Shown here piece by piece: positions 1 to 64,000 of a DNA stretch of 64,000 nucleotides; position 1 is the first letter of the stretch, and each line of letters starts with the position of its first letter. The translations under genes were made by a program, and so were the position numbers. This stretch comes from an uncultured Clostridia bacterium (GTDB lineage Bacteria > Bacillota > Clostridia > Lachnospirales > Lachnospiraceae). The notes below the pieces were generated by a model that was given only the letters and a program-made list of their open reading frames with translations, was not told where the DNA came from and searched no databases. The DNA lies in contig CALBNS010000087.1 of the NCBI GenBank assembly GCA_937896665.1, forward strand, positions 38,375 through 102,374, given 5' to 3'.

Positions 1-77
1 CAGTATTACTGTGGATGGTATTAGCTATGGCAGCAACAGTGGTTGTTCTTTTTGCGAAGAAAAAAAGAGTAAGTTAA
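1..77 (+). CDS. 3' end of an upstream gene (C-terminal hydrophobic helix plus KKKR tail; membrane or sortase-type anchor possible)
   Basis: Frame 3 reads VLLWMVLAMAATVVVLFAKKKRVS* with TAA at 75-77. Only 24 codons are visible and any LPXTG-type motif would lie outside the window. Confidence 0.3.
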   Translation, partial: VLLWMVLAMAATVVVLFAKKKRVS

Positions 78-106
78 TAAAAAAGAATTGACTTTTTAGT
101 CGGCAG

Positions 107-144
107 CAGGGACGTAGTTCTTTGAGAATTACGTCCCTGTTTTT
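107..144 (+). terminator. Rho-independent terminator of the upstream gene
   Basis: cagggacgta (107-116) pairs with tacgtccctg (130-139), with further inner pairing, followed by TTTTT (140-144). Confidence 0.7.
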
Positions 145-193
145 ACGTAGACGAATAGTAATTGTTAAAATTATAAAAAATATATAAACATGG

Positions 194-222
194 TTGACAA
201 ACAAAAAACATGGTGTTATCTT
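194..222 (+). promoter_or_regulatory. sigmaA-type promoter of the hrcA operon
   Basis: TTGACA at 194-199, 17-nt spacer, TGt-TATCTT extended -10 at 214-222, directly upstream of the CIRCE element. Confidence 0.6.
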
Positions 223-237
223 AATAACCGTAAGGTG

Positions 238-264
238 TTAGCACTCAAAAACATGGAGTGCTAA
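238..264 (+). promoter_or_regulatory. CIRCE operator (HrcA binding site)
   Basis: Perfect TTAGCACTC-N9-GAGTGCTAA inverted repeat at 238-246 and 256-264, between the promoter and hrcA. Confidence 0.92.
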
Positions 265-288
265 TAAAACAAAAGAGGGAGGGTGAAC

Positions 289-1332
289 ATGAAACTGAAT
301 CAAGAGTTGGATGGTCGCAAGAAGAAGATTTTGCAGACGATTATCAAAACTTATTTAGAGACTGGTGAACCGGTAGGCTCCAGAACCATTTCAAAATATG
401 CGGATTTGAATCTTAGTTCAGCAACGATTCGTAATGAGATGGCCGACTTAGAAGATTTAGGATATATTATTCAGCCTCACACTTCTGCAGGTCGCATCCC
501 ATCGGATATAGGGTATCGATGGTATGTGGATATGCTGATGGAAGAAAAAGAGCAGGAAGTCACCGAAATGCGTGAACAGATGCTTCAGAAAGCAGATAAG
601 ATGGATCAACTGTTGAAGCAGGCAGCCAAAGTATTGGCGGTTAATACCAACTATGCAACAATGATTTCAGCTCCGGTCTATCATAGAAACAGGTTAAAAT
701 TCATTCAATTATCTCAGGTTGACGCAGAACAGATAATTGCGGTCATTGTGATGGAAGGCAATATCATTAAGAACAAGATTGTTACGGTGGAAGAGCCACT
801 CAGTAATGAAAACTTACTAAAACTGAATATGCTTTTGAATACGAATTTGAATGGAGTTGCAGTTGATGAAATCAATCTTGGTATGATTACCAGACTGAAA
901 GAGCAGGCTGGCATTCACAGCGGTGTCATAAGTGATGTGTTAGATGCTGTAGCAGCTACAATTCAACATGACAATGATTTGGAAATTTATACTAGCGGTG
1001 CGACGAATGTATTCAAGTATCCGGAATTAAGCGACAGTCAGAGTGCTCGGGAGATTATCAATGCATTTGAGGAAAAGCAGCAGCTTGCTGAGATTGTAAA
1101 TCAGACGCTTTCTCAAGAAGAGAACCGAGGAATTCAAGTATATATTGGTAATGAAGCACCGGTGCATACCATGAAAGATTGCAGTGTTGTGACTGCCACT
1201 TATGAATTGGGAGAAGGAATGCAGGGAACGATAGGAATTATCGGACCTAAGCGAATGGATTATGAGAATGTAATGAAGACTCTGAAAACTCTGATGGTAG
1301 AGTTGGATGAGATATTCCATAGAGAACATTAG
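289..1332 (+). CDS. hrcA: Heat-inducible transcription repressor HrcA
   Basis: The N-terminal winged-helix part (RKKKILQTIIKTYLETGEPVGSRTISK) is typical of HrcA. First gene of hrcA-grpE-dnaK-dnaJ. ATG 289 lies 5-6 nt after AGAGGGAGGG; the track start at 283 is GTG. Confidence 0.95.
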   Translation: MKLNQELDGRKKKILQTIIKTYLETGEPVGSRTISKYADLNLSSATIRNEMADLEDLGYIIQPHTSAGRIPSDIGYRWYVDMLMEEKEQEVTEMREQMLQKADKMDQLLKQAAKVLAVNTNYATMISAPVYHRNRLKFIQLSQVDAEQIIAVIVMEGNIIKNKIVTVEEPLSNENLLKLNMLLNTNLNGVAVDEINLGMITRLKEQAGIHSGVISDVLDAVAATIQHDNDLEIYTSGATNVFKYPELSDSQSAREIINAFEEKQQLAEIVNQTLSQEENRGIQVYIGNEAPVHTMKDCSVVTATYELGEGMQGTIGIIGPKRMDYENVMKTLKTLMVELDEIFHREH

Positions 1333-1349
1333 AAAGGTGGAAGGATCCA

Positions 1350-1997
1350 TTGGAAAAAAGTAAGGAAGAAATGATAAAAGAAGCTGTAGAAGAAGCAAAA
1401 AAAGCAGTACAGACAGCAGAAGAACACGAAGAAGAAGTTCAGGATGTTCAGGAAACTGAAGTGACAGATGATGAGTCTGTGACAGAAGCTCTGGAAACGG
1501 ACAGCGCAGAAGATGAGAAATCAGAAAAGAAGAAGCTGTTTAACCGTAAGCCAAAGAAAGACAAAAAAGATGAGCAGATTGAAGACTTGACAGATAAGCT
1601 CACAAGACAGATGGCAGAATTTGATAACTACCGTAAACGTACAGAAAAAGAAAAATCTTCTATGTATGAAATCGGCGCAAAAAGTGTTATCGAAAAATTA
1701 CTACCAGTGGTAGATAATTTTGAAAGAGGTCTTATAGCAGTTCCAGAAGAAAAACGAGAAGATTCTTTTGTAACCGGAATGGAGATGGTTTACAAGCAGA
1801 TTATGACAATGTTTGAAACAATTGGTGTAAAACCAATCGAGACAGTAGGACAGGAATTCAACCCGGATTTACACAATGCAGTAATGCATGTGGAAGATGA
1901 AAATGTTGGTGAGAATATTATCGTGGAAGAATTCCAAAAGGGATATACTTACAAAGACAGCGTAGTAAGATATAGCATGGTAAAAGTAGCAAACTAG
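1350..1997 (+). CDS. grpE: Nucleotide exchange factor GrpE
   Basis: Acidic N-terminus followed by the GrpE core (FDNYRKRTEKE...PDLHNAV). The track start is TTG 1350 after AAGGTGGAAGG; an in-frame ATG at 1371 is an alternative. Confidence 0.92.
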   Translation: MEKSKEEMIKEAVEEAKKAVQTAEEHEEEVQDVQETEVTDDESVTEALETDSAEDEKSEKKKLFNRKPKKDKKDEQIEDLTDKLTRQMAEFDNYRKRTEKEKSSMYEIGAKSVIEKLLPVVDNFERGLIAVPEEKREDSFVTGMEMVYKQIMTMFETIGVKPIETVGQEFNPDLHNAVMHVEDENVGENIIVEEFQKGYTYKDSVVRYSMVKVAN

Positions 1998-2032
1998 GCA
2001 AAGCCGAGCTTAATGTAATGAATTTTATATAA

Positions 2033-3916
<1,884 letters not shown>

Positions 3917-4018
3917 GCCGTCATTAGGAAAAGCACACGTGCTTACAGATTATAAATGGTTCTGCGGGACCTGAGTGATATCAGGTTTCGCAGAATTTCC
4001 TCATTACCACATATCCAT

Positions 4019-4044
4019 AAAAAGGTTCAATGAACCTTTTTTTT
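4019..4044 (+). terminator. Intra-operon terminator/attenuator between dnaK and dnaJ
   Basis: aaaaaggttc-aat-gaacc hairpin followed by T8 (4037-4044). It is preceded by a second strong hairpin at 3960-3995 (ttctgcg...cgcagaa). Confidence 0.6.
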
Positions 4045-4073
4045 CGGAGAAAAAATAGAAAGGCAGAAAAATT

Positions 4074-5252
4074 ATGGCTGAAACAAAAAGAGATTATTAT
4101 GAAGTGCTCGGGGTCGATAAAAATGCTGACGACGCAGCACTGAAAAAAGCATATAGAGTGTTGGCCAAAAAATATCATCCGGATGTAAATCCGGGGAATG
4201 AAGAGGCGGAGAAGAAGTTTAAAGAAGCTTCTGAAGCATATGCAGTACTTAGTGACCCGGAAAAAAGACGCAAATATGATCAATTTGGGCATGCGGCATT
4301 TGATGGCGGTGCAGGCGGAGCTGGCGGTTTCGGTGGCTTTGATTTTAGTGGAGCAGATTTTGGTGATATTTTCGGTGATATTTTTGGGGATTTATTCGGT
4401 GGATCACGCCGTGGCGGCCGTGGCAATTATGGTCCAAGACAAGGTGCCAATATTCGTAAAGGAATCCGAATTACATTTGAAGAGGCCATATTTGGCTGTG
4501 AAAAGGAAATAGAGGTTGTGATTAAAGACCCATGTACCACATGTAACGGAACGGGAGCAAAGCCGGGAACTTCCCCTGAAACATGTCCGAAATGTGGAGG
4601 AAAAGGTCAGGTTGTATATACAACACAATCATTTTTTGGAACAATGCAGAATGTACAGACATGTTCAGAGTGTAATGGTTCCGGGAAAGTTATCAAAGAA
4701 AAATGTTCAGATTGTGGAGGTACAGGATATGTATCAACCAAGAAGAAGATTCAGGTTTCAATTCCGGCCGGTATTGATAATGGACAGAGTATACGCATTC
4801 GTGAAAAAGGCGAGCCGGGTATCAACGGTGGACCAAGAGGCGATTTACTTGTAGAAGTGACTGTGTCAAGACATCCGGTATTTACTCGTCAGGATATGCA
4901 TATTTTCTCGACTGCACCAATCAGTTTTGCTCAGGCAACACTGGGTGGCGATGTGAAGATCAAGACTGTGGATGGTGATGTATTATACACGGTGAAACCG
5001 GGAACTAAGACTGATACAAAGGTGAGATTGAAAGGAAAAGGTGTTCCTTCGCTGCGTAATAAGCAGGTTCGTGGAGACCATTACGTGACTTTGGTAATTC
5101 AGACTCCGGAAAAACTGAGTGCCGAGGCAAAAGAAGCTTTGAGAAAATTTGATGAGCTGACAGGAAATTCTTTGAAGCAGGGTGAGGAAGCGGAGAAGAA
5201 GAAAACAAAGAAGAGTTTCATGGATAAAGTGAAAGAGGCCTTTGAGGATTAA
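4074..5252 (+). CDS. dnaJ: Co-chaperone DnaJ
   Basis: J-domain with HPD (KKYHPDVN), a G/F-rich linker and four CxxCxGxG zinc-finger repeats. Confidence 0.98.
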
Positions 5253-5264
5253 TTATGAAACTAT

Positions 5265-5306
5265 AAGAGGTATTGCAGATTTTTAAAATGCAATATCTCT
5301 TCTTTA
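5265..5306 (+). terminator. Terminator of the dnaK operon
   Basis: 13-bp stem: aagaggtattgca (5265-5277) with tgcaatatctctt (5289-5301), one G.U pair, then a T-rich tail cttta. Confidence 0.55.
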
Positions 5307-5373
5307 TGCCAAAATGTTCAATATAAGTACTTCATGGAGGACGAATATCGCAGTGGAGTGTGGGGAAGATGAA

Positions 5374-5402
5374 TAGACAAAAAAATATATTTGTGCTACA
5401 AT
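5374..5402 (+). promoter_or_regulatory. Candidate sigmaA promoter for ridA-mrp
   Basis: TAGACA at 5374-5379, 17-nt spacer, TGc-TACAAT extended -10 at 5394-5402. Confidence 0.5.
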
Positions 5403-5443
5403 AAAGTCCTTGAGATTGTAAAATGGCGAAAAGGAGAATGGAT

Positions 5444-5821
5444 ATGCGAGTAGTATCAACAGAAAAAGCTCCAAAAGCATTGGGACCATATTCGCAGGGA
5501 TATGTGCATCAGGGGATTTTTTATTCGGCAGGACAGATTCCGATTAACCCGGAAACAGATGCGATTGAAGCTGTAACAATTGAAGAACAGACAGAACAGG
5601 TTTGCAAGAACCTGCAGGCAGTTTTAGAGGCGGCAGGAACATCATTTGATAAAGTGATCAAGACAACTTGCTTTTTGGCGGATATGGGAGATTTCGCTGC
5701 ATTTAATGAAGTGTATGCAAAATATTTCGTTTCAAAACCAGCCAGAAGCTGTGTGGCAGTAAAGACATTGCCGAAGAATGTACTCTGTGAAGTAGAATTA
5801 ATTGCGGCAGTAGAAGAATAG
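5444..5821 (+). CDS. ridA: RidA/YjgF/L-PSP family reactive-intermediate deaminase
   Basis: STEKAPKALGPYSQG...GQIPINPET...R(S)CVAVKTLP is typical of YjgF/RidA. ATG 5444 lies 7 nt after AAGGAG; the track start 5423 is over-extended. Confidence 0.85.
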   Translation: MRVVSTEKAPKALGPYSQGYVHQGIFYSAGQIPINPETDAIEAVTIEEQTEQVCKNLQAVLEAAGTSFDKVIKTTCFLADMGDFAAFNEVYAKYFVSKPARSCVAVKTLPKNVLCEVELIAAVEE

Positions 5822-5832
5822 GAGTGTGTAAG

Positions 5833-6672
5833 ATGGCAGAACAAGAGAATAATACATCATGTTCGGCAGAAAGTTGTTCGGGATGTGAACATGCAGGAAG
5901 CTGTGCAAGCAAAAAAGATGATTTGAAAGTAGCACCGAATCAATACACAACAGTGAAAAAGGTGATTGGTGTAATCAGTGGTAAAGGCGGAGTAGGAAAA
6001 TCTATGGTAACTGCTTCTCTGGCAAGATTGATGAGAGAACAGGGATATTCTGTGGGAATTTTAGATGCTGATATTACAGGACCTTCTATTCCGAAAATGT
6101 ATGGAATTCATGAACATGCAGTAGGAAACGAAATGGGAATGTTTCCTTGCATCGCAGAGGATGGCACTAGAATTATGTCAATCAACCTATTACTCGAAGA
6201 TGAGGAGATGCCGGTTATCTGGAGAGGTCCGGTAATTGCAGGTGTTGTTACACAATTTTGGAATGAAGTATTGTGGGGCGATTTGGACTACTTATTTGTA
6301 GATATGCCGCCCGGAACAGGGGATGTTCCGCTGACTGTATTCCAGTCTCTTCCGGTGGATGGGGTTGTAATTGTATCTTCACCACAGGATTTGGTACAAA
6401 TGATTGTGAAAAAAGCGTATTATATGGCGAGACAGATGAATATTCCAATCCTGGGAGTTGTAGAAAATTACAGTTACTTAGAGTGTCCGGATTGCGGCAA
6501 AAAGCTTTCTGTATTCGGTGAAAGCCATATCGACGAAATAGCAGCTGACCTAGGATTAGATGTTCTTGGAAAGATGCCAATCGATCCTAAACTTACAGAG
6601 ATGGTTGCAGAAGAGAGGTTTTACGAGGTAGAAAATCACTATCTGAAAGATGCAGTTGTAAAATTAAAATAA
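5833..6672 (+). CDS. mrp: Mrp/NBP35/ApbC-family Fe-S cluster carrier ATPase
   Basis: Deviant Walker A SGKGGVGKS, a ParA-like fold and CPDC near the C-terminus. N-terminal Cys cluster CSAESCSGCEHAGSC. ATG 5833 lies 8 nt after AGGAG; the track start is GTG 5824. Confidence 0.9.
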   Translation: MAEQENNTSCSAESCSGCEHAGSCASKKDDLKVAPNQYTTVKKVIGVISGKGGVGKSMVTASLARLMREQGYSVGILDADITGPSIPKMYGIHEHAVGNEMGMFPCIAEDGTRIMSINLLLEDEEMPVIWRGPVIAGVVTQFWNEVLWGDLDYLFVDMPPGTGDVPLTVFQSLPVDGVVIVSSPQDLVQMIVKKAYYMARQMNIPILGVVENYSYLECPDCGKKLSVFGESHIDEIAADLGLDVLGKMPIDPKLTEMVAEERFYEVENHYLKDAVVKLK

Positions 6673-6675
6673 TGA

Positions 6676-6726
6676 ATAGAAATTGGGGACGTTGTAAATT
6701 CATTTTACTGTGTCCCTAATTTCTAT
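6676..6726. repeat. 15-bp inverted repeat with a 21-nt spacer upstream of the radical-SAM operon
   Basis: atagaaattggggac (6676-6690) pairs with gtccctaatttctat (6712-6726), with one G.U pair. No T-run follows on either strand. Confidence 0.6.
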
Positions 6727-6754
6727 TGCAAACACCCGTTCGATATGTTATGAT
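6726..6754 (+). promoter_or_regulatory. Candidate sigmaA promoter of the radical-SAM/DUF4130/helicase operon
   Basis: TTGCAA at 6726-6731, 17-nt spacer, TGt-TATGAT extended -10 at 6746-6754. Confidence 0.5.
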
Positions 6755-6761
6755 ATAAAAA

Positions 6762-6775
6762 AGAACACATATTCG
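6762..6775. promoter_or_regulatory. Possible LexA (Cheo-type) box
   Basis: AGAAC-ACAT-ATTCG compared with Firmicute CGAAC-N4-GTTCG: one mismatch per half-site. It lies between the -10 and the RBS of the first gene. Confidence 0.3.
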
Positions 6776-6791
6776 AAAAGAGCGATGATTC

Positions 6792-8150
6792 ATGCAAATT
6801 ACAGAACAGATGTCAATCATGGAAAAACTGAATATTTTGTCTGATGCTGCAAAGTATGATGCTGCATGTACATCGAGTGGTACAGACCGTTTGAATGACG
6901 GTACAGGCATTGGAAACTGTGCGAAGGCAGGTATCTGTCATAGTTTTTCTGCAGATGGAAGATGTATTTCTTTGCTCAAGATTTTGTTTACAAATGAATG
7001 TATTTATGATTGTAAATATTGTATCAATCGTTCCTCGAATGATGTAAAACGAGTTTCATTTACGCCGGAGGAAGTGTGTACACTTACGATCGAATTCTAT
7101 CGACGAAATTATATTGAAGGGCTGTTTTTGAGTTCAGGTATTTTGAAAAGCCCGAATTATACGATGGAGCTGATTTATGCCACCCTTTATAAACTGAGAA
7201 CCGAATATCATTTTCAGGGGTATATACATGTGAAGGCAATACCGGGGGCGGATCAGGAACTGATTCAAAGAGTGGGGTTTCTGGCTGACAGGATGAGTGT
7301 GAATCTGGAACTTCCTACAGCGGAGGGGCTTAGAAAGCTGGCACCACACAAGAATCGTAAGAATATATTAACACCGATGCGGCTGGTGCAGAATGGAATT
7401 ATGGAGAATAAGCAGGAATTAATGGTATATAGAAAGGCTCCGAGATTTGTTCCCGCAGGGCAGAGTACACAGATGATCATAGGTGCAACACCTGACAGTG
7501 ACTTTCAGATTTTAAACGTTGCAGAGGCACTTTATAAAAGATTCGGTTTAAAAAGAGTTTTTTATTCTGCTTTTATCCATGTAAATGAGGACTCGAACTT
7601 GCCAGTAAAAAAAGAAGAAGGACCACCGCTTCTGAGAGAACACCGTTTGTATCAGGCAGACTGGCTTTTGCGATATTATGGATTCGAGGCAAAGGAATTA
7701 TTAAGTGAAAAAAGTCCGAATTTCAATGTGCTGCTTGATCCCAAGTGTAATTGGGCATTAGAACATTTGGAAGAATTTCCAGTGGAAGTGAATAAGGCGG
7801 ACTATTACACGTTGATGCGGGTTCCGGGGATAGGATATAAGTCTGCACAGAGGATTGTCAAAGCAAGGCGCATGGGAGTATTAGACTTTCCAGATTTGAA
7901 GAAATTTGGTGTGGTGCTGAAGCGTGCGATGTATTTTCTGACTTGCAATGGAAGGATGATGTATCCGACGAGGATTGAGCAGGATTATATATTGCGCAAC
8001 CTGTTAAACACAGGAGAAAGGTTTCCTGCGACAGTGGAACAGATGAGTTATAGGCAGATTTCTCTGTTTGATGATGTGAATTTCCGAAACGAGCAGTTTG
8101 TACTTCAGAAAGGGCAGAAGAAGACTGTTATTGAGCAGATGTTGGGATAG
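6792..8150 (+). CDS. Putative DNA modification/repair radical SAM protein (TIGR03916-type)
   Basis: CIYDCKYC radical-SAM triad (nt 6999-7022), AKYDAAC N-terminus with extra Cys residues, and a C-terminal helix-hairpin-helix-like MRVPGIGYKSAQRIV. Confidence 0.85.
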   Translation: MQITEQMSIMEKLNILSDAAKYDAACTSSGTDRLNDGTGIGNCAKAGICHSFSADGRCISLLKILFTNECIYDCKYCINRSSNDVKRVSFTPEEVCTLTIEFYRRNYIEGLFLSSGILKSPNYTMELIYATLYKLRTEYHFQGYIHVKAIPGADQELIQRVGFLADRMSVNLELPTAEGLRKLAPHKNRKNILTPMRLVQNGIMENKQELMVYRKAPRFVPAGQSTQMIIGATPDSDFQILNVAEALYKRFGLKRVFYSAFIHVNEDSNLPVKKEEGPPLLREHRLYQADWLLRYYGFEAKELLSEKSPNFNVLLDPKCNWALEHLEEFPVEVNKADYYTLMRVPGIGYKSAQRIVKARRMGVLDFPDLKKFGVVLKRAMYFLTCNGRMMYPTRIEQDYILRNLLNTGERFPATVEQMSYRQISLFDDVNFRNEQFVLQKGQKKTVIEQMLG

Positions 8151-8158
8151 GTGATGAC

Positions 8159-8923
8159 ATGAAAACAGTATATGTATGCGAAGATAGTGTGGCTGGGATT
8201 TTTTCGGCAATTTATGATGCATGGAAAACAAAGCGTAGAGAGGAACAATTGGGAATTGTATTGCAGGGATTCATGTATCAGGAATTGTTTTGTGAATACG
8301 TAGAAGTAGAAACAAGTGTAAAGAAGTCAGTAGCTGTGGAGCAACTGATTAAGAAACATCTGAGTTATGATGCGTATTGGCATATTTATCATGCGCTTCT
8401 TTCAGATGATGAGAAAAAAGCAGATGCTGTTTTGGGAACTATGCTGGAGGCAAGACAGATAGCAGACAGTACAAAGATTATGCAGCATTTGACGCATGAC
8501 AAGGTACAGAAAGTTTTTGAACTCAGCCGGAAAGTTTCGAATGAGGCCCATTACTTTTTGGAATTGATTCGGTTTGCAGAGTTGGAAAATGGGGTATTAT
8601 TTTCGAAAATCGCTCCGAAAAGTCAGATATTGTCCTGTATAGGGGATCACTTTGCCAATCGGTTTCCTTTGGAAAATTTTATGATTTATGATGAGACACA
8701 CAGACAGTTTCTGGTGCACCAAAAGGAAAAGCAATGGGTATTAGTATGGGATGAAGAGTTGGATTTAGAAGCGGTTTCAAGGGTTTCTTATGCGGAAGGC
8801 GTATTTTCGGAGCTATGGAAGGATTTTTTTAAGAGTATCTCCATTAAAGAACGAGAGAATCCCAAACTGCAAAAACAACATCTGCCAATTCGTTTCCGGA
8901 GCAATATTGTAGAGTTTCAATAA
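8159..8923 (+). CDS. TIGR03915/DUF4130-type probable DNA metabolism protein (no UDG domain)
   Basis: Starts 8 nt after the radical-SAM gene. The N-terminus (VYVCEDSVAGIFSAIYDAW) and its size resemble the DUF4130 partner protein. Recognised from memory only. Confidence 0.7.
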   Translation: MKTVYVCEDSVAGIFSAIYDAWKTKRREEQLGIVLQGFMYQELFCEYVEVETSVKKSVAVEQLIKKHLSYDAYWHIYHALLSDDEKKADAVLGTMLEARQIADSTKIMQHLTHDKVQKVFELSRKVSNEAHYFLELIRFAELENGVLFSKIAPKSQILSCIGDHFANRFPLENFMIYDETHRQFLVHQKEKQWVLVWDEELDLEAVSRVSYAEGVFSELWKDFFKSISIKERENPKLQKQHLPIRFRSNIVEFQ

Positions 8924-8948
8924 AGTTATAAAGTGGGTATAAAAGTTT

Positions 8949-11300
8949 ATGGAGCAGGAAAAAGTAATTCGGATTTCTGTCCGAAATCTGGTAGAATTTC
9001 TTTTGCGAGAAGGAGATATTGACAATCGAACAGCAGGAACTTCCGACAAGGAGGCGATGCTGCTTGGCGGAAAAATTCATCGGAAAATACAGAGTCAGAT
9101 GGGTTCGAATTATCAGGCGGAGGTTTCTTTGAAAATGCAGTTTCCATGTGACGGGTTTATGCTGCAGGTAGAAGGAAGAGCTGACGGCATTCAGAAATCA
9201 GAGGATGGAGTTCTTATTGATGAAATTAAAGGTATTCTAAAGGAATTAGAGCACATTGAGCAGCCGGTGCCTGTTCATCTTGCACAGGCAAAGTGCTATG
9301 CCTGTATTTATGGCATGCAGAACAATTTATCAGAAATGACGGTGCAGATGACATATTGTCAGATGGAAACAGAAGAAATTAAGCGTTTTCAAGAGCGATA
9401 TGATATGGATACGTTAAAAGAATGGTTTTTTGCGCTGGTTTCGCAATACGAAAAATGGGCTAAGTTTCAGATGGAGTGGCAAAAAGCAAGAAATGCCTCA
9501 ATTAAGCAGATACAATTTCCGTATGTGTATCGTGATGGACAGAAGGAATTAGTGACATCGGTTTACCGGACAATTCTGCGTAAAAAGAAACTGTTTATTC
9601 AGGCCCCTACAGGAGTTGGCAAAACAATGGCGACCGTCTTCCCGGCAGTAAAAGCAGTTGGTGAAGAATTGGGTGACAAAATATTTTATCTGACTGCCAA
9701 GACAATTGCAAGAACAGTCGCAGAACAGGCATTTCAGATTTTAAAGCAGGGTGGATTACAATATAAAGTGATTTCACTGACTGCTAAAGATAAGATTTGC
9801 TTCTGTGAAGAGACGAAATGTAATCCGGAGTATTGTCCATATGCAAAAGGACATTATGACAGGGTGAATGATGCAATTTATGAAATGCTTACGGAAACGA
9901 ACGACATGAGTCGTGAAAACATTGAAAGCCATGCAAAGAAGCACAATGTCTGTCCGTTTGAAATGGCGTTAGATCTCTCATTGTGGGTAGATGCAGTGAT
10001 TTGTGACTATAACTATGTTTTTGATCCAAATGCGCATTTAAAACGATTTTTTACAGAAGGCAAAAAAGGTGAATATTTGTTTTTGATTGATGAGGCCCAT
10101 AATCTGGTAGAACGTGGTCGTGAGATGTATAGTTCAGTACTTTATAAAGGAGCATTCTTAAGTGTGAAGAAAAAAGTGAAGTATGAAAGTATGAAACTGG
10201 CACGTTATCTGGATGCCTGTAATCGGGATTTCCTAGAATGGAAAAGAGAGAGTACTTCTTATCAGATTCACAACAGTATTTCACATTTTGTATTGAAGCT
10301 GATGAATGTCTTTGGCGAACTGGAAAAGCTGATGGAAGCACAAGATGAAGTGGATGAAGAGGTGCTGGAATTTTATTTCAGTATACGGTCATTTTTGAAT
10401 ATTTATGAAGAGATAGATGAGAATTATGTGATTTATACAGAGCCGGAGGAAGAACGGTTTAAAATCAAGTTATTCTGCGTGAATCCCGCAAGGAATCTAC
10501 AGAAATTTCTAGAACAGGGGAACAGTACAATTTTCTTCTCGGCTACATTTTTGCCGATTACTTATTATAAAAAGCTATTAAGTATAGAGACGGATGACTA
10601 TGCAGTTTATGCACATTCTCCGTTTGAGGAGAAAAACAGACTCTTATTAATCGGTAATGATGTGAGTACACGCTACACGAGAAGAAATCAGGTAATGTAT
10701 GAACGGTATGCTGAGTATATCACTCAAACTATTAATATACAAAAAGGAAATTATCTGGTATTTTTTCCTTCTTATCGTTTCATGGAAGATGTATGGGAAT
10801 GTTTTCAAAAATATGTTTCAGAAGATATACATTGTATGATACAAGACCAGTATATGAATGAAGAAAAGAGAGAAATATTTTTGGGGGAATTCGAAGAAAA
10901 GAGAGAAAATAGTTTAGTTGGGTTCTGTGTGATGGGTGGCATCTTTTCAGAAGGTATCGATTTGGCAGAGGAACGGTTAATTGGTGCAATGATTGTAGGA
11001 ACAGGACTTCCACAAATCTGTAATGAGAGAGAAATATTGAAGCAGTATTTTGAAAAACAGGGGGAGAGAGGTTTTGATTATGCTTATCTTTATCCGGGGA
11101 TGAATAAAGTGCTTCAGGCAGCAGGTCGTGTAATTAGAACGGAACGAGACAAAGGGATTGTTGCACTTTTAGACGAACGATTTCAGGAGAAACAATATAT
11201 GGAAATTTTTCCAAGGGAGTGGAAGCACGTAGAAGTGTGTAATCTTCATTCGGCGAAAGATACAATAAAGGATTTCTGGGAAAAAGCTTATACCGAATGA
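8949..11300 (+). CDS. PD-(D/E)XK nuclease domain fused to an XPD/DinG (Rad3)-type Fe-S DNA helicase
   Basis: N-terminal RecB-like motifs GRADG (D79), IDEIK (D91/E92/K94) and QAKCY (Q113/Y117). Walker A APTGVGKT, a Cys cluster CFCEETKCNPEYCP...CPFE between Walker A and DEAH (LIDEAHNL), and a C-terminal helicase_C_2-like QAAGRVIR. Confidence 0.85.
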   Translation: MEQEKVIRISVRNLVEFLLREGDIDNRTAGTSDKEAMLLGGKIHRKIQSQMGSNYQAEVSLKMQFPCDGFMLQVEGRADGIQKSEDGVLIDEIKGILKELEHIEQPVPVHLAQAKCYACIYGMQNNLSEMTVQMTYCQMETEEIKRFQERYDMDTLKEWFFALVSQYEKWAKFQMEWQKARNASIKQIQFPYVYRDGQKELVTSVYRTILRKKKLFIQAPTGVGKTMATVFPAVKAVGEELGDKIFYLTAKTIARTVAEQAFQILKQGGLQYKVISLTAKDKICFCEETKCNPEYCPYAKGHYDRVNDAIYEMLTETNDMSRENIESHAKKHNVCPFEMALDLSLWVDAVICDYNYVFDPNAHLKRFFTEGKKGEYLFLIDEAHNLVERGREMYSSVLYKGAFLSVKKKVKYESMKLARYLDACNRDFLEWKRESTSYQIHNSISHFVLKLMNVFGELEKLMEAQDEVDEEVLEFYFSIRSFLNIYEEIDENYVIYTEPEEERFKIKLFCVNPARNLQKFLEQGNSTIFFSATFLPITYYKKLLSIETDDYAVYAHSPFEEKNRLLLIGNDVSTRYTRRNQVMYERYAEYITQTINIQKGNYLVFFPSYRFMEDVWECFQKYVSEDIHCMIQDQYMNEEKREIFLGEFEEKRENSLVGFCVMGGIFSEGIDLAEERLIGAMIVGTGLPQICNEREILKQYFEKQGERGFDYAYLYPGMNKVLQAAGRVIRTERDKGIVALLDERFQEKQYMEIFPREWKHVEVCNLHSAKDTIKDFWEKAYTE

Positions 11301-11322
11301 ATCCGATATAAGCTTGGGATGT

Positions 11323-12207
11323 TTATCTTTCAATATTAAAATAGTTTAGAAATTCCCAGGCGGCCTTTGAAATAGGTACGTGTTCGTTGTATACAACGGC
11401 TAGTTGTCTGGCGGGCAGGACTTCTTTCGTTTTTACAGTGAACAGTTCATCGGATTGTTGTGGAACAGAATAATCCGGCACAAAGGCAATGCCAAGTCCG
11501 ATTTTTGCAAGATCAAGCAGAAAATCATTGCTGCTGAGTTCTATTTCGGGAACCAAATCAAGTTGATGCTGTTGGAACATACTGTGTAGAAATTCACTTG
11601 TTGTGCTTCGCCTGTCAAGCATCAGGATTGGGTAATCCAGCAAATCTTTGAGAGATAGCGCCTTGTCTTTTAATTCTGAAAAGGCTTTGCCAGCGACAAA
11701 ACAATCTTGAAAATCAGCTATTTTTTTAAAGGTATAAAGGTTATTCAAGTGGGAATTCGGATAGTTGACTACAATTAAATCTACTTGTCCGGTTTCTAAT
11801 AATTCTACACATTTGAGAGAAGTCTGGTTCGTAACTTTGATATGTGTATTAGGAAATTCCTTGTGAAATCTTTTCAGATAAGGCACAAGAAAATATCGAC
11901 AAATGGTGTCGCTTGCACCGATACGGATCTGACCACCGGTAGAACCCGCCTCCATGAGCTGTGTTTCACCACGTTTAATCAGATTCATAGCAGGTTCTAT
12001 ATGGCGCAGAAGAATTTCACCTTCTGGTGTCAGCTGTACTCGTTTTGTACTTCTGATAAACAGAGTCTGATCCAATTTTTTTTCTAATGCTTTGATAGAC
12101 TGGCTTACTGCTGACTGTGAAATAAACAGTTGTTTGGATGCTTCTGAGAAGCTAAGAGTAGTTGCAACATAAAAAAATACTTTATACAATTCATAATTAA
12201 TATCCAT
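11323..12207 (-). CDS. LysR-family transcriptional regulator
   Basis: N-terminal HTH (FSEASKQLFISQSAVSQSIKALE) plus a LysR substrate-binding domain. AAGGAGGG RBS. Divergent from purL. Confidence 0.9.
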   Translation of the reverse strand: MDINYELYKVFFYVATTLSFSEASKQLFISQSAVSQSIKALEKKLDQTLFIRSTKRVQLTPEGEILLRHIEPAMNLIKRGETQLMEAGSTGGQIRIGASDTICRYFLVPYLKRFHKEFPNTHIKVTNQTSLKCVELLETGQVDLIVVNYPNSHLNNLYTFKKIADFQDCFVAGKAFSELKDKALSLKDLLDYPILMLDRRSTTSEFLHSMFQQHQLDLVPEIELSSNDFLLDLAKIGLGIAFVPDYSVPQQSDELFTVKTKEVLPARQLAVVYNEHVPISKAAWEFLNYFNIER

Positions 12208-12300
12208 TATTAGCCCTCCTTATAAATACATTATAAGCTGAAAAGAAAGAAATGACAATAAGGATTTTTTGATATGGTGTTTCAAATTGGCAGTATTTTC

Positions 12301-12329
12301 TTGATTGGAGTGGCGATTTTGTTTATAAT
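12301..12329 (+). promoter_or_regulatory. Candidate sigmaA promoter of purL
   Basis: TTGATT at 12301-12306, 17-nt spacer, TATAAT at 12324-12329. Confidence 0.55.
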
Positions 12330-12465
12330 ATGAGTAGTAGCCTTGTAAAGACGGAATAAAATTAGAGAAACTTATAAAAACGTTAAGGTATATTAATTAC
12401 CCTTATAAAGAAAAATATGTTACTATGGTTACAGTAATAAATGTACAAATCAGATGGAGGACAAT

Positions 12466-15400
12466 ATGAGCAGTGTAAAACGTGTATATGTAGAAAAAAG
12501 ACAAGAATACGCAGTAAAAGCAAAAGAATTGCAACACGAGATTAATAGTTATCTTGGAATTAAAACAGTGGAAGCTGTAAGAGTATTAATTCGCTATGAT
12601 ATTGAAAATTTATCAGATGCTACTTTCGAGACTGCATGTAATGGTATCTTTTCAGAACCACCGGTAGATATATTATACAAAGAAGAGTTTGCGGTAAAAG
12701 AAGGAAGCAGAGTATTCTCTGTAGAATATTTGCCGGGACAATTTGATCAGAGAGCAGATTCAGCAGTACAGTGCGTTCAGTTTATTAAAGAAGATGAACT
12801 TCCGGTAATCAAGTCTGCAACTACATATGTAATTGAAGGGGCGATTACAGATGAAGAGTTTGAGGCAATCAAAGCTCACTGCATCAATCCGGTAGACTCA
12901 AGAGAAACAGGAATGGAAAAACCGGAAACATTAATCACAAAGTTTGATGAGCCGGAAGATGTGAAGATTTTTGGCGGTTTCAAGGAGATGGATGAGGCAA
13001 CATTAAAAGAACTCTATGATTCTTTGGGACTTGCTATGACGTTTAAGGATTTCCTTCACATCCAGAACTATTTCAAAGGTGAAGAAAACAGGGACCCTTC
13101 TATGACAGAAATCCGTGTGCTTGATACATATTGGTCAGATCACTGCCGTCATACAACATTCTCTACAGAGTTGAAGGAAGTAACATTTGGCGAAGGTGAT
13201 TATAAAGAACCTATCGTAAATTCATACAATCAGTATCTGAGAGACCACAGTGAGATTTTTGCAGGACGTGAAGATAAATTCGTATGTCTGATGGATTTGG
13301 CACTTATGGCAATGCGTAGATTAAAACGCGAAGGCAAATTAAATGATCAGGAAGAATCGGAAGAAATTAATGCATGTAGTATTGTGGTACCGGTTGTAGT
13401 AGATGGTGTGGAAGAAGAGTGGCTTGTAAACTTTAAAAATGAGACACATAACCATCCTACAGAAATTGAGCCATTTGGTGGTGCGGCTACTTGTCTGGGC
13501 GGTGCAATCCGTGACCCGTTGTCAGGACGTACTTATGTATATCAGGCAATGCGTGTAACAGGAGCAGCAGATCCAACAGTGTCTGTAAAAGATACATTAA
13601 AAGGAAAACTTCCACAAAAGAAGATTGTACGTGAAGCGGCACACGGTTATAGCTCATATGGTAATCAGATTGGTCTTGCAACTGGTGCGGTAAAAGAAAT
13701 TTATCACCCGAATTATGTTGCAAAGCGTATGGAAATTGGTGCAGTACTTGGTGCGGCTCCAAGAAGAGCAGTTATCAGAGAAACATCTGATCCGGGCGAT
13801 ATCATCATCCTGCTTGGTGGACGTACTGGACGTGACGGCTGTGGCGGTGCAACAGGTTCTTCAAAGGTACATACAGAGGAATCTATTGAGACATGTGGAG
13901 CGGAGGTACAAAAAGGTAATCCACCAACAGAACGTAAGATTCAGCGTTTATTCAGACGTGAAGAAGTAAGTAAATTAATTAAGAAATGTAATGACTTTGG
14001 GGCAGGTGGTGTATCTGTAGCAATTGGTGAGCTGGCTGCAGGATTACAGGTAAATCTTGATAAAGTACCAAAGAAATATGCAGGTCTTGACGGAACAGAA
14101 ATTGCCATCTCAGAATCACAGGAACGTATGGCAGTGGTAGTTGATCCGAAAGACGTAGATTCATTTATGGCATATGCAAAGGAAGAAAACTTGGAAGCAG
14201 TAGAAGTTGCTGTTGTAACAGAAGAACCAAGATTAGTATTATCATGGAGAGGAAAAGAAATCGTAAATATTTCAAGAGCTTTCCTTGATACAAATGGTGC
14301 ACATCAGGAGACAACAGTTGCGGTAGATATCCCAAATAGAGAAGACAGTATTTTAGTGAGAGCAGAAGTAGAAGATGTTAAAGAAAAATGGCTTTCTACA
14401 CTGCAGGATTTGAATGTTTGTTCACAAAAGGGTCTTGTGGAAATGTTCGATGGTTCTATCGGAGCTGGTTCAGTATTTATGCCACACGGTGGAAAATACC
14501 AGATGACAGAGACACAGGCAATGGTTGCAAAATTACCTGTTCTCACAGGCAAATGCGATACAGTAACAATGATGAGCTTTGGCTTTGATCCATATTTATC
14601 AAGCTGGAGTCCATACCATGGTGCAGTATATGCAGTATTAGAATCCGTTGCTAAGATTGTGGCAAACGGTGGAGATTACAGCAAGATTCGTCTGACATTC
14701 CAGGAATATTTCAGACGTATGACAGAGGATCCATCAAGATGGAGTCAGCCATTTGCAGCACTTCTTGGTGCATATGATGCTCAGTTAGGTCTTGGTCTGC
14801 CGTCAATCGGCGGAAAAGACAGTATGTCAGGAACTTTCCAGGATATTGATGTACCGCCTACATTAGTATCGTTTGCAGTGGATGTTGCAACACAGAAAGA
14901 CATTATCACACCGGAATTAAAGAAGGAAGGCAATAAGTTAATCTGGGTTCGTGCAGAAAAAGACAATTATGATTTACCGGTATATGAAAAAGTGATGGAA
15001 CAATACGGTAAATTCCGTGAAGATATTCAGAATGGCAATATTGTATCTGCATATGCATTAGACAGACATGGTATCGCTGCAGCAGTAAGTAAGATGGCAT
15101 TTGGAAATGGCATTGGTGTGAAGATAGAGCACAACGTGGATAAGAGAGATTTATTTGCTCCTGCATTTGGTGATATTATTGCAGAAGTACCTGCTGAATG
15201 TGTATCTAAACTTGCGATTGCTTATACTGTAATTGGTGAAGTGACAGCCGATGAAAAGATTTCTTACTGCGATATGAGTATTTCATTAGAGGAAGGTGTG
15301 AATGTATGGAAAGCACCTTTAGAGAAGGTATTCCCTTCGGTGGCAGGACAGGATGGAGCAAAAGCTGTGAAAGAAGAGTTATTTAACGCAGACAGTATTT

Positions 15401-16221
15401 GTGTATGTACACATAAGATTGCGCAGCCAACTGTATTTATTCCTGTATTCCCAGGAACAAACTGCGAGTATGACAGTAGAAAAGCATTTGAACATGCGGG
15501 TGCAAAAGTAATTACGAAAGTATTCAAAAACTTAGATGCTGCAGATATCCGTGATTCAGTGGAGGTGTTTGAAAAAGCGATTGCGCAATCACAGATGATT
15601 ATGTTCCCGGGTGGATTTAGCGCGGGTGATGAACCAGACGGTTCGGCAAAATTCTTCGCTACAGCATTCCAAAATGCGAAACTGAAAGAAGCAGTAGAAA
15701 AAATGCTGAATGAACGTGATGGACTTGCTCTTGGTATCTGTAATGGTTTCCAGGCATTAATCAAATTAGGTCTGGTTCCATATGGTAAGATTTGCGGTCA
15801 GACAGAAGGAGCACCAACTCTTACTTACAATACAATCGGACGTCATATTTCTAAGATGGTATATACAAAAGTTGTTACCAATAAATCGCCATGGTTACAG
15901 CAAGCACAATTAGGCGGCGTTTACACAAATCCTGCTTCTCATGGAGAGGGTCGTTTCGTAGCACCGGAGTCAGTATTGAACGAATTGTTCGCGAATGGAC
16001 AGGTTGCAACACAATACTGTGATCTTGCAGGAAATATTACAATGAATGAAGAATGGAATCCGAATGGTTCTTATAGAGCAATTGAAGGTATTACAAGTCC
16101 TGACGGACGTGTACTTGGTAAGATGGCTCACTCAGAACGTCGTGGTGACTCTGTAGCAATCAATATTTATGGGGAACAAGACCTGAAGATTTTCGAATCT
16201 GGAGTTGCATATTTTAAATAA
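12466..16221 (+). CDS. purL: Phosphoribosylformylglycinamidine (FGAM) synthase, single-chain large form
   Basis: About 1250 aa with the synthetase core (ETHNHPTEIEPFGGAATC) and a C-terminal glutaminase domain (GICNGFQ). ATG 12466 lies 5 nt after GGAGG; ATG 12454 is an alternative. Confidence 0.95.
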   Translation: MSSVKRVYVEKRQEYAVKAKELQHEINSYLGIKTVEAVRVLIRYDIENLSDATFETACNGIFSEPPVDILYKEEFAVKEGSRVFSVEYLPGQFDQRADSAVQCVQFIKEDELPVIKSATTYVIEGAITDEEFEAIKAHCINPVDSRETGMEKPETLITKFDEPEDVKIFGGFKEMDEATLKELYDSLGLAMTFKDFLHIQNYFKGEENRDPSMTEIRVLDTYWSDHCRHTTFSTELKEVTFGEGDYKEPIVNSYNQYLRDHSEIFAGREDKFVCLMDLALMAMRRLKREGKLNDQEESEEINACSIVVPVVVDGVEEEWLVNFKNETHNHPTEIEPFGGAATCLGGAIRDPLSGRTYVYQAMRVTGAADPTVSVKDTLKGKLPQKKIVREAAHGYSSYGNQIGLATGAVKEIYHPNYVAKRMEIGAVLGAAPRRAVIRETSDPGDIIILLGGRTGRDGCGGATGSSKVHTEESIETCGAEVQKGNPPTERKIQRLFRREEVSKLIKKCNDFGAGGVSVAIGELAAGLQVNLDKVPKKYAGLDGTEIAISESQERMAVVVDPKDVDSFMAYAKEENLEAVEVAVVTEEPRLVLSWRGKEIVNISRAFLDTNGAHQETTVAVDIPNREDSILVRAEVEDVKEKWLSTLQDLNVCSQKGLVEMFDGSIGAGSVFMPHGGKYQMTETQAMVAKLPVLTGKCDTVTMMSFGFDPYLSSWSPYHGAVYAVLESVAKIVANGGDYSKIRLTFQEYFRRMTEDPSRWSQPFAALLGAYDAQLGLGLPSIGGKDSMSGTFQDIDVPPTLVSFAVDVATQKDIITPELKKEGNKLIWVRAEKDNYDLPVYEKVMEQYGKFREDIQNGNIVSAYALDRHGIAAAVSKMAFGNGIGVKIEHNVDKRDLFAPAFGDIIAEVPAECVSKLAIAYTVIGEVTADEKISYCDMSISLEEGVNVWKAPLEKVFPSVAGQDGAKAVKEELFNADSICVCTHKIAQPTVFIPVFPGTNCEYDSRKAFEHAGAKVITKVFKNLDAADIRDSVEVFEKAIAQSQMIMFPGGFSAGDEPDGSAKFFATAFQNAKLKEAVEKMLNERDGLALGICNGFQALIKLGLVPYGKICGQTEGAPTLTYNTIGRHISKMVYTKVVTNKSPWLQQAQLGGVYTNPASHGEGRFVAPESVLNELFANGQVATQYCDLAGNITMNEEWNPNGSYRAIEGITSPDGRVLGKMAHSERRGDSVAINIYGEQDLKIFESGVAYFK

Positions 16222-16227
16222 AAATAC

Positions 16228-16256
16228 TTGACTTATATGAAATATCGCACTATACT
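16228..16256 (+). promoter_or_regulatory. Candidate sigmaA promoter of gdhA
   Basis: TTGACT at 16228-16233, 17-nt spacer, TATACT at 16251-16256. Confidence 0.55.
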
Positions 16257-16294
16257 TAAAAAATGAATTAAGGCAAAGGGTCGTACAGAGATAA

Positions 16295-17671
<1,377 letters not shown>

Positions 17672-17751
17672 GGCGAAAATGTATAAAAGAAATTAAAAAA
17701 TATGAAATGCTGGATTGGTTAAGAATAGCTTAAATCCAGCATTTCTTTGTC

Positions 17752-18606
17752 TTACGATTCAATATTGTTTCGATAATCGGAAGGGGAAATTCCCTTCAAT
17801 TTTTTAAAGGTCCTGCTGAAGTAAAAAGGATTATCATAACCGACAATATTTGCTATTTCGGTAATGTTATACTGATTGCTTTTGAGGAGAACTTCGGCAT
17901 TATATATGCGAACTGATAATATGTATTGTAGTGGTGTAAATCCGGTATACTGTTTAAAGTTGCGGATGAACCAACTGGTGCTCATATTATGACTTGCCGC
18001 ATAGTCTTCGATATTTATTTCCTCGTTATAATGTTCGTTGAAATATATGGTAGCAGCATCAATATCTTCTGCAATCTTACTGTTAGTCATTTTGGAACTT
18101 GTTTGAGAATGTCTATGAATCATTACAAAAATTTCTCTTAAATGCATTTCCAGCATTTCTGCATAGTGTTCCTTACACATTTGTAGTTCCTGAATCATGG
18201 TGCGAAAATGATTTTGGTAATCGAGTCCCTTTCCACAGTAAAAGACATGTTTATTCTTGGTAAGTCCGTAGGAGCGAAGGATATTCGTTACATCACCACC
18301 AGTAAAGTGGACCCAATATACTTCCGTCTGGTCTTCGCCATAGTATTCATACTTTTGAGGTTCTTTTGGTCGATAAAGTATCATATGTCCGGAAGTAACG
18401 ATTTCTTCTTTGCTGTTGAAATGAAAATGTGCCTTTCCCGATGCAATATATATAAGCTGGAAGTCTAGTCTGCCTCTTGGTCTCCATGTTGGAAGTTTTT
18501 GCCGTGTATATAAGTGATATGTACCACAACTGGTTACGATTAAAGGTTTGCTTTTGTCCTTAATGTCTATTTTAGTGTTATTTAAGTATGCATTGTTTGT
18601 ATACAT
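17752..18606 (-). CDS. AraC-family transcriptional regulator (cupin sensor plus HTH), likely the lacLM regulator
   Basis: C-terminal AraC HTH (ITEIANIVGYDNPFYFSRTFKK). ATG 18606 is preceded by AGGAGG; the track start 18684 is over-extended. Divergent from lacL. Confidence 0.85.
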   Translation of the reverse strand: MYTNNAYLNNTKIDIKDKSKPLIVTSCGTYHLYTRQKLPTWRPRGRLDFQLIYIASGKAHFHFNSKEEIVTSGHMILYRPKEPQKYEYYGEDQTEVYWVHFTGGDVTNILRSYGLTKNKHVFYCGKGLDYQNHFRTMIQELQMCKEHYAEMLEMHLREIFVMIHRHSQTSSKMTNSKIAEDIDAATIYFNEHYNEEINIEDYAASHNMSTSWFIRNFKQYTGFTPLQYILSVRIYNAEVLLKSNQYNITEIANIVGYDNPFYFSRTFKKLKGISPSDYRNNIES

Positions 18607-18838
18607 ATATCCTCCTTGATGTGATAAGTTCATTTTTTTAATGTATAATTTGATGAAAAACACAATAAAATGTACATATTTCAATTAATTGTATCATTTT
18701 GTGCATGTTTTGTCCAATTCTTGATATGTATTTTTAAAAGTGGGTTTAGTATAATTAAGATACTGAATAAGTAAAAACAATTTGGAACGGCGAGATTACA
18801 AATTACTAATTGTAAAATAAAGAAAAGAGAGGACAATT

Positions 18839-20737
18839 ATGAAGGCAGATATTAAATGGTTAGACAATCCTGAAGTATTTCGAATAAATCAGGTAGACGC
18901 ACATAGTGATCATAGTTATTATTTTAATTATGCTGATTTCGAGGCAAACGATGATAAACTTACTCAGGTATTAAATGGTCAGTGGGATTTTTGCTTTAGC
19001 ATCAATGCAAAGGAAAGACCGGAAGATTTTTATCAGATAGATTATGACAAAAGTAACTTTGGGAAGATCATGGTACCAGGACATATTGAATTGGCTGGAT
19101 ATGACCAAATTAGATATATTAACACCATGTACCCTTGGGAAGGTAAGAAATATTTGAGAGGTGCACATAGTATAGAAGGTGCCGGTGATGGTGCAGGCAT
19201 GTTCAGTGAAGCAAAGTATAATCCGGTTGGTTCCTATATAAAGAAATTTGACCTTAATAGCGACCTTCTTGGGAAGAGAGTTATCATATGTTTTGAAGGC
19301 GTGGAGCAGGCGATGTATGTTTGGTTAAACGGCGAGTTTGTTGGATATGCGGAGGATAGTTTTACACCATCAGAGTTTGACCTTACTCCTTTTGTTAAGG
19401 ATAAAGATAATGTGCTTGCGGTTCAGGTTCACAAGATGAGTACAGCAGCATTTTTAGAGGATCAAGATTTCTTCAGATTCTTTGGGATATTCAGAAGTGT
19501 GTCCTTAAGAGCAATACCTGATGCACATATTCAGGATATGTGGATTCATCCGATGCTTAACCAAGATAATGCCAGTGGTGTGATTACAGTGGATGTAAAG
19601 GTGTCTGCTATAAAGGAAAGCATAAAAACTGCAAGGTTCGTACTGGAAGATAAGGATGGTAATCAATTGTTAGATGAGGACATTCCTCTTGCAGATGCTG
19701 CCGGTACTGTAGTGGGAAACATCAAGGTGGATGTACAAAGGGTCAATCCATGGGATAACCACAATCCATACTTATATAGCACATTTATTGAATTATATGA
19801 AGATGGACAGCTTGTAGAGGTGGTGCCATACAAGGTGGGATTTAGAAGACTTGAAATTATAGATAAAGTTATGCACCTGAATGGTAAGAGATTAATTGTT
19901 GTGGGCGTAAACAGACATGAATGGAGTGCAAAAACAGGACGGGCAATCGGAATGGAAGAGATGACTTCTGATATGAGGTGCATAAAAAAGAATAATATTA
20001 ATGCGGTAAGGACCTGTCATTATCCGAATCAGATTCCTTGGTACTATATGTGTGATGAAGAGGGAATCTATCTGATGTCAGAGACAAACCTGGAAAGTCA
20101 TGGTTCTTTCCAGAAATTAGGCGCAATTGAACCATCCTGCAACGTTCCGGGATCCATACCGCAGTGGCGAGAAGCGGTAATTGATAGAGCAAGAAATAAT
20201 TATGAGACGTTTAAGAATCATACATCTGTATTGTTCTGGTCTTTGGGAAATGAATCCTATGCCGGAGATGATATTGAGGCAATGAATAAATACTTCAAGG
20301 ACAAGAATGATGGAAGATTGGTTCATTATGAAAGTTCCTATTATAACAGGGCTTACGAGGATACTATTTCAGATATGGAGAGTCGTATGTATGCAAGTCC
20401 TGCTGATGTTGAAGATTATTTGATTCACAATGCAAAGAAGCCATTTATCTTATGCGAGTTCATGCATGATATGGGCAACTCCATGGGAGGTCTTGGTTCC
20501 TATATGAAACTGATTGATCAGTACGATATGTACCAGGGAGGATTTATTTGGGACTTTATTGATCAGGCGCTATTTGTAAAGGATGAGGTCACTGGCAGGG
20601 AAGTTCTCCGTTACGGTGGGGACTTCGATGACAGGCCGGCAGATTATGAGTTCTCCGGTAATGGAATTGTATTTGCGGATAGAAGAGAGAAACCGGCAAT
20701 GCAGGAAGTGAGGTATTACTATGGAATGTACATCTAA
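18839..20737 (+). CDS. lacL: GH2 beta-galactosidase large subunit
   Basis: GH2 sugar-binding and TIM-barrel motifs (NAVRTCHYPN, WSLGNES). About 630 aa, followed by an overlapping lacM, as in LacLM-type enzymes. Confidence 0.9.
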   Translation: MKADIKWLDNPEVFRINQVDAHSDHSYYFNYADFEANDDKLTQVLNGQWDFCFSINAKERPEDFYQIDYDKSNFGKIMVPGHIELAGYDQIRYINTMYPWEGKKYLRGAHSIEGAGDGAGMFSEAKYNPVGSYIKKFDLNSDLLGKRVIICFEGVEQAMYVWLNGEFVGYAEDSFTPSEFDLTPFVKDKDNVLAVQVHKMSTAAFLEDQDFFRFFGIFRSVSLRAIPDAHIQDMWIHPMLNQDNASGVITVDVKVSAIKESIKTARFVLEDKDGNQLLDEDIPLADAAGTVVGNIKVDVQRVNPWDNHNPYLYSTFIELYEDGQLVEVVPYKVGFRRLEIIDKVMHLNGKRLIVVGVNRHEWSAKTGRAIGMEEMTSDMRCIKKNNINAVRTCHYPNQIPWYYMCDEEGIYLMSETNLESHGSFQKLGAIEPSCNVPGSIPQWREAVIDRARNNYETFKNHTSVLFWSLGNESYAGDDIEAMNKYFKDKNDGRLVHYESSYYNRAYEDTISDMESRMYASPADVEDYLIHNAKKPFILCEFMHDMGNSMGGLGSYMKLIDQYDMYQGGFIWDFIDQALFVKDEVTGREVLRYGGDFDDRPADYEFSGNGIVFADRREKPAMQEVRYYYGMYI

Positions 20738-21674
20738 ATCATTAAGAGTAGTATATGGTGATTTTACACTTGGCGTTCATGGAGAGGACTTTGATTATGT
20801 TTTCTCCTATGCACAGGGAGGTTTGGAGTCATTAGTAAAGAATGGTTATGAATGGCTATACCGCTGCCCTAAGCCAACATTTTGGAGAGCGTTGACAGAT
20901 AACGATAGAGGAAGTCAGTTCCATATTAAGAGTGGAAGCTGGCTTGCAGCGGATATGTTCATTGACTGTAAGGACGTAGAAGTTATTACAGATGGTATAT
21001 CACAAGGTAAACCTTGTGCACCGGATAACAATAAGTATGCCGGAGATGTGTTTGCAGAAAATGTGGTGATTAAATTTGTATACGAGACAGTTATAACACC
21101 TTCAACTATTGTGGAGGTTGTATATAGCATAGAGAACCAAGGTAAGATTACAGTAAATGTATCATATAAGGGTGTAAAGGGGTTGCCACAGCTTCCTACG
21201 TTTGGACTTAGATTTATCATGCCAACACTTGCAGATAAATATATGTATGAGGGTCTTTCCGGTGAAACATATCCTGATCGTATGGCAGGTGCCAAAAAGG
21301 GTGTTTATGAAATAGATGATATAAGTCTCACCCCATACCTGGTACCACAGGAGTGTGGCATGAGAATGGATACAGAGTGGCTAGAAGTGACAAGGCACAC
21401 AAGTCTTAATAACAGCAGAAAAGATAATTCTGAGCAGGTTTTGAGATTTGAGAAAAATGATAAAGCATTTGCATTTTCTTGTTTGCCTTATACAGCAAGC
21501 GAGATTGAAAACGCAATGCATCACGAAGAATTACCTCTGGCACGAAGAACGGTACTTTGTGTATATGGAGCAGTAAGAGGTGTTGGTGGTATTGACAGTT
21601 GGGGGAGTGATGTGGAAGCCTCATATCACATTAATGCAGAAGAGGATATCACATATTCATTTGTGATTTGTTAA
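20721..21674 (+). CDS. lacM: Beta-galactosidase small subunit
   Basis: 317 aa, overlaps lacL by 17 nt. The Bgal_small_N-like part reads FSYAQGGLESL...FWRALTDND. Confidence 0.9.
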   Translation: MECTSKSLRVVYGDFTLGVHGEDFDYVFSYAQGGLESLVKNGYEWLYRCPKPTFWRALTDNDRGSQFHIKSGSWLAADMFIDCKDVEVITDGISQGKPCAPDNNKYAGDVFAENVVIKFVYETVITPSTIVEVVYSIENQGKITVNVSYKGVKGLPQLPTFGLRFIMPTLADKYMYEGLSGETYPDRMAGAKKGVYEIDDISLTPYLVPQECGMRMDTEWLEVTRHTSLNNSRKDNSEQVLRFEKNDKAFAFSCLPYTASEIENAMHHEELPLARRTVLCVYGAVRGVGGIDSWGSDVEASYHINAEEDITYSFVIC

Positions 21675-21730
21675 TTCTGGAAAGAACGGCGAGGTTTGAA
21701 AATGAGTGATAAACAGATTATAGGAGCGAA

Positions 21731-21757
21731 AAGGGTTGCCTCAGCAACCCCTTTTGC
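21731..21757. terminator. Bidirectional terminator (lacM / small minus-strand ORF)
   Basis: gggttgc-ctca-gcaaccc hairpin (21733-21750) flanked by aaaa on the 5' side and cttttg on the 3' side. Confidence 0.65.
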
Positions 21758-21768
21758 TTCAGAATATG

Positions 21769-21918
21769 TTATTTACCTTCTCCACCAGGATCGTCGCGCC
21801 TTGGAACCTCATCTGGTGTGACATTGGATGGTCTTGGAAGGTCAATCTCAGGAATATTATTATCATCGTAGTCGTCCTTTGGACCGTAAGGAATCTGAGT
21901 TATTTCGTCTTTTTTCAT
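21769..21918 (-). CDS. Hypothetical 49-aa acidic, Pro-rich protein
   Basis: MKKDEITQIPYGPKDDYDDNNIPEIDLPRPSNVTPDEVPRRDDPGGEGK. ATG 21918 lies 9 nt after AAAGGTGG and the gene ends at the bidirectional terminator. No family recognised. Confidence 0.3.
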   Translation of the reverse strand: MKKDEITQIPYGPKDDYDDNNIPEIDLPRPSNVTPDEVPRRDDPGGEGK

Positions 21919-21994
21919 GCTTCTGCACCACCTTTCAAAGATAGTATGTGCAGATTGGATAAAGAATATTTCTGCAAAAAAAAGTAAAAAAGTG

Positions 21995-22024
21995 TTGACA
22001 GAACACGAACTATAATTGTATAAT
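21995..22024 (+). promoter_or_regulatory. sigmaA promoter of the tRNA Val-Met-Val-Met cluster
   Basis: TTGACA at 21995-22000, 18-nt spacer (16 nt to the TG), TG-TATAAT extended -10 at 22017-22024, 25 nt before the first tRNA. Confidence 0.65.
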
Positions 22025-22048
22025 AAGTAAGTCGGTTGGCGATAATTT

Positions 22049-22121
22049 GGGATCATAGCTCAGCTGGGAGAGCACCTGCCTTACAAGCAGGGGGTCACAG
22101 GTTCGAGCCCTGTTGGTCCCA
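22049..22121 (+). tRNA. tRNA-Val (anticodon TAC)
   Basis: Cloverleaf folded by hand: acceptor GGGATCA/TGGTCCC, anticodon loop CTTACAA, T-loop GGTTCGAGCC. No encoded CCA. Confidence 0.95.
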
Positions 22122-22151
22122 CTACTAGGAAACTAGTGAATAATTGAATAT

Positions 22152-22225
22152 GGCGGGATAGCTCAGTTGGCTAGAGCACACGGTTCATACCCGTGGTGTC
22201 GCTGGTTCAAATCCAGTTCCCGCTA
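22152..22225 (+). tRNA. tRNA-Met (anticodon CAT, elongator-like)
   Basis: Acceptor GGCGGGA/TCCCGCT, anticodon arm CACGG-TTCATAC-CCGTG, T-loop TTCAAAT. It lacks the initiator 1:72 mismatch and the 3-GC anticodon stem. No encoded CCA. Confidence 0.9.
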
Positions 22226-22233
22226 CTTATCTT

Positions 22234-22306
22234 GGGATCATAGCTCAGCTGGGAGAGCACCTGCCTTACAAGCAGGGGGTCACAGGTTCGAGCCCTGTTG
22301 GTCCCA
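22234..22306 (+). tRNA. tRNA-Val (anticodon TAC), identical second copy
   Basis: Identical in sequence to 22049-22121. Confidence 0.95.
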
Positions 22307-22336
22307 CTACTAGGAAACTAGTGAATAATTGAATAT

Positions 22337-22410
22337 GGCGGGATAGCTCAGTTGGCTAGAGCACACGGTTCATACCCGTGGTGTCGCTGGTTCAAATCCA
22401 GTTCCCGCTA
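22337..22410 (+). tRNA. tRNA-Met (anticodon CAT), identical second copy
   Basis: Identical in sequence to 22152-22225. Confidence 0.9.
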
Positions 22411-22420
22411 CTGAAGTGAG

Positions 22421-22451
22421 AGGGTGGATACTAGTAGTATTCACCCTTTTG
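22421..22451 (+). terminator. Terminator of the tRNA cluster
   Basis: agggtg-g-atact-agt-agtat-t-caccct hairpin followed by tttt. Confidence 0.6.
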
Positions 22452-22507
22452 TGATATAATATCAACAGGTATTGCATTATATAAATTAGATGGAAAGAGG
22501 TATCGTT

Positions 22508-23056
22508 ATGCGAGTAGGATTAGGATATGATGTTCATAAATTAGTGGAAGGACGCGATTTGATTTTGGGCGGTGTGAATATTCCATATGAAAAGGGCTTG
22601 CTTGGACATTCTGACGCAGATGTTTTAGTTCATGCGATCATGGATGCGTTGATTGGGGCAGCTGCACTTGGAGATATCGGAAAACATTTTCCGGATACGG
22701 ATGAACGTTATAAGGGGATTTCCAGTATGAAATTATTGGAGCATGTCGGAAAATTGTTGGACGAGCATTTGTATGTCATCGAGAATATCGATGCAACGAT
22801 TATTGCGCAGAGACCAAAGATGCTTCCACATATTGAGAAGATGAGGGAAAACATTGCAAATGTTCTTCACATTGAGCCAGACCAGATTAATATCAAGGCA
22901 ACTACAGAAGAAGGCTTAGGATTTACAGGAAGCGGTGAAGGGATATCCTCACAGGCTATCTGTGCAATTGAAAAGATTACAAATCTGACAAGTTATAAAG
23001 TGGCAGGTGATGAAGTTGGTTGCGGCTCTTGTGGGGGCTGCAAGAGACAGCAATAG
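22508..23056 (+). CDS. ispF: 2-C-methyl-D-erythritol 2,4-cyclodiphosphate synthase with a Cys-rich C-terminal extension
   Basis: IspF motifs GLGYDVHKL and [14 protein letters not shown] 22508 lies 7 nt after GAAAGAGG. The protein ends with an extra tail [17 protein letters not shown]. Confidence 0.93.
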
Positions 23057-23075
23057 TTTAAATGGGTAGAAAAAG

Positions 23076-24188
23076 ATGAATTTTCGGAAATTAGAAAGAC
23101 AGGAACATTGGAAAGCCAGAAAGTTATGGGAACAGATTTTTAAGGAAGATGCAGGTTCATTTCTGGATTATTATTATACAGTAAAGACAAATGAAAATGA
23201 AATTTATGTGGCAGAAGATGATGGAAGTATTGTGGCAATGCTGCATCTCAATCCGTATATGTTACGCATCAATAAGTGGATACATTCTGCTAATTATATT
23301 GTTGCTGTGGCAACAGATGAAAGGTATCGGAAGAAAGGCATTATGTCGGCTCTATTGAAACGGGCGATGCGTGCCATGTATGAAAGGAACGAACCGTTCA
23401 CATTTTTGATGCCTGCAGCAGAAGCGATTTACTATCCATTTGATTTTCGATTTGTGTACAGGCAAGGGCAGAGTATGATTAGAGGAATGAAATCAACGGA
23501 TGATGTAATTCAGATTGAAGCTGCGACAGAGAAGGATTGTGAGGGAATTGCAGAATTCGTCAACCGGAGCCTAAAAGATTATCAGGTGGTGGCAAGGCGA
23601 GATAAAAGTTATTATGAGACGTTGATTTATGAGCATCAGAGTGAGGATGGCGAGGTTCTTTTTACAAAAAGAGAAGGCATTATTAATGGAGTACTTTGTT
23701 ATGCAAAAGACGAACAGATTATGATACGAGAACCGATTTTTGAACATCACACGGATTTTCAAGCTGCTGTATATTCTTTGACCGGAGATGTGAGCAAGCA
23801 GGTAAAATGTATTGGATATGGCGATGAAGAATGTGTACCAATGATTATGGCAAGAATCCTTCGTCTGGAAACATTTCTAAAAACCCTGCAATTGAAGGAA
23901 AATCTGGAGCTTGTTGTTGGGATTGAAGATTCGATTTTGAATGAAAATCAGGGCGTATTTCATGTCATAGGGAACAAGGAGAACGGAATCCACACAGTGG
24001 AGAGGGTTTGCGGATGTGGGACGATGAAAGATACCGTGAAAATCGGCACACTGACAAGCCTGCTCTTTGGATATTTGACATTGGAAGAACTGACGGAGAA
24101 AGAAGAATTAAATATATCATCGGAATTGAAAAATGAACTGGAAAAAATAATTCCTTTGCAAAAAGTTTTTCTAAATGAGGTGGTATAG
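23076..24188 (+). CDS. GNAT-family N-acetyltransferase, Eis-like (GNAT plus C-terminal SCP2-like region)
   Basis: Acetyl-CoA motif VAVATDERYRKKGIMSALL. The 370-aa length and two-lobed layout resemble Eis-type enzymes. Assignment is by eye. Confidence 0.75.
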   Translation: MNFRKLERQEHWKARKLWEQIFKEDAGSFLDYYYTVKTNENEIYVAEDDGSIVAMLHLNPYMLRINKWIHSANYIVAVATDERYRKKGIMSALLKRAMRAMYERNEPFTFLMPAAEAIYYPFDFRFVYRQGQSMIRGMKSTDDVIQIEAATEKDCEGIAEFVNRSLKDYQVVARRDKSYYETLIYEHQSEDGEVLFTKREGIINGVLCYAKDEQIMIREPIFEHHTDFQAAVYSLTGDVSKQVKCIGYGDEECVPMIMARILRLETFLKTLQLKENLELVVGIEDSILNENQGVFHVIGNKENGIHTVERVCGCGTMKDTVKIGTLTSLLFGYLTLEELTEKEELNISSELKNELEKIIPLQKVFLNEVV

Positions 24189-24343
24189 AGGTTGACAAAA
24201 TCCGTTATTTTTCATAAACTGTACTAAGATAGTGGAAAAGACTAAGAACGAAAAGAGTAGTATTCAAGTGAAGAAAGAGATTTCTTTATTAGAGTGGAAC
24301 CGCGGATATTACTTCGTCTCTAGATTGGAGACGGAGTTTTTTT
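24189..24343 (+). promoter_or_regulatory. T-box leader (tRNA-sensing attenuator) upstream of cysE-cysS; the 3' half is resolved, Stem I is not
   Basis: T-box sequence ATTAGAGTGGAACCGCG at 24288-24304. Antiterminator: tagag / 7-nt bulge TGGAACC / gcgga-tattac-ttcgt / ctcta (24290-24322). Competing terminator: cttcgtctc-tagattg-gagacggag plus T7 (24312-24343). Stem III hairpin at 24271-24286. F-box-like CCGTTA at 24202-24207. Confidence 0.8.
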
Positions 24344-24373
24344 ACATATTGAAGAATTACAGGAGGCAGAATC

Positions 24374-25078
24374 ATGGGTCTGATTTCTTATATTAAAGAA
24401 GAATTGGATGTCATCAGAGAGCGTGACCCGGCGATTAAAACGAGTTGGGAAGTGTTGTTATATCCTAGCTTTAAAGCTGTGTTGGGTTATAGGCTGGCGC
24501 ACAAGTTATATATGAAAGAACATTACTTTCTGGCAAGATGGATTTCCCAGAGGGCAGTAAGAAAGACTGGAATTGAGATTCATCCGGGGGCTCAGATAGG
24601 AAAAGGGTTGTTTATCGATCATGGAAGCGGTGTGATTATCGGCGAGACGACGATTATTGGCGATAATGTCACACTTTATCAGGGAGTGACACTTGGTGGT
24701 ACAGGTAAAGAAAAAGGAAAACGTCATCCGACTCTGGAAGATAATGTCATGGTTAGTGCCGGCGCGAAGATCATTGGTTCATTTACTATTGGGGAAAATT
24801 CAAAAATAGGAGCCGGTTCTGTTGTGTTGGAAGCGGTGCCACCGAATTGTACGGTAGTTGGTGTTCCAGGACGCGTGGTGCGTATGGGAGATAAAAAAAT
24901 TCCACGAACAGATATGGATCAGATTCATTTACCTGACCCTGTGCTCAACGACATGCGTGAATTACATCAGGATAACCTAAGGTTACAGAAGAAGTTAAAA
25001 GAATTAGAAAAACAATTAAAATGTATATCAAGCCGGGAGGCAGAGGAGGAAGAAGGAGGACATTATGAAATTATATAA
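24374..25078 (+). CDS. cysE: Serine O-acetyltransferase
   Basis: SATase N-terminal helix region plus hexapeptide repeats (GIEIHPGAQIGKGLFIDHGSGVIIGET). AGGAGG RBS. Confidence 0.93.
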   Translation: MGLISYIKEELDVIRERDPAIKTSWEVLLYPSFKAVLGYRLAHKLYMKEHYFLARWISQRAVRKTGIEIHPGAQIGKGLFIDHGSGVIIGETTIIGDNVTLYQGVTLGGTGKEKGKRHPTLEDNVMVSAGAKIIGSFTIGENSKIGAGSVVLEAVPPNCTVVGVPGRVVRMGDKKIPRTDMDQIHLPDPVLNDMRELHQDNLRLQKKLKELEKQLKCISSREAEEEEGGHYEII

Positions 25079-26471
25079 TACACTTTCAAAGAGAAAAGAA
25101 GAATTTGTACCAATTGAAGAAGGAAAGGTGAGAATGTATGTGTGCGGCCCGACCGTATATAACTTCATTCATATCGGAAATGCAAGACCGATGATCGTAT
25201 TTGATACAGTAAGACGTTATTTTGAGTATAAAGGCTATGACGTGAATTTTGTATCCAACTTTACAGACGTAGATGACAAGATTATCAAAAAGGCCATCGA
25301 AGAAGGGGTTTCAGCAGATGTGATTTCCAAAAGATACATCGAAGAATGTAAGAAAGACATGGCTGCGATGAATGTAAAACCAGCCACTACACATCCATTG
25401 GCAACAGAAGAAATCTGCGGTATGGTAGAGATGATTGGACAGTTGATTGAAAAAGGATATGCTTATGAAAAGAATGGAACCGTATATTTCCGTACAAGAC
25501 AGTTCAAAGAATATGGAAAACTTTCTCATAAGAATCTGGATGATTTACAGTCTGGCGGACGTTCTCTTTTAGTAACCGGAGAAGATGAAAAAGAAGACCC
25601 ATTGGATTTCGTATTATGGAAACCGAAAAAAGAAGGCGAGCCGGCATGGGAGTCACCATGGCGCGATGGTCGTCCGGGATGGCACATTGAATGTTCTGTA
25701 ATGTCAAAAAAATATCTGGGAGACCAGATTGATATTCATGCGGGTGGGGAAGATTTGGTATTTCCACATCATGAAAATGAGATTGCACAGAGCGAGGCTG
25801 CAAATGGGAAAGAATTTGCAAAATATTGGATGCATAATGCATTTTTAAATATTGATAACCGCAAGATGTCAAAATCCCTTGGAAACTTCAGAACTGTAAG
25901 GGAAATCAGTGAGCAATACGATTTGCAGGTACTTCGTTTCTTCATGTTAAGTGCACATTACAGAAGTCCATTGAACTTCAGCGCTGACTTGATGGAATCT
26001 TCGAAAAATGCACTTACACGTATTATTACAGCTGTAGATAATTTGAAACATTTAATGGGAGCCGCTACGGTGGAAGCGATGACAGAAGAAGAAAAATCTG
26101 CGTTTGAAAAAGTTAGTGAATATGTAACCGGTTTTGAAACAGCTATGGATGATGATTTTAATACAGCAGATGCGATTGCTTCTATTTTTGAATTGGTTAA
26201 ATATGCGAATACAACTGCAAGTGCAGAAAGCTCAAAAGAATATCTGCAAGGCTTGTTTGATGCAATTGTGAAGCTGGCAGACGTTCTTGGTCTGATTGTA
26301 AATAAAGAGGAAGAACTTTTAGCAGAAGACATCGAAAAATTAATTGCAGAACGACAGGCAGCGAGAAAAGAAAAAAAATTCAAAAGAGCTGATGAGATCC
26401 GTAATGAATTGTTAGAGAAAGGTATTGTTCTTGAAGATACCCGCGAAGGAGTAAAATGGAAAAAAGCATAA
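25065..26471 (+). CDS. cysS: Cysteine--tRNA ligase
   Basis: HIGN (HIGH-class) and KMSKS motifs, CGPTVYN N-terminus. Overlaps cysE by 14 nt, with an AGGAGG RBS. Confidence 0.97.
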   Translation: MKLYNTLSKRKEEFVPIEEGKVRMYVCGPTVYNFIHIGNARPMIVFDTVRRYFEYKGYDVNFVSNFTDVDDKIIKKAIEEGVSADVISKRYIEECKKDMAAMNVKPATTHPLATEEICGMVEMIGQLIEKGYAYEKNGTVYFRTRQFKEYGKLSHKNLDDLQSGGRSLLVTGEDEKEDPLDFVLWKPKKEGEPAWESPWRDGRPGWHIECSVMSKKYLGDQIDIHAGGEDLVFPHHENEIAQSEAANGKEFAKYWMHNAFLNIDNRKMSKSLGNFRTVREISEQYDLQVLRFFMLSAHYRSPLNFSADLMESSKNALTRIITAVDNLKHLMGAATVEAMTEEEKSAFEKVSEYVTGFETAMDDDFNTADAIASIFELVKYANTTASAESSKEYLQGLFDAIVKLADVLGLIVNKEEELLAEDIEKLIAERQAARKEKKFKRADEIRNELLEKGIVLEDTREGVKWKKA

Positions 26472-26944
26472 ATTTTGAATTTGATTCTTACATGAAGGAA
26501 CTGTTCCATATGAAAGAGGTGGATGTGCATAGTTATTCACCTTTGACATTGGCATATATAGGTGACAGTTTCTATGATTTAATCATCAAAAGTCTTGTAA
26601 TTAATCAAGGAAATAAGCAGGTGAATAAGCTTCATAAAGAGACGAGCGGTTTTGTGCAGGCTTCCTCGCAGTCGTTGATGATGCGTGCGATGCAGGAGCA
26701 TTTGACGGAAGAAGAACATGCAGTTTACAAACGTGGACGTAATGCGAAGTCAATTTCACCGGCAAAGAATCAGTCCATTACAGATTACAGGCGTGCAACT
26801 GGTTTTGAAGCACTTCTAGGATATCTGTATCTGAAAAAAGAATGGAAGCGAATACTTGATTTGGTTAAAATCGGGCTGGATAGTCTGGAAGATAGGAGTT
26901 TATATGATGAACGAAGAAATGAATGTGCAGAATCTTGTGATTGA
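26456..26944 (+). CDS. mrnC: Mini-ribonuclease 3
   Basis: LTLAYIGDSFYDL and the RNase III-like core. Conserved position after cysS, as in Bacillus yazC. ATG 26456 follows AAGGAG; later in-frame ATGs at 26492 and 26510 are possible. Confidence 0.85.
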   Translation: MEKSINFEFDSYMKELFHMKEVDVHSYSPLTLAYIGDSFYDLIIKSLVINQGNKQVNKLHKETSGFVQASSQSLMMRAMQEHLTEEEHAVYKRGRNAKSISPAKNQSITDYRRATGFEALLGYLYLKKEWKRILDLVKIGLDSLEDRSLYDERRNECAESCD

Positions 26945-27659
26945 AGGTCGTAATGCCGTGATTGAGGCATTTCGTTCCGGAAAACCAGTAGACAAGCTGT
27001 TTGTTCTGGATGGTTGTCAGGACGGTCCGGTGAGAACAATTGTGAGAGAAGCCAAAAAACATGATACGATTATTAATTTTGTCACAAAAGAGAGACTGGA
27101 TCAGTTGTCAGAGACAAAGAAGCATCAGGGCGTGATTGCATATGCGGCAGCTTATGAGTATGCAGAGATGGAAGATATCTTCGAACTTGCCAAAAAACGA
27201 GGGGAAGACCCATTTATTATTCTTTTGGATAATATTGAAGACCCACACAATTTGGGTGCGATTATTCGAACGGCAAATCTTGCGGGTGCACATGGAGTGG
27301 TGATACCAAAGCGCCGTGCAGTAGGCCTCACAGCGACGGTTGCGAAGACTTCAGCGGGTGCCCTGAATTATACACCGGTTGTGAAAGTGACCAATCTTGC
27401 GAAGACAATGGAAGAGCTGAAAGAGAGAGGTATCTGGTTTGTCTGTGCAGATATGGGTGGAGAAACCATGTATCGTCTGAACCTGACAGGACCAATTGGG
27501 CTTGTTATTGGAAATGAAGGCGAGGGTATTGGAAGACTCGTAAAGGAAAAATGTGATTATGTTGCGTCTATTCCGATGAAAGGGGACATTGATTCGCTGA
27601 ATGCGTCTGTGGCAGCAGGCGTTCTGGCTTACGAGATTGTAAGACAACGTATGAAATAA
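26904..27659 (+). CDS. rlmB: TrmH/SpoU-family 23S rRNA 2'-O-methyltransferase (RlmB/YacO-like)
   Basis: SpoU_sub_bind N-terminus plus SpoU motifs (DNIEDPHNLGAIIRTA, LVIGNEGEGI, SLNASVAAG). ATG 26904 lies 5 nt after AGGAG; the track start is over-extended. Confidence 0.87.
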   Translation: MMNEEMNVQNLVIEGRNAVIEAFRSGKPVDKLFVLDGCQDGPVRTIVREAKKHDTIINFVTKERLDQLSETKKHQGVIAYAAAYEYAEMEDIFELAKKRGEDPFIILLDNIEDPHNLGAIIRTANLAGAHGVVIPKRRAVGLTATVAKTSAGALNYTPVVKVTNLAKTMEELKERGIWFVCADMGGETMYRLNLTGPIGLVIGNEGEGIGRLVKEKCDYVASIPMKGDIDSLNASVAAGVLAYEIVRQRMK

Positions 27660-27679
27660 GGGTTCTTTGGGAGATAATC

Positions 27680-28312
27680 ATGCATAAATATGAGACAATG
27701 AGCGATGAACAGTTGATAAACAGACTGCGGGCGGGAGAATCTGAGATTACGGATTATATTATGGATAAATATAAATATCTGGTACGTAAGAAAGCCAAAG
27801 CCATGTATTTGTTCGGCGGTGAAAATGATGATTTAATACAGGAGGGTATGATTGGACTTTTCAAAGCAGTCCGCGACTATGATGCAAAGCAGCAAACGTC
27901 GTTTTACAGTTTTGCTGAACTTTGCATTTCCAGACAGATGTATACAGCAATTAAAGCATCGCAGCGCCAGAAACATATGCCGCTCAACACGTATGTTTCC
28001 CTGTATGAACAAGGGAAGGAAGCAGAAGATGAAAAGCAGCAGCCGTTAATTGATTTACTCCAAAATGAAAAAGATAATAATCCGGAAGAGCTGTTTCTTA
28101 ATAAAGAATATTTTCACATGATTGAGATGGAGCTGAAAGAACGGCTGAGTGATTTGGAGAGCAGAGTATTATATCTGCATTTGTTAGGTATGGATTATCA
28201 GAAGATTGCAAGGCTGTTGGATAAAAGTCCGAAGTCGATCGACAATGCGCTGCAGAGAATTAAGACGAAGATGAGTACGATGATACAGCAGAAAAAACCA
28301 GAATCCACTTGA
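27680..28312 (+). CDS. sigH: RNA polymerase sigma factor SigH
   Basis: Sigma-70 region 2 (DLIQEGMIGLFKAVRDYD) and region 4 HTH. Position after cysS-mrnC-rlmB matches the Bacillus sigH locus. Confidence 0.87.
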   Translation: MHKYETMSDEQLINRLRAGESEITDYIMDKYKYLVRKKAKAMYLFGGENDDLIQEGMIGLFKAVRDYDAKQQTSFYSFAELCISRQMYTAIKASQRQKHMPLNTYVSLYEQGKEAEDEKQQPLIDLLQNEKDNNPEELFLNKEYFHMIEMELKERLSDLESRVLYLHLLGMDYQKIARLLDKSPKSIDNALQRIKTKMSTMIQQKKPEST

Positions 28313-28335
28313 CGATCCCTAAGTGAATGTGAGAA

Positions 28336-28362
28336 CTGCCAGCAGATTAAAACTGCTGGCAG
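28336..28362. terminator. Hairpin terminator between sigH and the convergent PadR module
   Basis: Perfect 10-bp stem ctgccagcag-attaaaa-ctgctggcag. Only weak U-tracts on either side. Confidence 0.5.
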
Positions 28363-28382
28363 AAATTATTTCTGATGTTCTT

Positions 28383-28754
28383 TTAATCTATAATGTTTAA
28401 TTCAATTTCTTCAAATTCGTAATATGCGACAGATTGAGAGAGTTTGTGATAATACTCTCCGCAAAGCAGGAGTAACGTCGCAATCAATATGCCACATCCC
28501 CACAGTATTCGTTTTTTAGATTGAATATGTGTGTTGACTTCATCCTGACCTATGCTTTCGTAGAAAGATAAGGCAACTTCATTGGGTGTACCGAAGTTTG
28601 TTTCTACAAGCTCATAGGTAGTTCCAGGATGCTCTGTAATATAATTTTCTATACTACGTTTTAAAGTACGCAAAAAAGCTTTTTTTGCAGGGGAAGAAAA
28701 TGAAATCTGTTTTTTGAGTTTCGATAGGTACATTTTAGTAATTGGATTAGTCAT
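28383..28754 (-). CDS. PadR-associated membrane protein (DUF1700/HAAS-like)
   Basis: Helical N-terminal part with a single C-terminal TM (ILWGCGILIATLLLLCG). The start ATG 28754 overlaps the PadR stop by 8 nt. The track start is over-extended. Confidence 0.6.
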   Translation of the reverse strand: MTNPITKMYLSKLKKQISFSSPAKKAFLRTLKRSIENYITEHPGTTYELVETNFGTPNEVALSFYESIGQDEVNTHIQSKKRILWGCGILIATLLLLCGEYYHKLSQSVAYYEFEEIELNIID

Positions 28755-29103
28755 GTTTGCGTAAACCCCCTTCTTGCGAATAGTGAATGATCTTAGTGAT
28801 ACATTCATTTACTGCATAATATTCGGTAATCAATTCTTTTAAATAGTCTCGTCCTTCATCTTCAATGTGATAGTAAATCCGCTTCAATCTCTTCCCAACT
28901 TGTTTTTCATAAGAAGAAATCAGATGTTTATCTTGTAATTTATAAAGAGTCGGATAAAGTGATCCTTCCGGAACGGTAAGATATCCTCCACCCCGTTCAA
29001 TAATCAATTGTGTCATCTGGTAGCCATATAAGTCCTGTTCAGCCAAAAGTGACAAGAGAAGCATTTCTACAGAACCTTTCTTGAAATTATTTTTGATATC
29101 CAT
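28747..29103 (-). CDS. PadR-family transcriptional regulator
   Basis: Winged-helix PadR signature (LLLSLLAEQDLYGYQMTQLI...EGSLYPTLYKLQDKHLI). ATG 29103. Confidence 0.87.
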   Translation of the reverse strand: MDIKNNFKKGSVEMLLLSLLAEQDLYGYQMTQLIIERGGGYLTVPEGSLYPTLYKLQDKHLISSYEKQVGKRLKRIYYHIEDEGRDYLKELITEYYAVNECITKIIHYSQEGGLRKHD

Positions 29104-29201
29104 AATAAGTAACCTCACGTTTTGATAATTCTATATTACAACCTAATAATTGTGCTGTAAATAACAAAAGAAAATAAATACCTAAGATAATAAAGTATAT
29201 G

Positions 29202-29230
29202 TTGACAGATTTATAAAGGGGAATTATAAT
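29202..29230 (+). promoter_or_regulatory. Perfect consensus sigmaA promoter for the orphan gene pair
   Basis: TTGACA at 29202-29207, exactly 17 nt, TATAAT at 29225-29230. Confidence 0.7.
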
Positions 29231-29275
29231 GAAGTAATAAAGCAAAGATTAGAGTATGATAAGGAGGAATGAGCC

Positions 29276-29950
29276 ATGAAAAAAGTATTATTAATTATTA
29301 TTGCAGGTTTTTTATGCATTGGCAGTAACGCAAATGCATCAACGTCAACTAGTTTTAATAGTTTAAATGCTAGTGTCACTGAAGTAAAAGAGTTGACCAG
29401 AGAAGAATATGTGGAATCATTGGCAGAAGAGAAAGGAATATCATATGAAGAAGCAGATATTTTGGAACAAATAGGAACGGAAAACTATTTTCAGAACAAA
29501 TACAGAAAATCTAAGACGGTTTCAGAAGTCGTGCCGAGGGGCCAAATAGTATATAGACAAATTAATCAGGAGTTCGAATTTGGGAAGGGTTCTTTTGAGT
29601 CAACGATTATGGTTACCCTTCATGTTAAGTATGATAGATCCTATTACCCTTCACAAGGAACCTGTCAAAAATTTGTGGAAGTACTAGACAAAGGGGCATT
29701 AGCTACGGGGACAGGAACTATAACATTTGAAAAAAGTGCTTTTTCGGCTGTGATAACTAACGAAACCACATATGGTAATGAAATATATATGATGCTTTCG
29801 GGAAATTTACAACATGTAGTACAGAAATCCATGGGGGCGGCCGCAGAAGCAGCAGGTTTTTCTATCTCAGCACAAACGACAACTACTGTATATTGCAGAA
29901 AATTTATTACTAAAAATTACACATTCTATTCTAATTGGAACTTGAATTAG
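29276..29950 (+). CDS. Hypothetical exported protein (224 aa)
   Basis: AAGGAGG RBS. Signal-peptide-like N-terminus MKKVLLIIIAGFLCIGSNANA/ST. No family recognised. Confidence 0.6.
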   Translation: MKKVLLIIIAGFLCIGSNANASTSTSFNSLNASVTEVKELTREEYVESLAEEKGISYEEADILEQIGTENYFQNKYRKSKTVSEVVPRGQIVYRQINQEFEFGKGSFESTIMVTLHVKYDRSYYPSQGTCQKFVEVLDKGALATGTGTITFEKSAFSAVITNETTYGNEIYMMLSGNLQHVVQKSMGAAAEAAGFSISAQTTTTVYCRKFITKNYTFYSNWNLN

Positions 29951-30078
29951 AGAAAGGCACAAGAAAAAAATATAATATATTAACACTTACGCTAATATTT
30001 TTTACATTTTGCGTTATGGTAAGCAACATGTAATATTCAAAATATAGTGAAGACATTTAGATGCGAGGAGTGATGTGC

Positions 30079-30558
30079 ATGAAGAAAAACATAATAATCA
30101 AGATACTGATTGTAATGTGTGTATTTGCTGTGGCAGGATTATTTTATTTAAGCAGGCAAATGCTTTCGGATCATGTAGAGTATTTTGCTGAGAATGATTT
30201 CATAACACTTGAGATACATAATATAAAAGATTTGGAAACTTTTGAAAAAGTAAAACCAAAGCACATGACAATTGTGAATAGTTTGCAGGAAATAGAAGCA
30301 AAGGGCAGTCGGCTTGTTTTAGGTCATGTTTATATGGATGATGACTTTTACAATAAAGATGTTCAATATGAACTTTTAATAGAACGAAAAAATGGAACGA
30401 CATTTTCTGTACCGATTTTAGTGAATCAGTGGGAAAGCATCAATGGAAAAGTGGAAGCAGATTTTTTTCTGACAGATTCAGAAGATGAGATGTACAAATA
30501 TCTCACATTGTTGGTGGATGGAAAAGAGACAGTCAAATTTAAATTAAAGCAGAAGTAG
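30079..30558 (+). CDS. Hypothetical membrane-anchored protein (159 aa)
   Basis: ATG 30079 lies 8 nt after GAGGAG. N-terminal TM IIIKILIVMCVFAVAGLFYL. No family recognised. Confidence 0.55.
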   Translation: MKKNIIIKILIVMCVFAVAGLFYLSRQMLSDHVEYFAENDFITLEIHNIKDLETFEKVKPKHMTIVNSLQEIEAKGSRLVLGHVYMDDDFYNKDVQYELLIERKNGTTFSVPILVNQWESINGKVEADFFLTDSEDEMYKYLTLLVDGKETVKFKLKQK

Positions 30559-30621
30559 TCTGTTTGAGGGACATGCTGTGGTTCGCGGCAGCCCCATTTC
30601 ATTATGATACATACCGTGAGA

Positions 30622-30653
30622 CTTAAAAGAGCCCTTGAAAAATCAAGGGCTCT
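30622..30653 (-). terminator. Terminator of tRNA-Thr
   Basis: agagcccttga-aaaa-tcaagggctct hairpin, followed on the minus strand by TTTTAAG. Confidence 0.7.
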
Positions 30654-30659
30654 CATTAA

Positions 30660-30732
30660 AGCTGTTGGCGGGACTTGAACCCGTGACCTCCGCCTTACCA
30701 AGGCGACGCGCTACCGACTGCGCCACAACAGC
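30660..30732 (-). tRNA. tRNA-Thr (anticodon GGT)
   Basis: Minus strand: GCTGTTG acceptor, D-arm GCGC-AGTCGGTA-GCGC, anticodon arm TCGCC-TTGGTAA-GGCGG, T-loop TTCAAGT. One A:C mismatch at the base of the T stem. No encoded CCA. Confidence 0.9.
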
Positions 30733-30757
30733 GAACTGTAAAGAACAGTACTTGTTT

Positions 30758-30786
30758 ATAATACTATATGGGAATCTGAATGTCAA
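30758..30786 (-). promoter_or_regulatory. sigmaA promoter of tRNA-Thr
   Basis: Minus strand: TTGACA (30786-30781), 17-nt spacer, TATTAT (30763-30758). Confidence 0.6.
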
Positions 30787-30828
30787 ACATTATTTTATAT
30801 ATATGTAGAGAAGATTTTTATGTGACAC

Positions 30829-30857
30829 TTGTTCTGAGGTTATATTTATGGTAAAAT
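30829..30857 (+). promoter_or_regulatory. Candidate promoter of glnS
   Basis: TTGTTC at 30829-30834, 17-nt spacer, TGg-TAAAAT extended -10 at 30849-30857. Confidence 0.45.
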
Positions 30858-30892
30858 ATATCGATAATGCAAAAGATTTGAGGAGGGCTACT

Positions 30893-32560
30893 ATGGAAAA
30901 AGAAGTAGTTTCAAAAAATTTTATAGAACAAGAGATTGAAAGGGATTTAAGAGAAGGCGTATATGATACAGTATGCACAAGATTCCCACCGGAACCGAAC
31001 GGATATCTTCACATTGGACATGCAAAGTCCATTTTACTCAACTATGGACTTGCACAGAAATATAATGGAACATTTCACATGCGATTTGACGATACGAACC
31101 CTACGAAAGAAAGGATCGAATTCGTAGAGTCAATCAAAGAAGATATTAAGTGGCTTGGTGCAGATTGGAAAGATAATTTATTCTTTGCATCTGGCTATTT
31201 TGATATCATGTATGAATGTGCAGTGAAGTTAATTAAGAAAGGTAAGGCATATGTCTGCGATTTGACACCGGAAGAAATCCGTGAGTATAGAGGTACTTTG
31301 ACAGAGCCGGGTAAGAACAGTCCGTACCGTGACCGTTCAATCGAAGAAAACCTAGAATTGTTTGAAGCGATGAAGAATGGTGAATATGAAGACGGTGAGA
31401 GAGTGCTTCGTGCAAAGATTGATATGGCATCTCCAAATATCAATATGCGTGATCCAATTATCTACCGTGTGGCGCACATGACACATCACAACACCGGTGA
31501 CAAATGGTGCATTTATCCAATGTATGATTTTGCACATCCGATTGAAGATGCAGTTGAGAAGATTACACATTCTATCTGTACATTGGAATTTGAAGATCAC
31601 AGACCATTATATGACTGGGTTGTAAAGGAGTGTGAATTTAATCCGGCACCGAGACAGATTGAGTTCGCAAAGATGTATTTGACGAACGTAGTAACCGGAA
31701 AGAGATACATCAAGAAACTGGTAGAGGACGGAATTGTAGACGGATGGGATGACCCAAGACTCGTTTCGATTGCTGCACTTAGAAGACGTGGATTTACACC
31801 AGAATCTTTGAAAATGTTTGTGGAACTTTGTGGAGTATCTAAGAGCAATAGTTCTGTAGATTATGCGATGTTAGAATACTGCATTCGCGAGGATTTAAAG
31901 ATGAAGAAACCACGTATGATGGCAGTTTTAGATCCAATTAAGTTGATTATAGATAATTATCCGGAAGGACAGGTTGAATATTTAGATGTGGCGAATAACC
32001 TTGAAAATGAAGAATTAGGATTCAGAAAAGTACCATTCTGCCGTGAATTATATATTGACAGAGAAGACTTTATGGAAGAACCGCCTAAGAAATATTTCAG
32101 ACTGTTCCCGGGAAATGAAGTGCGTCTGATGCATGCGTATTTTGTGAAATGTGAAAGCTTTGTAAAAGATGAAAACGGAAAAGTGACAGAAATTCACTGT
32201 ACTTATGATCCAGAGACAAAGTGTGGAACAGGCTTCACGGGACGTAAAGTAAAAGGAACAATCCATTGGGTACCGGCACCATATGCGACAAAAGCAGAAG
32301 TGCGTCTGTATGAAAATATTGTGGATGAAGAAAAAGGTGTTTACAATAAAGAAGATGGTTCATTGAACCTGAATCCGAATTCATTGACTGTGTTAAAAGA
32401 TTGTTATTTGGAACCAAGTTTTGATGGCGTAAAAGCCTATGATAGTTTCCAATTTGTCAGAAATGGATATTTTTGTGTAGATGCAAAAGATTCAAAACCA
32501 GATGCACTGGTATTTAATCGTATCGTATCGCTCAAGAGTTCGTTTAAGTTACCAAAATAA
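30893..32560 (+). CDS. glnS: Glutamine--tRNA ligase
   Basis: [17 protein letters not shown] (HIGH) and a GlnRS-type catalytic plus anticodon-binding beta-barrel layout. ATG 30893 follows GAGGAGG. Confidence 0.95.
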
Positions 32561-32567
32561 AATAAAA

Positions 32568-32589
32568 AAGAGTTCGCATGCGAACTCTT
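32568..32589. terminator. Hairpin terminator between glnS and the convergent small gene
   Basis: Palindrome aagagttcgc/gcgaactctt with an A-run on the 5' side (a T-run on the minus strand). A second hairpin gggacga...tcgtccc lies at 32596-32625. Confidence 0.5.
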
Positions 32590-32631
32590 ACAAATGGGAC
32601 GAGAGAGTAATCTATTCTTCGTCCCATAATT

Positions 32632-32922
32632 TTATGCTTCCTCTTTGTCTTCAGATGTAGAAGATTCTTCTGACACAGGAGCTTCTTCGGTCTGTTCACT
32701 GTCAGTTTCTTTTAAATCTTTATTGTTAATTGTAACATATTCTCGGTCTGGTACAGGTTCAAGGTCATTATCTAAATCGAAATCTTCATCTTCGAAATCG
32801 TCTTCAAATTCATCTTCAAAAATGTCCTCTTCATTACGTTTTTTCAAATATGCAATTCCTGCACCTACTGCGGCACCAACAGCAACAAGTGCTAATAATG
32901 ATTTTCCTAATTTTTTTGCCAT
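32632..32922 (-). CDS. Hypothetical small protein: N-terminal TM helix plus a strongly acidic tail
   Basis: GAAAGGAG RBS. MAKKLGKSLLALVAVGAAVGAGIAYL followed by EDEFEDDFEDEDFDLDNDLE. Confidence 0.6.
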   Translation of the reverse strand: MAKKLGKSLLALVAVGAAVGAGIAYLKKRNEEDIFEDEFEDDFEDEDFDLDNDLEPVPDREYVTINNKDLKETDSEQTEEAPVSEESSTSEDKEEA

Positions 32923-33072
32923 CGCTATTCTCCTTTCTGAATAACAGTATTATAATTAAGAATATTATAATACTATCAGACAAAAAATAAAAGGGGAAAA
33001 GAGTCGATTATTGTGTAACTTTATAAATTGTGTTAGACTAAGTTATAAATTCAGTAACAAGGGGGCGGTACA

Positions 33073-34632
33073 ATGGAGATGGAACCGGTAAAAAAGGCGA
33101 AAAAAGGTATTTTTCATATGATGTTTAGCCACATATCAGTATTGGTTGTATTGTTGGTGCTTCAGATTGTTGCTTTGATTAGGATAGCTACATATTTGGG
33201 ACATTATGCAACGTATGCTTATGCGTTTTTTGTGATTCTGTCTATTGTGACAGTAGTTTATATTATTAATACTAATATTAATCCTGCATTTAAGATGTCG
33301 TGGATTTTATTTATTTTACTTGTTCCCATTGTTGGCGTTGTTTTTTATATTTTTATGAACACACAGTTATCTACAAAATATTTGGGAAAAAGGTTTGAAA
33401 CGCTTGGTGATGCAACGAAATTTTATATGAAGCAGGAGCGAGAGGTGTTGGATGACTTGTGTCTTTCAAAACCGGCGAATGCCAAACTGGCATATTATCT
33501 GGATAGTCAGGTTTCCTTTCCGACACATCGTAATACAAAGGTAACTTATTTTCCATCTGGAGAGAGTAAATTTGAAGCCATGAAAGAGCAGCTTAGAAAG
33601 GCGGAAAAATACATCTTTTTGGAATATTTTATCGTAGAAGAAGGGGAAATGTGGAATTCAATCCTCGAGATTTTAAAAGATAAGGTAAAGCAAGGTGTAG
33701 AAGTAAGGTTTATGTACGATGGTATGTGCAGTATCATACTTTTACCACGAAATTATCCAAAAGAGATGCAGTGTGCAGGCATCCAATGTAAGATGTTCAA
33801 TCCAATCAGACCGGTTCTTTCTTCATATCAGAACAACAGAGATCATAGAAAAATATGCGTCATTGATGGTAAAGTTGCATTTAATGGAGGTATTAATCTG
33901 GCTGACGAATATATTAACCAAAAGCTGCGTTTTGGACATTGGAAGGATACCGCAGTTATGCTCGAAGGAGAGGCTGTGCAGAGTTTTACGATGATGTTTC
34001 TGCAAATGTGGAATGTAAATGTCAGACTGCAGGAGGACTTTTCCAAATATATCACACCAAAATCAGATCATTTTAGAAGGGAACTTGGTTTTGTACTTCC
34101 GTACGGAGATAGCCCATATGACCATGAAAATGTCGGAGAACAGGTTTATTTTCATATTCTGAATCATGCAAAGAAATATGTTCATATTATGACTCCATAT
34201 TTGATTATTGATAATGAAATGCTTACAAATCTCACATATGCAGCGAAATGTGGAATAGAAGTGATTATTATCATGCCGCATATTCCGGACAAATGGTATG
34301 CGTTCTGGGTGGCGCGGACATATTATGAGGAGTTAATTCACGCAGGAGTACAAATTTACGAATATACGAAAGGATTCGTGCATGCCAAAGTCTTTGTATC
34401 TGACAATGATACTGCCACGGTAGGCACAATTAATTTGGATTACCGAAGTCTGTATCATCACTTTGAATGCGGCACATTTATTTACAATAACCCGGTAGTA
34501 TGGGAGATTGAAAGCGACTTCCAGGAAACATTAAAAAAATGTGAAAAGGTTACTATGGAAAGTTTGAAATCAAGAAATATTGTAGAACGTGTTGTTGGAA
34601 GGGTGTTAAGGCTACTTGCTCCATTGATGTAA
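33073..34632 (+). CDS. cls: Cardiolipin synthase
   Basis: N-terminal TM helices and two HKD motifs (HRKICVIDGKVAFNGGINL and HAKVFVSDNDTATVGTINL). Confidence 0.93.
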   Translation: MEMEPVKKAKKGIFHMMFSHISVLVVLLVLQIVALIRIATYLGHYATYAYAFFVILSIVTVVYIINTNINPAFKMSWILFILLVPIVGVVFYIFMNTQLSTKYLGKRFETLGDATKFYMKQEREVLDDLCLSKPANAKLAYYLDSQVSFPTHRNTKVTYFPSGESKFEAMKEQLRKAEKYIFLEYFIVEEGEMWNSILEILKDKVKQGVEVRFMYDGMCSIILLPRNYPKEMQCAGIQCKMFNPIRPVLSSYQNNRDHRKICVIDGKVAFNGGINLADEYINQKLRFGHWKDTAVMLEGEAVQSFTMMFLQMWNVNVRLQEDFSKYITPKSDHFRRELGFVLPYGDSPYDHENVGEQVYFHILNHAKKYVHIMTPYLIIDNEMLTNLTYAAKCGIEVIIIMPHIPDKWYAFWVARTYYEELIHAGVQIYEYTKGFVHAKVFVSDNDTATVGTINLDYRSLYHHFECGTFIYNNPVVWEIESDFQETLKKCEKVTMESLKSRNIVERVVGRVLRLLAPLM

Positions 34633-34658
34633 TAAAATGAGGAATTGAAGGTTTAGTT

Positions 34659-34695
34659 AAAAACAGGTGTTGCCAATCTGGCAACACCTGTTTTT
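34659..34695. terminator. Bidirectional terminator (cls / asnA)
   Basis: 12-bp perfect stem acaggtgttgcc-aatct-ggcaacacctgt flanked by AAAA and TTTTT. Confidence 0.85.
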
Positions 34696-34703
34696 ATGTA
34701 ATC

Positions 34704-35714
34704 TTATAAGAGTTGTATTCCTTGTTCTGTCGCAGCAGAAACAATGTGCTGTGGCCATGTGGAAGACTGTACCTCGCCGATGTGTGCTTTTCGCAGACAA
34801 TACATGCAGATACGTGACTGACCAATTCCACCACCGATTGTGTATGGTAGTTCGTGGTTCAGAAGCGCTTTCTGAAATTCCAGTTTAGCACGCTCCGGAC
34901 AACCGGCCAATTCTAACTGATTTTTTAAAGCGGCCTCGTCAACTCGAACGCCCATAGAAGACAATTCGAGAGCAATATCAAGTACCGGATAGTACACAAT
35001 TATATCGCCATTTAAATTCCAATCATCATAGTCTGGGGCACGGCCATCGTGTCTTTGACCGGAAATTAATGTTTTGCCGATTTGAGAAACAAATACAGCT
35101 CCTTTTTCTTTTGCAATATTATATTCTCTTTCCTTTGGTGTAAGAGATGGATACATATTCTCCAATTCCTGTGATGTGATAAATGTAATCTCCTCTGGAA
35201 GAAGTTTTTCAATATAATTATACCTTTTCGAAATGTATTCCTCTGTCTCTTTTAAGGCAGCATACACTTTGCGTACGGTGTAATATAATGTTTCTGTGTT
35301 GCGCTCTTCCTTGGAAATCACTTTTTCCCAATCCCATTGATCCACATAAATCGAATGAATGTTATCAGTATCTTCATCTCTTCGAATGGCATTCATATCT
35401 GTATATAGGCCTTCACCAGAATGGAAGCCGTATCGTTTTAATGCATAACGTTTCCATTTTGCAAGAGAATGTACGATTTCAACAACACTGTCGCTTTGCT
35501 CTTTGATTCCAAAAGCGACAGGTCGTTCTGTTCCGTTCAAATTGTCGTTCAACCCGGATTCCGGTTTCACGAATAATGGTGCAGAAACACGTGTGAGATG
35601 CAGTGACTTCGCAAGTGCCCTCTCAAAGTGGTCTTTTATTTCTTTGATGGCAACCTCAGTCTCCCTAATTGTAAGTGGGGAACGATAACCATTCGGTATA
35701 ATTAAATGTTCCAT
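34704..35714 (-). CDS. asnA: Aspartate--ammonia ligase (asparagine synthetase A)
   Basis: AsnA-type class II aaRS-like core (GGGIGQSRICMYCL). ATG 35714 lies 8 nt after AAGGAG; the track start 35723 is a GTG inside the RBS. Confidence 0.93.
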   Translation of the reverse strand: MEHLIIPNGYRSPLTIRETEVAIKEIKDHFERALAKSLHLTRVSAPLFVKPESGLNDNLNGTERPVAFGIKEQSDSVVEIVHSLAKWKRYALKRYGFHSGEGLYTDMNAIRRDEDTDNIHSIYVDQWDWEKVISKEERNTETLYYTVRKVYAALKETEEYISKRYNYIEKLLPEEITFITSQELENMYPSLTPKEREYNIAKEKGAVFVSQIGKTLISGQRHDGRAPDYDDWNLNGDIIVYYPVLDIALELSSMGVRVDEAALKNQLELAGCPERAKLEFQKALLNHELPYTIGGGIGQSRICMYCLRKAHIGEVQSSTWPQHIVSAATEQGIQLL

Positions 35715-35867
35715 AGCCGTCACTCCTTTAACAAATAAGTATTAGTGTAGTAGTATTGTTTAGTATATGTCAAGAGAAAATAAAAAAATAAACAAAAAAA
35801 TCATTTTTTTCATTTATGTAAAATATACTGATATAGTCAGAGTTTGACGTGAAATGGAGGAGTGAGA

Positions 35868-36026
35868 ATGAATAAGGCTGGAAAAGAAGTTAGTCGCGAA
35901 ATTATTTCTATTGAGGAATATTTAGATAAACGGCGAAAAATAAGAGAAACGGAAAAAAAGAGGCCCTGTCTTAGTGTGGACAGAACCTGGAGTGCGATAC
36001 AAATTATTCTAAAGTGTCAGAATTAG
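35868..36026 (+). CDS. Candidate 52-aa basic small protein (not in the ORF track)
   Basis: GGAGG lies 7 nt before ATG 35868. MNKAGKEVSREIISIEEYLDKRRKIRETEKKRPCLSVDRTWSAIQIILKCQN*. The 3' end overlaps the convergent gene by 23 nt. Confidence 0.25.
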   Translation: MNKAGKEVSREIISIEEYLDKRRKIRETEKKRPCLSVDRTWSAIQIILKCQN

Positions 36027-36231
36027 AATCCTTATCGTTTCCTTTAGATATCTTATAAAATAACATGTACGCATACAAAAGAACCGGCAATAGAATTGTT
36101 GCTGCAATAGAAGCTTTGAAAAAACTCATAGATTTTGCTGAATCTGTAAATGCAAAAATGATTGTGCATAAGTAAAGTGCCACAAGTACTATTACACCAA
36201 TGATTGCAAGTATTCGTTTGATTTGTTTCAT
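36004..36231 (-). CDS. Hypothetical small membrane protein (2 TM, 75 aa)
   Basis: AGGAG RBS. Two hydrophobic helices (ILAIIGVIVLVALYLCTIIFAF and IAATILLPVLLYAYMLF). Confidence 0.6.
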   Translation of the reverse strand: MKQIKRILAIIGVIVLVALYLCTIIFAFTDSAKSMSFFKASIAATILLPVLLYAYMLFYKISKGNDKDSNSDTLE

Positions 36232-36301
36232 AAATTCATTCTCCTAACATAATAGTAAGCTTATTATAACGTCGAGATTTAGAAATTGCAAATAGAAAGT
36301 A

Positions 36302-36331
36302 TTGACCAATGTACAGATAAAATGCTATGAT
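36302..36331 (+). promoter_or_regulatory. Candidate promoter of the SEC-C gene
   Basis: TTGACC at 36302-36307, 18-nt spacer, TGc-TATGAT extended -10 at 36323-36331. Confidence 0.5.
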
Positions 36332-36369
36332 ACAAAAATGGAGTACAAAGATACAAAGGAGATAGAAAA

Positions 36370-36870
36370 ATGACATTATTAGAACAATGGCGAGAGACGG
36401 CTTATTCTCAGGAGATGGATAAGACTACATTACAGAAATTCTGGGCTACTTATTTTCAGATTGAGAAAGGGATTTATGAGCAGTTATTGACGAATCCGGA
36501 TGAAGAAGTTAAAGGGACTGTAAAGGAACTTGCAGAAAAATACAATGTGGAACTATTTACAATGGTTGGATTTTTAGATGGTATTAATGACAGCTTGAAA
36601 GAAGCGAATCCAATCGAGACAATGGAAGAAGATACAGTCGTAAGCCTTGGATTTGACAAAGAAAAGTTATATAAAAATATGGTAGATGCAAAAGCAGACT
36701 GGCTTTATGAACTGCCACAGTGGAATGATATTTTTACACCAGAGAAACAAAAAGAACTATATAAAGAACAGAAAAATTCAGGTACAGTCCGTAAAGAGAA
36801 GAAAATCGGAAGAAATGATCCATGTCCATGTGGAAGCGGCAAGAAATATAAAAAATGCTGTGGAAAATAA
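36370..36870 (+). CDS. SEC-C metal-binding motif protein
   Basis: C-terminal [18 protein letters not shown] (SEC-C motif). The N-terminal domain is not recognised. Confidence 0.75.
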
Positions 36871-36939
36871 TGGGACCGTATATTTGAAAGGAAGACTGGC
36901 AACAATAATCCTGTAATAAAGAACAGGAGGAATATAATC

Positions 36940-37254
36940 ATGCCAGAATTGAGATGTACAGTCCAGACCTGCAAACACAATAAGCAGTTTTATTGTGATC
37001 TGGATCAGATTGAGGTAGGCGGTGATTCGGCTACTACTGCAAGAGAGACGCTTTGTGCAAGTTTCGTTGAGCGAAAAGGTGATGAATACAGCAATGTAAC
37101 AGGTGCAGCATCGCCAACAAGTGATATTGACTGTAAGGCGACAAAGTGTATGTATAACGAACAGTGCAAGTGTCATGCAGGTAAAATTAGCGTGGAAGGA
37201 AGCAGTGCCTGTCAGAATGATGAGACAGAATGTGCGACATTCACATATAAGTAA
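36940..37254 (+). CDS. DUF1540 domain protein (two Cys-rich repeats)
   Basis: Repeated CxxxxCxHN...C..CxA....I.V.G pattern (LRCTVQTCKHNKQFYCDLDQIEVGG and IDCKATKCMYNEQCKCHAGKISVEG). AGGAGG RBS. Confidence 0.75.
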   Translation: MPELRCTVQTCKHNKQFYCDLDQIEVGGDSATTARETLCASFVERKGDEYSNVTGAASPTSDIDCKATKCMYNEQCKCHAGKISVEGSSACQNDETECATFTYK

Positions 37255-37268
37255 TAATAGGTGATAGT

Positions 37269-37305
37269 GAGAGAGTAATGCAAGCTTGTGTTGCTCTCTC
37301 TTTTT
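37269..37305 (+). terminator. Terminator after the DUF1540 gene
   Basis: gagagagtaa (37269-37278) pairs with ttgctctctc (37291-37300), followed by TTTTT. Confidence 0.7.
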
Positions 37306-37308
37306 GGG

Positions 37309-37338
37309 TTGACTACTATAAGCACTACGAGTTATAAT
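37309..37338 (+). promoter_or_regulatory. sigmaA promoter of metA
   Basis: TTGACT at 37309-37314, 18-nt spacer, TATAAT at 37333-37338. The leader is short and has no room for a SAM riboswitch. Confidence 0.6.
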
Positions 37339-37379
37339 GTGAAATATGCGAAGAAAAGAGGGCAGGAGGAGGAAAACTT

Positions 37380-38288
37380 ATGCCGATTAGAGTGCAGAAT
37401 GATTTGCCGGTAAAAGAAATATTAGAACGTGAGAATATATTTGTAATGGACGAATTTCGTGCGATGCATCAGGATATTCGTCCGCTAAAGGTAGGACTTT
37501 TGAATTTAATGCCTTTAAAAGAAGACACAGAACTTCAGATTTTGCGTTCACTTTCTAACACACCGCTTCAGGTGGATGTGATATTTGTGAATGTCTCAAG
37601 TCATGAGTCAAAGAATACGTCAACCAGCCATCTGAATAAATTTTATATGCCATTTAGTGAGATTAAGAATCAGAAATTTGATGGTTTTATTATTACAGGT
37701 GCACCAGTAGAGCAGATGCCTTTTGAAGAAGTAGATTATTGGGAAGAATTAAAGGAAATTATGGAGTGGACAAAGAACCATGTAACTTCTACGATGCATT
37801 TATGCTGGGGAGCACAGGCAGGGCTTTATTATCATTACGGGATTGGTAAAGTGCAGACAGATGCCAAGATCTTTGGCGTGTTTGAACATCACGTGAAAAA
37901 CAGAAAGACGCCACTCGTTCGAGGATTTGATGACGTGTTTTATGCACCACATTCCCGTCATACCACGATTCCGGCAGAGGAAATACAAAAAAAAGAAAGT
38001 CTGGTTATTCTTGCAGAATCAGAGGATGCAGGTGTGTTTCTGGCAATGGAAAAGACTGGAAAACAGATTTTTGTGATGGGACATCCGGAGTATGACCGTG
38101 TAACGTTACATAACGAGTATATGAGAGATAAGAACAAAGGATTAGATATTCAGGTGCCAAAGAACTATTATAAAGATGATAATTGTGAGAACAGGCCGTT
38201 GCTTACATGGCGTGCTCATGCGAATAATCTTTATACAAACTGGCTAAATTATTATGTTTATCAGGTAACTCCATATGATCTTTGTTAA
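37380..38288 (+). CDS. metA: Homoserine O-acyltransferase MetA
   Basis: MPIRVQNDLPV...LNLMPLK...HLCWGAQAG is typical of Met[13 protein letters not shown]. Confidence 0.93.
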   Translation: MPIRVQNDLPVKEILERENIFVMDEFRAMHQDIRPLKVGLLNLMPLKEDTELQILRSLSNTPLQVDVIFVNVSSHESKNTSTSHLNKFYMPFSEIKNQKFDGFIITGAPVEQMPFEEVDYWEELKEIMEWTKNHVTSTMHLCWGAQAGLYYHYGIGKVQTDAKIFGVFEHHVKNRKTPLVRGFDDVFYAPHSRHTTIPAEEIQKKESLVILAESEDAGVFLAMEKTGKQIFVMGHPEYDRVTLHNEYMRDKNKGLDIQVPKNYYKDDNCENRPLLTWRAHANNLYTNWLNYYVYQVTPYDLC

Positions 38289-38536
38289 AGCATTGAAAAT
38301 TTTGATATAAATTGATACTATTTTGTAGATAGTGGAGTTAAAATGGAAATTTTTGAGTTTGTAAGTGGAGACGCTTTTATATGTTATTTGGGCGATAATC
38401 TCTTTTTGTAATATCCATAAATTTTCTGCCTTTTCATTAAAATAGGAGAGAGTATTAAAACTCCCTCCTATTAGTTTTATTTGCAAGTGTTTCAGCGTCA
38501 TTCATTCAGTAAAGTTTAATATCTTCTATAGAAAGT

Positions 38537-38561
38537 AAAAAGCCCCAATTTAAATTGGGGC
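38537..38561 (-). terminator. Terminator of the 38550-39053 gene (the stop codon lies in the hairpin)
   Basis: Palindrome gccccaattt/aaattggggc (38542-38561), with an A5 run at 38537-38541 that reads as a T-run on the minus strand. Confidence 0.65.
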
Positions 38562-39053
38562 GGTAAATAATCCTATACTTGGTGGGAAAAAGGTGAACAA
38601 TATGAAACATATGAAGAAGGCACATACTGCAATAAAAAGCAAGAATGTGTAATTTTGTAATCGACAAGATGATGTTAATTTGTACACAGCACAAAATGTA
38701 ATAATGACAGCTAATATAAAGGTAAAGAAATCTAATATAAATAAATTATAACCGAGTACTCCTGTGTAAGTATAGAAAATAATTGGTATAAGGGCAGTTC
38801 CAACTAAAGTACCAAATAATAATGCAGAAGTAATGCAAGGGTAGTTTTCTTTTAATTTTGGCATTGAAATTAAAGAGAATAGCAACATGGGAAAGAATAT
38901 TAGTTTCATATGCTCCCACGTTGATTCATTTGTTGGGGTAAATAATCCTACTATAAAGTTATTATTTGACCACTCGTAGAAAAAATGAGCGAGAGTCCCT
39001 AATATTATCACAAATGCGGTTCCAATTATCGTATAACGCTTTAATTGATTCAT
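38550..39053 (-). CDS. Hypothetical polytopic membrane protein (DUF6512-like)
   Basis: About 5 hydrophobic helices. FFYEWSNNN...STWEHMKL resembles the DUF6512 family (from memory). ATG 39053 follows GAGGTGA. Confidence 0.6.
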   Translation of the reverse strand: MNQLKRYTIIGTAFVIILGTLAHFFYEWSNNNFIVGLFTPTNESTWEHMKLIFFPMLLFSLISMPKLKENYPCITSALLFGTLVGTALIPIIFYTYTGVLGYNLFILDFFTFILAVIITFCAVYKLTSSCRLQNYTFLLFIAVCAFFICFILFTFFPPSIGLFTAPI

Positions 39054-39244
39054 CAAATCACCTCTGGGATATTATATGTAACAAGAAATTAAATAATTAA
39101 TCTAAATAAGATTATAGGAACGACATCATTAAAATAATTGGCAGTCATAATCGTAAGTTTTGTCAAGGACAATGATTTATTTTTGCTTGAAAAAATAGCT
39201 GAAATTTGATAATCATTTTTGTGTATTATTTCTGAAAGAATAAT

Positions 39245-39273
39245 GTTGACGATACGAAACTCGAATGATAGTA
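39245..39273 (+). promoter_or_regulatory. Candidate promoter of nrdDG
   Basis: TTGACG at 39245-39250, 17-nt spacer, TGa-TAGTAT extended -10 at 39265-39273. Confidence 0.5.
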
Positions 39274-39288
39274 TATTTAGTACACGAC

Positions 39289-39304
39289 AATACATCATAT
39301 TGTT
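39289..39304. promoter_or_regulatory. Candidate NrdR box 1
   Basis: ATACATCATATTGTTA matches about 11/16 of the acaCwAtATaTwGtgt consensus. It lies just downstream of the putative -10. Confidence 0.4.
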
Positions 39305-39320
39305 ATTGTGACAATAATGA

Positions 39321-39336
39321 AATACTAGATATAGAA
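39321..39336. promoter_or_regulatory. Candidate NrdR box 2
   Basis: ATACTAGATATAGAAT (core CTAGATATAG, 9/10). Centre-to-centre distance to box 1 is 32 bp, the usual tandem NrdR spacing. Confidence 0.4.
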
Positions 39337-39366
39337 TTAAATACGAGAGGAGAAAGGAGAAGACAT

Positions 39367-41487
39367 ATGATAAGAGTTATTAAAAAAGATGGAACAAAAG
39401 AAGATTTTAACGTCCAGAAAGTAGTTGTAGCGGTGAATAAGTCTGCATATCGTGCATTGATTAAGTTTACTGATGAAGAACTGGATTTTATCTGTAAGTT
39501 TGTAGAAGAAGAAGTAAAGAAGATGAATATACAGGAAATTCGTATTGCACAGATGCACAATGTAGTAGAAGGTGCACTTGAAAAAGTGAATCCGATGGTT
39601 GCAAAGAGTTATCGTGATTACCGTAATTATAAGCAGGATTTTGTGCAGATGCTGGATGATGTATATAAGAAAAGTCAATCTATTATGTACATTGGTGATA
39701 AAGAGAACAGTAACACAGACAGTGCGCTGGTTTCTACGAAGAGAAGTTTAATTTTTAACGAGCTGAACAAAGAGCTGTATAAGAAATTTTTCCTGACGGT
39801 TGAAGAGATTCAGGCGATTCGGGAGGGATATATCTATATCCATGATATGTCTGCAAGAAGAGATACGATGAATTGCTGCCTGTTTGATGTAAAGAATGTT
39901 CTGACCGGTGGATTTGAGATGGGGAATCTCTGGTACAATGAGCCGAAGACATTGGATACAGCTTTTGATGTGATTGGTGATATTGTGTTGAGTGCAGCAA
40001 GTCAGCAGTATGGTGGTTTTACTGTACCGAGTGTAGATGATATTCTGGAACCTTATGCCGAGAAGTCTTATAATAAACATCTTGAGAAATATAAATCTCT
40101 TGGATTGTCAGATGAAAAGGCTGCAGAAGTAGCATGGGCGGATTTAGAAAAAGAGATGGAACAAGGTTTCCAGGGATGGGAATATAAGTTCAATTCGGTA
40201 TCTTCAAGCCGTGGTGACTATCCATTTATTACGGTAACTTCCGGAACGAATACAACAAAGTTCGGAAAGATGGCTACGATTAAGATGCTTCAGGTGCGAC
40301 AAAACGGACAAGGAAAGCCGGGACACAAGAAACCGGTATTATTCCCTAAGATTGTATTTTTATATGATGAGAATCTTCATGGACCGGGAAAACCATTGGA
40401 AGATGTATTTGAGGCGGGAATTGAGTGCTCTAGAAGAACGATGTATCCGGACTGGCTGAGTCTTACAGGAAAAGGTTATGTGGCGAGCATGTACAAGCAG
40501 TACGGCAAGATTGTGAGTCCAATGGGATGTCGTGCATTTCTTTCACCTTGGTATGAAAGAGGTGGTATGAACCCGGCTGATGAGAATGACACACCGGTAT
40601 TTGTTGGAAGATTTAATATTGGTGCTGTAAGTCTCCATTTGCCGATGATCTATGCAAAGGCAAAACAAGAAAGCAGAGACTTCTATGAAGTTTTAGATTA
40701 TTATTTGGAATTGATCCGTCAGCTTCATATCAGAACATACGATTATCTCGGTGAGATGAAGGCTTCAACCAATCCGTTGGCATACTGCGAAGGTGGTTTT
40801 TATGGTGGCAAGCTTGGTTTGTACGACAAGATTAAACCACTGTTAAAATCAGCGACAGCTTCATTTGGTATTACAGCGTTTAATGAATTGCAGCAGCTGC
40901 ATAATAAAAAATCACTCGTAGAAGACGGAAAATTTGCCCTTGGAGTTCTAGAGTATATTAATAAAAAGGTAAACCAGTTTAAAGAAGAAGACGGACATCT
41001 ATATGCGATCTATGGTACACCGGCAGAGAGCCTTTGCGGTCTTCAGGTACAGCAGTTCCGTAAGAAATATGGGATTATTGAAAATGTATCGGATAGAGAA
41101 TATGTAAGCAATAGTTTCCATTGTCATGTAACAGAGGATATTACACCAATTCAGAAACAGGACTTAGAAGCACGTTTCTGGGATTTGAGTAATGGTGGAA
41201 AAATTCAGTATGTAAAATACCCGATTAACTATAATGTAGAAGCAGTGAAGTCACTGGTGCGCCGTGCTATGGACATGGGATTTTATGAAGGTGTGAATTT
41301 GTCGCTGGCATACTGTGACGATTGCGGACATGAAGAACTTGCTATGGATGTGTGTCCGAAATGCGGAAGCAAGAATCTGACAAAGATTGAACGTATGAAC
41401 GGATATCTGTCATATTCGCGTGTAAAAGGTGATACGCGTTTGAATGATGCCAAGATGGCAGAAATTGCAGAAAGGAAAAGTATGTAA
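39367..41487 (+). CDS. nrdD: Anaerobic ribonucleoside-triphosphate reductase
   Basis: N-terminal ATP-cone (VIKKDGTKEDFNVQKV), the class III core, the C-terminal Zn site CDDCGHE...CPKCGS and the glycyl-radical region. ATG 39367 follows AAAGGAG. Confidence 0.95.
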   Translation: MIRVIKKDGTKEDFNVQKVVVAVNKSAYRALIKFTDEELDFICKFVEEEVKKMNIQEIRIAQMHNVVEGALEKVNPMVAKSYRDYRNYKQDFVQMLDDVYKKSQSIMYIGDKENSNTDSALVSTKRSLIFNELNKELYKKFFLTVEEIQAIREGYIYIHDMSARRDTMNCCLFDVKNVLTGGFEMGNLWYNEPKTLDTAFDVIGDIVLSAASQQYGGFTVPSVDDILEPYAEKSYNKHLEKYKSLGLSDEKAAEVAWADLEKEMEQGFQGWEYKFNSVSSSRGDYPFITVTSGTNTTKFGKMATIKMLQVRQNGQGKPGHKKPVLFPKIVFLYDENLHGPGKPLEDVFEAGIECSRRTMYPDWLSLTGKGYVASMYKQYGKIVSPMGCRAFLSPWYERGGMNPADENDTPVFVGRFNIGAVSLHLPMIYAKAKQESRDFYEVLDYYLELIRQLHIRTYDYLGEMKASTNPLAYCEGGFYGGKLGLYDKIKPLLKSATASFGITAFNELQQLHNKKSLVEDGKFALGVLEYINKKVNQFKEEDGHLYAIYGTPAESLCGLQVQQFRKKYGIIENVSDREYVSNSFHCHVTEDITPIQKQDLEARFWDLSNGGKIQYVKYPINYNVEAVKSLVRRAMDMGFYEGVNLSLAYCDDCGHEELAMDVCPKCGSKNLTKIERMNGYLSYSRVKGDTRLNDAKMAEIAERKSM

Positions 41488-41984
41488 TGCGATATCATAA
41501 TATCACAAAAGACGATATGCTCAACGGAGATGGGCTGCGTGTTGTGTTATGGGTGGCTGGCTGTTCTCATTGTTGTAAAGATTGCCAGAACCCAATCACA
41601 TGGGATCCGAATGGTGGATTAGAGTTTGATGAGGCTGCAAAGCAAGAGATTTTTGATGAACTTGAAAAAGATTACATAAGCGGTATTACCTTTAGTGGCG
41701 GTGACCCCCTACACATTAGTAATGCATTTGATGTTACTGAATTGGCGAAGGAAATTCGAGAAAGATATCCGGATAAGACAATCTGGTTATATACCGGATC
41801 TGAATGGAAGGACGTTGAGCAAATGCGAATTATACAATATCTGGATGTGCTGGTAGACGGTGAATTTCAGGTGGATAAAAAAGATGTAACTCTTCACTGG
41901 GTAGGAAGTTCAAACCAGAAGGTAATCAATGTAAAGAAGACACTGGAAAAAGGAGAAATTGTATTACATGAAACGAATTGCTAA
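41487..41984 (+). CDS. nrdG: Anaerobic RNR activating protein (radical SAM)
   Basis: CSHCCKDCQN cluster motif. TAATG overlap with nrdD. Confidence 0.93.
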   Translation: MRYHNITKDDMLNGDGLRVVLWVAGCSHCCKDCQNPITWDPNGGLEFDEAAKQEIFDELEKDYISGITFSGGDPLHISNAFDVTELAKEIRERYPDKTIWLYTGSEWKDVEQMRIIQYLDVLVDGEFQVDKKDVTLHWVGSSNQKVINVKKTLEKGEIVLHETNC

Positions 41985-42480
41985 ATTTCATAAGGTAAGT
42001 TTTGAACAATTTCAGGAAGGCTGGCTGGCTGCGTTTGGGGATACAGAGGCAGAAGAATTAAAAAGGCTGTATGACAACATAAAACTTCCAAAAAGAGCAA
42101 CATCAGGCTCTGCAGGATATGATTTCTACACACCTGCATCGATGACAATCAAGCCGGGAGAGACGGTAAAGATTCCAACAGGTATCCGGGTAGAGATGGA
42201 CGAAAACTGGGTGTTAAAGTGTTATCCTAGAAGTGGACTTGGCTTTAAGTTCCGCCTGCAGTTGAATAATACAGTAGGGATTATTGACAGCGATTATTTC
42301 TACTCAGACAACGAAGGTCATATTTTTGTAAAGCTTACGAATGACACGAATGAAGGAAGGACGGTTGAGCTGGCAGAAGGTACTGGCTTCATGCAAGGGA
42401 TTTTTGTAGAATATGGGATTACGGTAGATGATGATGTAAAAGCTATCCGAAACGGAGGCTTTGGCAGTACAACGAAATAA
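41968..42480 (+). CDS. dut: dUTP diphosphatase
   Basis: dUTPase motifs SGSAGYDFY, GIIDSDY and RNGGFGSTT. Start uncertain: ATG 41968 or TTG 41959. Overlaps the nrdG 3' end. Confidence 0.85.
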   Translation: MKRIAKFHKVSFEQFQEGWLAAFGDTEAEELKRLYDNIKLPKRATSGSAGYDFYTPASMTIKPGETVKIPTGIRVEMDENWVLKCYPRSGLGFKFRLQLNNTVGIIDSDYFYSDNEGHIFVKLTNDTNEGRTVELAEGTGFMQGIFVEYGITVDDDVKAIRNGGFGSTTK

Positions 42481-42556
42481 AAGTGCGCTGGCACAGGAAT
42501 AGAATCCTTCGGATATGGAAACTCTAAAAAGAGATGACAGATTCGGAGGATTTTTT

Positions 42557-43927
42557 ATGGTAAACAACAAGATTGTTGGAAAGGTATTTGATACATTACA
42601 GGAGAATGTAGATTATATTAATCATATTTTGCCGGTGAAAGAAAGCTTTGATTTACTTCAACGGGATATTATAATTGGAGAAAAACAAAGCAGCTTTTTC
42701 TTTATAGATGGTTTTACGAAAGATGAAACTATGCAGAAGATTATGACTTCTTTTTTTTCAATCAAAAAGGAAGATATGCCGAGTACAGCTACGGGATTTT
42801 CCAAATTGGCGATGCCATACGTGGAAGTTGATATCATCGATGATTTTGATTTGATTGTACGCAATATATTATCGGGTGTCACTTGCTTATTTATAGAAGG
42901 ATATAATGCATGTATTGCGATTGACTGCAGAACTTATCCAGCAAGAAGTGTAGAAGAGCCGGATAAGGATAAATCCCTAAGAGGTTCGAGAGACGGATTT
43001 GTTGAAACAATTGTATTTAATACAGCATTGATAAGGAGAAGAATCCGTGATCCGCATTTAGTAATGAAAATGTTCGATGTTGGTGACAGTACAAGAACAG
43101 ACGTGACACTTTGTTATATGTCAGACCGCGTAGACCGGAAATTGTTACAGCATCTAGAGAATAAAATACAGAATTTAGAGATTGATTCTCTGCAGATGAA
43201 TCAGCAGAGTCTTGCTGAAGCTCTATTTAAAAGAAAGTGGTTTAATCCATTTCCGAAATTTAAGTTTACAGAACGGCCGGATACAGCGGCTGTATGTCTA
43301 CTGGAAGGAAAGGTGATTCTTTTGGTGGACAATTCACCGTCTGCGATGATCTTGCCGACTTCTCTCCTGGATATGATCGAGGAGGCAAATGATTACTATT
43401 TTCCGACTGTTACAAACATTTATCTGAAAATCACCAGGACATTGATAACGGTTGCGACTGTATTTTTTACTCCTCTCTTTTTGTTGCTGATGCAAAATAC
43501 GCAATGGGTTCCTAAAATGTTTGAGTTTGTAATTTTACGAGATGCTGTAAATATTCCGTTGATTTTTCAGTTTTTGATTCTAGAGCTTGCAATTGATGGT
43601 CTGAGGCTCGCAGCGCTGAATACGCCGAGCATGCTAAGTACACCACTCAGTGTGATTGCCGGTGTTGTTGTCGGCGAATTTTCTGTACGATCCGGCTGGT
43701 TTAACAGCGAGGTAATGCTTTACATGAGCTTTGTGGCTGTAGCAAACTATACGCAACCAAACTTTGAATTAGGATACGCATTGAAATTTATGAGGCTGCT
43801 CCTTCTAATATTGACAGCATGTTTTAATTGGATCGGATTCTTTGCGGGGACTGTTATTACGATTTGTTTTGTTGTGTTTAACCGCACAATTGCAGGAGGG
43901 AATTATTTCTTCAGAGCTTCCAAATAA
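42557..43927 (+). CDS. GerA-family spore germination protein (A-subunit/SpoVAF-like), stand-alone
   Basis: GerA-family core (SLRGSRDGFVETIVFNTALIRRRIRDP) and a C-terminal block of about 5 TM helices. ATG 42557 follows GGAGG. Confidence 0.85.
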   Translation: MVNNKIVGKVFDTLQENVDYINHILPVKESFDLLQRDIIIGEKQSSFFFIDGFTKDETMQKIMTSFFSIKKEDMPSTATGFSKLAMPYVEVDIIDDFDLIVRNILSGVTCLFIEGYNACIAIDCRTYPARSVEEPDKDKSLRGSRDGFVETIVFNTALIRRRIRDPHLVMKMFDVGDSTRTDVTLCYMSDRVDRKLLQHLENKIQNLEIDSLQMNQQSLAEALFKRKWFNPFPKFKFTERPDTAAVCLLEGKVILLVDNSPSAMILPTSLLDMIEEANDYYFPTVTNIYLKITRTLITVATVFFTPLFLLLMQNTQWVPKMFEFVILRDAVNIPLIFQFLILELAIDGLRLAALNTPSMLSTPLSVIAGVVVGEFSVRSGWFNSEVMLYMSFVAVANYTQPNFELGYALKFMRLLLLILTACFNWIGFFAGTVITICFVVFNRTIAGGNYFFRASK

Positions 43928-43931
43928 AAAA

Positions 43932-43970
43932 AGGTGGTGTGATTTTGAAAAAAACACATCACCTATTTTT
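43932..43970. terminator. Bidirectional terminator (gerA-like / SNF transporter)
   Basis: aggtggtgtg (43932-43941) pairs with cacatcacct (43955-43964), with one G.U pair, flanked by A6 and a T-rich tail. Confidence 0.7.
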
Positions 43971-43973
43971 ATT

Positions 43974-45329
43974 TTAGAGTGTTAACCAGCCCATTCCGGA
44001 TGCAATAGAACTGCCCAAGATTATGATTAAGAAAATAGGAGCTATCCATTTAATCATAATTGTAAACATTTTCTCGCTTTTAAAGGTATGTCCTGGTGTT
44101 TTTACCTCGTCTGCAATTACTTTTGGTCCGATTACGAAACCTACAAGTACACATGTAAAGAATGCTACGATAGGCATGAGTACGCTGTTGCTGATGAAAT
44201 CAAAAGTATCCAGGATTGATAAACCATTAAAGAATGTTATGTCGCTCCATGCACTGAAACCTAATGATGAAGGGATACCCATAATCAGTGAAACAACCGT
44301 TACAACAATGCAGGTGAATTTTCTTGACCAATTCAGTTTGTCTCTGAGAATAGAAACGATGGTTTCCATCAGAGAAATAGAAGAGGTCAGTGCGGCGAAA
44401 AATACTAAAACAAAGAATACTGTTCCGATAATACCACCGAATGCCATGCTGTTAAATACTTTTGGAAGTGTAATGAACATCAGGCTTGGACCTGCTTTTA
44501 AATTTTCTGTTGTTCCACCTGAGAAAGCAAATACAGCAGGGATTACCATAAGACCTGCCATGAATGCGATACCTGTGTCAAAAAGTTCAATCTGACGTAC
44601 AGAAGCTTCGAGATTATCCTTTTTCATATAGGAACCGTATGTGACCATGATACCCATTGCCAATGACATAGAATAGAACATCTGTCCCATCGCCGCTAAA
44701 ATTGTTTTCGGTGAGAAATCCTTCATGTTTGGCTTGATATAATAAATTAATCCTTCCATTGCTCCGTCTACTGTCAGTCCGTAGATTGCAATTACAACAG
44801 TCAGAACAACCAGAACAGGCATCATGAACTTGCTTACATTCTCAATTCCTTTTTCTACTCCCAGGAAAACAATTAATGCAGTCAATGCAATGAACAGACT
44901 GAACCAGCCAATTGGCTCCTTTACAGAGCTGATAAAGTTTGTGAAATAAGTATCGCTGGCCGCATCGTGAACTCCGCCACTAGCAAAAGTAAGGAAATAT
45001 TTGATTACCCACCCGCCGATTACACTGTAATATGGGAAAATGATAATCGGAACGGCAGAGGCTAAAATGCCTAAGAATCCAAAACGTTTATCTAATTTTT
45101 TAAATGCGCCGATGGCACTTAAGCCTGTCTTGCGTCCAATGGCGATCTCAGCAATCATAAGTGTGAATCCAAATGTCACGGCTAAGATTAAATAGGTTAA
45201 TAAAAATGTTCCGCCCCCGTATTGTGCTGCAAGATATGGAAAACGCCAGATATTGCCAAGACCTACGGCAGAACCGGCAGCAGCAAGAACAAATCCAATT
45301 TTGCTGGTAAAGCTACTACGTTGTGTCAT
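43974..45329 (-). CDS. Sodium-dependent transporter, neurotransmitter:sodium symporter (SNF) family
   Basis: SNF signature AAGSAVGLGNIWRFPY and about 11-12 TM helices. AGGAGGA RBS. Confidence 0.93.
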   Translation of the reverse strand: MTQRSSFTSKIGFVLAAAGSAVGLGNIWRFPYLAAQYGGGTFLLTYLILAVTFGFTLMIAEIAIGRKTGLSAIGAFKKLDKRFGFLGILASAVPIIIFPYYSVIGGWVIKYFLTFASGGVHDAASDTYFTNFISSVKEPIGWFSLFIALTALIVFLGVEKGIENVSKFMMPVLVVLTVVIAIYGLTVDGAMEGLIYYIKPNMKDFSPKTILAAMGQMFYSMSLAMGIMVTYGSYMKKDNLEASVRQIELFDTGIAFMAGLMVIPAVFAFSGGTTENLKAGPSLMFITLPKVFNSMAFGGIIGTVFFVLVFFAALTSSISLMETIVSILRDKLNWSRKFTCIVVTVVSLIMGIPSSLGFSAWSDITFFNGLSILDTFDFISNSVLMPIVAFFTCVLVGFVIGPKVIADEVKTPGHTFKSEKMFTIMIKWIAPIFLIIILGSSIASGMGWLTL

Positions 45330-45493
45330 ATAAAATCCTCCTCGTTAAGTATATACTTTTCTCTTCTTGTAAAAAAAGCTCAAACATGTCCTTTATTATG
45401 CCATATATAAAAGAAAATAACAAGTTTTTTAAGCATACTTTGATTAAAAACACACATATTAACAGTATAATACAAGCAGGAGGGAAAAATGTT

Positions 45494-45925
45494 ATGAATG
45501 AACATACAAGAAAATTATTACAGGAATGCAATTCCGGTGAGAAGATGGCAATTAATAGTATGAATCAGGTGCTGGAATATGTAGAAGGAGAAAAACTACG
45601 CCAATTGATTAATAAGTATAAAAGAAAACACGAAAACCTAGAGCGGGAGTGCGAAAAGCTTCTCGCACAATGTGGTGAAGAGGGGAAGGAGCCGGGCATT
45701 ATGGCGGCTGCATTTTCCAATATTTCTACAACAATGAAATTAGCATTAAATGAGAGGGACAGTAAAATTGCAGAGATTATGTTGGATGGGTGCAATATGG
45801 GTATTAAATCAGTCTGCAAATATCAGAATCAGTTTACGGATGTGTCAAAAGAAAGTAAATCTCATGCAGAGACATTAGTGAGGACAGAAGAGGAGTTTAT
45901 GAAAGAATTAAAAGGATACGTGTAG
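45494..45925 (+). CDS. Hypothetical helical protein (143 aa)
   Basis: ATG 45494 lies about 8 nt after GGAGGGA. Predicted all-helical, charged. The track ORF start 45323 is over-extended. Family not recognised with confidence. Confidence 0.55.
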   Translation: MNEHTRKLLQECNSGEKMAINSMNQVLEYVEGEKLRQLINKYKRKHENLERECEKLLAQCGEEGKEPGIMAAAFSNISTTMKLALNERDSKIAEIMLDGCNMGIKSVCKYQNQFTDVSKESKSHAETLVRTEEEFMKELKGYV

Positions 45926-46042
45926 GAAAAGCGGAGGGAAATTCCCTCTGTTCTTTTATATATTTTTGTGGTACAATAAGGAGCATGAAAATCGAGACAT
46001 AAAAAGTAAAAAATATAAAAATAAGAAAAAGTATAAAAATAC

Positions 46043-46071
46043 TTGACACACAAATTGGAATATGCTAAATT
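46043..46071 (+). promoter_or_regulatory. sigmaA promoter of the infC-rpmI-rplT operon
   Basis: TTGACA at 46043-46048, 17-nt spacer, TGc-TAAATT extended -10 at 46063-46071. Confidence 0.6.
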
Positions 46072-46077
46072 GTTACT

Positions 46078-46230
46078 TGCGTAAGGCAAAAAGAAAGCAG
46101 AGTTCCACTCTCACCCTGGCATAATCGAGTGACCAGCGGTTGATATTGAAGCATAACGAAAAGGTACATAGAATGTAGCTGTAGTGTGTTGAATTTGAGG
46201 TGGATAGCTTTGGCTATTCATTTTTTGCGT
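46078..46230 (+). promoter_or_regulatory. Probable L20 leader (ribosomal-protein autoregulatory attenuator)
   Basis: About 210-nt untranslated leader before infC, ending in the hairpin ggatagc-tttg-gctattc plus aTTTTTT (46202-46226). Position and architecture match the Firmicute L20 leader. Not verified against a covariance model. Confidence 0.5.
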
Positions 46231-46287
46231 GACGACAATATATTAAAATGTAAAGTAAAGATTATTTTATTTTGGGGGTGCACTACT

Positions 46288-46794
46288 ATTAGCGAATTAA
46301 TGATTAATGAGCAAATCAGAGACAAGGAAGTCCGTGTAATTAGCGAAGATGGAGAACAGTTAGGTGTTATGTCAGCAAAGGAAGCTTACAGATTAGCACA
46401 GGAAGCTGAACTCGACTTAGTTAAGATTGCTCCAACAGCAAAACCGCCGGTCTGTAAAATTATTGATTATGGAAAATACAGATATGAACTGGCAAGAAAA
46501 GAGAAAGAAGCGAAGAAAAAACAAAAAACTGTTGAAGTGAAGGAAGTGCGTCTTTCACCAAACATTGACACGAATGATTTAAATACGAAAGTAAACAATG
46601 CCAAAAAGTTCATTGAAAAAGGAAATAAAGTAAAAGTTACTTTACGCTTTCGAGGAAGAGAGATGGCTCACATGCAGACAAGTAAACATATCCTGGATGA
46701 TTTCGCAGATATGTTGAAAGAGGTTGCATCTGTTGAAAAGCCGGCGAAACTTGAAGGCAGAAGCATCAGCATGGTTTTAACTGAAAAACGTTAA
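46288..46794 (+). CDS. infC: Translation initiation factor IF-3, probable AUU start
   Basis: [22 protein letters not shown] and the C-terminal domain are typical of IF-3. GGGGGTG (46274-46280) lies 7 nt before ATT 46288 but 19 nt before the first ATG (46300). Confidence 0.88.
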
Positions 46795-46828
46795 AAATAA
46801 AATAACCAATATTAAGGAGGAACACATC

Positions 46829-47026
46829 ATGCCAAAATTGAAAACAAATAGAGCAGCTGCAAAGCGCTTCAAAAAAACAGCTACAGGTAAACTTAAAAGA
46901 AATAAAGCTTATAAGAGCCATATCTTAACTAAGAAATCAACAAAGAGAAAAAGAAATCTTAGACATGCAACTATTACAGATGCAACAAATGTTAAGAACA
47001 TGAAGAAAGTATTACCATACTTATAA
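46829..47026 (+). CDS. rpmI: 50S ribosomal protein L35
   Basis: [17 protein letters not shown] is typical of L35. AAGGAGG RBS. Confidence 0.97.
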
Positions 47027-47060
47027 GATTTGGAAAAATTTGAAGGAGGATTAGAAGGAC

Positions 47061-47417
47061 ATGGCAAGAATTAAAGGCGGAATGAACGCTAAAAAAAGAC
47101 ATAACAGAACATTGAAACTGGCTAAAGGTTACAGAGGTGCCAGATCAAAACAGTACAGAGTTGCAAAACAATCAGTAATGAGAGCTTTGACATCTGCTTA
47201 CGCTGGTAGAAAACAACGTAAACGTCAGATGAGACAATTATGGATTGCACGTATCAACGCTGCAGCAAGAATGAATGGCTTATCATACAGCAAGATGATG
47301 CACGGCTTAAAAGTAGCTGGTGTTGAAATCAACAGAAAGATCTTAGCAGATATGGCTGTAAATGATGCACAAGGATTTGCTACATTAGCAGAATTAGCAA
47401 AAAGCAAATTAGCTTAA
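47061..47417 (+). CDS. rplT: 50S ribosomal protein L20
   Basis: [27 protein letters not shown] is typical of L20. Confidence 0.97.
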
Positions 47418-47430
47418 TATAAAAGTTGTC

Positions 47431-47458
47431 CCCCCGGAAACAATTTCCGGGGGTTTTT
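47431..47458 (+). terminator. Terminator of the infC operon
   Basis: cccccggaaa-caa-tttccggggg followed by TTTTT. Confidence 0.87.
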
Positions 47459-47506
47459 GGATTAAGAAAATCACGCGATAGTCATGAACCTAATATGTAG
47501 TGTATC

Positions 47507-48271
47507 TTACAGTGTGCCACCAAAATCTGTACAAAGAGCCTGCCCTGTAATCGCACGGGACTCATCACTTGCAAGGAACAATAAGATATTTGCGACATCA
47601 TCCGGCATACAAGGCTGTACTTTTAAATCGCTGTGTTTTGCCATCTGTCCCATCATATCAGGATCCAGCGTTGCCGGGTTGGTACCTGACACCATAGGAG
47701 TGACGATTGTACCTGGGCATACTGCGTTACAACGGATATTTGTGCCTGCAAAACGAAGTGCTGTATGGCGTGTCACTCCGATAACTGCTGCTTTCGTTGA
47801 TACATAAACGGCTCCGCCACATCCCATGACACCGGCGATAGAAGCCACGTTCACAATGGAACCATATCCGGTCTTTGACATTTCTGCAGTTGCCGCGCGC
47901 ATACAGTACATGGTTCCTTTCTGATTAATGTCAACAATTCGATCCAAATCTTCATCGGTGAAACGGTCGATTGGTTTCAGACCCGCTTCCAAAACGCCGG
48001 CATTGTTAATCAAAATATCTGCCTTTCCGTATCCTTCCACTGCTTTAGCAATTAGTTTGTCGGCATCCCCCTTCTTGGAAATATCTGTCACAACCGGCAA
48101 TACTTCTCCGCCCGCTTCGCGAATAGCAACAGCAACTTCTTCCAATTGTGCTTCACGACGAGCACTGATTACGACTTTTGCTCCCTCTTTTGCAAATAAT
48201 TTTGCTGTTGCAGCGCCTACTCCAGAATTACCACCAGTAATAACCGCAACTTTTCCTTCTAATCGACCCAT
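47507..48271 (-). CDS. SDR-family oxidoreductase
   Basis: TGGNSGVGAATA (TGxxxGxG), NNAG and YxxxK (YVSTKAAV). AAAGGAGGA RBS. Confidence 0.9.
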   Translation of the reverse strand: MGRLEGKVAVITGGNSGVGAATAKLFAKEGAKVVISARREAQLEEVAVAIREAGGEVLPVVTDISKKGDADKLIAKAVEGYGKADILINNAGVLEAGLKPIDRFTDEDLDRIVDINQKGTMYCMRAATAEMSKTGYGSIVNVASIAGVMGCGGAVYVSTKAAVIGVTRHTALRFAGTNIRCNAVCPGTIVTPMVSGTNPATLDPDMMGQMAKHSDLKVQPCMPDDVANILLFLASDESRAITGQALCTDFGGTL

Positions 48272-48399
48272 ATTGGAATCCTCCTTTGTTTTTTATTGAT
48301 TATATTATAATGTTTCCTTTTTAGCAGGTCAACTATCTTATGCCATTAGAGAATTTTTGGAGAAAAATAAAATTTAAAATAAATTTAAATAAAAAATTG

Positions 48400-48428
48400 T
48401 TGACAAAGGGGAAAGTATAAGATATACT
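48400..48428 (+). promoter_or_regulatory. sigmaA promoter of tRNA-Pro/tRNA-Leu
   Basis: TTGACA at 48400-48405, 17-nt spacer, TATACT at 48423-48428, preceded by an A/T-rich UP-like tract. Confidence 0.65.
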
Positions 48429-48458
48429 ATCAAATGTGCTTGAGAACAAAATACATGC

Positions 48459-48533
48459 CGGGGTGTGGCTCAGCTTGGCTAGAGCGCCTGGTTTGGGACC
48501 AGGAGGTCGCAGGTTCGAATCCTGTCACCCCGA
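48459..48533 (+). tRNA. tRNA-Pro (anticodon TGG)
   Basis: Acceptor CGGGGTG/CACCCCG, anticodon arm CCTGG-TTTGGGA-CCAGG, T-loop TTCGAAT. No encoded CCA. Confidence 0.93.
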
Positions 48534-48556
48534 TGGATACGTTCTTTAATCACTAT

Positions 48557-48641
48557 GCAGGAGTGTCGGAACTGGCAGACGAGCAAGACTAAGGATCTTG
48601 TAAGCAATGCGCTTGTGTGGGTTCAAGTCCCATCTCCTGCA
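48557..48641 (+). tRNA. Class II tRNA-Leu, anticodon reads AAG (A34)
   Basis: Acceptor GCAGGAG/CTCCTGC plus A73, long variable arm TAAGCAATGCGCTTGT, anticodon arm CAAGA-CTAAGGA-TCTTG, so positions 34-36 are AAG (48591-48593) with G37. Confidence 0.88.
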
Positions 48642-48653
48642 TTCAACTTAATT

Positions 48654-48692
48654 GCTAGAATCATTTGTTTGTGATGATTCTGGCATTTTTTT
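48654..48692 (+). terminator. Terminator of the tRNA-Pro/Leu unit
   Basis: gctagaatcat (48654-48664) pairs with atgattctggc (48674-48684), followed by aTTTTTTT. Confidence 0.8.
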
Positions 48693-48838
48693 GCTGTAAA
48701 AATAAAAATGAGGCAGAAATGGTGCGGGCAATATTGACAAAGCATTTCTATCAGAATTTAAAATAAGAAAGCGTTTCTTCGCCAAATATGGTATGATAGA
48801 AGTAGGTGATTTTTGGATGATGGATTGGAGGAACGGTA

Positions 48839-49846
48839 ATGACAATTCGTGAACAGTTAGAACGGAGAGAAAAAGAATATTTGAGTCCATATGCTGCTTA
48901 CAGCGCAGAAACCCTTGGAAGAAAGGTGGAAGAAGAACCATGTGACCTCAGACCGGCATTTCAGAGAGACAGGGATAGAATCTTGCATAGTAAGGCATTT
49001 CGAAGATTGAAACAGAAGACCCAGGTATTCTTATTGCCGAAAGGCGACCATTATAGAACAAGACTTACACATACACTAGAAGTGTCGCAGAACGCAAGAA
49101 CAATTGCGAAGGCACTGCGTCTGAATGAAGACTTAGTAGAAGCAATCAGCCTGGGACATGATCTGGGGCATACACCGTTCGGTCATGCGGGAGAAAGGGC
49201 TCTGAATAAGCTATGTCCATTTGGATTTGAGCATAACAGGCAGAGCGTGCGTGTTGTGGAATGTATCGAGAAAGACGGAAAAGGCCTAAATCTTACGAAA
49301 GAAGTGCTGGATGGTATTTTGAACCACCAGACAGTTGGAAAACCTCTCACCTTAGAAGGTCAAATTGTAAGACTGTCGGATAAAATTGCATATATTAATC
49401 ACGATATTGATGACGCAATCCGCGGTGGAATATTGCTGGACGGGGATTTGCCGCCAAAATTCAGAAAGATTCTTGGAAATACTACAAGGGAGAGGCTGAA
49501 TACAATGATTCATGATGTTATTATGAACAGTATGGATCGACCTGAGATTAAGATGTCAGAAGAAGTTGGTGCAGCAATGGCGGGTCTTAGAAAATTCATG
49601 TTTGAAAACGTATATAAGAATCCTGTGGCAAAGCATGAAGAAGAAAAAGCAATTCAAATGATTGGGAATCTTTATGAGTATTATATGGACCATGTGGAAT
49701 TGTTGCCAGAAGAATATCTCAATATGATGGTTCAAAAAGGCGATGCAAAAGAACAGGTTATCTGCGACTATATTGCCGGAATGACAGATAATTATGCTGT
49801 TAAAGTATTCCAAAAATATTTTATACCGGAATTTTGGAAAAATTAA
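48839..49846 (+). CDS. dGTPase-like HD-domain triphosphohydrolase
   Basis: HD motifs RTRLTHTLEVSQ, GHDLGHTPFGHAGE and INHDIDD. Sits immediately upstream of dnaG-rpoD. Confidence 0.88.
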   Translation: MTIREQLERREKEYLSPYAAYSAETLGRKVEEEPCDLRPAFQRDRDRILHSKAFRRLKQKTQVFLLPKGDHYRTRLTHTLEVSQNARTIAKALRLNEDLVEAISLGHDLGHTPFGHAGERALNKLCPFGFEHNRQSVRVVECIEKDGKGLNLTKEVLDGILNHQTVGKPLTLEGQIVRLSDKIAYINHDIDDAIRGGILLDGDLPPKFRKILGNTTRERLNTMIHDVIMNSMDRPEIKMSEEVGAAMAGLRKFMFENVYKNPVAKHEEEKAIQMIGNLYEYYMDHVELLPEEYLNMMVQKGDAKEQVICDYIAGMTDNYAVKVFQKYFIPEFWKN

Positions 49847-49910
49847 AGGAAATCAAGAACATTTGTCGAATATATGCTAGTAGGGAATAGAATTTGAAAG
49901 GAAGAAAAAT

Positions 49911-51686
49911 ATGTACTTTTCAGAGGACCTGATTGAAGAAATAAGACAAAGTAATGATATTGTTGATGTAATTTCCGGATATGTCAAACTGCAAAAGAAG
50001 GGTAGTTCCTATTTTGGCTTGTGCCCGTTTCACAATGAGAAGTCACCGTCCTTTTCTGTGAGCAGAAGTAAACAGATGTATTATTGCTTCGGCTGTGGAG
50101 CGGGAGGAAATGTCATCACGTTTATTATGGAATATGAGAATTACTCCTTTGTAGAGGCGGTAAAAATGCTTGCAGAGCGTGCAGGTATAGATATACCGGA
50201 AGTGGAGTATTCAAAAGAAGCTAAAGCGAAGGCAGATTTAAAGGCAACGCTTCTGGAGATTAACAAACTAGCTGCAAAGTATTATTATGTACAGTTAAAA
50301 TCTATGCAGGGAAAAAACGCATATACATATCTGGCGAAGCGTGGACTGAGTGATGAGACAATTACTGCTTTTGGTCTTGGATATTCCAACAAATACAGTG
50401 ATGATTTGTACAAGTATCTTAAAGCAAAAGGCTACAAAGACGAGTTTATTGCGAAAGCGGGGTTAATCAGTATTGATGAGAAAAACGGGGTCTATGACAA
50501 ATTTTGGAACCGTGTAATGTTTCCGATTATGGATGTCAATAACCGTGTCATTGCATTCGGTGGAAGAGTTATGGGAGATGCTAAGCCAAAGTATTTGAAT
50601 TCGCCCGAAACGGAAGTGTTTGATAAGAGCCGTAACTTGTATGGGCTGAATCGGGCAAGAACGTCACGTAAACACTATTTTTTAATCTGTGAAGGGTATA
50701 TGGATGTCATTGCGCTGCATCAGGCCGGATTTACGAATGCAGTTGCTTCTCTTGGAACAGCACTGACTCCGGGACATGCTTCATTGATTAAGCGGTATGT
50801 AAGTGAAGTGTATCTGACATATGACAGCGATGAAGCGGGAACAAAGGCTGCACTGCGAGCACTCCCTATTCTAAAAGAAGCCGGTATTACGGCAAAAATA
50901 ATACGAATGGACCCTTATAAAGACCCGGATGAGTTTATTAAGAATCTTGGGGCTGAAAGTTTTGAAGAACGTATTAATAACGCAAGAAATGGTTTTATGT
51001 TTTCATTGGAAGTTCTGGAGCGTGATTTTGACTTGAACTCACCGGAGGGAAAGACGGCGTTTTACCATGAGGTTGCGAAGCGGCTGACTGGCTTTGAGGA
51101 AGAAATCGAGCGCAATAATTATATTGAAGCAGTTGCGGAGAAATATAGGATTGGATATGACAATCTCCGGAAACTGGTTGCAAAGACAGCGATTCGTGAG
51201 GGACATGCAAAGCCGGCAGATAGACCAAAACAGGCAGTGGGCAGAGAGAAGAATAAAGAAGATGGCAACCTGCAGTCCCAAAAGATTTTGCTGACATGGC
51301 TGATTGAAAATGAAAAATTATTTGGACAAATTAGAAAGTATATTACAGTAGAAGACTTTACGAAAGAACTATATCGTTCGGTAGCACAGTTACTGTTTGA
51401 ACAGTATGAGTCGGGTGAACTTAATCCTGCAAAGGTGATGAATCATTTTACGGATGAGGAAGAACATCGGGAAGTTGCTTCGTTGTTTCACACAAGAATT
51501 CAGAAGTTGACAACAAAAGAAGAACAGGAAAAGGCATTGCAAGAGACAATTATGCGTGTGAAGAATAATAGTATAGAAACAGCTACGAAGATGCTGGCAC
51601 CGACAGATATTATAGGGCTGCAAAAATTGATGGAAGCGAAAAGGTCCCTGCAGGACTTGCAGAAACTGCATATTTCTATTGATTAA
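49911..51686 (+). CDS. dnaG: DNA primase
   Basis: Zinc-ribbon CPFHNEKSPSFSV...CFGCGAGGN and TOPRIM (EGYMDVIA, DSDEAG). Confidence 0.96.
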   Translation: MYFSEDLIEEIRQSNDIVDVISGYVKLQKKGSSYFGLCPFHNEKSPSFSVSRSKQMYYCFGCGAGGNVITFIMEYENYSFVEAVKMLAERAGIDIPEVEYSKEAKAKADLKATLLEINKLAAKYYYVQLKSMQGKNAYTYLAKRGLSDETITAFGLGYSNKYSDDLYKYLKAKGYKDEFIAKAGLISIDEKNGVYDKFWNRVMFPIMDVNNRVIAFGGRVMGDAKPKYLNSPETEVFDKSRNLYGLNRARTSRKHYFLICEGYMDVIALHQAGFTNAVASLGTALTPGHASLIKRYVSEVYLTYDSDEAGTKAALRALPILKEAGITAKIIRMDPYKDPDEFIKNLGAESFEERINNARNGFMFSLEVLERDFDLNSPEGKTAFYHEVAKRLTGFEEEIERNNYIEAVAEKYRIGYDNLRKLVAKTAIREGHAKPADRPKQAVGREKNKEDGNLQSQKILLTWLIENEKLFGQIRKYITVEDFTKELYRSVAQLLFEQYESGELNPAKVMNHFTDEEEHREVASLFHTRIQKLTTKEEQEKALQETIMRVKNNSIETATKMLAPTDIIGLQKLMEAKRSLQDLQKLHISID

Positions 51687-51725
51687 GGATAAAATATAAA
51701 CAAGTTATGAGAGGATGGACACTAA

Positions 51726-52844
51726 ATGGAAGAACAGGCTATTAAATTTGAGGAAAAATTGAAAAATCTGGTTGCTTTAGGGAAAAAGAAAAAGAGTATC
51801 CTGGAGATTCAGGAAATCAATGAAGTTTTCTCAGATATGGAGCTGGAAGCAGAACAAATGGAGAAAATTTTTGAGTATCTGGAGGCTCAAAATATTGATG
51901 TTTTACGTATTACAGCTGAGACAGAAGATGATAACGACGATATGACATTGCTTTTGGCTGATGAAGAGGAAGAAGTCGATGTTGAAAAAATCGATTTGTC
52001 CGTACCGGATGGTATCAGCATTGAAGACCCGGTCCGTATGTATTTGAAAGAGATAGGGAAAGTTCCTCTTTTAAGTGCGGAGGAGGAAGTGGAATTAGCA
52101 AAACGCATGGCAGACGGAGATGAAGAGGCAAAGAAAAGACTTGCTGAGGCGAACCTGCGTCTTGTAGTAAGTATTGCAAAGCGTTATGTAGGTCGTGGTA
52201 TGTTATTCCTGGATTTAATTCAGGAAGGAAATTTAGGACTTATTAAAGCAGTAGAAAAATTCGATTATCAGAAAGGTTTCAAATTCAGTACTTATGCCAC
52301 ATGGTGGATTCGCCAGGCAATTACGAGGGCCATTGCTGATCAGGCAAGAACAATACGTATTCCTGTGCATATGGTAGAAACAATCAATAAACTGATCCGT
52401 GTTTCACGTCAGTTGTTGCAGGAGTTGGGACGCGAGCCAATGCCAGAGGAGATTGCAGAGGAATTGGACATGCCGGTAGAGCGTGTGCGTGAGATCCTGA
52501 AGATTTCACAGGAGCCTGTTTCTTTGGAAACACCGATTGGTGAAGAAGAAGACAGCCATTTGGGTGACTTTATTCAGGACGATAATGTTCCGGTACCGGC
52601 TGAAGCAGCAGCGGCAACTTTGTTAAAAGAACAGTTGGGAGAGGTATTGGATACACTGACAGAGAGAGAACAGAAAGTGCTTCGTCTGCGTTTCGGTATG
52701 AATGATGGACGTGCCAGAACTTTGGAAGAAGTTGGAAAAGAATTTGATGTTACTCGTGAGAGAATTCGTCAGATTGAAGCCAAGGCACTTAGAAAACTGC
52801 GTCATCCAAGCCGCAGCCGTAAATTAAGAGATTATTTAGATTAG
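51726..52844 (+). CDS. rpoD: Primary RNA polymerase sigma factor (SigA/RpoD)
   Basis: Regions 1.2-4.2, including [35 protein letters not shown] and [20 protein letters not shown]. Confidence 0.98.
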
Positions 52845-52852
52845 GTGATGAT

Positions 52853-53545
52853 ATGGAGTTATCAAAGAGACTTCAGGCTGTTTCTAACCTTATAAGTAAA
52901 GGAATGCGTGTTGCAGACGTTGGCACTGACCACGGATATGTTCCGATTTATCTGATAGAGAGTGGGAAATGTCCCAGCGTGATTGCGATGGATATCAATG
53001 AAGGACCACTTGCACGGGCGAAGGAACATATTCTGCTTCATGGTCTTTCCGAGCAGATTGCAACCAGACAGTCTGATGGTGTAAAGGCATTGGCTGTTTG
53101 TGAATGTGACTGTGTGATTGTGGCTGGCATGGGCGGCGCACTCGCAGTAAGGATTATGGAAGAAGGAAGGGAAATCTTTGAAAATCTCAAGGAATTTGTA
53201 CTTCAGCCTCAGTCGGAATTGGAAAAAGTGCGGCAGTATTTGTGCGAACATGAGTATGATATCATTCAGGAAGATATGGTACTTGAGGATGGGAAATTTT
53301 ATCCAATGATGAAGGCAGTAAAAGCTGCTACCGATCATTATGATTTGAAGGAATTACGTTACGGAAAAAGATTATTGGCACAGAAGCACCCGGTATTAAA
53401 AGTGTTTTTAGAAAAAGAAATAAAGACAAAAGAACAAATTTTGAAAAATTTGAAAGAAGAGACAGGGGCTCATATAGAAGCAAGAAAATCAGAACTTCAA
53501 TCTGACCTGTCTGTAGCAAAGGAAGCACTCGGTGTATATTTGTAG
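52853..53545 (+). CDS. trmK: tRNA (adenine22-N1)-methyltransferase TrmK
   Basis: VADVGTDHGYVPIYL and IVAGMGG motifs. Conserved position after rpoD (Bacillus yqfN). Confidence 0.87.
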   Translation: MELSKRLQAVSNLISKGMRVADVGTDHGYVPIYLIESGKCPSVIAMDINEGPLARAKEHILLHGLSEQIATRQSDGVKALAVCECDCVIVAGMGGALAVRIMEEGREIFENLKEFVLQPQSELEKVRQYLCEHEYDIIQEDMVLEDGKFYPMMKAVKAATDHYDLKELRYGKRLLAQKHPVLKVFLEKEIKTKEQILKNLKEETGAHIEARKSELQSDLSVAKEALGVYL

Positions 53546-53557
53546 AGAGGATAACAT

Positions 53558-54334
53558 ATGCTTTGTAAGGAGATTATAGAAATCATAGAAAGTACATATC
53601 CAAAGCATGCGGCATGTGAGTGGGACAATGTCGGGCTGCTTGTGGGGCGCATGGAAAAGGAAGTGCAAAAAATTTACGTGGCACTGGATGCGACAGATGA
53701 GGTTGTTGCTGAGGCAGCTGCTATACATGCAGATATGTTAATTACGCATCATCCGCTTATTTTCTCGCCAATGAAAAAAATTACAGATGACCATTTTATG
53801 GGAAAACGTGTGGTAACACTTTTACAGCATGACATTTCTTATTATGCAATGCACACGAACTATGATGTGCTTGGAATGGCAGAATTAGCGGGAAAGCTGA
53901 TGAGCCTTCAGAATGCAGATGTGTTAGAGATTACGGATGTGGAGAGACATGAGGGAATCGGACGGGTTGGTGAATTAGAAAGAGAGATGACGCTGGAGGA
54001 ATGCTGCAATTTAGTAAAGAGACGTTTCCATCTGCCGGCTGTCAGGTTGTTTGGCGAGAAAAACAGTATGGTGAATCGTGCAGCAATTTCTCCGGGCTCG
54101 GGGAAAAGTATGATTGGCGCTGCACTTGAAAAGAAAGCAGAGGTATTGATTACCGGAGATATTGATCATCACGAAGGGATTGATGCTGTTGCCAGAAATC
54201 TAGCGATTATTGATGCAGGCCATTATGGACTTGAGCATATTTTTATTGAAGATATGGTACGTTTTTTACAGACACATATTCATAACGTACAGATTGAAAA
54301 GACTGGAATCGTACATCCATTTCAAATACTATAA
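53558..54334 (+). CDS. Nif3-like dinuclear metal centre protein
   Basis: NIF3 motifs (DNVGLLVG, ITHHPLIF, TGDIDHH). Conserved position after trmK (Bacillus yqfO). Confidence 0.87.
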   Translation: MLCKEIIEIIESTYPKHAACEWDNVGLLVGRMEKEVQKIYVALDATDEVVAEAAAIHADMLITHHPLIFSPMKKITDDHFMGKRVVTLLQHDISYYAMHTNYDVLGMAELAGKLMSLQNADVLEITDVERHEGIGRVGELEREMTLEECCNLVKRRFHLPAVRLFGEKNSMVNRAAISPGSGKSMIGAALEKKAEVLITGDIDHHEGIDAVARNLAIIDAGHYGLEHIFIEDMVRFLQTHIHNVQIEKTGIVHPFQIL

Positions 54335-54352
54335 TTGGAAAGAGGGAGTATT

Positions 54353-56020
54353 ATGGAGCAAAAAATGTATCGCATACAGATAAACGGTGTGACAAAAGAA
54401 TACCCGGAAGGAACATGTTTTGAGGTGATTGCAAAGGAATGGCAAAGCCAGTATCTGCATCCTGTGGTTCTTGTGTTTGAAAATAAGAAGCTTCGGGAAT
54501 TAAAGGAAAGAGTGACGAAAGACTGTACACTTACGTTTGTCACGACTGCAGAACCTGTGGGACATAAAGCATATACAAGAAGTATTTGTCTGATGATGGT
54601 AAAGGCGATTTATGATGTATGTGAACATCAGAATATAGAAAAAGTACGCATTGACTTTTCAATCGGAGAGGGATATTTTTGCACTGTGCACGGGGACGTT
54701 GAATTAAATCAGGCGTTTTTAGAGCGTGTAAAGATGAGAATGCTTGAAATGGTAGCAGAAAAAATGCCAATTAACAAGCGGACTGTCCATACAGAGGATG
54801 CGATTGCAATTTTTCATAAGCACGGTATGCACGATAAAGAAAGGCTGTTTGAATACCGCAGAGTATCTAAAGCCAATATTTACAGCATGAATGAGTTTGA
54901 AGATTACTATTATGGCTATATGGTTCCAGATGCTTCTTATCTGGCATATTTTGATTTGTTCCTGTATGATGAAGGTTTTGTGGTGCAGATGCCGGAGAGA
55001 GAGAATCCGACAGTTGTACCTCCGTTTCGGCCATACCATAAGCTATTTCAGGTATTGAAAGAGTCGACTGTGTGGGGGAATATGCAGAGAATAGAGTCTG
55101 TTGCCGATTTGAATGACGAGATTACCAAAAGAAATATTCAGGAGACAATCCTGGTACAGGAGGCATTACAGGAGAAGAAAATTGCGGAAATCGCTGAGAT
55201 GATAGTAGAAAGACCGGATGTGAAGTTTATACTGATTGCAGGACCGTCTTCATCAGGAAAGACAACATTTTCACACCGATTGTCAATTCAGCTTCGTGCA
55301 CATGGCATGATTCCACATCCGATTGCCGTTGATAACTATTTTGTGAATCGTGACGATACACCAAGAGATGAAGATGGAAATTATAATTTTGAATGTCTGG
55401 AAGCCATTGATATAGAGCTTTTGAATCAGCAGATGGCAGATCTTCTGGAAGGAAAAGAAGTGGAACTGCCAGTTTATAACTTTAAGACGGGTAAGCGAGA
55501 AGATAGTGGGCAGATGAAGCAGTTGGGAAAGAATGATGTCCTTGTTATTGAAGGAATTCATTGTCTGAATGATGCATTGACGTATAAACTATCAAAAGAA
55601 AATAAGTTTAAGATTTATATTAGTGCGTTGACCCAGTTAAATATTGATGAACATAACCGTATTCCAACAACAGACGGAAGATTGATTCGCCGTATGGTCA
55701 GAGATGCAAGAACCAGAGGAACCTCAGCAAGGCAGACGATTGCTATGTGGCCGTCTGTGAGAAGAGGGGAGGAGGAGAATATTTTTCCTTATCAGGAAGA
55801 GGCAGATGTGATGTTTAACTCAGCATTGATTTATGAACTGGCTGTTTTAAAATTATATGCAGAGCCAATTTTATTTGGAATTGAGAAAGACTGTCAGGAA
55901 TATCAGGAGGCAAAAAGGCTTTTGAAATTCTTTGATTATTTTGTAGGAATTGGAAGTGAGAATATTCCGATGAATTCGCTGCTTCGGGAATTTGTCGGAG
56001 GAGGCTGCTTTAATGTATAG
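54353..56020 (+). CDS. Uridine-kinase-family nucleoside kinase with a long N-terminal (TGS/ThrRS-like) extension
   Basis: P-loop GPSSSGKTTF about 290 aa into the protein and a PRK/uridine kinase-like C-terminal half. ATG 54353 follows GAGGGAG. Confidence 0.78.
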   Translation: MEQKMYRIQINGVTKEYPEGTCFEVIAKEWQSQYLHPVVLVFENKKLRELKERVTKDCTLTFVTTAEPVGHKAYTRSICLMMVKAIYDVCEHQNIEKVRIDFSIGEGYFCTVHGDVELNQAFLERVKMRMLEMVAEKMPINKRTVHTEDAIAIFHKHGMHDKERLFEYRRVSKANIYSMNEFEDYYYGYMVPDASYLAYFDLFLYDEGFVVQMPERENPTVVPPFRPYHKLFQVLKESTVWGNMQRIESVADLNDEITKRNIQETILVQEALQEKKIAEIAEMIVERPDVKFILIAGPSSSGKTTFSHRLSIQLRAHGMIPHPIAVDNYFVNRDDTPRDEDGNYNFECLEAIDIELLNQQMADLLEGKEVELPVYNFKTGKREDSGQMKQLGKNDVLVIEGIHCLNDALTYKLSKENKFKIYISALTQLNIDEHNRIPTTDGRLIRRMVRDARTRGTSARQTIAMWPSVRRGEEENIFPYQEEADVMFNSALIYELAVLKLYAEPILFGIEKDCQEYQEAKRLLKFFDYFVGIGSENIPMNSLLREFVGGGCFNV

Positions 56021-56033
56021 TTTAAAAGCATAG

Positions 56034-56065
56034 AAATGTGTGAACTCGGGGGTTCACACATTTTT
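56034..56065. terminator. Bidirectional terminator (kinase / pseudouridine synthase)
   Basis: aaatgtgtgaac-tcgggg-gttcacacattt (perfect 12-bp stem) followed by a T-run. Confidence 0.8.
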
Positions 56066-56951
56066 ATGCGTTCAGAATTTTTTTCATGTCTTCCGGCAGA
56101 TCGGCTGTAAATTCCAACGATTCTTTGGTAATGGGATGCACAAAGGATAGGCGGTACGAGTGGAGTGCCTGACGATTTATTACAGAGTAGTCAGGGCAAT
56201 ATAAAAAATCTCCCGGCAATGGATGTCCGATATGTTTCATGTGAACGCGAATCTGGTGCGTGCGTCCTGTGGCAAGCTTTAATGCAACCAGGGAGTATCC
56301 ATTCGCATAAGCAATTCTTTTATAGTGTGTGCAGGCATAGTCCCCATGCAGTTCATCCACCCGCCGCTCAATGGTAGAACCGTCTACACGTCCGATTGGC
56401 GCCTCAATCATACCCCTCTCCGGGACTTTTCCGGTGGCAATTGCAAGATATTCTCTATGAATTTCACGGTTTTGCACCATGTTTGAAAGAAGCGAGGCAC
56501 TGTACATGTGCTTGGCGAGAATCAGAAGACCGGTTGTATCGCGGTCTAAACGGTTGATACAACGATAAGTAAAAGGTTTTTGTTTCTGTGCATAATAATA
56601 AGCGACTGCATTGGCAAGTGTGTTGTCATAATTGCCCTGTGACGGGTGAATCGGCATATTAACCGGTTTGTTAATTATCATTAAATCTTCATCTTCATAA
56701 ATAATGTCCAGCGGCAGATTAGAAGGTACGATGTTTTCGGAAGTTTCAGTTTCCAATACCGTGATTGTAAGTATATCACCTTTATGCAGAAGGTCAGATA
56801 CACGCGCCCAGACATCATTTAACAGGATACCGTTTTCTGTGCGCTTTAGATGGGTAATGATCTGGCTGGAATAGGATTGATCCTTTAAAAAAGTAAGCAG
56901 CCTGACCCCTTCGTATTCTGTTGGAATTATATATGAAAAGATTCGTCTCAT
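56064..56951 (-). CDS. RluA-family 23S rRNA pseudouridine synthase (RluD-like, S4 domain)
   Basis: Catalytic motif NRLDRDTTGLLILA. ATG 56951 lies 7 nt after GAGGTGA; the track start is GTG 56957. Confidence 0.9.
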   Translation of the reverse strand: MRRIFSYIIPTEYEGVRLLTFLKDQSYSSQIITHLKRTENGILLNDVWARVSDLLHKGDILTITVLETETSENIVPSNLPLDIIYEDEDLMIINKPVNMPIHPSQGNYDNTLANAVAYYYAQKQKPFTYRCINRLDRDTTGLLILAKHMYSASLLSNMVQNREIHREYLAIATGKVPERGMIEAPIGRVDGSTIERRVDELHGDYACTHYKRIAYANGYSLVALKLATGRTHQIRVHMKHIGHPLPGDFLYCPDYSVINRQALHSYRLSFVHPITKESLEFTADLPEDMKKILNA

Positions 56952-57004
56952 ATGCACATCACCTCACATAAGTAAGGACGCAGTGTGAACTACGTCCTAT
57001 AACT

Positions 57005-58897
57005 TTATTTTGATTTAATTTCACGCCACAATTCATTATAGATGGCATCAAACTTATCTCCTAAGTATTTAAAAGTTTCACAGCGGTCCAGCTCACCGGC
57101 ATCCGGAAATGCGATGGTACTGTTGCGGATGCTAGGATCTTCAATTAATTCGCGGCCTGCCGTATTCGGTGTCGAATAAGTAATATAGTCAAAGTTCATT
57201 TTTGCAATATCAGGGCGACACAGGAAGTTAATGAAAGCCTCCGCATTTTCCTTGTTTTGCGCATTCTTTGGAATCACCCATGAATCAATCCATACGTTAG
57301 AACCTTCTTTTGGAATAACATATTCCAAATTAGGATTTTCTTTCTGTGTGTAAATTGCTTCGCCGGAGTAAATAACGCCGAGTGCTGCTTCATTGTTAAT
57401 CATTTTATCACGAACCTGATCCACTACATAGGCCTGTACCAATGGTTTCTGTTGTGTCAATAATTCTTTCGCTGCCTGTAATTCATCCAAATCAGTCGAA
57501 TTTAAAGAATACCCCAGATATTTTAATGCGACTGCAAATGCATCGCGCACACTGTTCTGCATTAGGATACTGTCAGCATATTTTTTATCCCACAGCACAG
57601 ACCAGCTGTCTACCGGTTCGCTCACCAGAGTTTTGTTGTAGAGAATGCCGACTGTACCCCAACAATATGGAACAGAGTATTTGTTCTCAGCATCAAATTG
57701 TTTTGACTGTTCCATATATTGTTCACCGATATATTGGAGATTTGGAATGTGATTAAAATCAATTTCTGCAAGTAAATCATTTTCAATCATACGTTCAATC
57801 ATGTAATCCGAAGGACATACCACGTCATATGCAATTGCACCGGACTGTACCTTTGGATACATAATTTCGTTCGTTTCAAATTCTTCATATACAACACTGA
57901 TTCCGGTCTCTTCCTCGAACATGTCAAGAACTTCTGGGTCTAAATATTCGCCCCAGTTATACACGATTACTTTATTACCGCCTAAAACATCATTCATGGA
58001 ACTGTAGAAAAATCCACCTGCGATAACGACTATAACCATCATAGCCGGTACAACACGACGTATAACAAATGTGGAAACTTTGCGTACTTTTCCTGGCTGT
58101 TTCTTTGCAGCGGTTTTCGTATCCTGCGGAGCAGTATTGATCAAAATCAATAAGAAAAGGACACTCACAAACAGAAGCGTGGAGAGTGCGTACATTTCTG
58201 GCTTAATGCCTTTACGGACTTCACTGTAAATTTTGGTAGAAAGTGTATCGACCCCTGGTCCCTTTGTAAAGTGTGTGATTACAAAATCATCAAGTGACAT
58301 TGTAAATGCAAGTAAAAATCCTGAGAAAACACCTGGTAAAATGTCCGGAAATACCACTTTAAAGAACGCATAAATTGGGGAAGCACCAAGGTCTAGTGCA
58401 GCTTCATAAGTGCGTTTGTTTGTCTGTTTTAATTTTGGCATGACACTTAAAATAACATACGGAATATTAAAGGTAATGTGTGCAAGCAAAATTGTGGCAA
58501 ATCCCATAGTGCCAATGCCGAAACGGCTTCTGAATGCAATAAACAAAAGCATCAGTGAGATACCTGTTACGATATCTGCATTTAACATTGGAATATTTGT
58601 AATTCCCATCATAACGGTACGCATTTTTTTATTCATACCCTGAATGCCAATCGCAGCAACTGTTCCAATTAATGTTGCAATCAATGCAGACAAGAAGGCA
58701 ATAGCCAGCGTTGTGTAAAGTGCATTCATAATCTGCTCATTCTGGAACAGGCTGACATACCATTTCCCTGTAAAACCACCCCATTTTGCACGTGTCTTAG
58801 AATTATTAAAGGACAACACGACTAATGTGATAATAGGTGCATATAGCAGGAAAAAGATAAATCCTAAATATATTTTTTGTAAAGATGATTTAATCAA
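57005..58897 (-). CDS. potCD: Spermidine/putrescine ABC transporter: PotC-like permease fused to a PotD-like substrate-binding protein
   Basis: Residues 1 to about 265 form a 6-TM permease with an EAA-like loop (YEAALDLGASPIYAFFKV). A linker plus TM (VVPAMMVIVVIAGGFFY) is followed by about 340 aa of PotD-like SBP. TTG start overlaps the potB stop (TTGA). Confidence 0.87.
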   Translation of the reverse strand: MIKSSLQKIYLGFIFFLLYAPIITLVVLSFNNSKTRAKWGGFTGKWYVSLFQNEQIMNALYTTLAIAFLSALIATLIGTVAAIGIQGMNKKMRTVMMGITNIPMLNADIVTGISLMLLFIAFRSRFGIGTMGFATILLAHITFNIPYVILSVMPKLKQTNKRTYEAALDLGASPIYAFFKVVFPDILPGVFSGFLLAFTMSLDDFVITHFTKGPGVDTLSTKIYSEVRKGIKPEMYALSTLLFVSVLFLLILINTAPQDTKTAAKKQPGKVRKVSTFVIRRVVPAMMVIVVIAGGFFYSSMNDVLGGNKVIVYNWGEYLDPEVLDMFEEETGISVVYEEFETNEIMYPKVQSGAIAYDVVCPSDYMIERMIENDLLAEIDFNHIPNLQYIGEQYMEQSKQFDAENKYSVPYCWGTVGILYNKTLVSEPVDSWSVLWDKKYADSILMQNSVRDAFAVALKYLGYSLNSTDLDELQAAKELLTQQKPLVQAYVVDQVRDKMINNEAALGVIYSGEAIYTQKENPNLEYVIPKEGSNVWIDSWVIPKNAQNKENAEAFINFLCRPDIAKMNFDYITYSTPNTAGRELIEDPSIRNSTIAFPDAGELDRCETFKYLGDKFDAIYNELWREIKSK

Positions 58898-59709
58898 AAT
58901 GTTGTTCCCTCCCCGTCCTTATCGTATTTTGCAATTAAAGCCATACTGATAATAATGAAAATCATAAGTATGAATGACAATGCGGAACCTACATGCCAGT
59001 TGCTGCCTTGCTGGAATTCCTGTTCGATTACATTTCCTATCAGAAGAATCTTACTTCCACCTAACAAATCAGAAATAACGAATGTCGTAAGTGCAGGAAC
59101 AAATACCATGGTAATACCACTGATAATTCCGGGAACGGAGAGTGGTAGTATGATTTTTGTAAATACCTGAATCGCATTAGCCCCCAAATCCTTTGCTGCA
59201 TTGATAACATCTTTGTCAATTTTTGCAAGTACGTTATAAAGAGGAAGTACCATAAATGGCAGGAAATTGTAAACCATACCAAGTACAATCGCGTACGGAG
59301 TGTTGATGATCTCTAATGACGGCAAATGTAAAAATGATAAAACTGCATTGATTACGCCGTTCTTTTCTAAGAGTGTCTGCCATGCCATAGTACGAAGCAA
59401 GAAGTTCATCCACATAGGCAAAATGAAGATCAGTACAATAAAACTGCCCTGATTTACATTAGATTTTGTCAGAATCATGGCAAGCGGATATGCCAGAATC
59501 AGACAAATCACAGTACTAATCAGAGAAAGCAGCAGAGAGAGTCCTAAAGCTTTCAGATTCTCAGGGGTCGTAATTTTAGCAAGGTTAGTTAGTGTAAACT
59601 GATTGTCGGCATCTGTTAAACCATAGTAGACAATCATTAAAATTGGAATAATAATAAATGCGACTGCCCATATAAGATATGGACCCGCCAATAATTTTTT
59701 ACTCTTCAA
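58894..59709 (-). CDS. potB: Spermidine/putrescine ABC transporter permease PotB
   Basis: 6-TM permease with an EAA loop ([18 protein letters not shown]). TTG start lies 9 nt after GAGGAGG and overlaps the potA 3' end. Confidence 0.9.
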
Positions 59710-60772
59710 TTGCCACAGCCTCCTCGTCTTCAGATTCTGGTTTTTTCATAATCTGAATGTCAAATGGATCCACTCTAATTCCAACCGGTGTGCCGACCGG
59801 AAACATATCTGTGCTGTGTACCAGCCATTCAAAATTATTTGCCATAACTTCCATTTCATAGTGTACGCCTTTAAATATCAGATGGGTTACGACACCTTCA
59901 ATGATACCCTCCTCCGGTTTCACAAGGTCGATATCTTCCGGGCGGATTACGGCATCTACCGGTTTGTTGCGCCCAAACCCGGTATCCACGCATGGAAAGT
60001 TAACGCCAAGTATTTTTACCAGCTTGTCCTCTACCATAGTGGCAGGCAGGATGTTGCTTTCCCCGATGAAGTCAGCAACAAATGCATTTTCCGGTTCGTT
60101 ATAAATATCTTCCGGTGTGCCGATCTGCTGAATATAACCCTGATTCATAACAACGATGGTATCCGACATCGTCAACGCTTCTTCCTGGTCATGTGTTACA
60201 TATACAAATGTAATTCCAAGCTCATTCTTTAAACGAATTAATTCATACTGCATGTCCTGACGAAGCTTTAAATCAAGAGCCCCCAGAGGCTCATCCAGAA
60301 GCAGTACCTTTGGCTCATTTACAATGGCACGCGCAATAGCAATACGCTGTTGCTGACCACCACTTAACGAGTCCGGTGTACGTTTTTCAAATCCGTCAAG
60401 GTTTACAAGTTTTAAAGCATATTTGATTTTATCATTGATATAGGATTTTGATTTTCCTTTGATTTTCAAGCCAAATGCAATATTTTCAGCGACTGTCATA
60501 TGTGAAAACAGTGCATACTTCTGGAAAACGGTGTTGAGCTGCCTTTTATTCGGTGCAAGATTGGTAATATCAGTACCGTCAAATATAATCTGTCCCATGT
60601 CCGGAGTTTCAAAGCCGCCCAAAATACGGAGTAGAGTCGTCTTGCCACAGCCGCTTGGACCTAATAATGTTAAAAAACGGTTTTCATTGATGTATAGATT
60701 CAGATCATCTAGTACCAGATTATCTCCGAAAGATTTTGAAATGTGTGAAATATCAATTAATTTTCTTGCCAT
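59699..60772 (-). CDS. potA: Spermidine/putrescine ABC transporter ATPase PotA
   Basis: Walker [18 protein letters not shown], Walker B LLLDEP and a C-terminal TOBE-like domain. AGGAGG RBS. Confidence 0.95.
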
Positions 60773-60804
60773 TTTAAGCCTCCTGTAAAATAAAACCTGT
60801 CAAA

Positions 60805-61344
60805 TTAAAAACTAGGCGGCGTGCTTACCCAGATAAGCTTTGCCCCGGTTGTCTTATTTGCTGTAATATAATGTTCTGAATGTGGCGTAAAGTAAAAAGA
60901 TTCGCCCTTTTTCGCTGTATATACTTTATTACCAACATGTATTTTAATGCTGCCCTGCAGGACATATCCAAATTCCTCCCCCTCATGGGGCACATCACGG
61001 TAAGTAGAACCGCCGGGTTCTAATGTGAGTCGGATGGGTTCCATCATGTTTTTCTGTGCATTTGGAATAATCCATTCAATTGTATTATGCAGTTCTGCAT
61101 CTTTCTTTTCAAAAAAATCTTCTTCGGAAAATACAACCTGTTCATCTGATTCCTCCGCAAAAAAATCTTTTAAATTTGTGCCGAGGCATTGCAGAATATC
61201 TATTAAGGTTGCAATAGAAGGAGAGGTCAGATCCCGTTCCAGTTGCGATATAAAACCTTTGGACAATTCAGAACGGTCTGCTAATTCCTCCTGAGTCAGG
61301 TTTTTACCAATACGCAATTCTCTGATTTTAGCTCCGATATTCAT
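60805..61344 (-). CDS. XRE-family HTH regulator with a C-terminal cupin domain (PuuR-like)
   Basis: HTH IRELRIGKNLTQEELADRSELSKGFISQLERD plus a cupin (GEEFGYVLQGSIKIHV). ATG 61344 follows GAAAGGAG; the track start is over-extended. Lies 32 nt upstream of potA. Confidence 0.85.
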   Translation of the reverse strand: MNIGAKIRELRIGKNLTQEELADRSELSKGFISQLERDLTSPSIATLIDILQCLGTNLKDFFAEESDEQVVFSEEDFFEKKDAELHNTIEWIIPNAQKNMMEPIRLTLEPGGSTYRDVPHEGEEFGYVLQGSIKIHVGNKVYTAKKGESFYFTPHSEHYITANKTTGAKLIWVSTPPSF

Positions 61345-61425
61345 GATTACTCCTTTCTTGCCAGTTGAGCTGTGAAGATGAAAATAAACAAAAAGTTTAG
61401 TATTTCTTAACCACGCATACACAAT

Positions 61426-61453
61426 ATTATATACCATTTGACGAAAAGTGCAA
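61426..61453 (-). promoter_or_regulatory. sigmaA promoter of the XRE-potABCD operon
   Basis: Minus strand: TTGCAC (61453-61448), 16-nt spacer, TATAAT (61431-61426). Confidence 0.6.
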
Positions 61454-61555
61454 TCCCCTATTTTTATTAATTTCGACAACAAATTTTGTACTGTACTTTT
61501 GAATTTGTTCGTATTATAATAACATAGTATTTTGAAAGAAAAAGGAGCGGCTTAA

Positions 61556-63298
61556 ATGGGCGACAATGAATTTACTGAAGATAATGTTTTCGCTATGAAA
61601 GAACAGGCGAAACAGTTGAAAGAAGAAGTTGAGATGGAAGACATAAGGGAAGCGGAATCTGCAGAAGCTACAGACAAAGAAGAAGTAATTGAAATGACAG
61701 AGTTGCCGGATGAATCTGATAAAGTGGAGCCAGCGAAATCGATGGAAACAATAGAATCAGAGGAATTATTGGCTTCCTTGGAATCAGGAGAATCAGATGG
61801 GCCAATGGAAATGTCAGAGACGGATGAACCGGTCGAAGAAGTAGTGGAAAGTACAGAATCGGATGAGATAGATGAGACAAAAGATATTTCCAAGAAAGCC
61901 GGAAAAGGCCTCAGTAAAAAAATACTGTGGGGAATCGGAGGTGCTGTAGGAATTTTACTTGTAATCTATCTGGGATTTTCCATTTATTTTATGAAGCATT
62001 TTTCGTATAATACCACGATTAACGGAATCGACGTTTCCAAGATGACGGTTCAAGATGTGGAGGAACAGTTCCGGCAGCAGGTGACAAGCTATGAATTGGT
62101 TTTGCAAAAGCGTGAAGATAAGACAGAGAATATCAAAGGAACAGACCTCGGTCTGCGGTATGTGGAAAGTGATGTGATAGCGAATGCATTGGATGAACAA
62201 AGCCCGTTTCTATGGGTTGTGTCACTTTTTAGAGAAAAAAATATGGAAGTGACAATCGGAGTTAGCTATGATGAAGAGATGCTGTCCCAGATTATAAGTG
62301 CATTGGAGTGTACGAACGGTGAAAATCAGATTCTGCCTGTATCTGCACAGCCGGTCTATGATGGGGAACAGTTTGAAATTCAGGAAGAAGTCTACGGCAC
62401 GCAGATTGAGCCGGAAAAACTTCAGGAAGTAATAAGCACTTATGTGTCCCGTCTGGAACACGAGGTTGATTTAGATGCAGAAGCATGCTATGTAGAACCT
62501 AAATTTAAAAAAGATGATGAAGCAGTTCTTAATGCAAAAGAACGGATGAATCAATGTCTGAATGCAAGTATTACTTATGATATGCACCCGGATACAGAGG
62601 TTGTTGATAAAAATACTATTTCAGCATGGGTCACAGCAGATGAGGATATGAATGTTGGCTTCTCAGATGATTCAGTAAAGCAGTATATTGCAGCCTTAGC
62701 TGAGAAATATAATACAGTCGGAAAAACAAAATCATTTACAACGCCGACTGGGAAAACAACAACAGTGTCTGGCGGCGGTTATGGATGGAAAATTGATCAG
62801 GATGAAGAGTATGAGAAATTATTGGAAAACATAAAAAATGGTGATGTAATTACCAGAGAGCCAATATATTCACAGAAAGCAGTTTCTCATAGTGCAACTG
62901 AGTGGGGGAACACATACATAGAAGTGGACATTACAGAACAACATATGTGGTATATTGAAAAAGGCAGTGTTATATTTGAAACGGATGTTGTAACGGGAAG
63001 TCCGGGACGTGATACACCACAGGGGATTTACACCATTCTTGAAAAACTGCGTAATAAAGTCTTACGTGGCAATATTATGCCGAATGGTAAACGGGAATAT
63101 GAGACTCCGGTGGATTATTGGGCACGTGTGACATGGACCGGAATCGGTTTCCATGATGCTACATGGCAATCAGCATTTGGTGGACAACGCTATAAACAGG
63201 GGTATGGATCACATGGATGTATCAATATGTCGTTGGATGCTGTGAGTGAATTTTATGGATTGATCAGTGTAGGGTGTCCGGTCATCATACATTACTAA
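61556..63298 (+). CDS. L,D-transpeptidase (YkuD) family protein with an acidic cytoplasmic N-terminus and a single TM
   Basis: C-terminal YkuD domain with catalytic SHGCINM. TM ILWGIGGAVGILLVIYLGFSIYF. The first 110 aa or so are rich in E and D. Confidence 0.85.
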   Translation: MGDNEFTEDNVFAMKEQAKQLKEEVEMEDIREAESAEATDKEEVIEMTELPDESDKVEPAKSMETIESEELLASLESGESDGPMEMSETDEPVEEVVESTESDEIDETKDISKKAGKGLSKKILWGIGGAVGILLVIYLGFSIYFMKHFSYNTTINGIDVSKMTVQDVEEQFRQQVTSYELVLQKREDKTENIKGTDLGLRYVESDVIANALDEQSPFLWVVSLFREKNMEVTIGVSYDEEMLSQIISALECTNGENQILPVSAQPVYDGEQFEIQEEVYGTQIEPEKLQEVISTYVSRLEHEVDLDAEACYVEPKFKKDDEAVLNAKERMNQCLNASITYDMHPDTEVVDKNTISAWVTADEDMNVGFSDDSVKQYIAALAEKYNTVGKTKSFTTPTGKTTTVSGGGYGWKIDQDEEYEKLLENIKNGDVITREPIYSQKAVSHSATEWGNTYIEVDITEQHMWYIEKGSVIFETDVVTGSPGRDTPQGIYTILEKLRNKVLRGNIMPNGKREYETPVDYWARVTWTGIGFHDATWQSAFGGQRYKQGYGSHGCINMSLDAVSEFYGLISVGCPVIIHY

Positions 63299-63322
63299 TA
63301 TTAACATAAGAAAGGAAGTTTT

Positions 63323-64000
63323 ATGTATAAATTATTAAAACGGGATGGATTAGCCAAGAGAGGCCAATTGCATACAGTACATGGGGTAATTCAGACTCCG
63401 GTATTTATGAATGTGGGCACTGCCGCTGCAATTAAAGGGGCGGTTTCTACGGAGGATTTACAGGGAATTAAGACACAGGTAGAATTATCAAACACGTATC
63501 ATCTGCATGTAAGACCGGGAGATCAGGTCATCAAAAAACTGGGCGGTCTACATAAGTTCATGGTATGGGACAAACCGATTCTGACTGATTCGGGCGGATT
63601 TCAGGTGTTCTCACTTGCAGGACTGCGAAAGATTAAGGAAGAGGGCGTTTATTTTAACTCGCATATTGACGGACGAAAGATATTTATGGGGCCGGAGGAG
63701 AGTATGCAGATTCAGTCAAATCTGGCTTCCACGATAGCCATGGCATTTGATGAATGTCCATCCAGTGTGGCGAGTAAATCGTATATTGCAAATTCTGTGG
63801 CCCGTACTACAAGATGGCTTGCAAGATGTAAAGAGGAAATGGCAAGGCTGAATTCTCTTCCGGATACGATTAATAAGCAGCAGCTTTTATTTGGAATCAA
63901 TCAGGGTGGCATTTACGAAGATATTCGTGTCGCGCATGCGAAAGAAATCGCAAAGATGGATCTAGATGGATATGCAATCGGCGGACTTGCAGTCGGAGAA
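63323..64000 (+). CDS. tgt: Queuine tRNA-ribosyltransferase, 5' partial (runs off the window)
   Basis: Hand translation from ATG 63323 gives MYKLLKRDGLAKRGQLHTVHGVIQTPVFMNVGTAAAIKG...LTDSGGFQVFSL, typical of Tgt. Preceded by AAAGGAAG. Absent from the ORF track because no stop falls in the window. Confidence 0.9.
   Translation, partial: MYKLLKRDGLAKRGQLHTVHGVIQTPVFMNVGTAAAIKGAVSTEDLQGIKTQVELSNTYHLHVRPGDQVIKKLGGLHKFMVWDKPILTDSGGFQVFSLAGLRKIKEEGVYFNSHIDGRKIFMGPEESMQIQSNLASTIAMAFDECPSSVASKSYIANSVARTTRWLARCKEEMARLNSLPDTINKQQLLFGINQGGIYEDIRVAHAKEIAKMDLDGYAIGGLAVGE

Follow-up and report, generated by a model that had tools for sequence, protein, structure and literature searches.

A probable LexA-repressed operon joining a radical SAM/DUF4130 gene pair and an EndoDinG gene in an uncultured Lachnospiraceae bacterium

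The 64,000-nt stretch of DNA analysed here (the window), from an uncultured member of the Lachnospiraceae, contains a three-gene block that is probably a LexA-repressed (SOS) operon formed in this lineage by the joining of two independent units. The first (unit 1) is the widespread pair of a radical SAM (rSAM, TIGR03916) and a DUF4130 (TIGR03915) gene behind two predicted Cheo-type operators; unit 2 is EndoDinG, in which an ssDNA endonuclease that prefers Mn2+ is fused to an Fe-S helicase of 5'-3' polarity. Judged by sequence comparison, the three-gene arrangement is a local operon fusion of known parts, not a conserved three-part machine. The locus reveals no new kind of system, and its novelty is modest.

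The block consists of three ORFs on the same (+) strand (ORF1, 6792-8150; ORF2, 8159-8923; ORF3, 8949-11300), which are separated by gaps of 8 and 25 nt and end against a convergent LysR gene (11323-12207), as outlined in the initial annotation. In line with that annotation, which had seen no hairpin or T-run between the genes, no credible terminator is present at the 8150/8159 or the 8923/8949 junction. Neither junction contains a credible promoter, and a weak promoter-like 9/12 match lies inside ORF2 (8573-8600). Given the 25-nt gap and the lack of an internal promoter or terminator, the three ORFs in this window most likely form a single transcription unit. Their neighbours in the window are housekeeping genes (hrcA-grpE-dnaK-dnaJ, ridA, mrp, lysR and purL).

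ORF1 encodes a protein of 452 aa that matches TIGR03916, which we take to be the same family as COG4277, with 697.4 bits (cutoff 343.5; profile positions 1-415 of 415 on residues 9-426). Pfam matches comprise Radical_SAM, Fer4_12 and HHH_3. The previously noted CxxxCxxC triad corresponds to C70/C74/C77 (nt 6999-7022), the four upstream cysteines to C26, C43, C49 and C58, and the C-terminal helix-hairpin-helix (HhH) to HHH_3 at residues 330-361 (nt 7779-7874); C26, C49, C58, C70, C74 and C77 are invariant in 10 ORF1 orthologs. Profile score, the triad together with the HhH domain, and the adjoining TIGR03915 gene all place ORF1 in TIGR03916. A search of solved structures with ORF1 returned nothing meaningful (best E-values 0.11 and 0.22). 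The structural reading of ORF1 follows a published AF3 analysis of an ortholog; single-sequence AlphaFold2 gave a mean pLDDT of only 34.4.

ORF2 encodes the partner protein of 254 aa, which matches TIGR03915 with 232.2 bits (cutoff 112.25; profile positions 1-243) and PF13566 (DUF4130) with 152.3 bits (cutoff 27). Because the TIGR03915 profile fills residues 5-253 of 254, ORF2 has no uracil-DNA-glycosylase (UDG) domain, as had been proposed, and a UDG-length extension was found in 0 of 98 sampled clostridial ORF2 orthologs. The solved-structure search with ORF2 gave nothing meaningful. Virtually all related loci with enough downstream sequence have a DUF4130 gene behind the rSAM gene. In pair loci lacking EndoDinG, no shared alternative partner was found 3' of the pair: the 101 ORFs at these positions fell into 73 clusters, the largest of which is a convergent TatD DNase (9 loci).

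As previously claimed, the block has its own promoter-like element of the sigma-70 type (TTGCAA-17-TATGAT with a TG extension; 6726-6754, + strand), and its -35 region is kept in a relative with 73% identity (L001) despite diverged flanking DNA. Two predicted Cheo-type LexA boxes at this promoter had been overlooked. Box 1 (AAACACCCGTTC, reverse strand GAACGGGTGTTT; 6730-6741) overlaps the -35 hexamer, and box 2 (GAACACATATTC; 6763-6774) is located 9 nt 3' of the -10 hexamer. Box 1 is an exact match to GAACnnnnGTTT, the clostridial operator form used for lexA, recA and ruvC (PMC4234289). Comparison with L001 shows conserved half-sites around a variable spacer, and both boxes stand out as conserved islands in diverged DNA. 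Each box in the window contains one half-site mismatch (AAAC, ATTC), and repression via these two mismatched boxes could be weak. The 14-mer LexA pattern at two mismatches shows no enrichment across the whole window, so that comparative conservation carries the case for LexA.

Boxes with no more than one mismatch occur in the 200 nt ahead of the rSAM gene in 27/27 genome loci and 74/79 metagenome loci among the matches listed. After removal of duplicates, at least one box was present in 100 of the 104 distinct rSAM promoters among these matches (chance expectation 0.08 per region), and paired boxes are typical, with at least two in 76/104. The Cheo consensus cGAACATATGTTCg was also recovered from related rSAM promoters at positions outside the selection criterion. 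As is characteristic of Gram-positive LexA targets, a Cheo operator (GAAC-N4-GTTC/T) thus overlaps the promoter and is conserved in orthologous promoters. LexA/SOS control of the pair is predicted here, and LexA would bind at 6730-6741 and 6763-6774. SOS control of this operon type has been reported in Verrucomicrobia, Alphaproteobacteria and Bacteroidetes (PMC8565304), and the operon type is damage-inducible in Acinetobacter (PMC12392091).

ORF3 encodes a PD-(D/E)XK nuclease fused to an XPD/DinG-type Fe-S helicase, as recognised in the initial annotation, with matches to DEAD_2, HBB and Helicase_C_2 and an end-to-end alignment to the crystallised FmaDinG of Finegoldia magna (PDB 9KQH, E=3e-158; XPD structures, ~1e-26). 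The alignment assigns residues 1-190 (8949-9518, + strand) to the N-terminal endonuclease domain, which no Pfam model matches, and the remainder (9519-11300, + strand) to the SF2 helicase core. The nuclease catalytic and substrate-binding residues, mapped from FmaDinG (PMC13650095), are R12, H44, E58, R77, D79, E92 and K94, with a QxxxY motif at Q113/Y117; H44, E58, D79, E92 and K94 align with H40, E54, D75, E88 and K90 of FmaDinG. Across 30 diverse EndoDinGs the nuclease residues are invariant or nearly so, with the five aligned catalytic residues invariant throughout, and the Fe-S cysteines C284, C291, C296 and C335 (nt 9798-9953) are invariant in all 30. Walker A is located at residues 219-226 and DEAH at 381-384. 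ORF3 thus combines an N-terminal nuclease with the H-E-D-E-K set and an XPD-like core (MD1, MD2, Arch) with a four-Cys Fe-S domain, the structural hallmarks of the EndoDinG subgroup, for which a crystal structure and biochemistry were published in July 2026 (PMC13650095). Since these conserved residues are shared with FmaDinG, a Mn2+-dependent ssDNA endonuclease and ATP-dependent 5'-3' helicase (PMC13650095), ORF3 would have the same two activities. Of the earlier suggestion that the block is a candidate uncharacterised system, the part concerning the pair stands, as the literature agrees that no reaction has been defined for it (bioRxiv 10.64898/2026.08.19.745780; PMC3765255); the part concerning ORF3 does not, as it belongs to the known EndoDinG type (PMC13650095), to which its authors assigned no cellular role. 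The closest named relatives are Coprococcus phoceensis / Tyzzerella nexilis (73% for EndoDinG) and Bariatricus (67%).

The gene neighbourhoods of the pair and of EndoDinG were each surveyed in the 80 loci listed as most similar to the query, a sample of loci that is biased towards Lachnospiraceae and lies apart from distant EndoDinG lineages besides Tissierellia (Bdellovibrionales, Calditrichales and others). Among the matches listed, the pair is located upstream of EndoDinG in 27 of 67 informative Lachnospiraceae loci and absent from 40, and neighbour retention at EndoDinG amounts to 40% for the pair, ~35% for purL and ~28% for lysR. Conversely, EndoDinG is absent from ~39 of 66 informative pair loci among those listed, including all of the ~28 loci with rSAM identities of at most 65% and 11 closer ones. 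The pair was not found near EndoDinG in Finegoldia, Gallicola, Anaerococcus or Tissierella (0/4 Tissierellia genera). Adjacency of pair and EndoDinG in equal strand and order occurs in 55 of the loci listed, from three Lachnospiraceae clades only, and 18 of the 27 listed genome loci with this adjacency have flanks unlike those of this window. The self-contained module of pair and nuclease-helicase envisaged in the initial annotation is not borne out as a conserved system by this distribution: adjacency is lineage-specific and EndoDinG occurs independently elsewhere, the very pattern that the annotation itself had counted against its reading.

The two-unit loci fall into two classes. In Class I (32 of the 55 listed), the units are separated by an HPr-like gene, which has a strong promoter of its own, and a sigma-70 promoter scoring at least 10/12 precedes this gene in 27/32 listed loci. 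The compact Class II, to which this window and ~20 other sampled lineages belong, has lost both the HPr-like gene and its promoter. A promoter-like site of at least 10/12 within 200 nt upstream of EndoDinG was found in only 3 of 24 compact loci among the matches listed, compared with the 27/32 in Class I, and the loss of the EndoDinG promoter in compact loci therefore looks real and recurrent; Class II arose repeatedly (9 parsimony changes over 47 tips). LexA boxes were found ahead of the HPr-like/EndoDinG unit in 0/32 and 0/18 listed loci (0/50 overall), and boxes upstream of EndoDinG in listed loci without the pair occur in 10/51 and are mostly poor.

In the proposed working of the operon, DNA damage would stimulate LexA cleavage via RecA and thereby switch the operon on. 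The rSAM and DUF4130 proteins may then form a heterodimer, as the literature suggests, in which the HhH domain and a RecJ-like nucleotide-binding channel of DUF4130 could hold single-stranded DNA, while a 5'-deoxyadenosyl radical generated at the [4Fe-4S]/SAM site might convert or reverse a damaged pyrimidine. We infer this chemistry entirely by analogy; the pyrimidine-lesion idea draws on spore photoproduct lyase and on the frequent DUF4130/family-4 UDG fusions in other phyla. In most Lachnospiraceae, unit 2 has a predicted non-SOS promoter of its own, and the small HPr-like gene often precedes EndoDinG. Both the HPr-like gene and the EndoDinG promoter appear to be gone from this genome, and EndoDinG lies 25 nt behind DUF4130; its transcription most likely starts only at the predicted LexA-controlled promoter, and it would therefore be damage-inducible. 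Co-transcription of the pair with EndoDinG and biochemical cooperation between them are both putative.

Two other readings of the adjacency were weighed against this operon fusion. We consider it unlikely that the block is a dedicated three-component repair machine, in which the pair carries out lesion chemistry on DNA unwound and incised by EndoDinG and adjacency is selected via their common substrate. Such a machine would fit the 55 adjacent loci in three clades, with differing flanks in 18/27 genome loci among the matches listed, as well as the repeated origin of promoter-less Class II and the fact that the literature assigns EndoDinG no in vivo role. The narrow channel for ssDNA predicted in the pair would profit from a helicase. 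The machine is at odds with the 40/67 listed EndoDinG loci that lack the pair, the missing EndoDinG in the ~28 more distant and 11 closer listed pair loci, and the missing pair in four Tissierellia genera, the biochemical prototype included. Furthermore, the pair is retained among the listed loci at a rate similar to the unrelated purL and lysR, Class I EndoDinG keeps a separate promoter without LexA boxes, and no EndoDinG fused to TIGR03916 or DUF4130 was found among the long representatives checked. The sole long representative with an additional domain (P0142) contains a HemW-like Radical_SAM+HemN_C region, not TIGR03916, and is probably merged with a neighbouring gene call. A replacement of the UDG domain by EndoDinG was likewise rejected: UDG fusion and EndoDinG presence are not complementary, as sampled clostridial DUF4130s are never UDG-fused, whether EndoDinG is present or not. 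The narrower proposal that, in the three Lachnospiraceae clades, EndoDinG physiologically serves the pair as its partner for unwinding and incision, with the repeated promoter loss reflecting selection for co-expression, is in our judgement rather unlikely as well. Neutral synteny, with ORF3 transcribed separately from an undetected promoter inside ORF2 and no operon, seems decidedly improbable. The retention of adjacency at about the rate of unrelated neighbours, the weak site at 8573-8600 and the separate EndoDinG promoter of most relatives agree with it, and an unconventional promoter may lie within the 3' end of ORF2; the terminator-free 25-nt gap between ORF2 and ORF3 and the scarcity of promoter-like sites in compact compared with Class I loci among the matches listed argue for the operon.

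A defence function has barely any credibility. It would make ORF3 a CRISPR type IV CasDinG-like protein and the block an anti-phage system, as the match of ORF3 residues 184-758 to PADLOC PDLC01439 ('typeIV_DinG; CAS-IV-A associated') with 402.6 bits might suggest. ORF1 and ORF2 have no PADLOC matches, and the reading is effectively refuted by a score of just 27.8 bits for the Csf4 signature profile on ORF3, the absence of a CRISPR array from the window, the housekeeping neighbours and the four intact Fe-S cysteines, which are absent from CasDinG (PMC13650095).

The rSAM/DUF4130 pair is among the most widespread DNA-damage-linked gene pairs without a defined reaction in the literature, and the comparative evidence places its UDG-less clostridial form as a putative core member of the LexA regulon with a dual Cheo-box promoter. 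Lineages with EndoDinG inside the predicted SOS operon, this one among them, provide a testable hint of a role of EndoDinG in the damage response, and the small HPr-like gene, a usual companion of EndoDinG, was previously unremarked. If EndoDinG were the partner of the pair, this would be its first in vivo role, and the three-gene operon would offer a natural way into the chemistry of the pair.

In E. coli, dinG is under LexA control and is therefore a precedent for a damage-inducible DinG-like helicase. ORF3 shares the XPD-family 5'-3' Fe-S helicase core with E. coli DinG/YoaA and with ExoDinG, but scores below the family cutoffs of YoaA (120 vs 680) and DinG (91-101 vs 598-789), and its nuclease is of the PD-(D/E)XK type rather than DnaQ-like. 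Unlike in E. coli dinG, LexA control of ORF3 would come by read-through, without an EndoDinG operator. Like spore photoproduct lyase (SplB, COG1533), ORF1 is a radical SAM enzyme of a kind that is tied to DNA damage and has been reported from SOS regulons; SplB serves as the working analogy for a radical-based direct lesion reversal by ORF1, and the TIGR03916 family has been called 'SplB-like' (PMC3765255). ORF1 differs from SplB in its HhH domain, an additional cluster of N-terminal Cys residues and its obligate DUF4130 partner. No SplB-named model matched ORF1 in an NCBIfam scan at E<=1e-3, in which TIGR03916 was the sole match.

The pair in the window agrees with TIGR03916/TIGR03915 pairs elsewhere in scores far above the curated cutoffs, equal gene order, tight spacing, the radical SAM and HhH domains and SOS/LexA control, which is predicted here and reported in other phyla (PMC8565304). 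Elsewhere the pair often comes with a family-4 UDG (COG1573), either as a fusion or as a paired gene, whereas here DUF4130 has no UDG domain, no separate UDG gene adjoins, the operator is a Gram-positive Cheo box in two copies, and a helicase-nuclease gene has been appended to the operon in this lineage. With FmaDinG, ORF3 shares the full-length architecture, in which an N-terminal PD-(D/E)XK domain precedes an XPD-like core that includes an Fe-S domain, and every mutagenesis-tested nuclease residue and the four Fe-S cysteines are kept. FmaDinG and other Tissierellia EndoDinGs differ in having a RumA-like U5-methyltransferase gene downstream and no rSAM/DUF4130 neighbour, whereas the ORF3 gene appears to have been placed under a predicted LexA-controlled promoter.

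The window encodes a three-gene block of a TIGR03916-type radical SAM protein (ORF1, 6792-8150, plus strand, 452 aa), its DUF4130 partner (ORF2, 8159-8923, plus strand, 254 aa) and a nuclease-helicase fusion (ORF3, 8949-11300, plus strand, 783 aa), which the initial annotation had read from sequence as a self-contained DNA repair module. The three same-strand ORFs, separated by 8 and 25 nt, were recovered as placed, together with the promoter-like element TTGCAA-17-TATGAT with TG extension (6726-6754) and the convergent LysR gene (11323-12207) that borders the block at a distance of 22 nt. A scan of both junctions returned no credible terminator, as had been claimed. The surroundings are chromosomal and housekeeping in nature, with hrcA-grpE-dnaK-dnaJ, ridA and an Mrp/ApbC Fe-S carrier upstream and purL downstream. 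The gene for this Mrp/ApbC-type Fe-S cluster carrier (5824-6672) lies directly 5' of an operon encoding two Fe-S enzymes; since this neighbor is limited to the clade of the window and a few other loci (L001-L003, L085, L086, L093, L101, L134 and others), the adjacency is probably plain synteny. Further downstream, the window contains a perfect 185-bp tandem duplication (22047-22412, 2.0 copies, 100% match) carrying tRNA-Val(TAC) and tRNA-Met(CAT), which results in the order Val-Met-Val-Met.

ORF1 matches TIGR03916 with 697.4 bits (cutoff 343.5) and contains the expected C70/C74/C77 triad, four further N-terminal cysteines and a helix-hairpin-helix (HhH) motif. ORF2 matches TIGR03915 with 232.2 bits (cutoff 112.25), and because this profile spans the whole protein, ORF2 indeed lacks a uracil-DNA glycosylase (UDG) domain. 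A close Lachnospiraceae ortholog of the pair has been modeled with AF3 as a heterodimer at strict confidence; in this model, the SAM pocket is located at the same triad, DUF4130 adopts a RecJ-like nucleotide-binding fold without catalytic residues, and the channel is so narrow that it would favor single-stranded nucleic acid (bioRxiv 10.64898/2026.08.19.745780). Residues 1-58 of ORF1 (6792-6965), N-terminal to the triad, contain C26, C49 and C58 and the adjacent H50, all invariant among 10 orthologs, which points to an additional metal or Fe-S site; we found no discussion of such a site in the consulted passages of the preprint. The HhH domain, the predicted SOS control described below and the frequent UDG fusions of the pair elsewhere (PMC3765255) make DNA the likely substrate. 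In two metagenome-assembled loci the radical SAM gene is interrupted by in-frame stop codons (L014:502-1848 and L035:4985-6331), as is the helicase gene of a third locus (L006:3237-5570); either pseudogenes or errors of assembly might explain these interruptions.

The helicase half of ORF3 contains the anticipated DEAD_2, HBB and Helicase_C_2 domains. Residues 1-190 match no Pfam model, and residues 4-759 align with PDB 9KQH (E=3e-158), the Finegoldia magna protein FmaDinG, which was described in July 2026 as the first 'EndoDinG' to be characterized and in which a PD-(D/E)XK ssDNA endonuclease that prefers Mn2+ is joined to a 5'-3' XPD-type Fe-S helicase that depends on Mg2+ (PMC13650095). The proposed nuclease-helicase fusion is thus real and belongs to an already characterized type rather than an uncharacterized one. 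All residues found essential for the FmaDinG nuclease by mutation are kept in ORF3 (H44, E58, R77, D79, E92 and K94), as is R12, and across 30 diverse EndoDinGs H44, E58, D79, E92, K94, Q113 and Y117 are invariant, as are the four Fe-S cysteines C284, C291, C296 and C335. The authors of the FmaDinG study assign no in vivo function (PMC13650095), and neither their paper nor the 2025 review defining the EndoDinG subgroup mentions radical SAM proteins, DUF4130 or gene context. At E<=1e-30, the family comprises 2535 representatives after clustering at 50%. One of these, the 1192-aa protein P0142 from outside the window, has a HemW-like Radical_SAM+HemN_C region of ~390 aa at its N-terminus. As hemW is usually found near the dnaK/dnaJ operon, which adjoins the EndoDinG locus in the window, P0142 more likely stems from two neighboring genes merged in one call than from a genuine fusion.

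Two Cheo-type LexA boxes, overlooked previously, flank the promoter at 6726-6754. Box 1 (AAACACCCGTTC, 6730-6741) overlaps the -35 hexamer and reads GAACGGGTGTTT on the other strand, an exact case of the operator form GAACnnnnGTTT that occurs at clostridial lexA, recA and ruvC (PMC4234289). Box 2 (GAACACATATTC, 6763-6774) lies directly 3' of the -10 hexamer. The box pattern is not enriched in the window alone, and its conservation in relatives was therefore tested. In L001, a relative with 73% identity, both boxes form conserved islands with identical half-sites, changed spacers and diverged surrounding DNA. Among the closest relatives (80 loci each from genomes and metagenomes), 27/27 genome and 74/79 metagenome loci carry boxes with no more than one mismatch within 200 nt 5' of the radical SAM gene. 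After removal of duplicates, 100 of 104 distinct promoters contain at least one box and 76 at least two, compared to an expected 0.08 per region, and the unselected positions (spacer and flanks) yield the classical consensus cGAACATATGTTCg. This comparison provides strong evidence for a predicted LexA control of the pair in Clostridia.

Whether the helicase accompanies the pair was addressed by two censuses, both weighted to close relatives of the query. In the forward census, which compared a diverse EndoDinG alignment with species-representative genomes, the best 80 loci were almost all from Lachnospiraceae (45-67% identity), and the pair was located directly upstream of EndoDinG on the same strand in 27 of the 67 loci (40%) with enough upstream sequence, 18 of which have flanks unlike those of the window. 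Functionally unrelated neighbors served as internal control: of the same 80 loci, ~28 have purL and ~22 a convergent lysR within 8 kb of EndoDinG, so that the pair is kept beside EndoDinG no better than these genes. In the reverse census (radical SAM alignment against metagenome contigs, best 80 loci), 27 of ~66 informative loci have EndoDinG downstream of the pair, all with radical SAM proteins at least 66% identical to ORF1; EndoDinG is absent from all ~28 loci at 56-65% identity and from 11 closer ones, and no conserved gene replaces it there. Nine EndoDinG-less pair loci (L103, L105, L107, L112 and five more metagenome loci), which may derive from one species group, encode a convergent TatD-family DNase (PF01026, 295 bits) directly 3' of DUF4130; being on the opposite strand (minus, e.g., L105:9154-10005), it is not part of the pair operon. 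Furthermore, no pair was identified within 6 kb of EndoDinG in the prototype organism Finegoldia magna, Gallicola, Anaerococcus or Tissierella. In these four Tissierellia genera, a gene for a RumA/RlmD-like tRNA/rRNA U5-methyltransferase (PF05958) is found 3' of EndoDinG (L162:8586-9914, L164:8333-9703, L165:8476-9831 and L163:13173-14304), directly beside or overlapping it in Anaerococcus and Tissierella and with one gene in between in Finegoldia; the methyltransferase gene is not beside EndoDinG in Lachnospiraceae, where only three loci match, ~8.5 kb upstream. Taken together, the two censuses and the distant EndoDinGs reveal a lineage-bound adjacency and an independent occurrence of the helicase elsewhere, which contradicts a conserved three-gene module.

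Loci with both the pair and EndoDinG fall into two architectures. In Class I, the pair is followed by a second unit of EndoDinG and, directly 5' of it, a conserved ORF of ~75 aa (L001:5661-5888). This ORF has equivalents in 50 loci (e.g., L026 ~7661-7884 and L037 ~7643-7866), 32 with and 18 without the pair. The product is HPr-like, with a borderline PF00381 match (21-23.6 bits, cutoff 23), apparently lacks the His15 region and keeps a Ser46-like 'DAKSILGV' motif. This protein, of which we found no mention in the EndoDinG papers, may be a partner or regulator of EndoDinG. A sigma-70 promoter (at least 10/12 match, at most 200 nt 5' of the HPr-like gene) is present in 27 of 32 Class I loci, such as TTGACG-17-TATAAT in L001, and LexA boxes precede the HPr-like gene in none of the 32 Class I and none of the 18 pair-less loci. 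Class II is compact, with gaps of 22-178 nt, and includes the window (25 nt), where the HPr-like gene is missing (gap 8924-8948). In a neighbor-joining tree of 94 EndoDinGs, presence of the pair is strongly clade-structured: three clades bear it, and its distribution requires 9 parsimony changes vs ~32 with shuffled states. Class II evolved several times (9 changes among 47 tips), and the window groups as sister with the Class I locus L001. We read this pattern as EndoDinG normally forming an independent, non-SOS unit, which deletions of the HPr-like gene and its promoter would have fused to the LexA-controlled pair operon in several lineages.

ORF3 could possibly still be transcribed separately from a cryptic promoter; this is disfavored, as neither the ORF1/ORF2 nor the ORF2/ORF3 boundary contains a credible one and only 3/24 Class II loci have a promoter with at least 10/12 matches. 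A CRISPR type IV or defense role was suggested by a 403-bit PADLOC match to the generic 'typeIV_DinG associated' profile and was rejected: ORF3 reaches 28 bits with the Csf4 signature profile and keeps its Fe-S cysteines, and arrays and cas neighbors are absent. Under the favored operon fusion, LexA would repress the promoter at 6726-6754, and DNA damage would derepress ORF1, ORF2 and, in the genome of the window, ORF3. ORF1 and ORF2 would assemble as a heterodimer, which most likely uses radical chemistry to convert a damaged ssDNA pyrimidine or reverse its damage; the specific lesion is proposed with low confidence. Induced EndoDinG could contribute 5'-3' unwinding and ssDNA incision; true cooperation with the pair seems unlikely.

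The initial annotation therefore holds for the family identities and, most likely, the operon in the window and fails for a conserved, self-contained module. The parts are already known, a recognized radical SAM/DUF4130 pair and an EndoDinG, and their three-gene operon appears to be a lineage-specific, recurrent fusion. What is new in strength is the comparative evidence for predicted LexA control of the pair in Clostridia. As operons of this type have been reported to be under SOS control in Verrucomicrobia, Alphaproteobacteria and Bacteroidetes (PMC8565304) and the pair is damage-responsive in Acinetobacter (PMC12392091), the predicted control would carry a known theme over to Clostridia and to pairs that lack the UDG domain.
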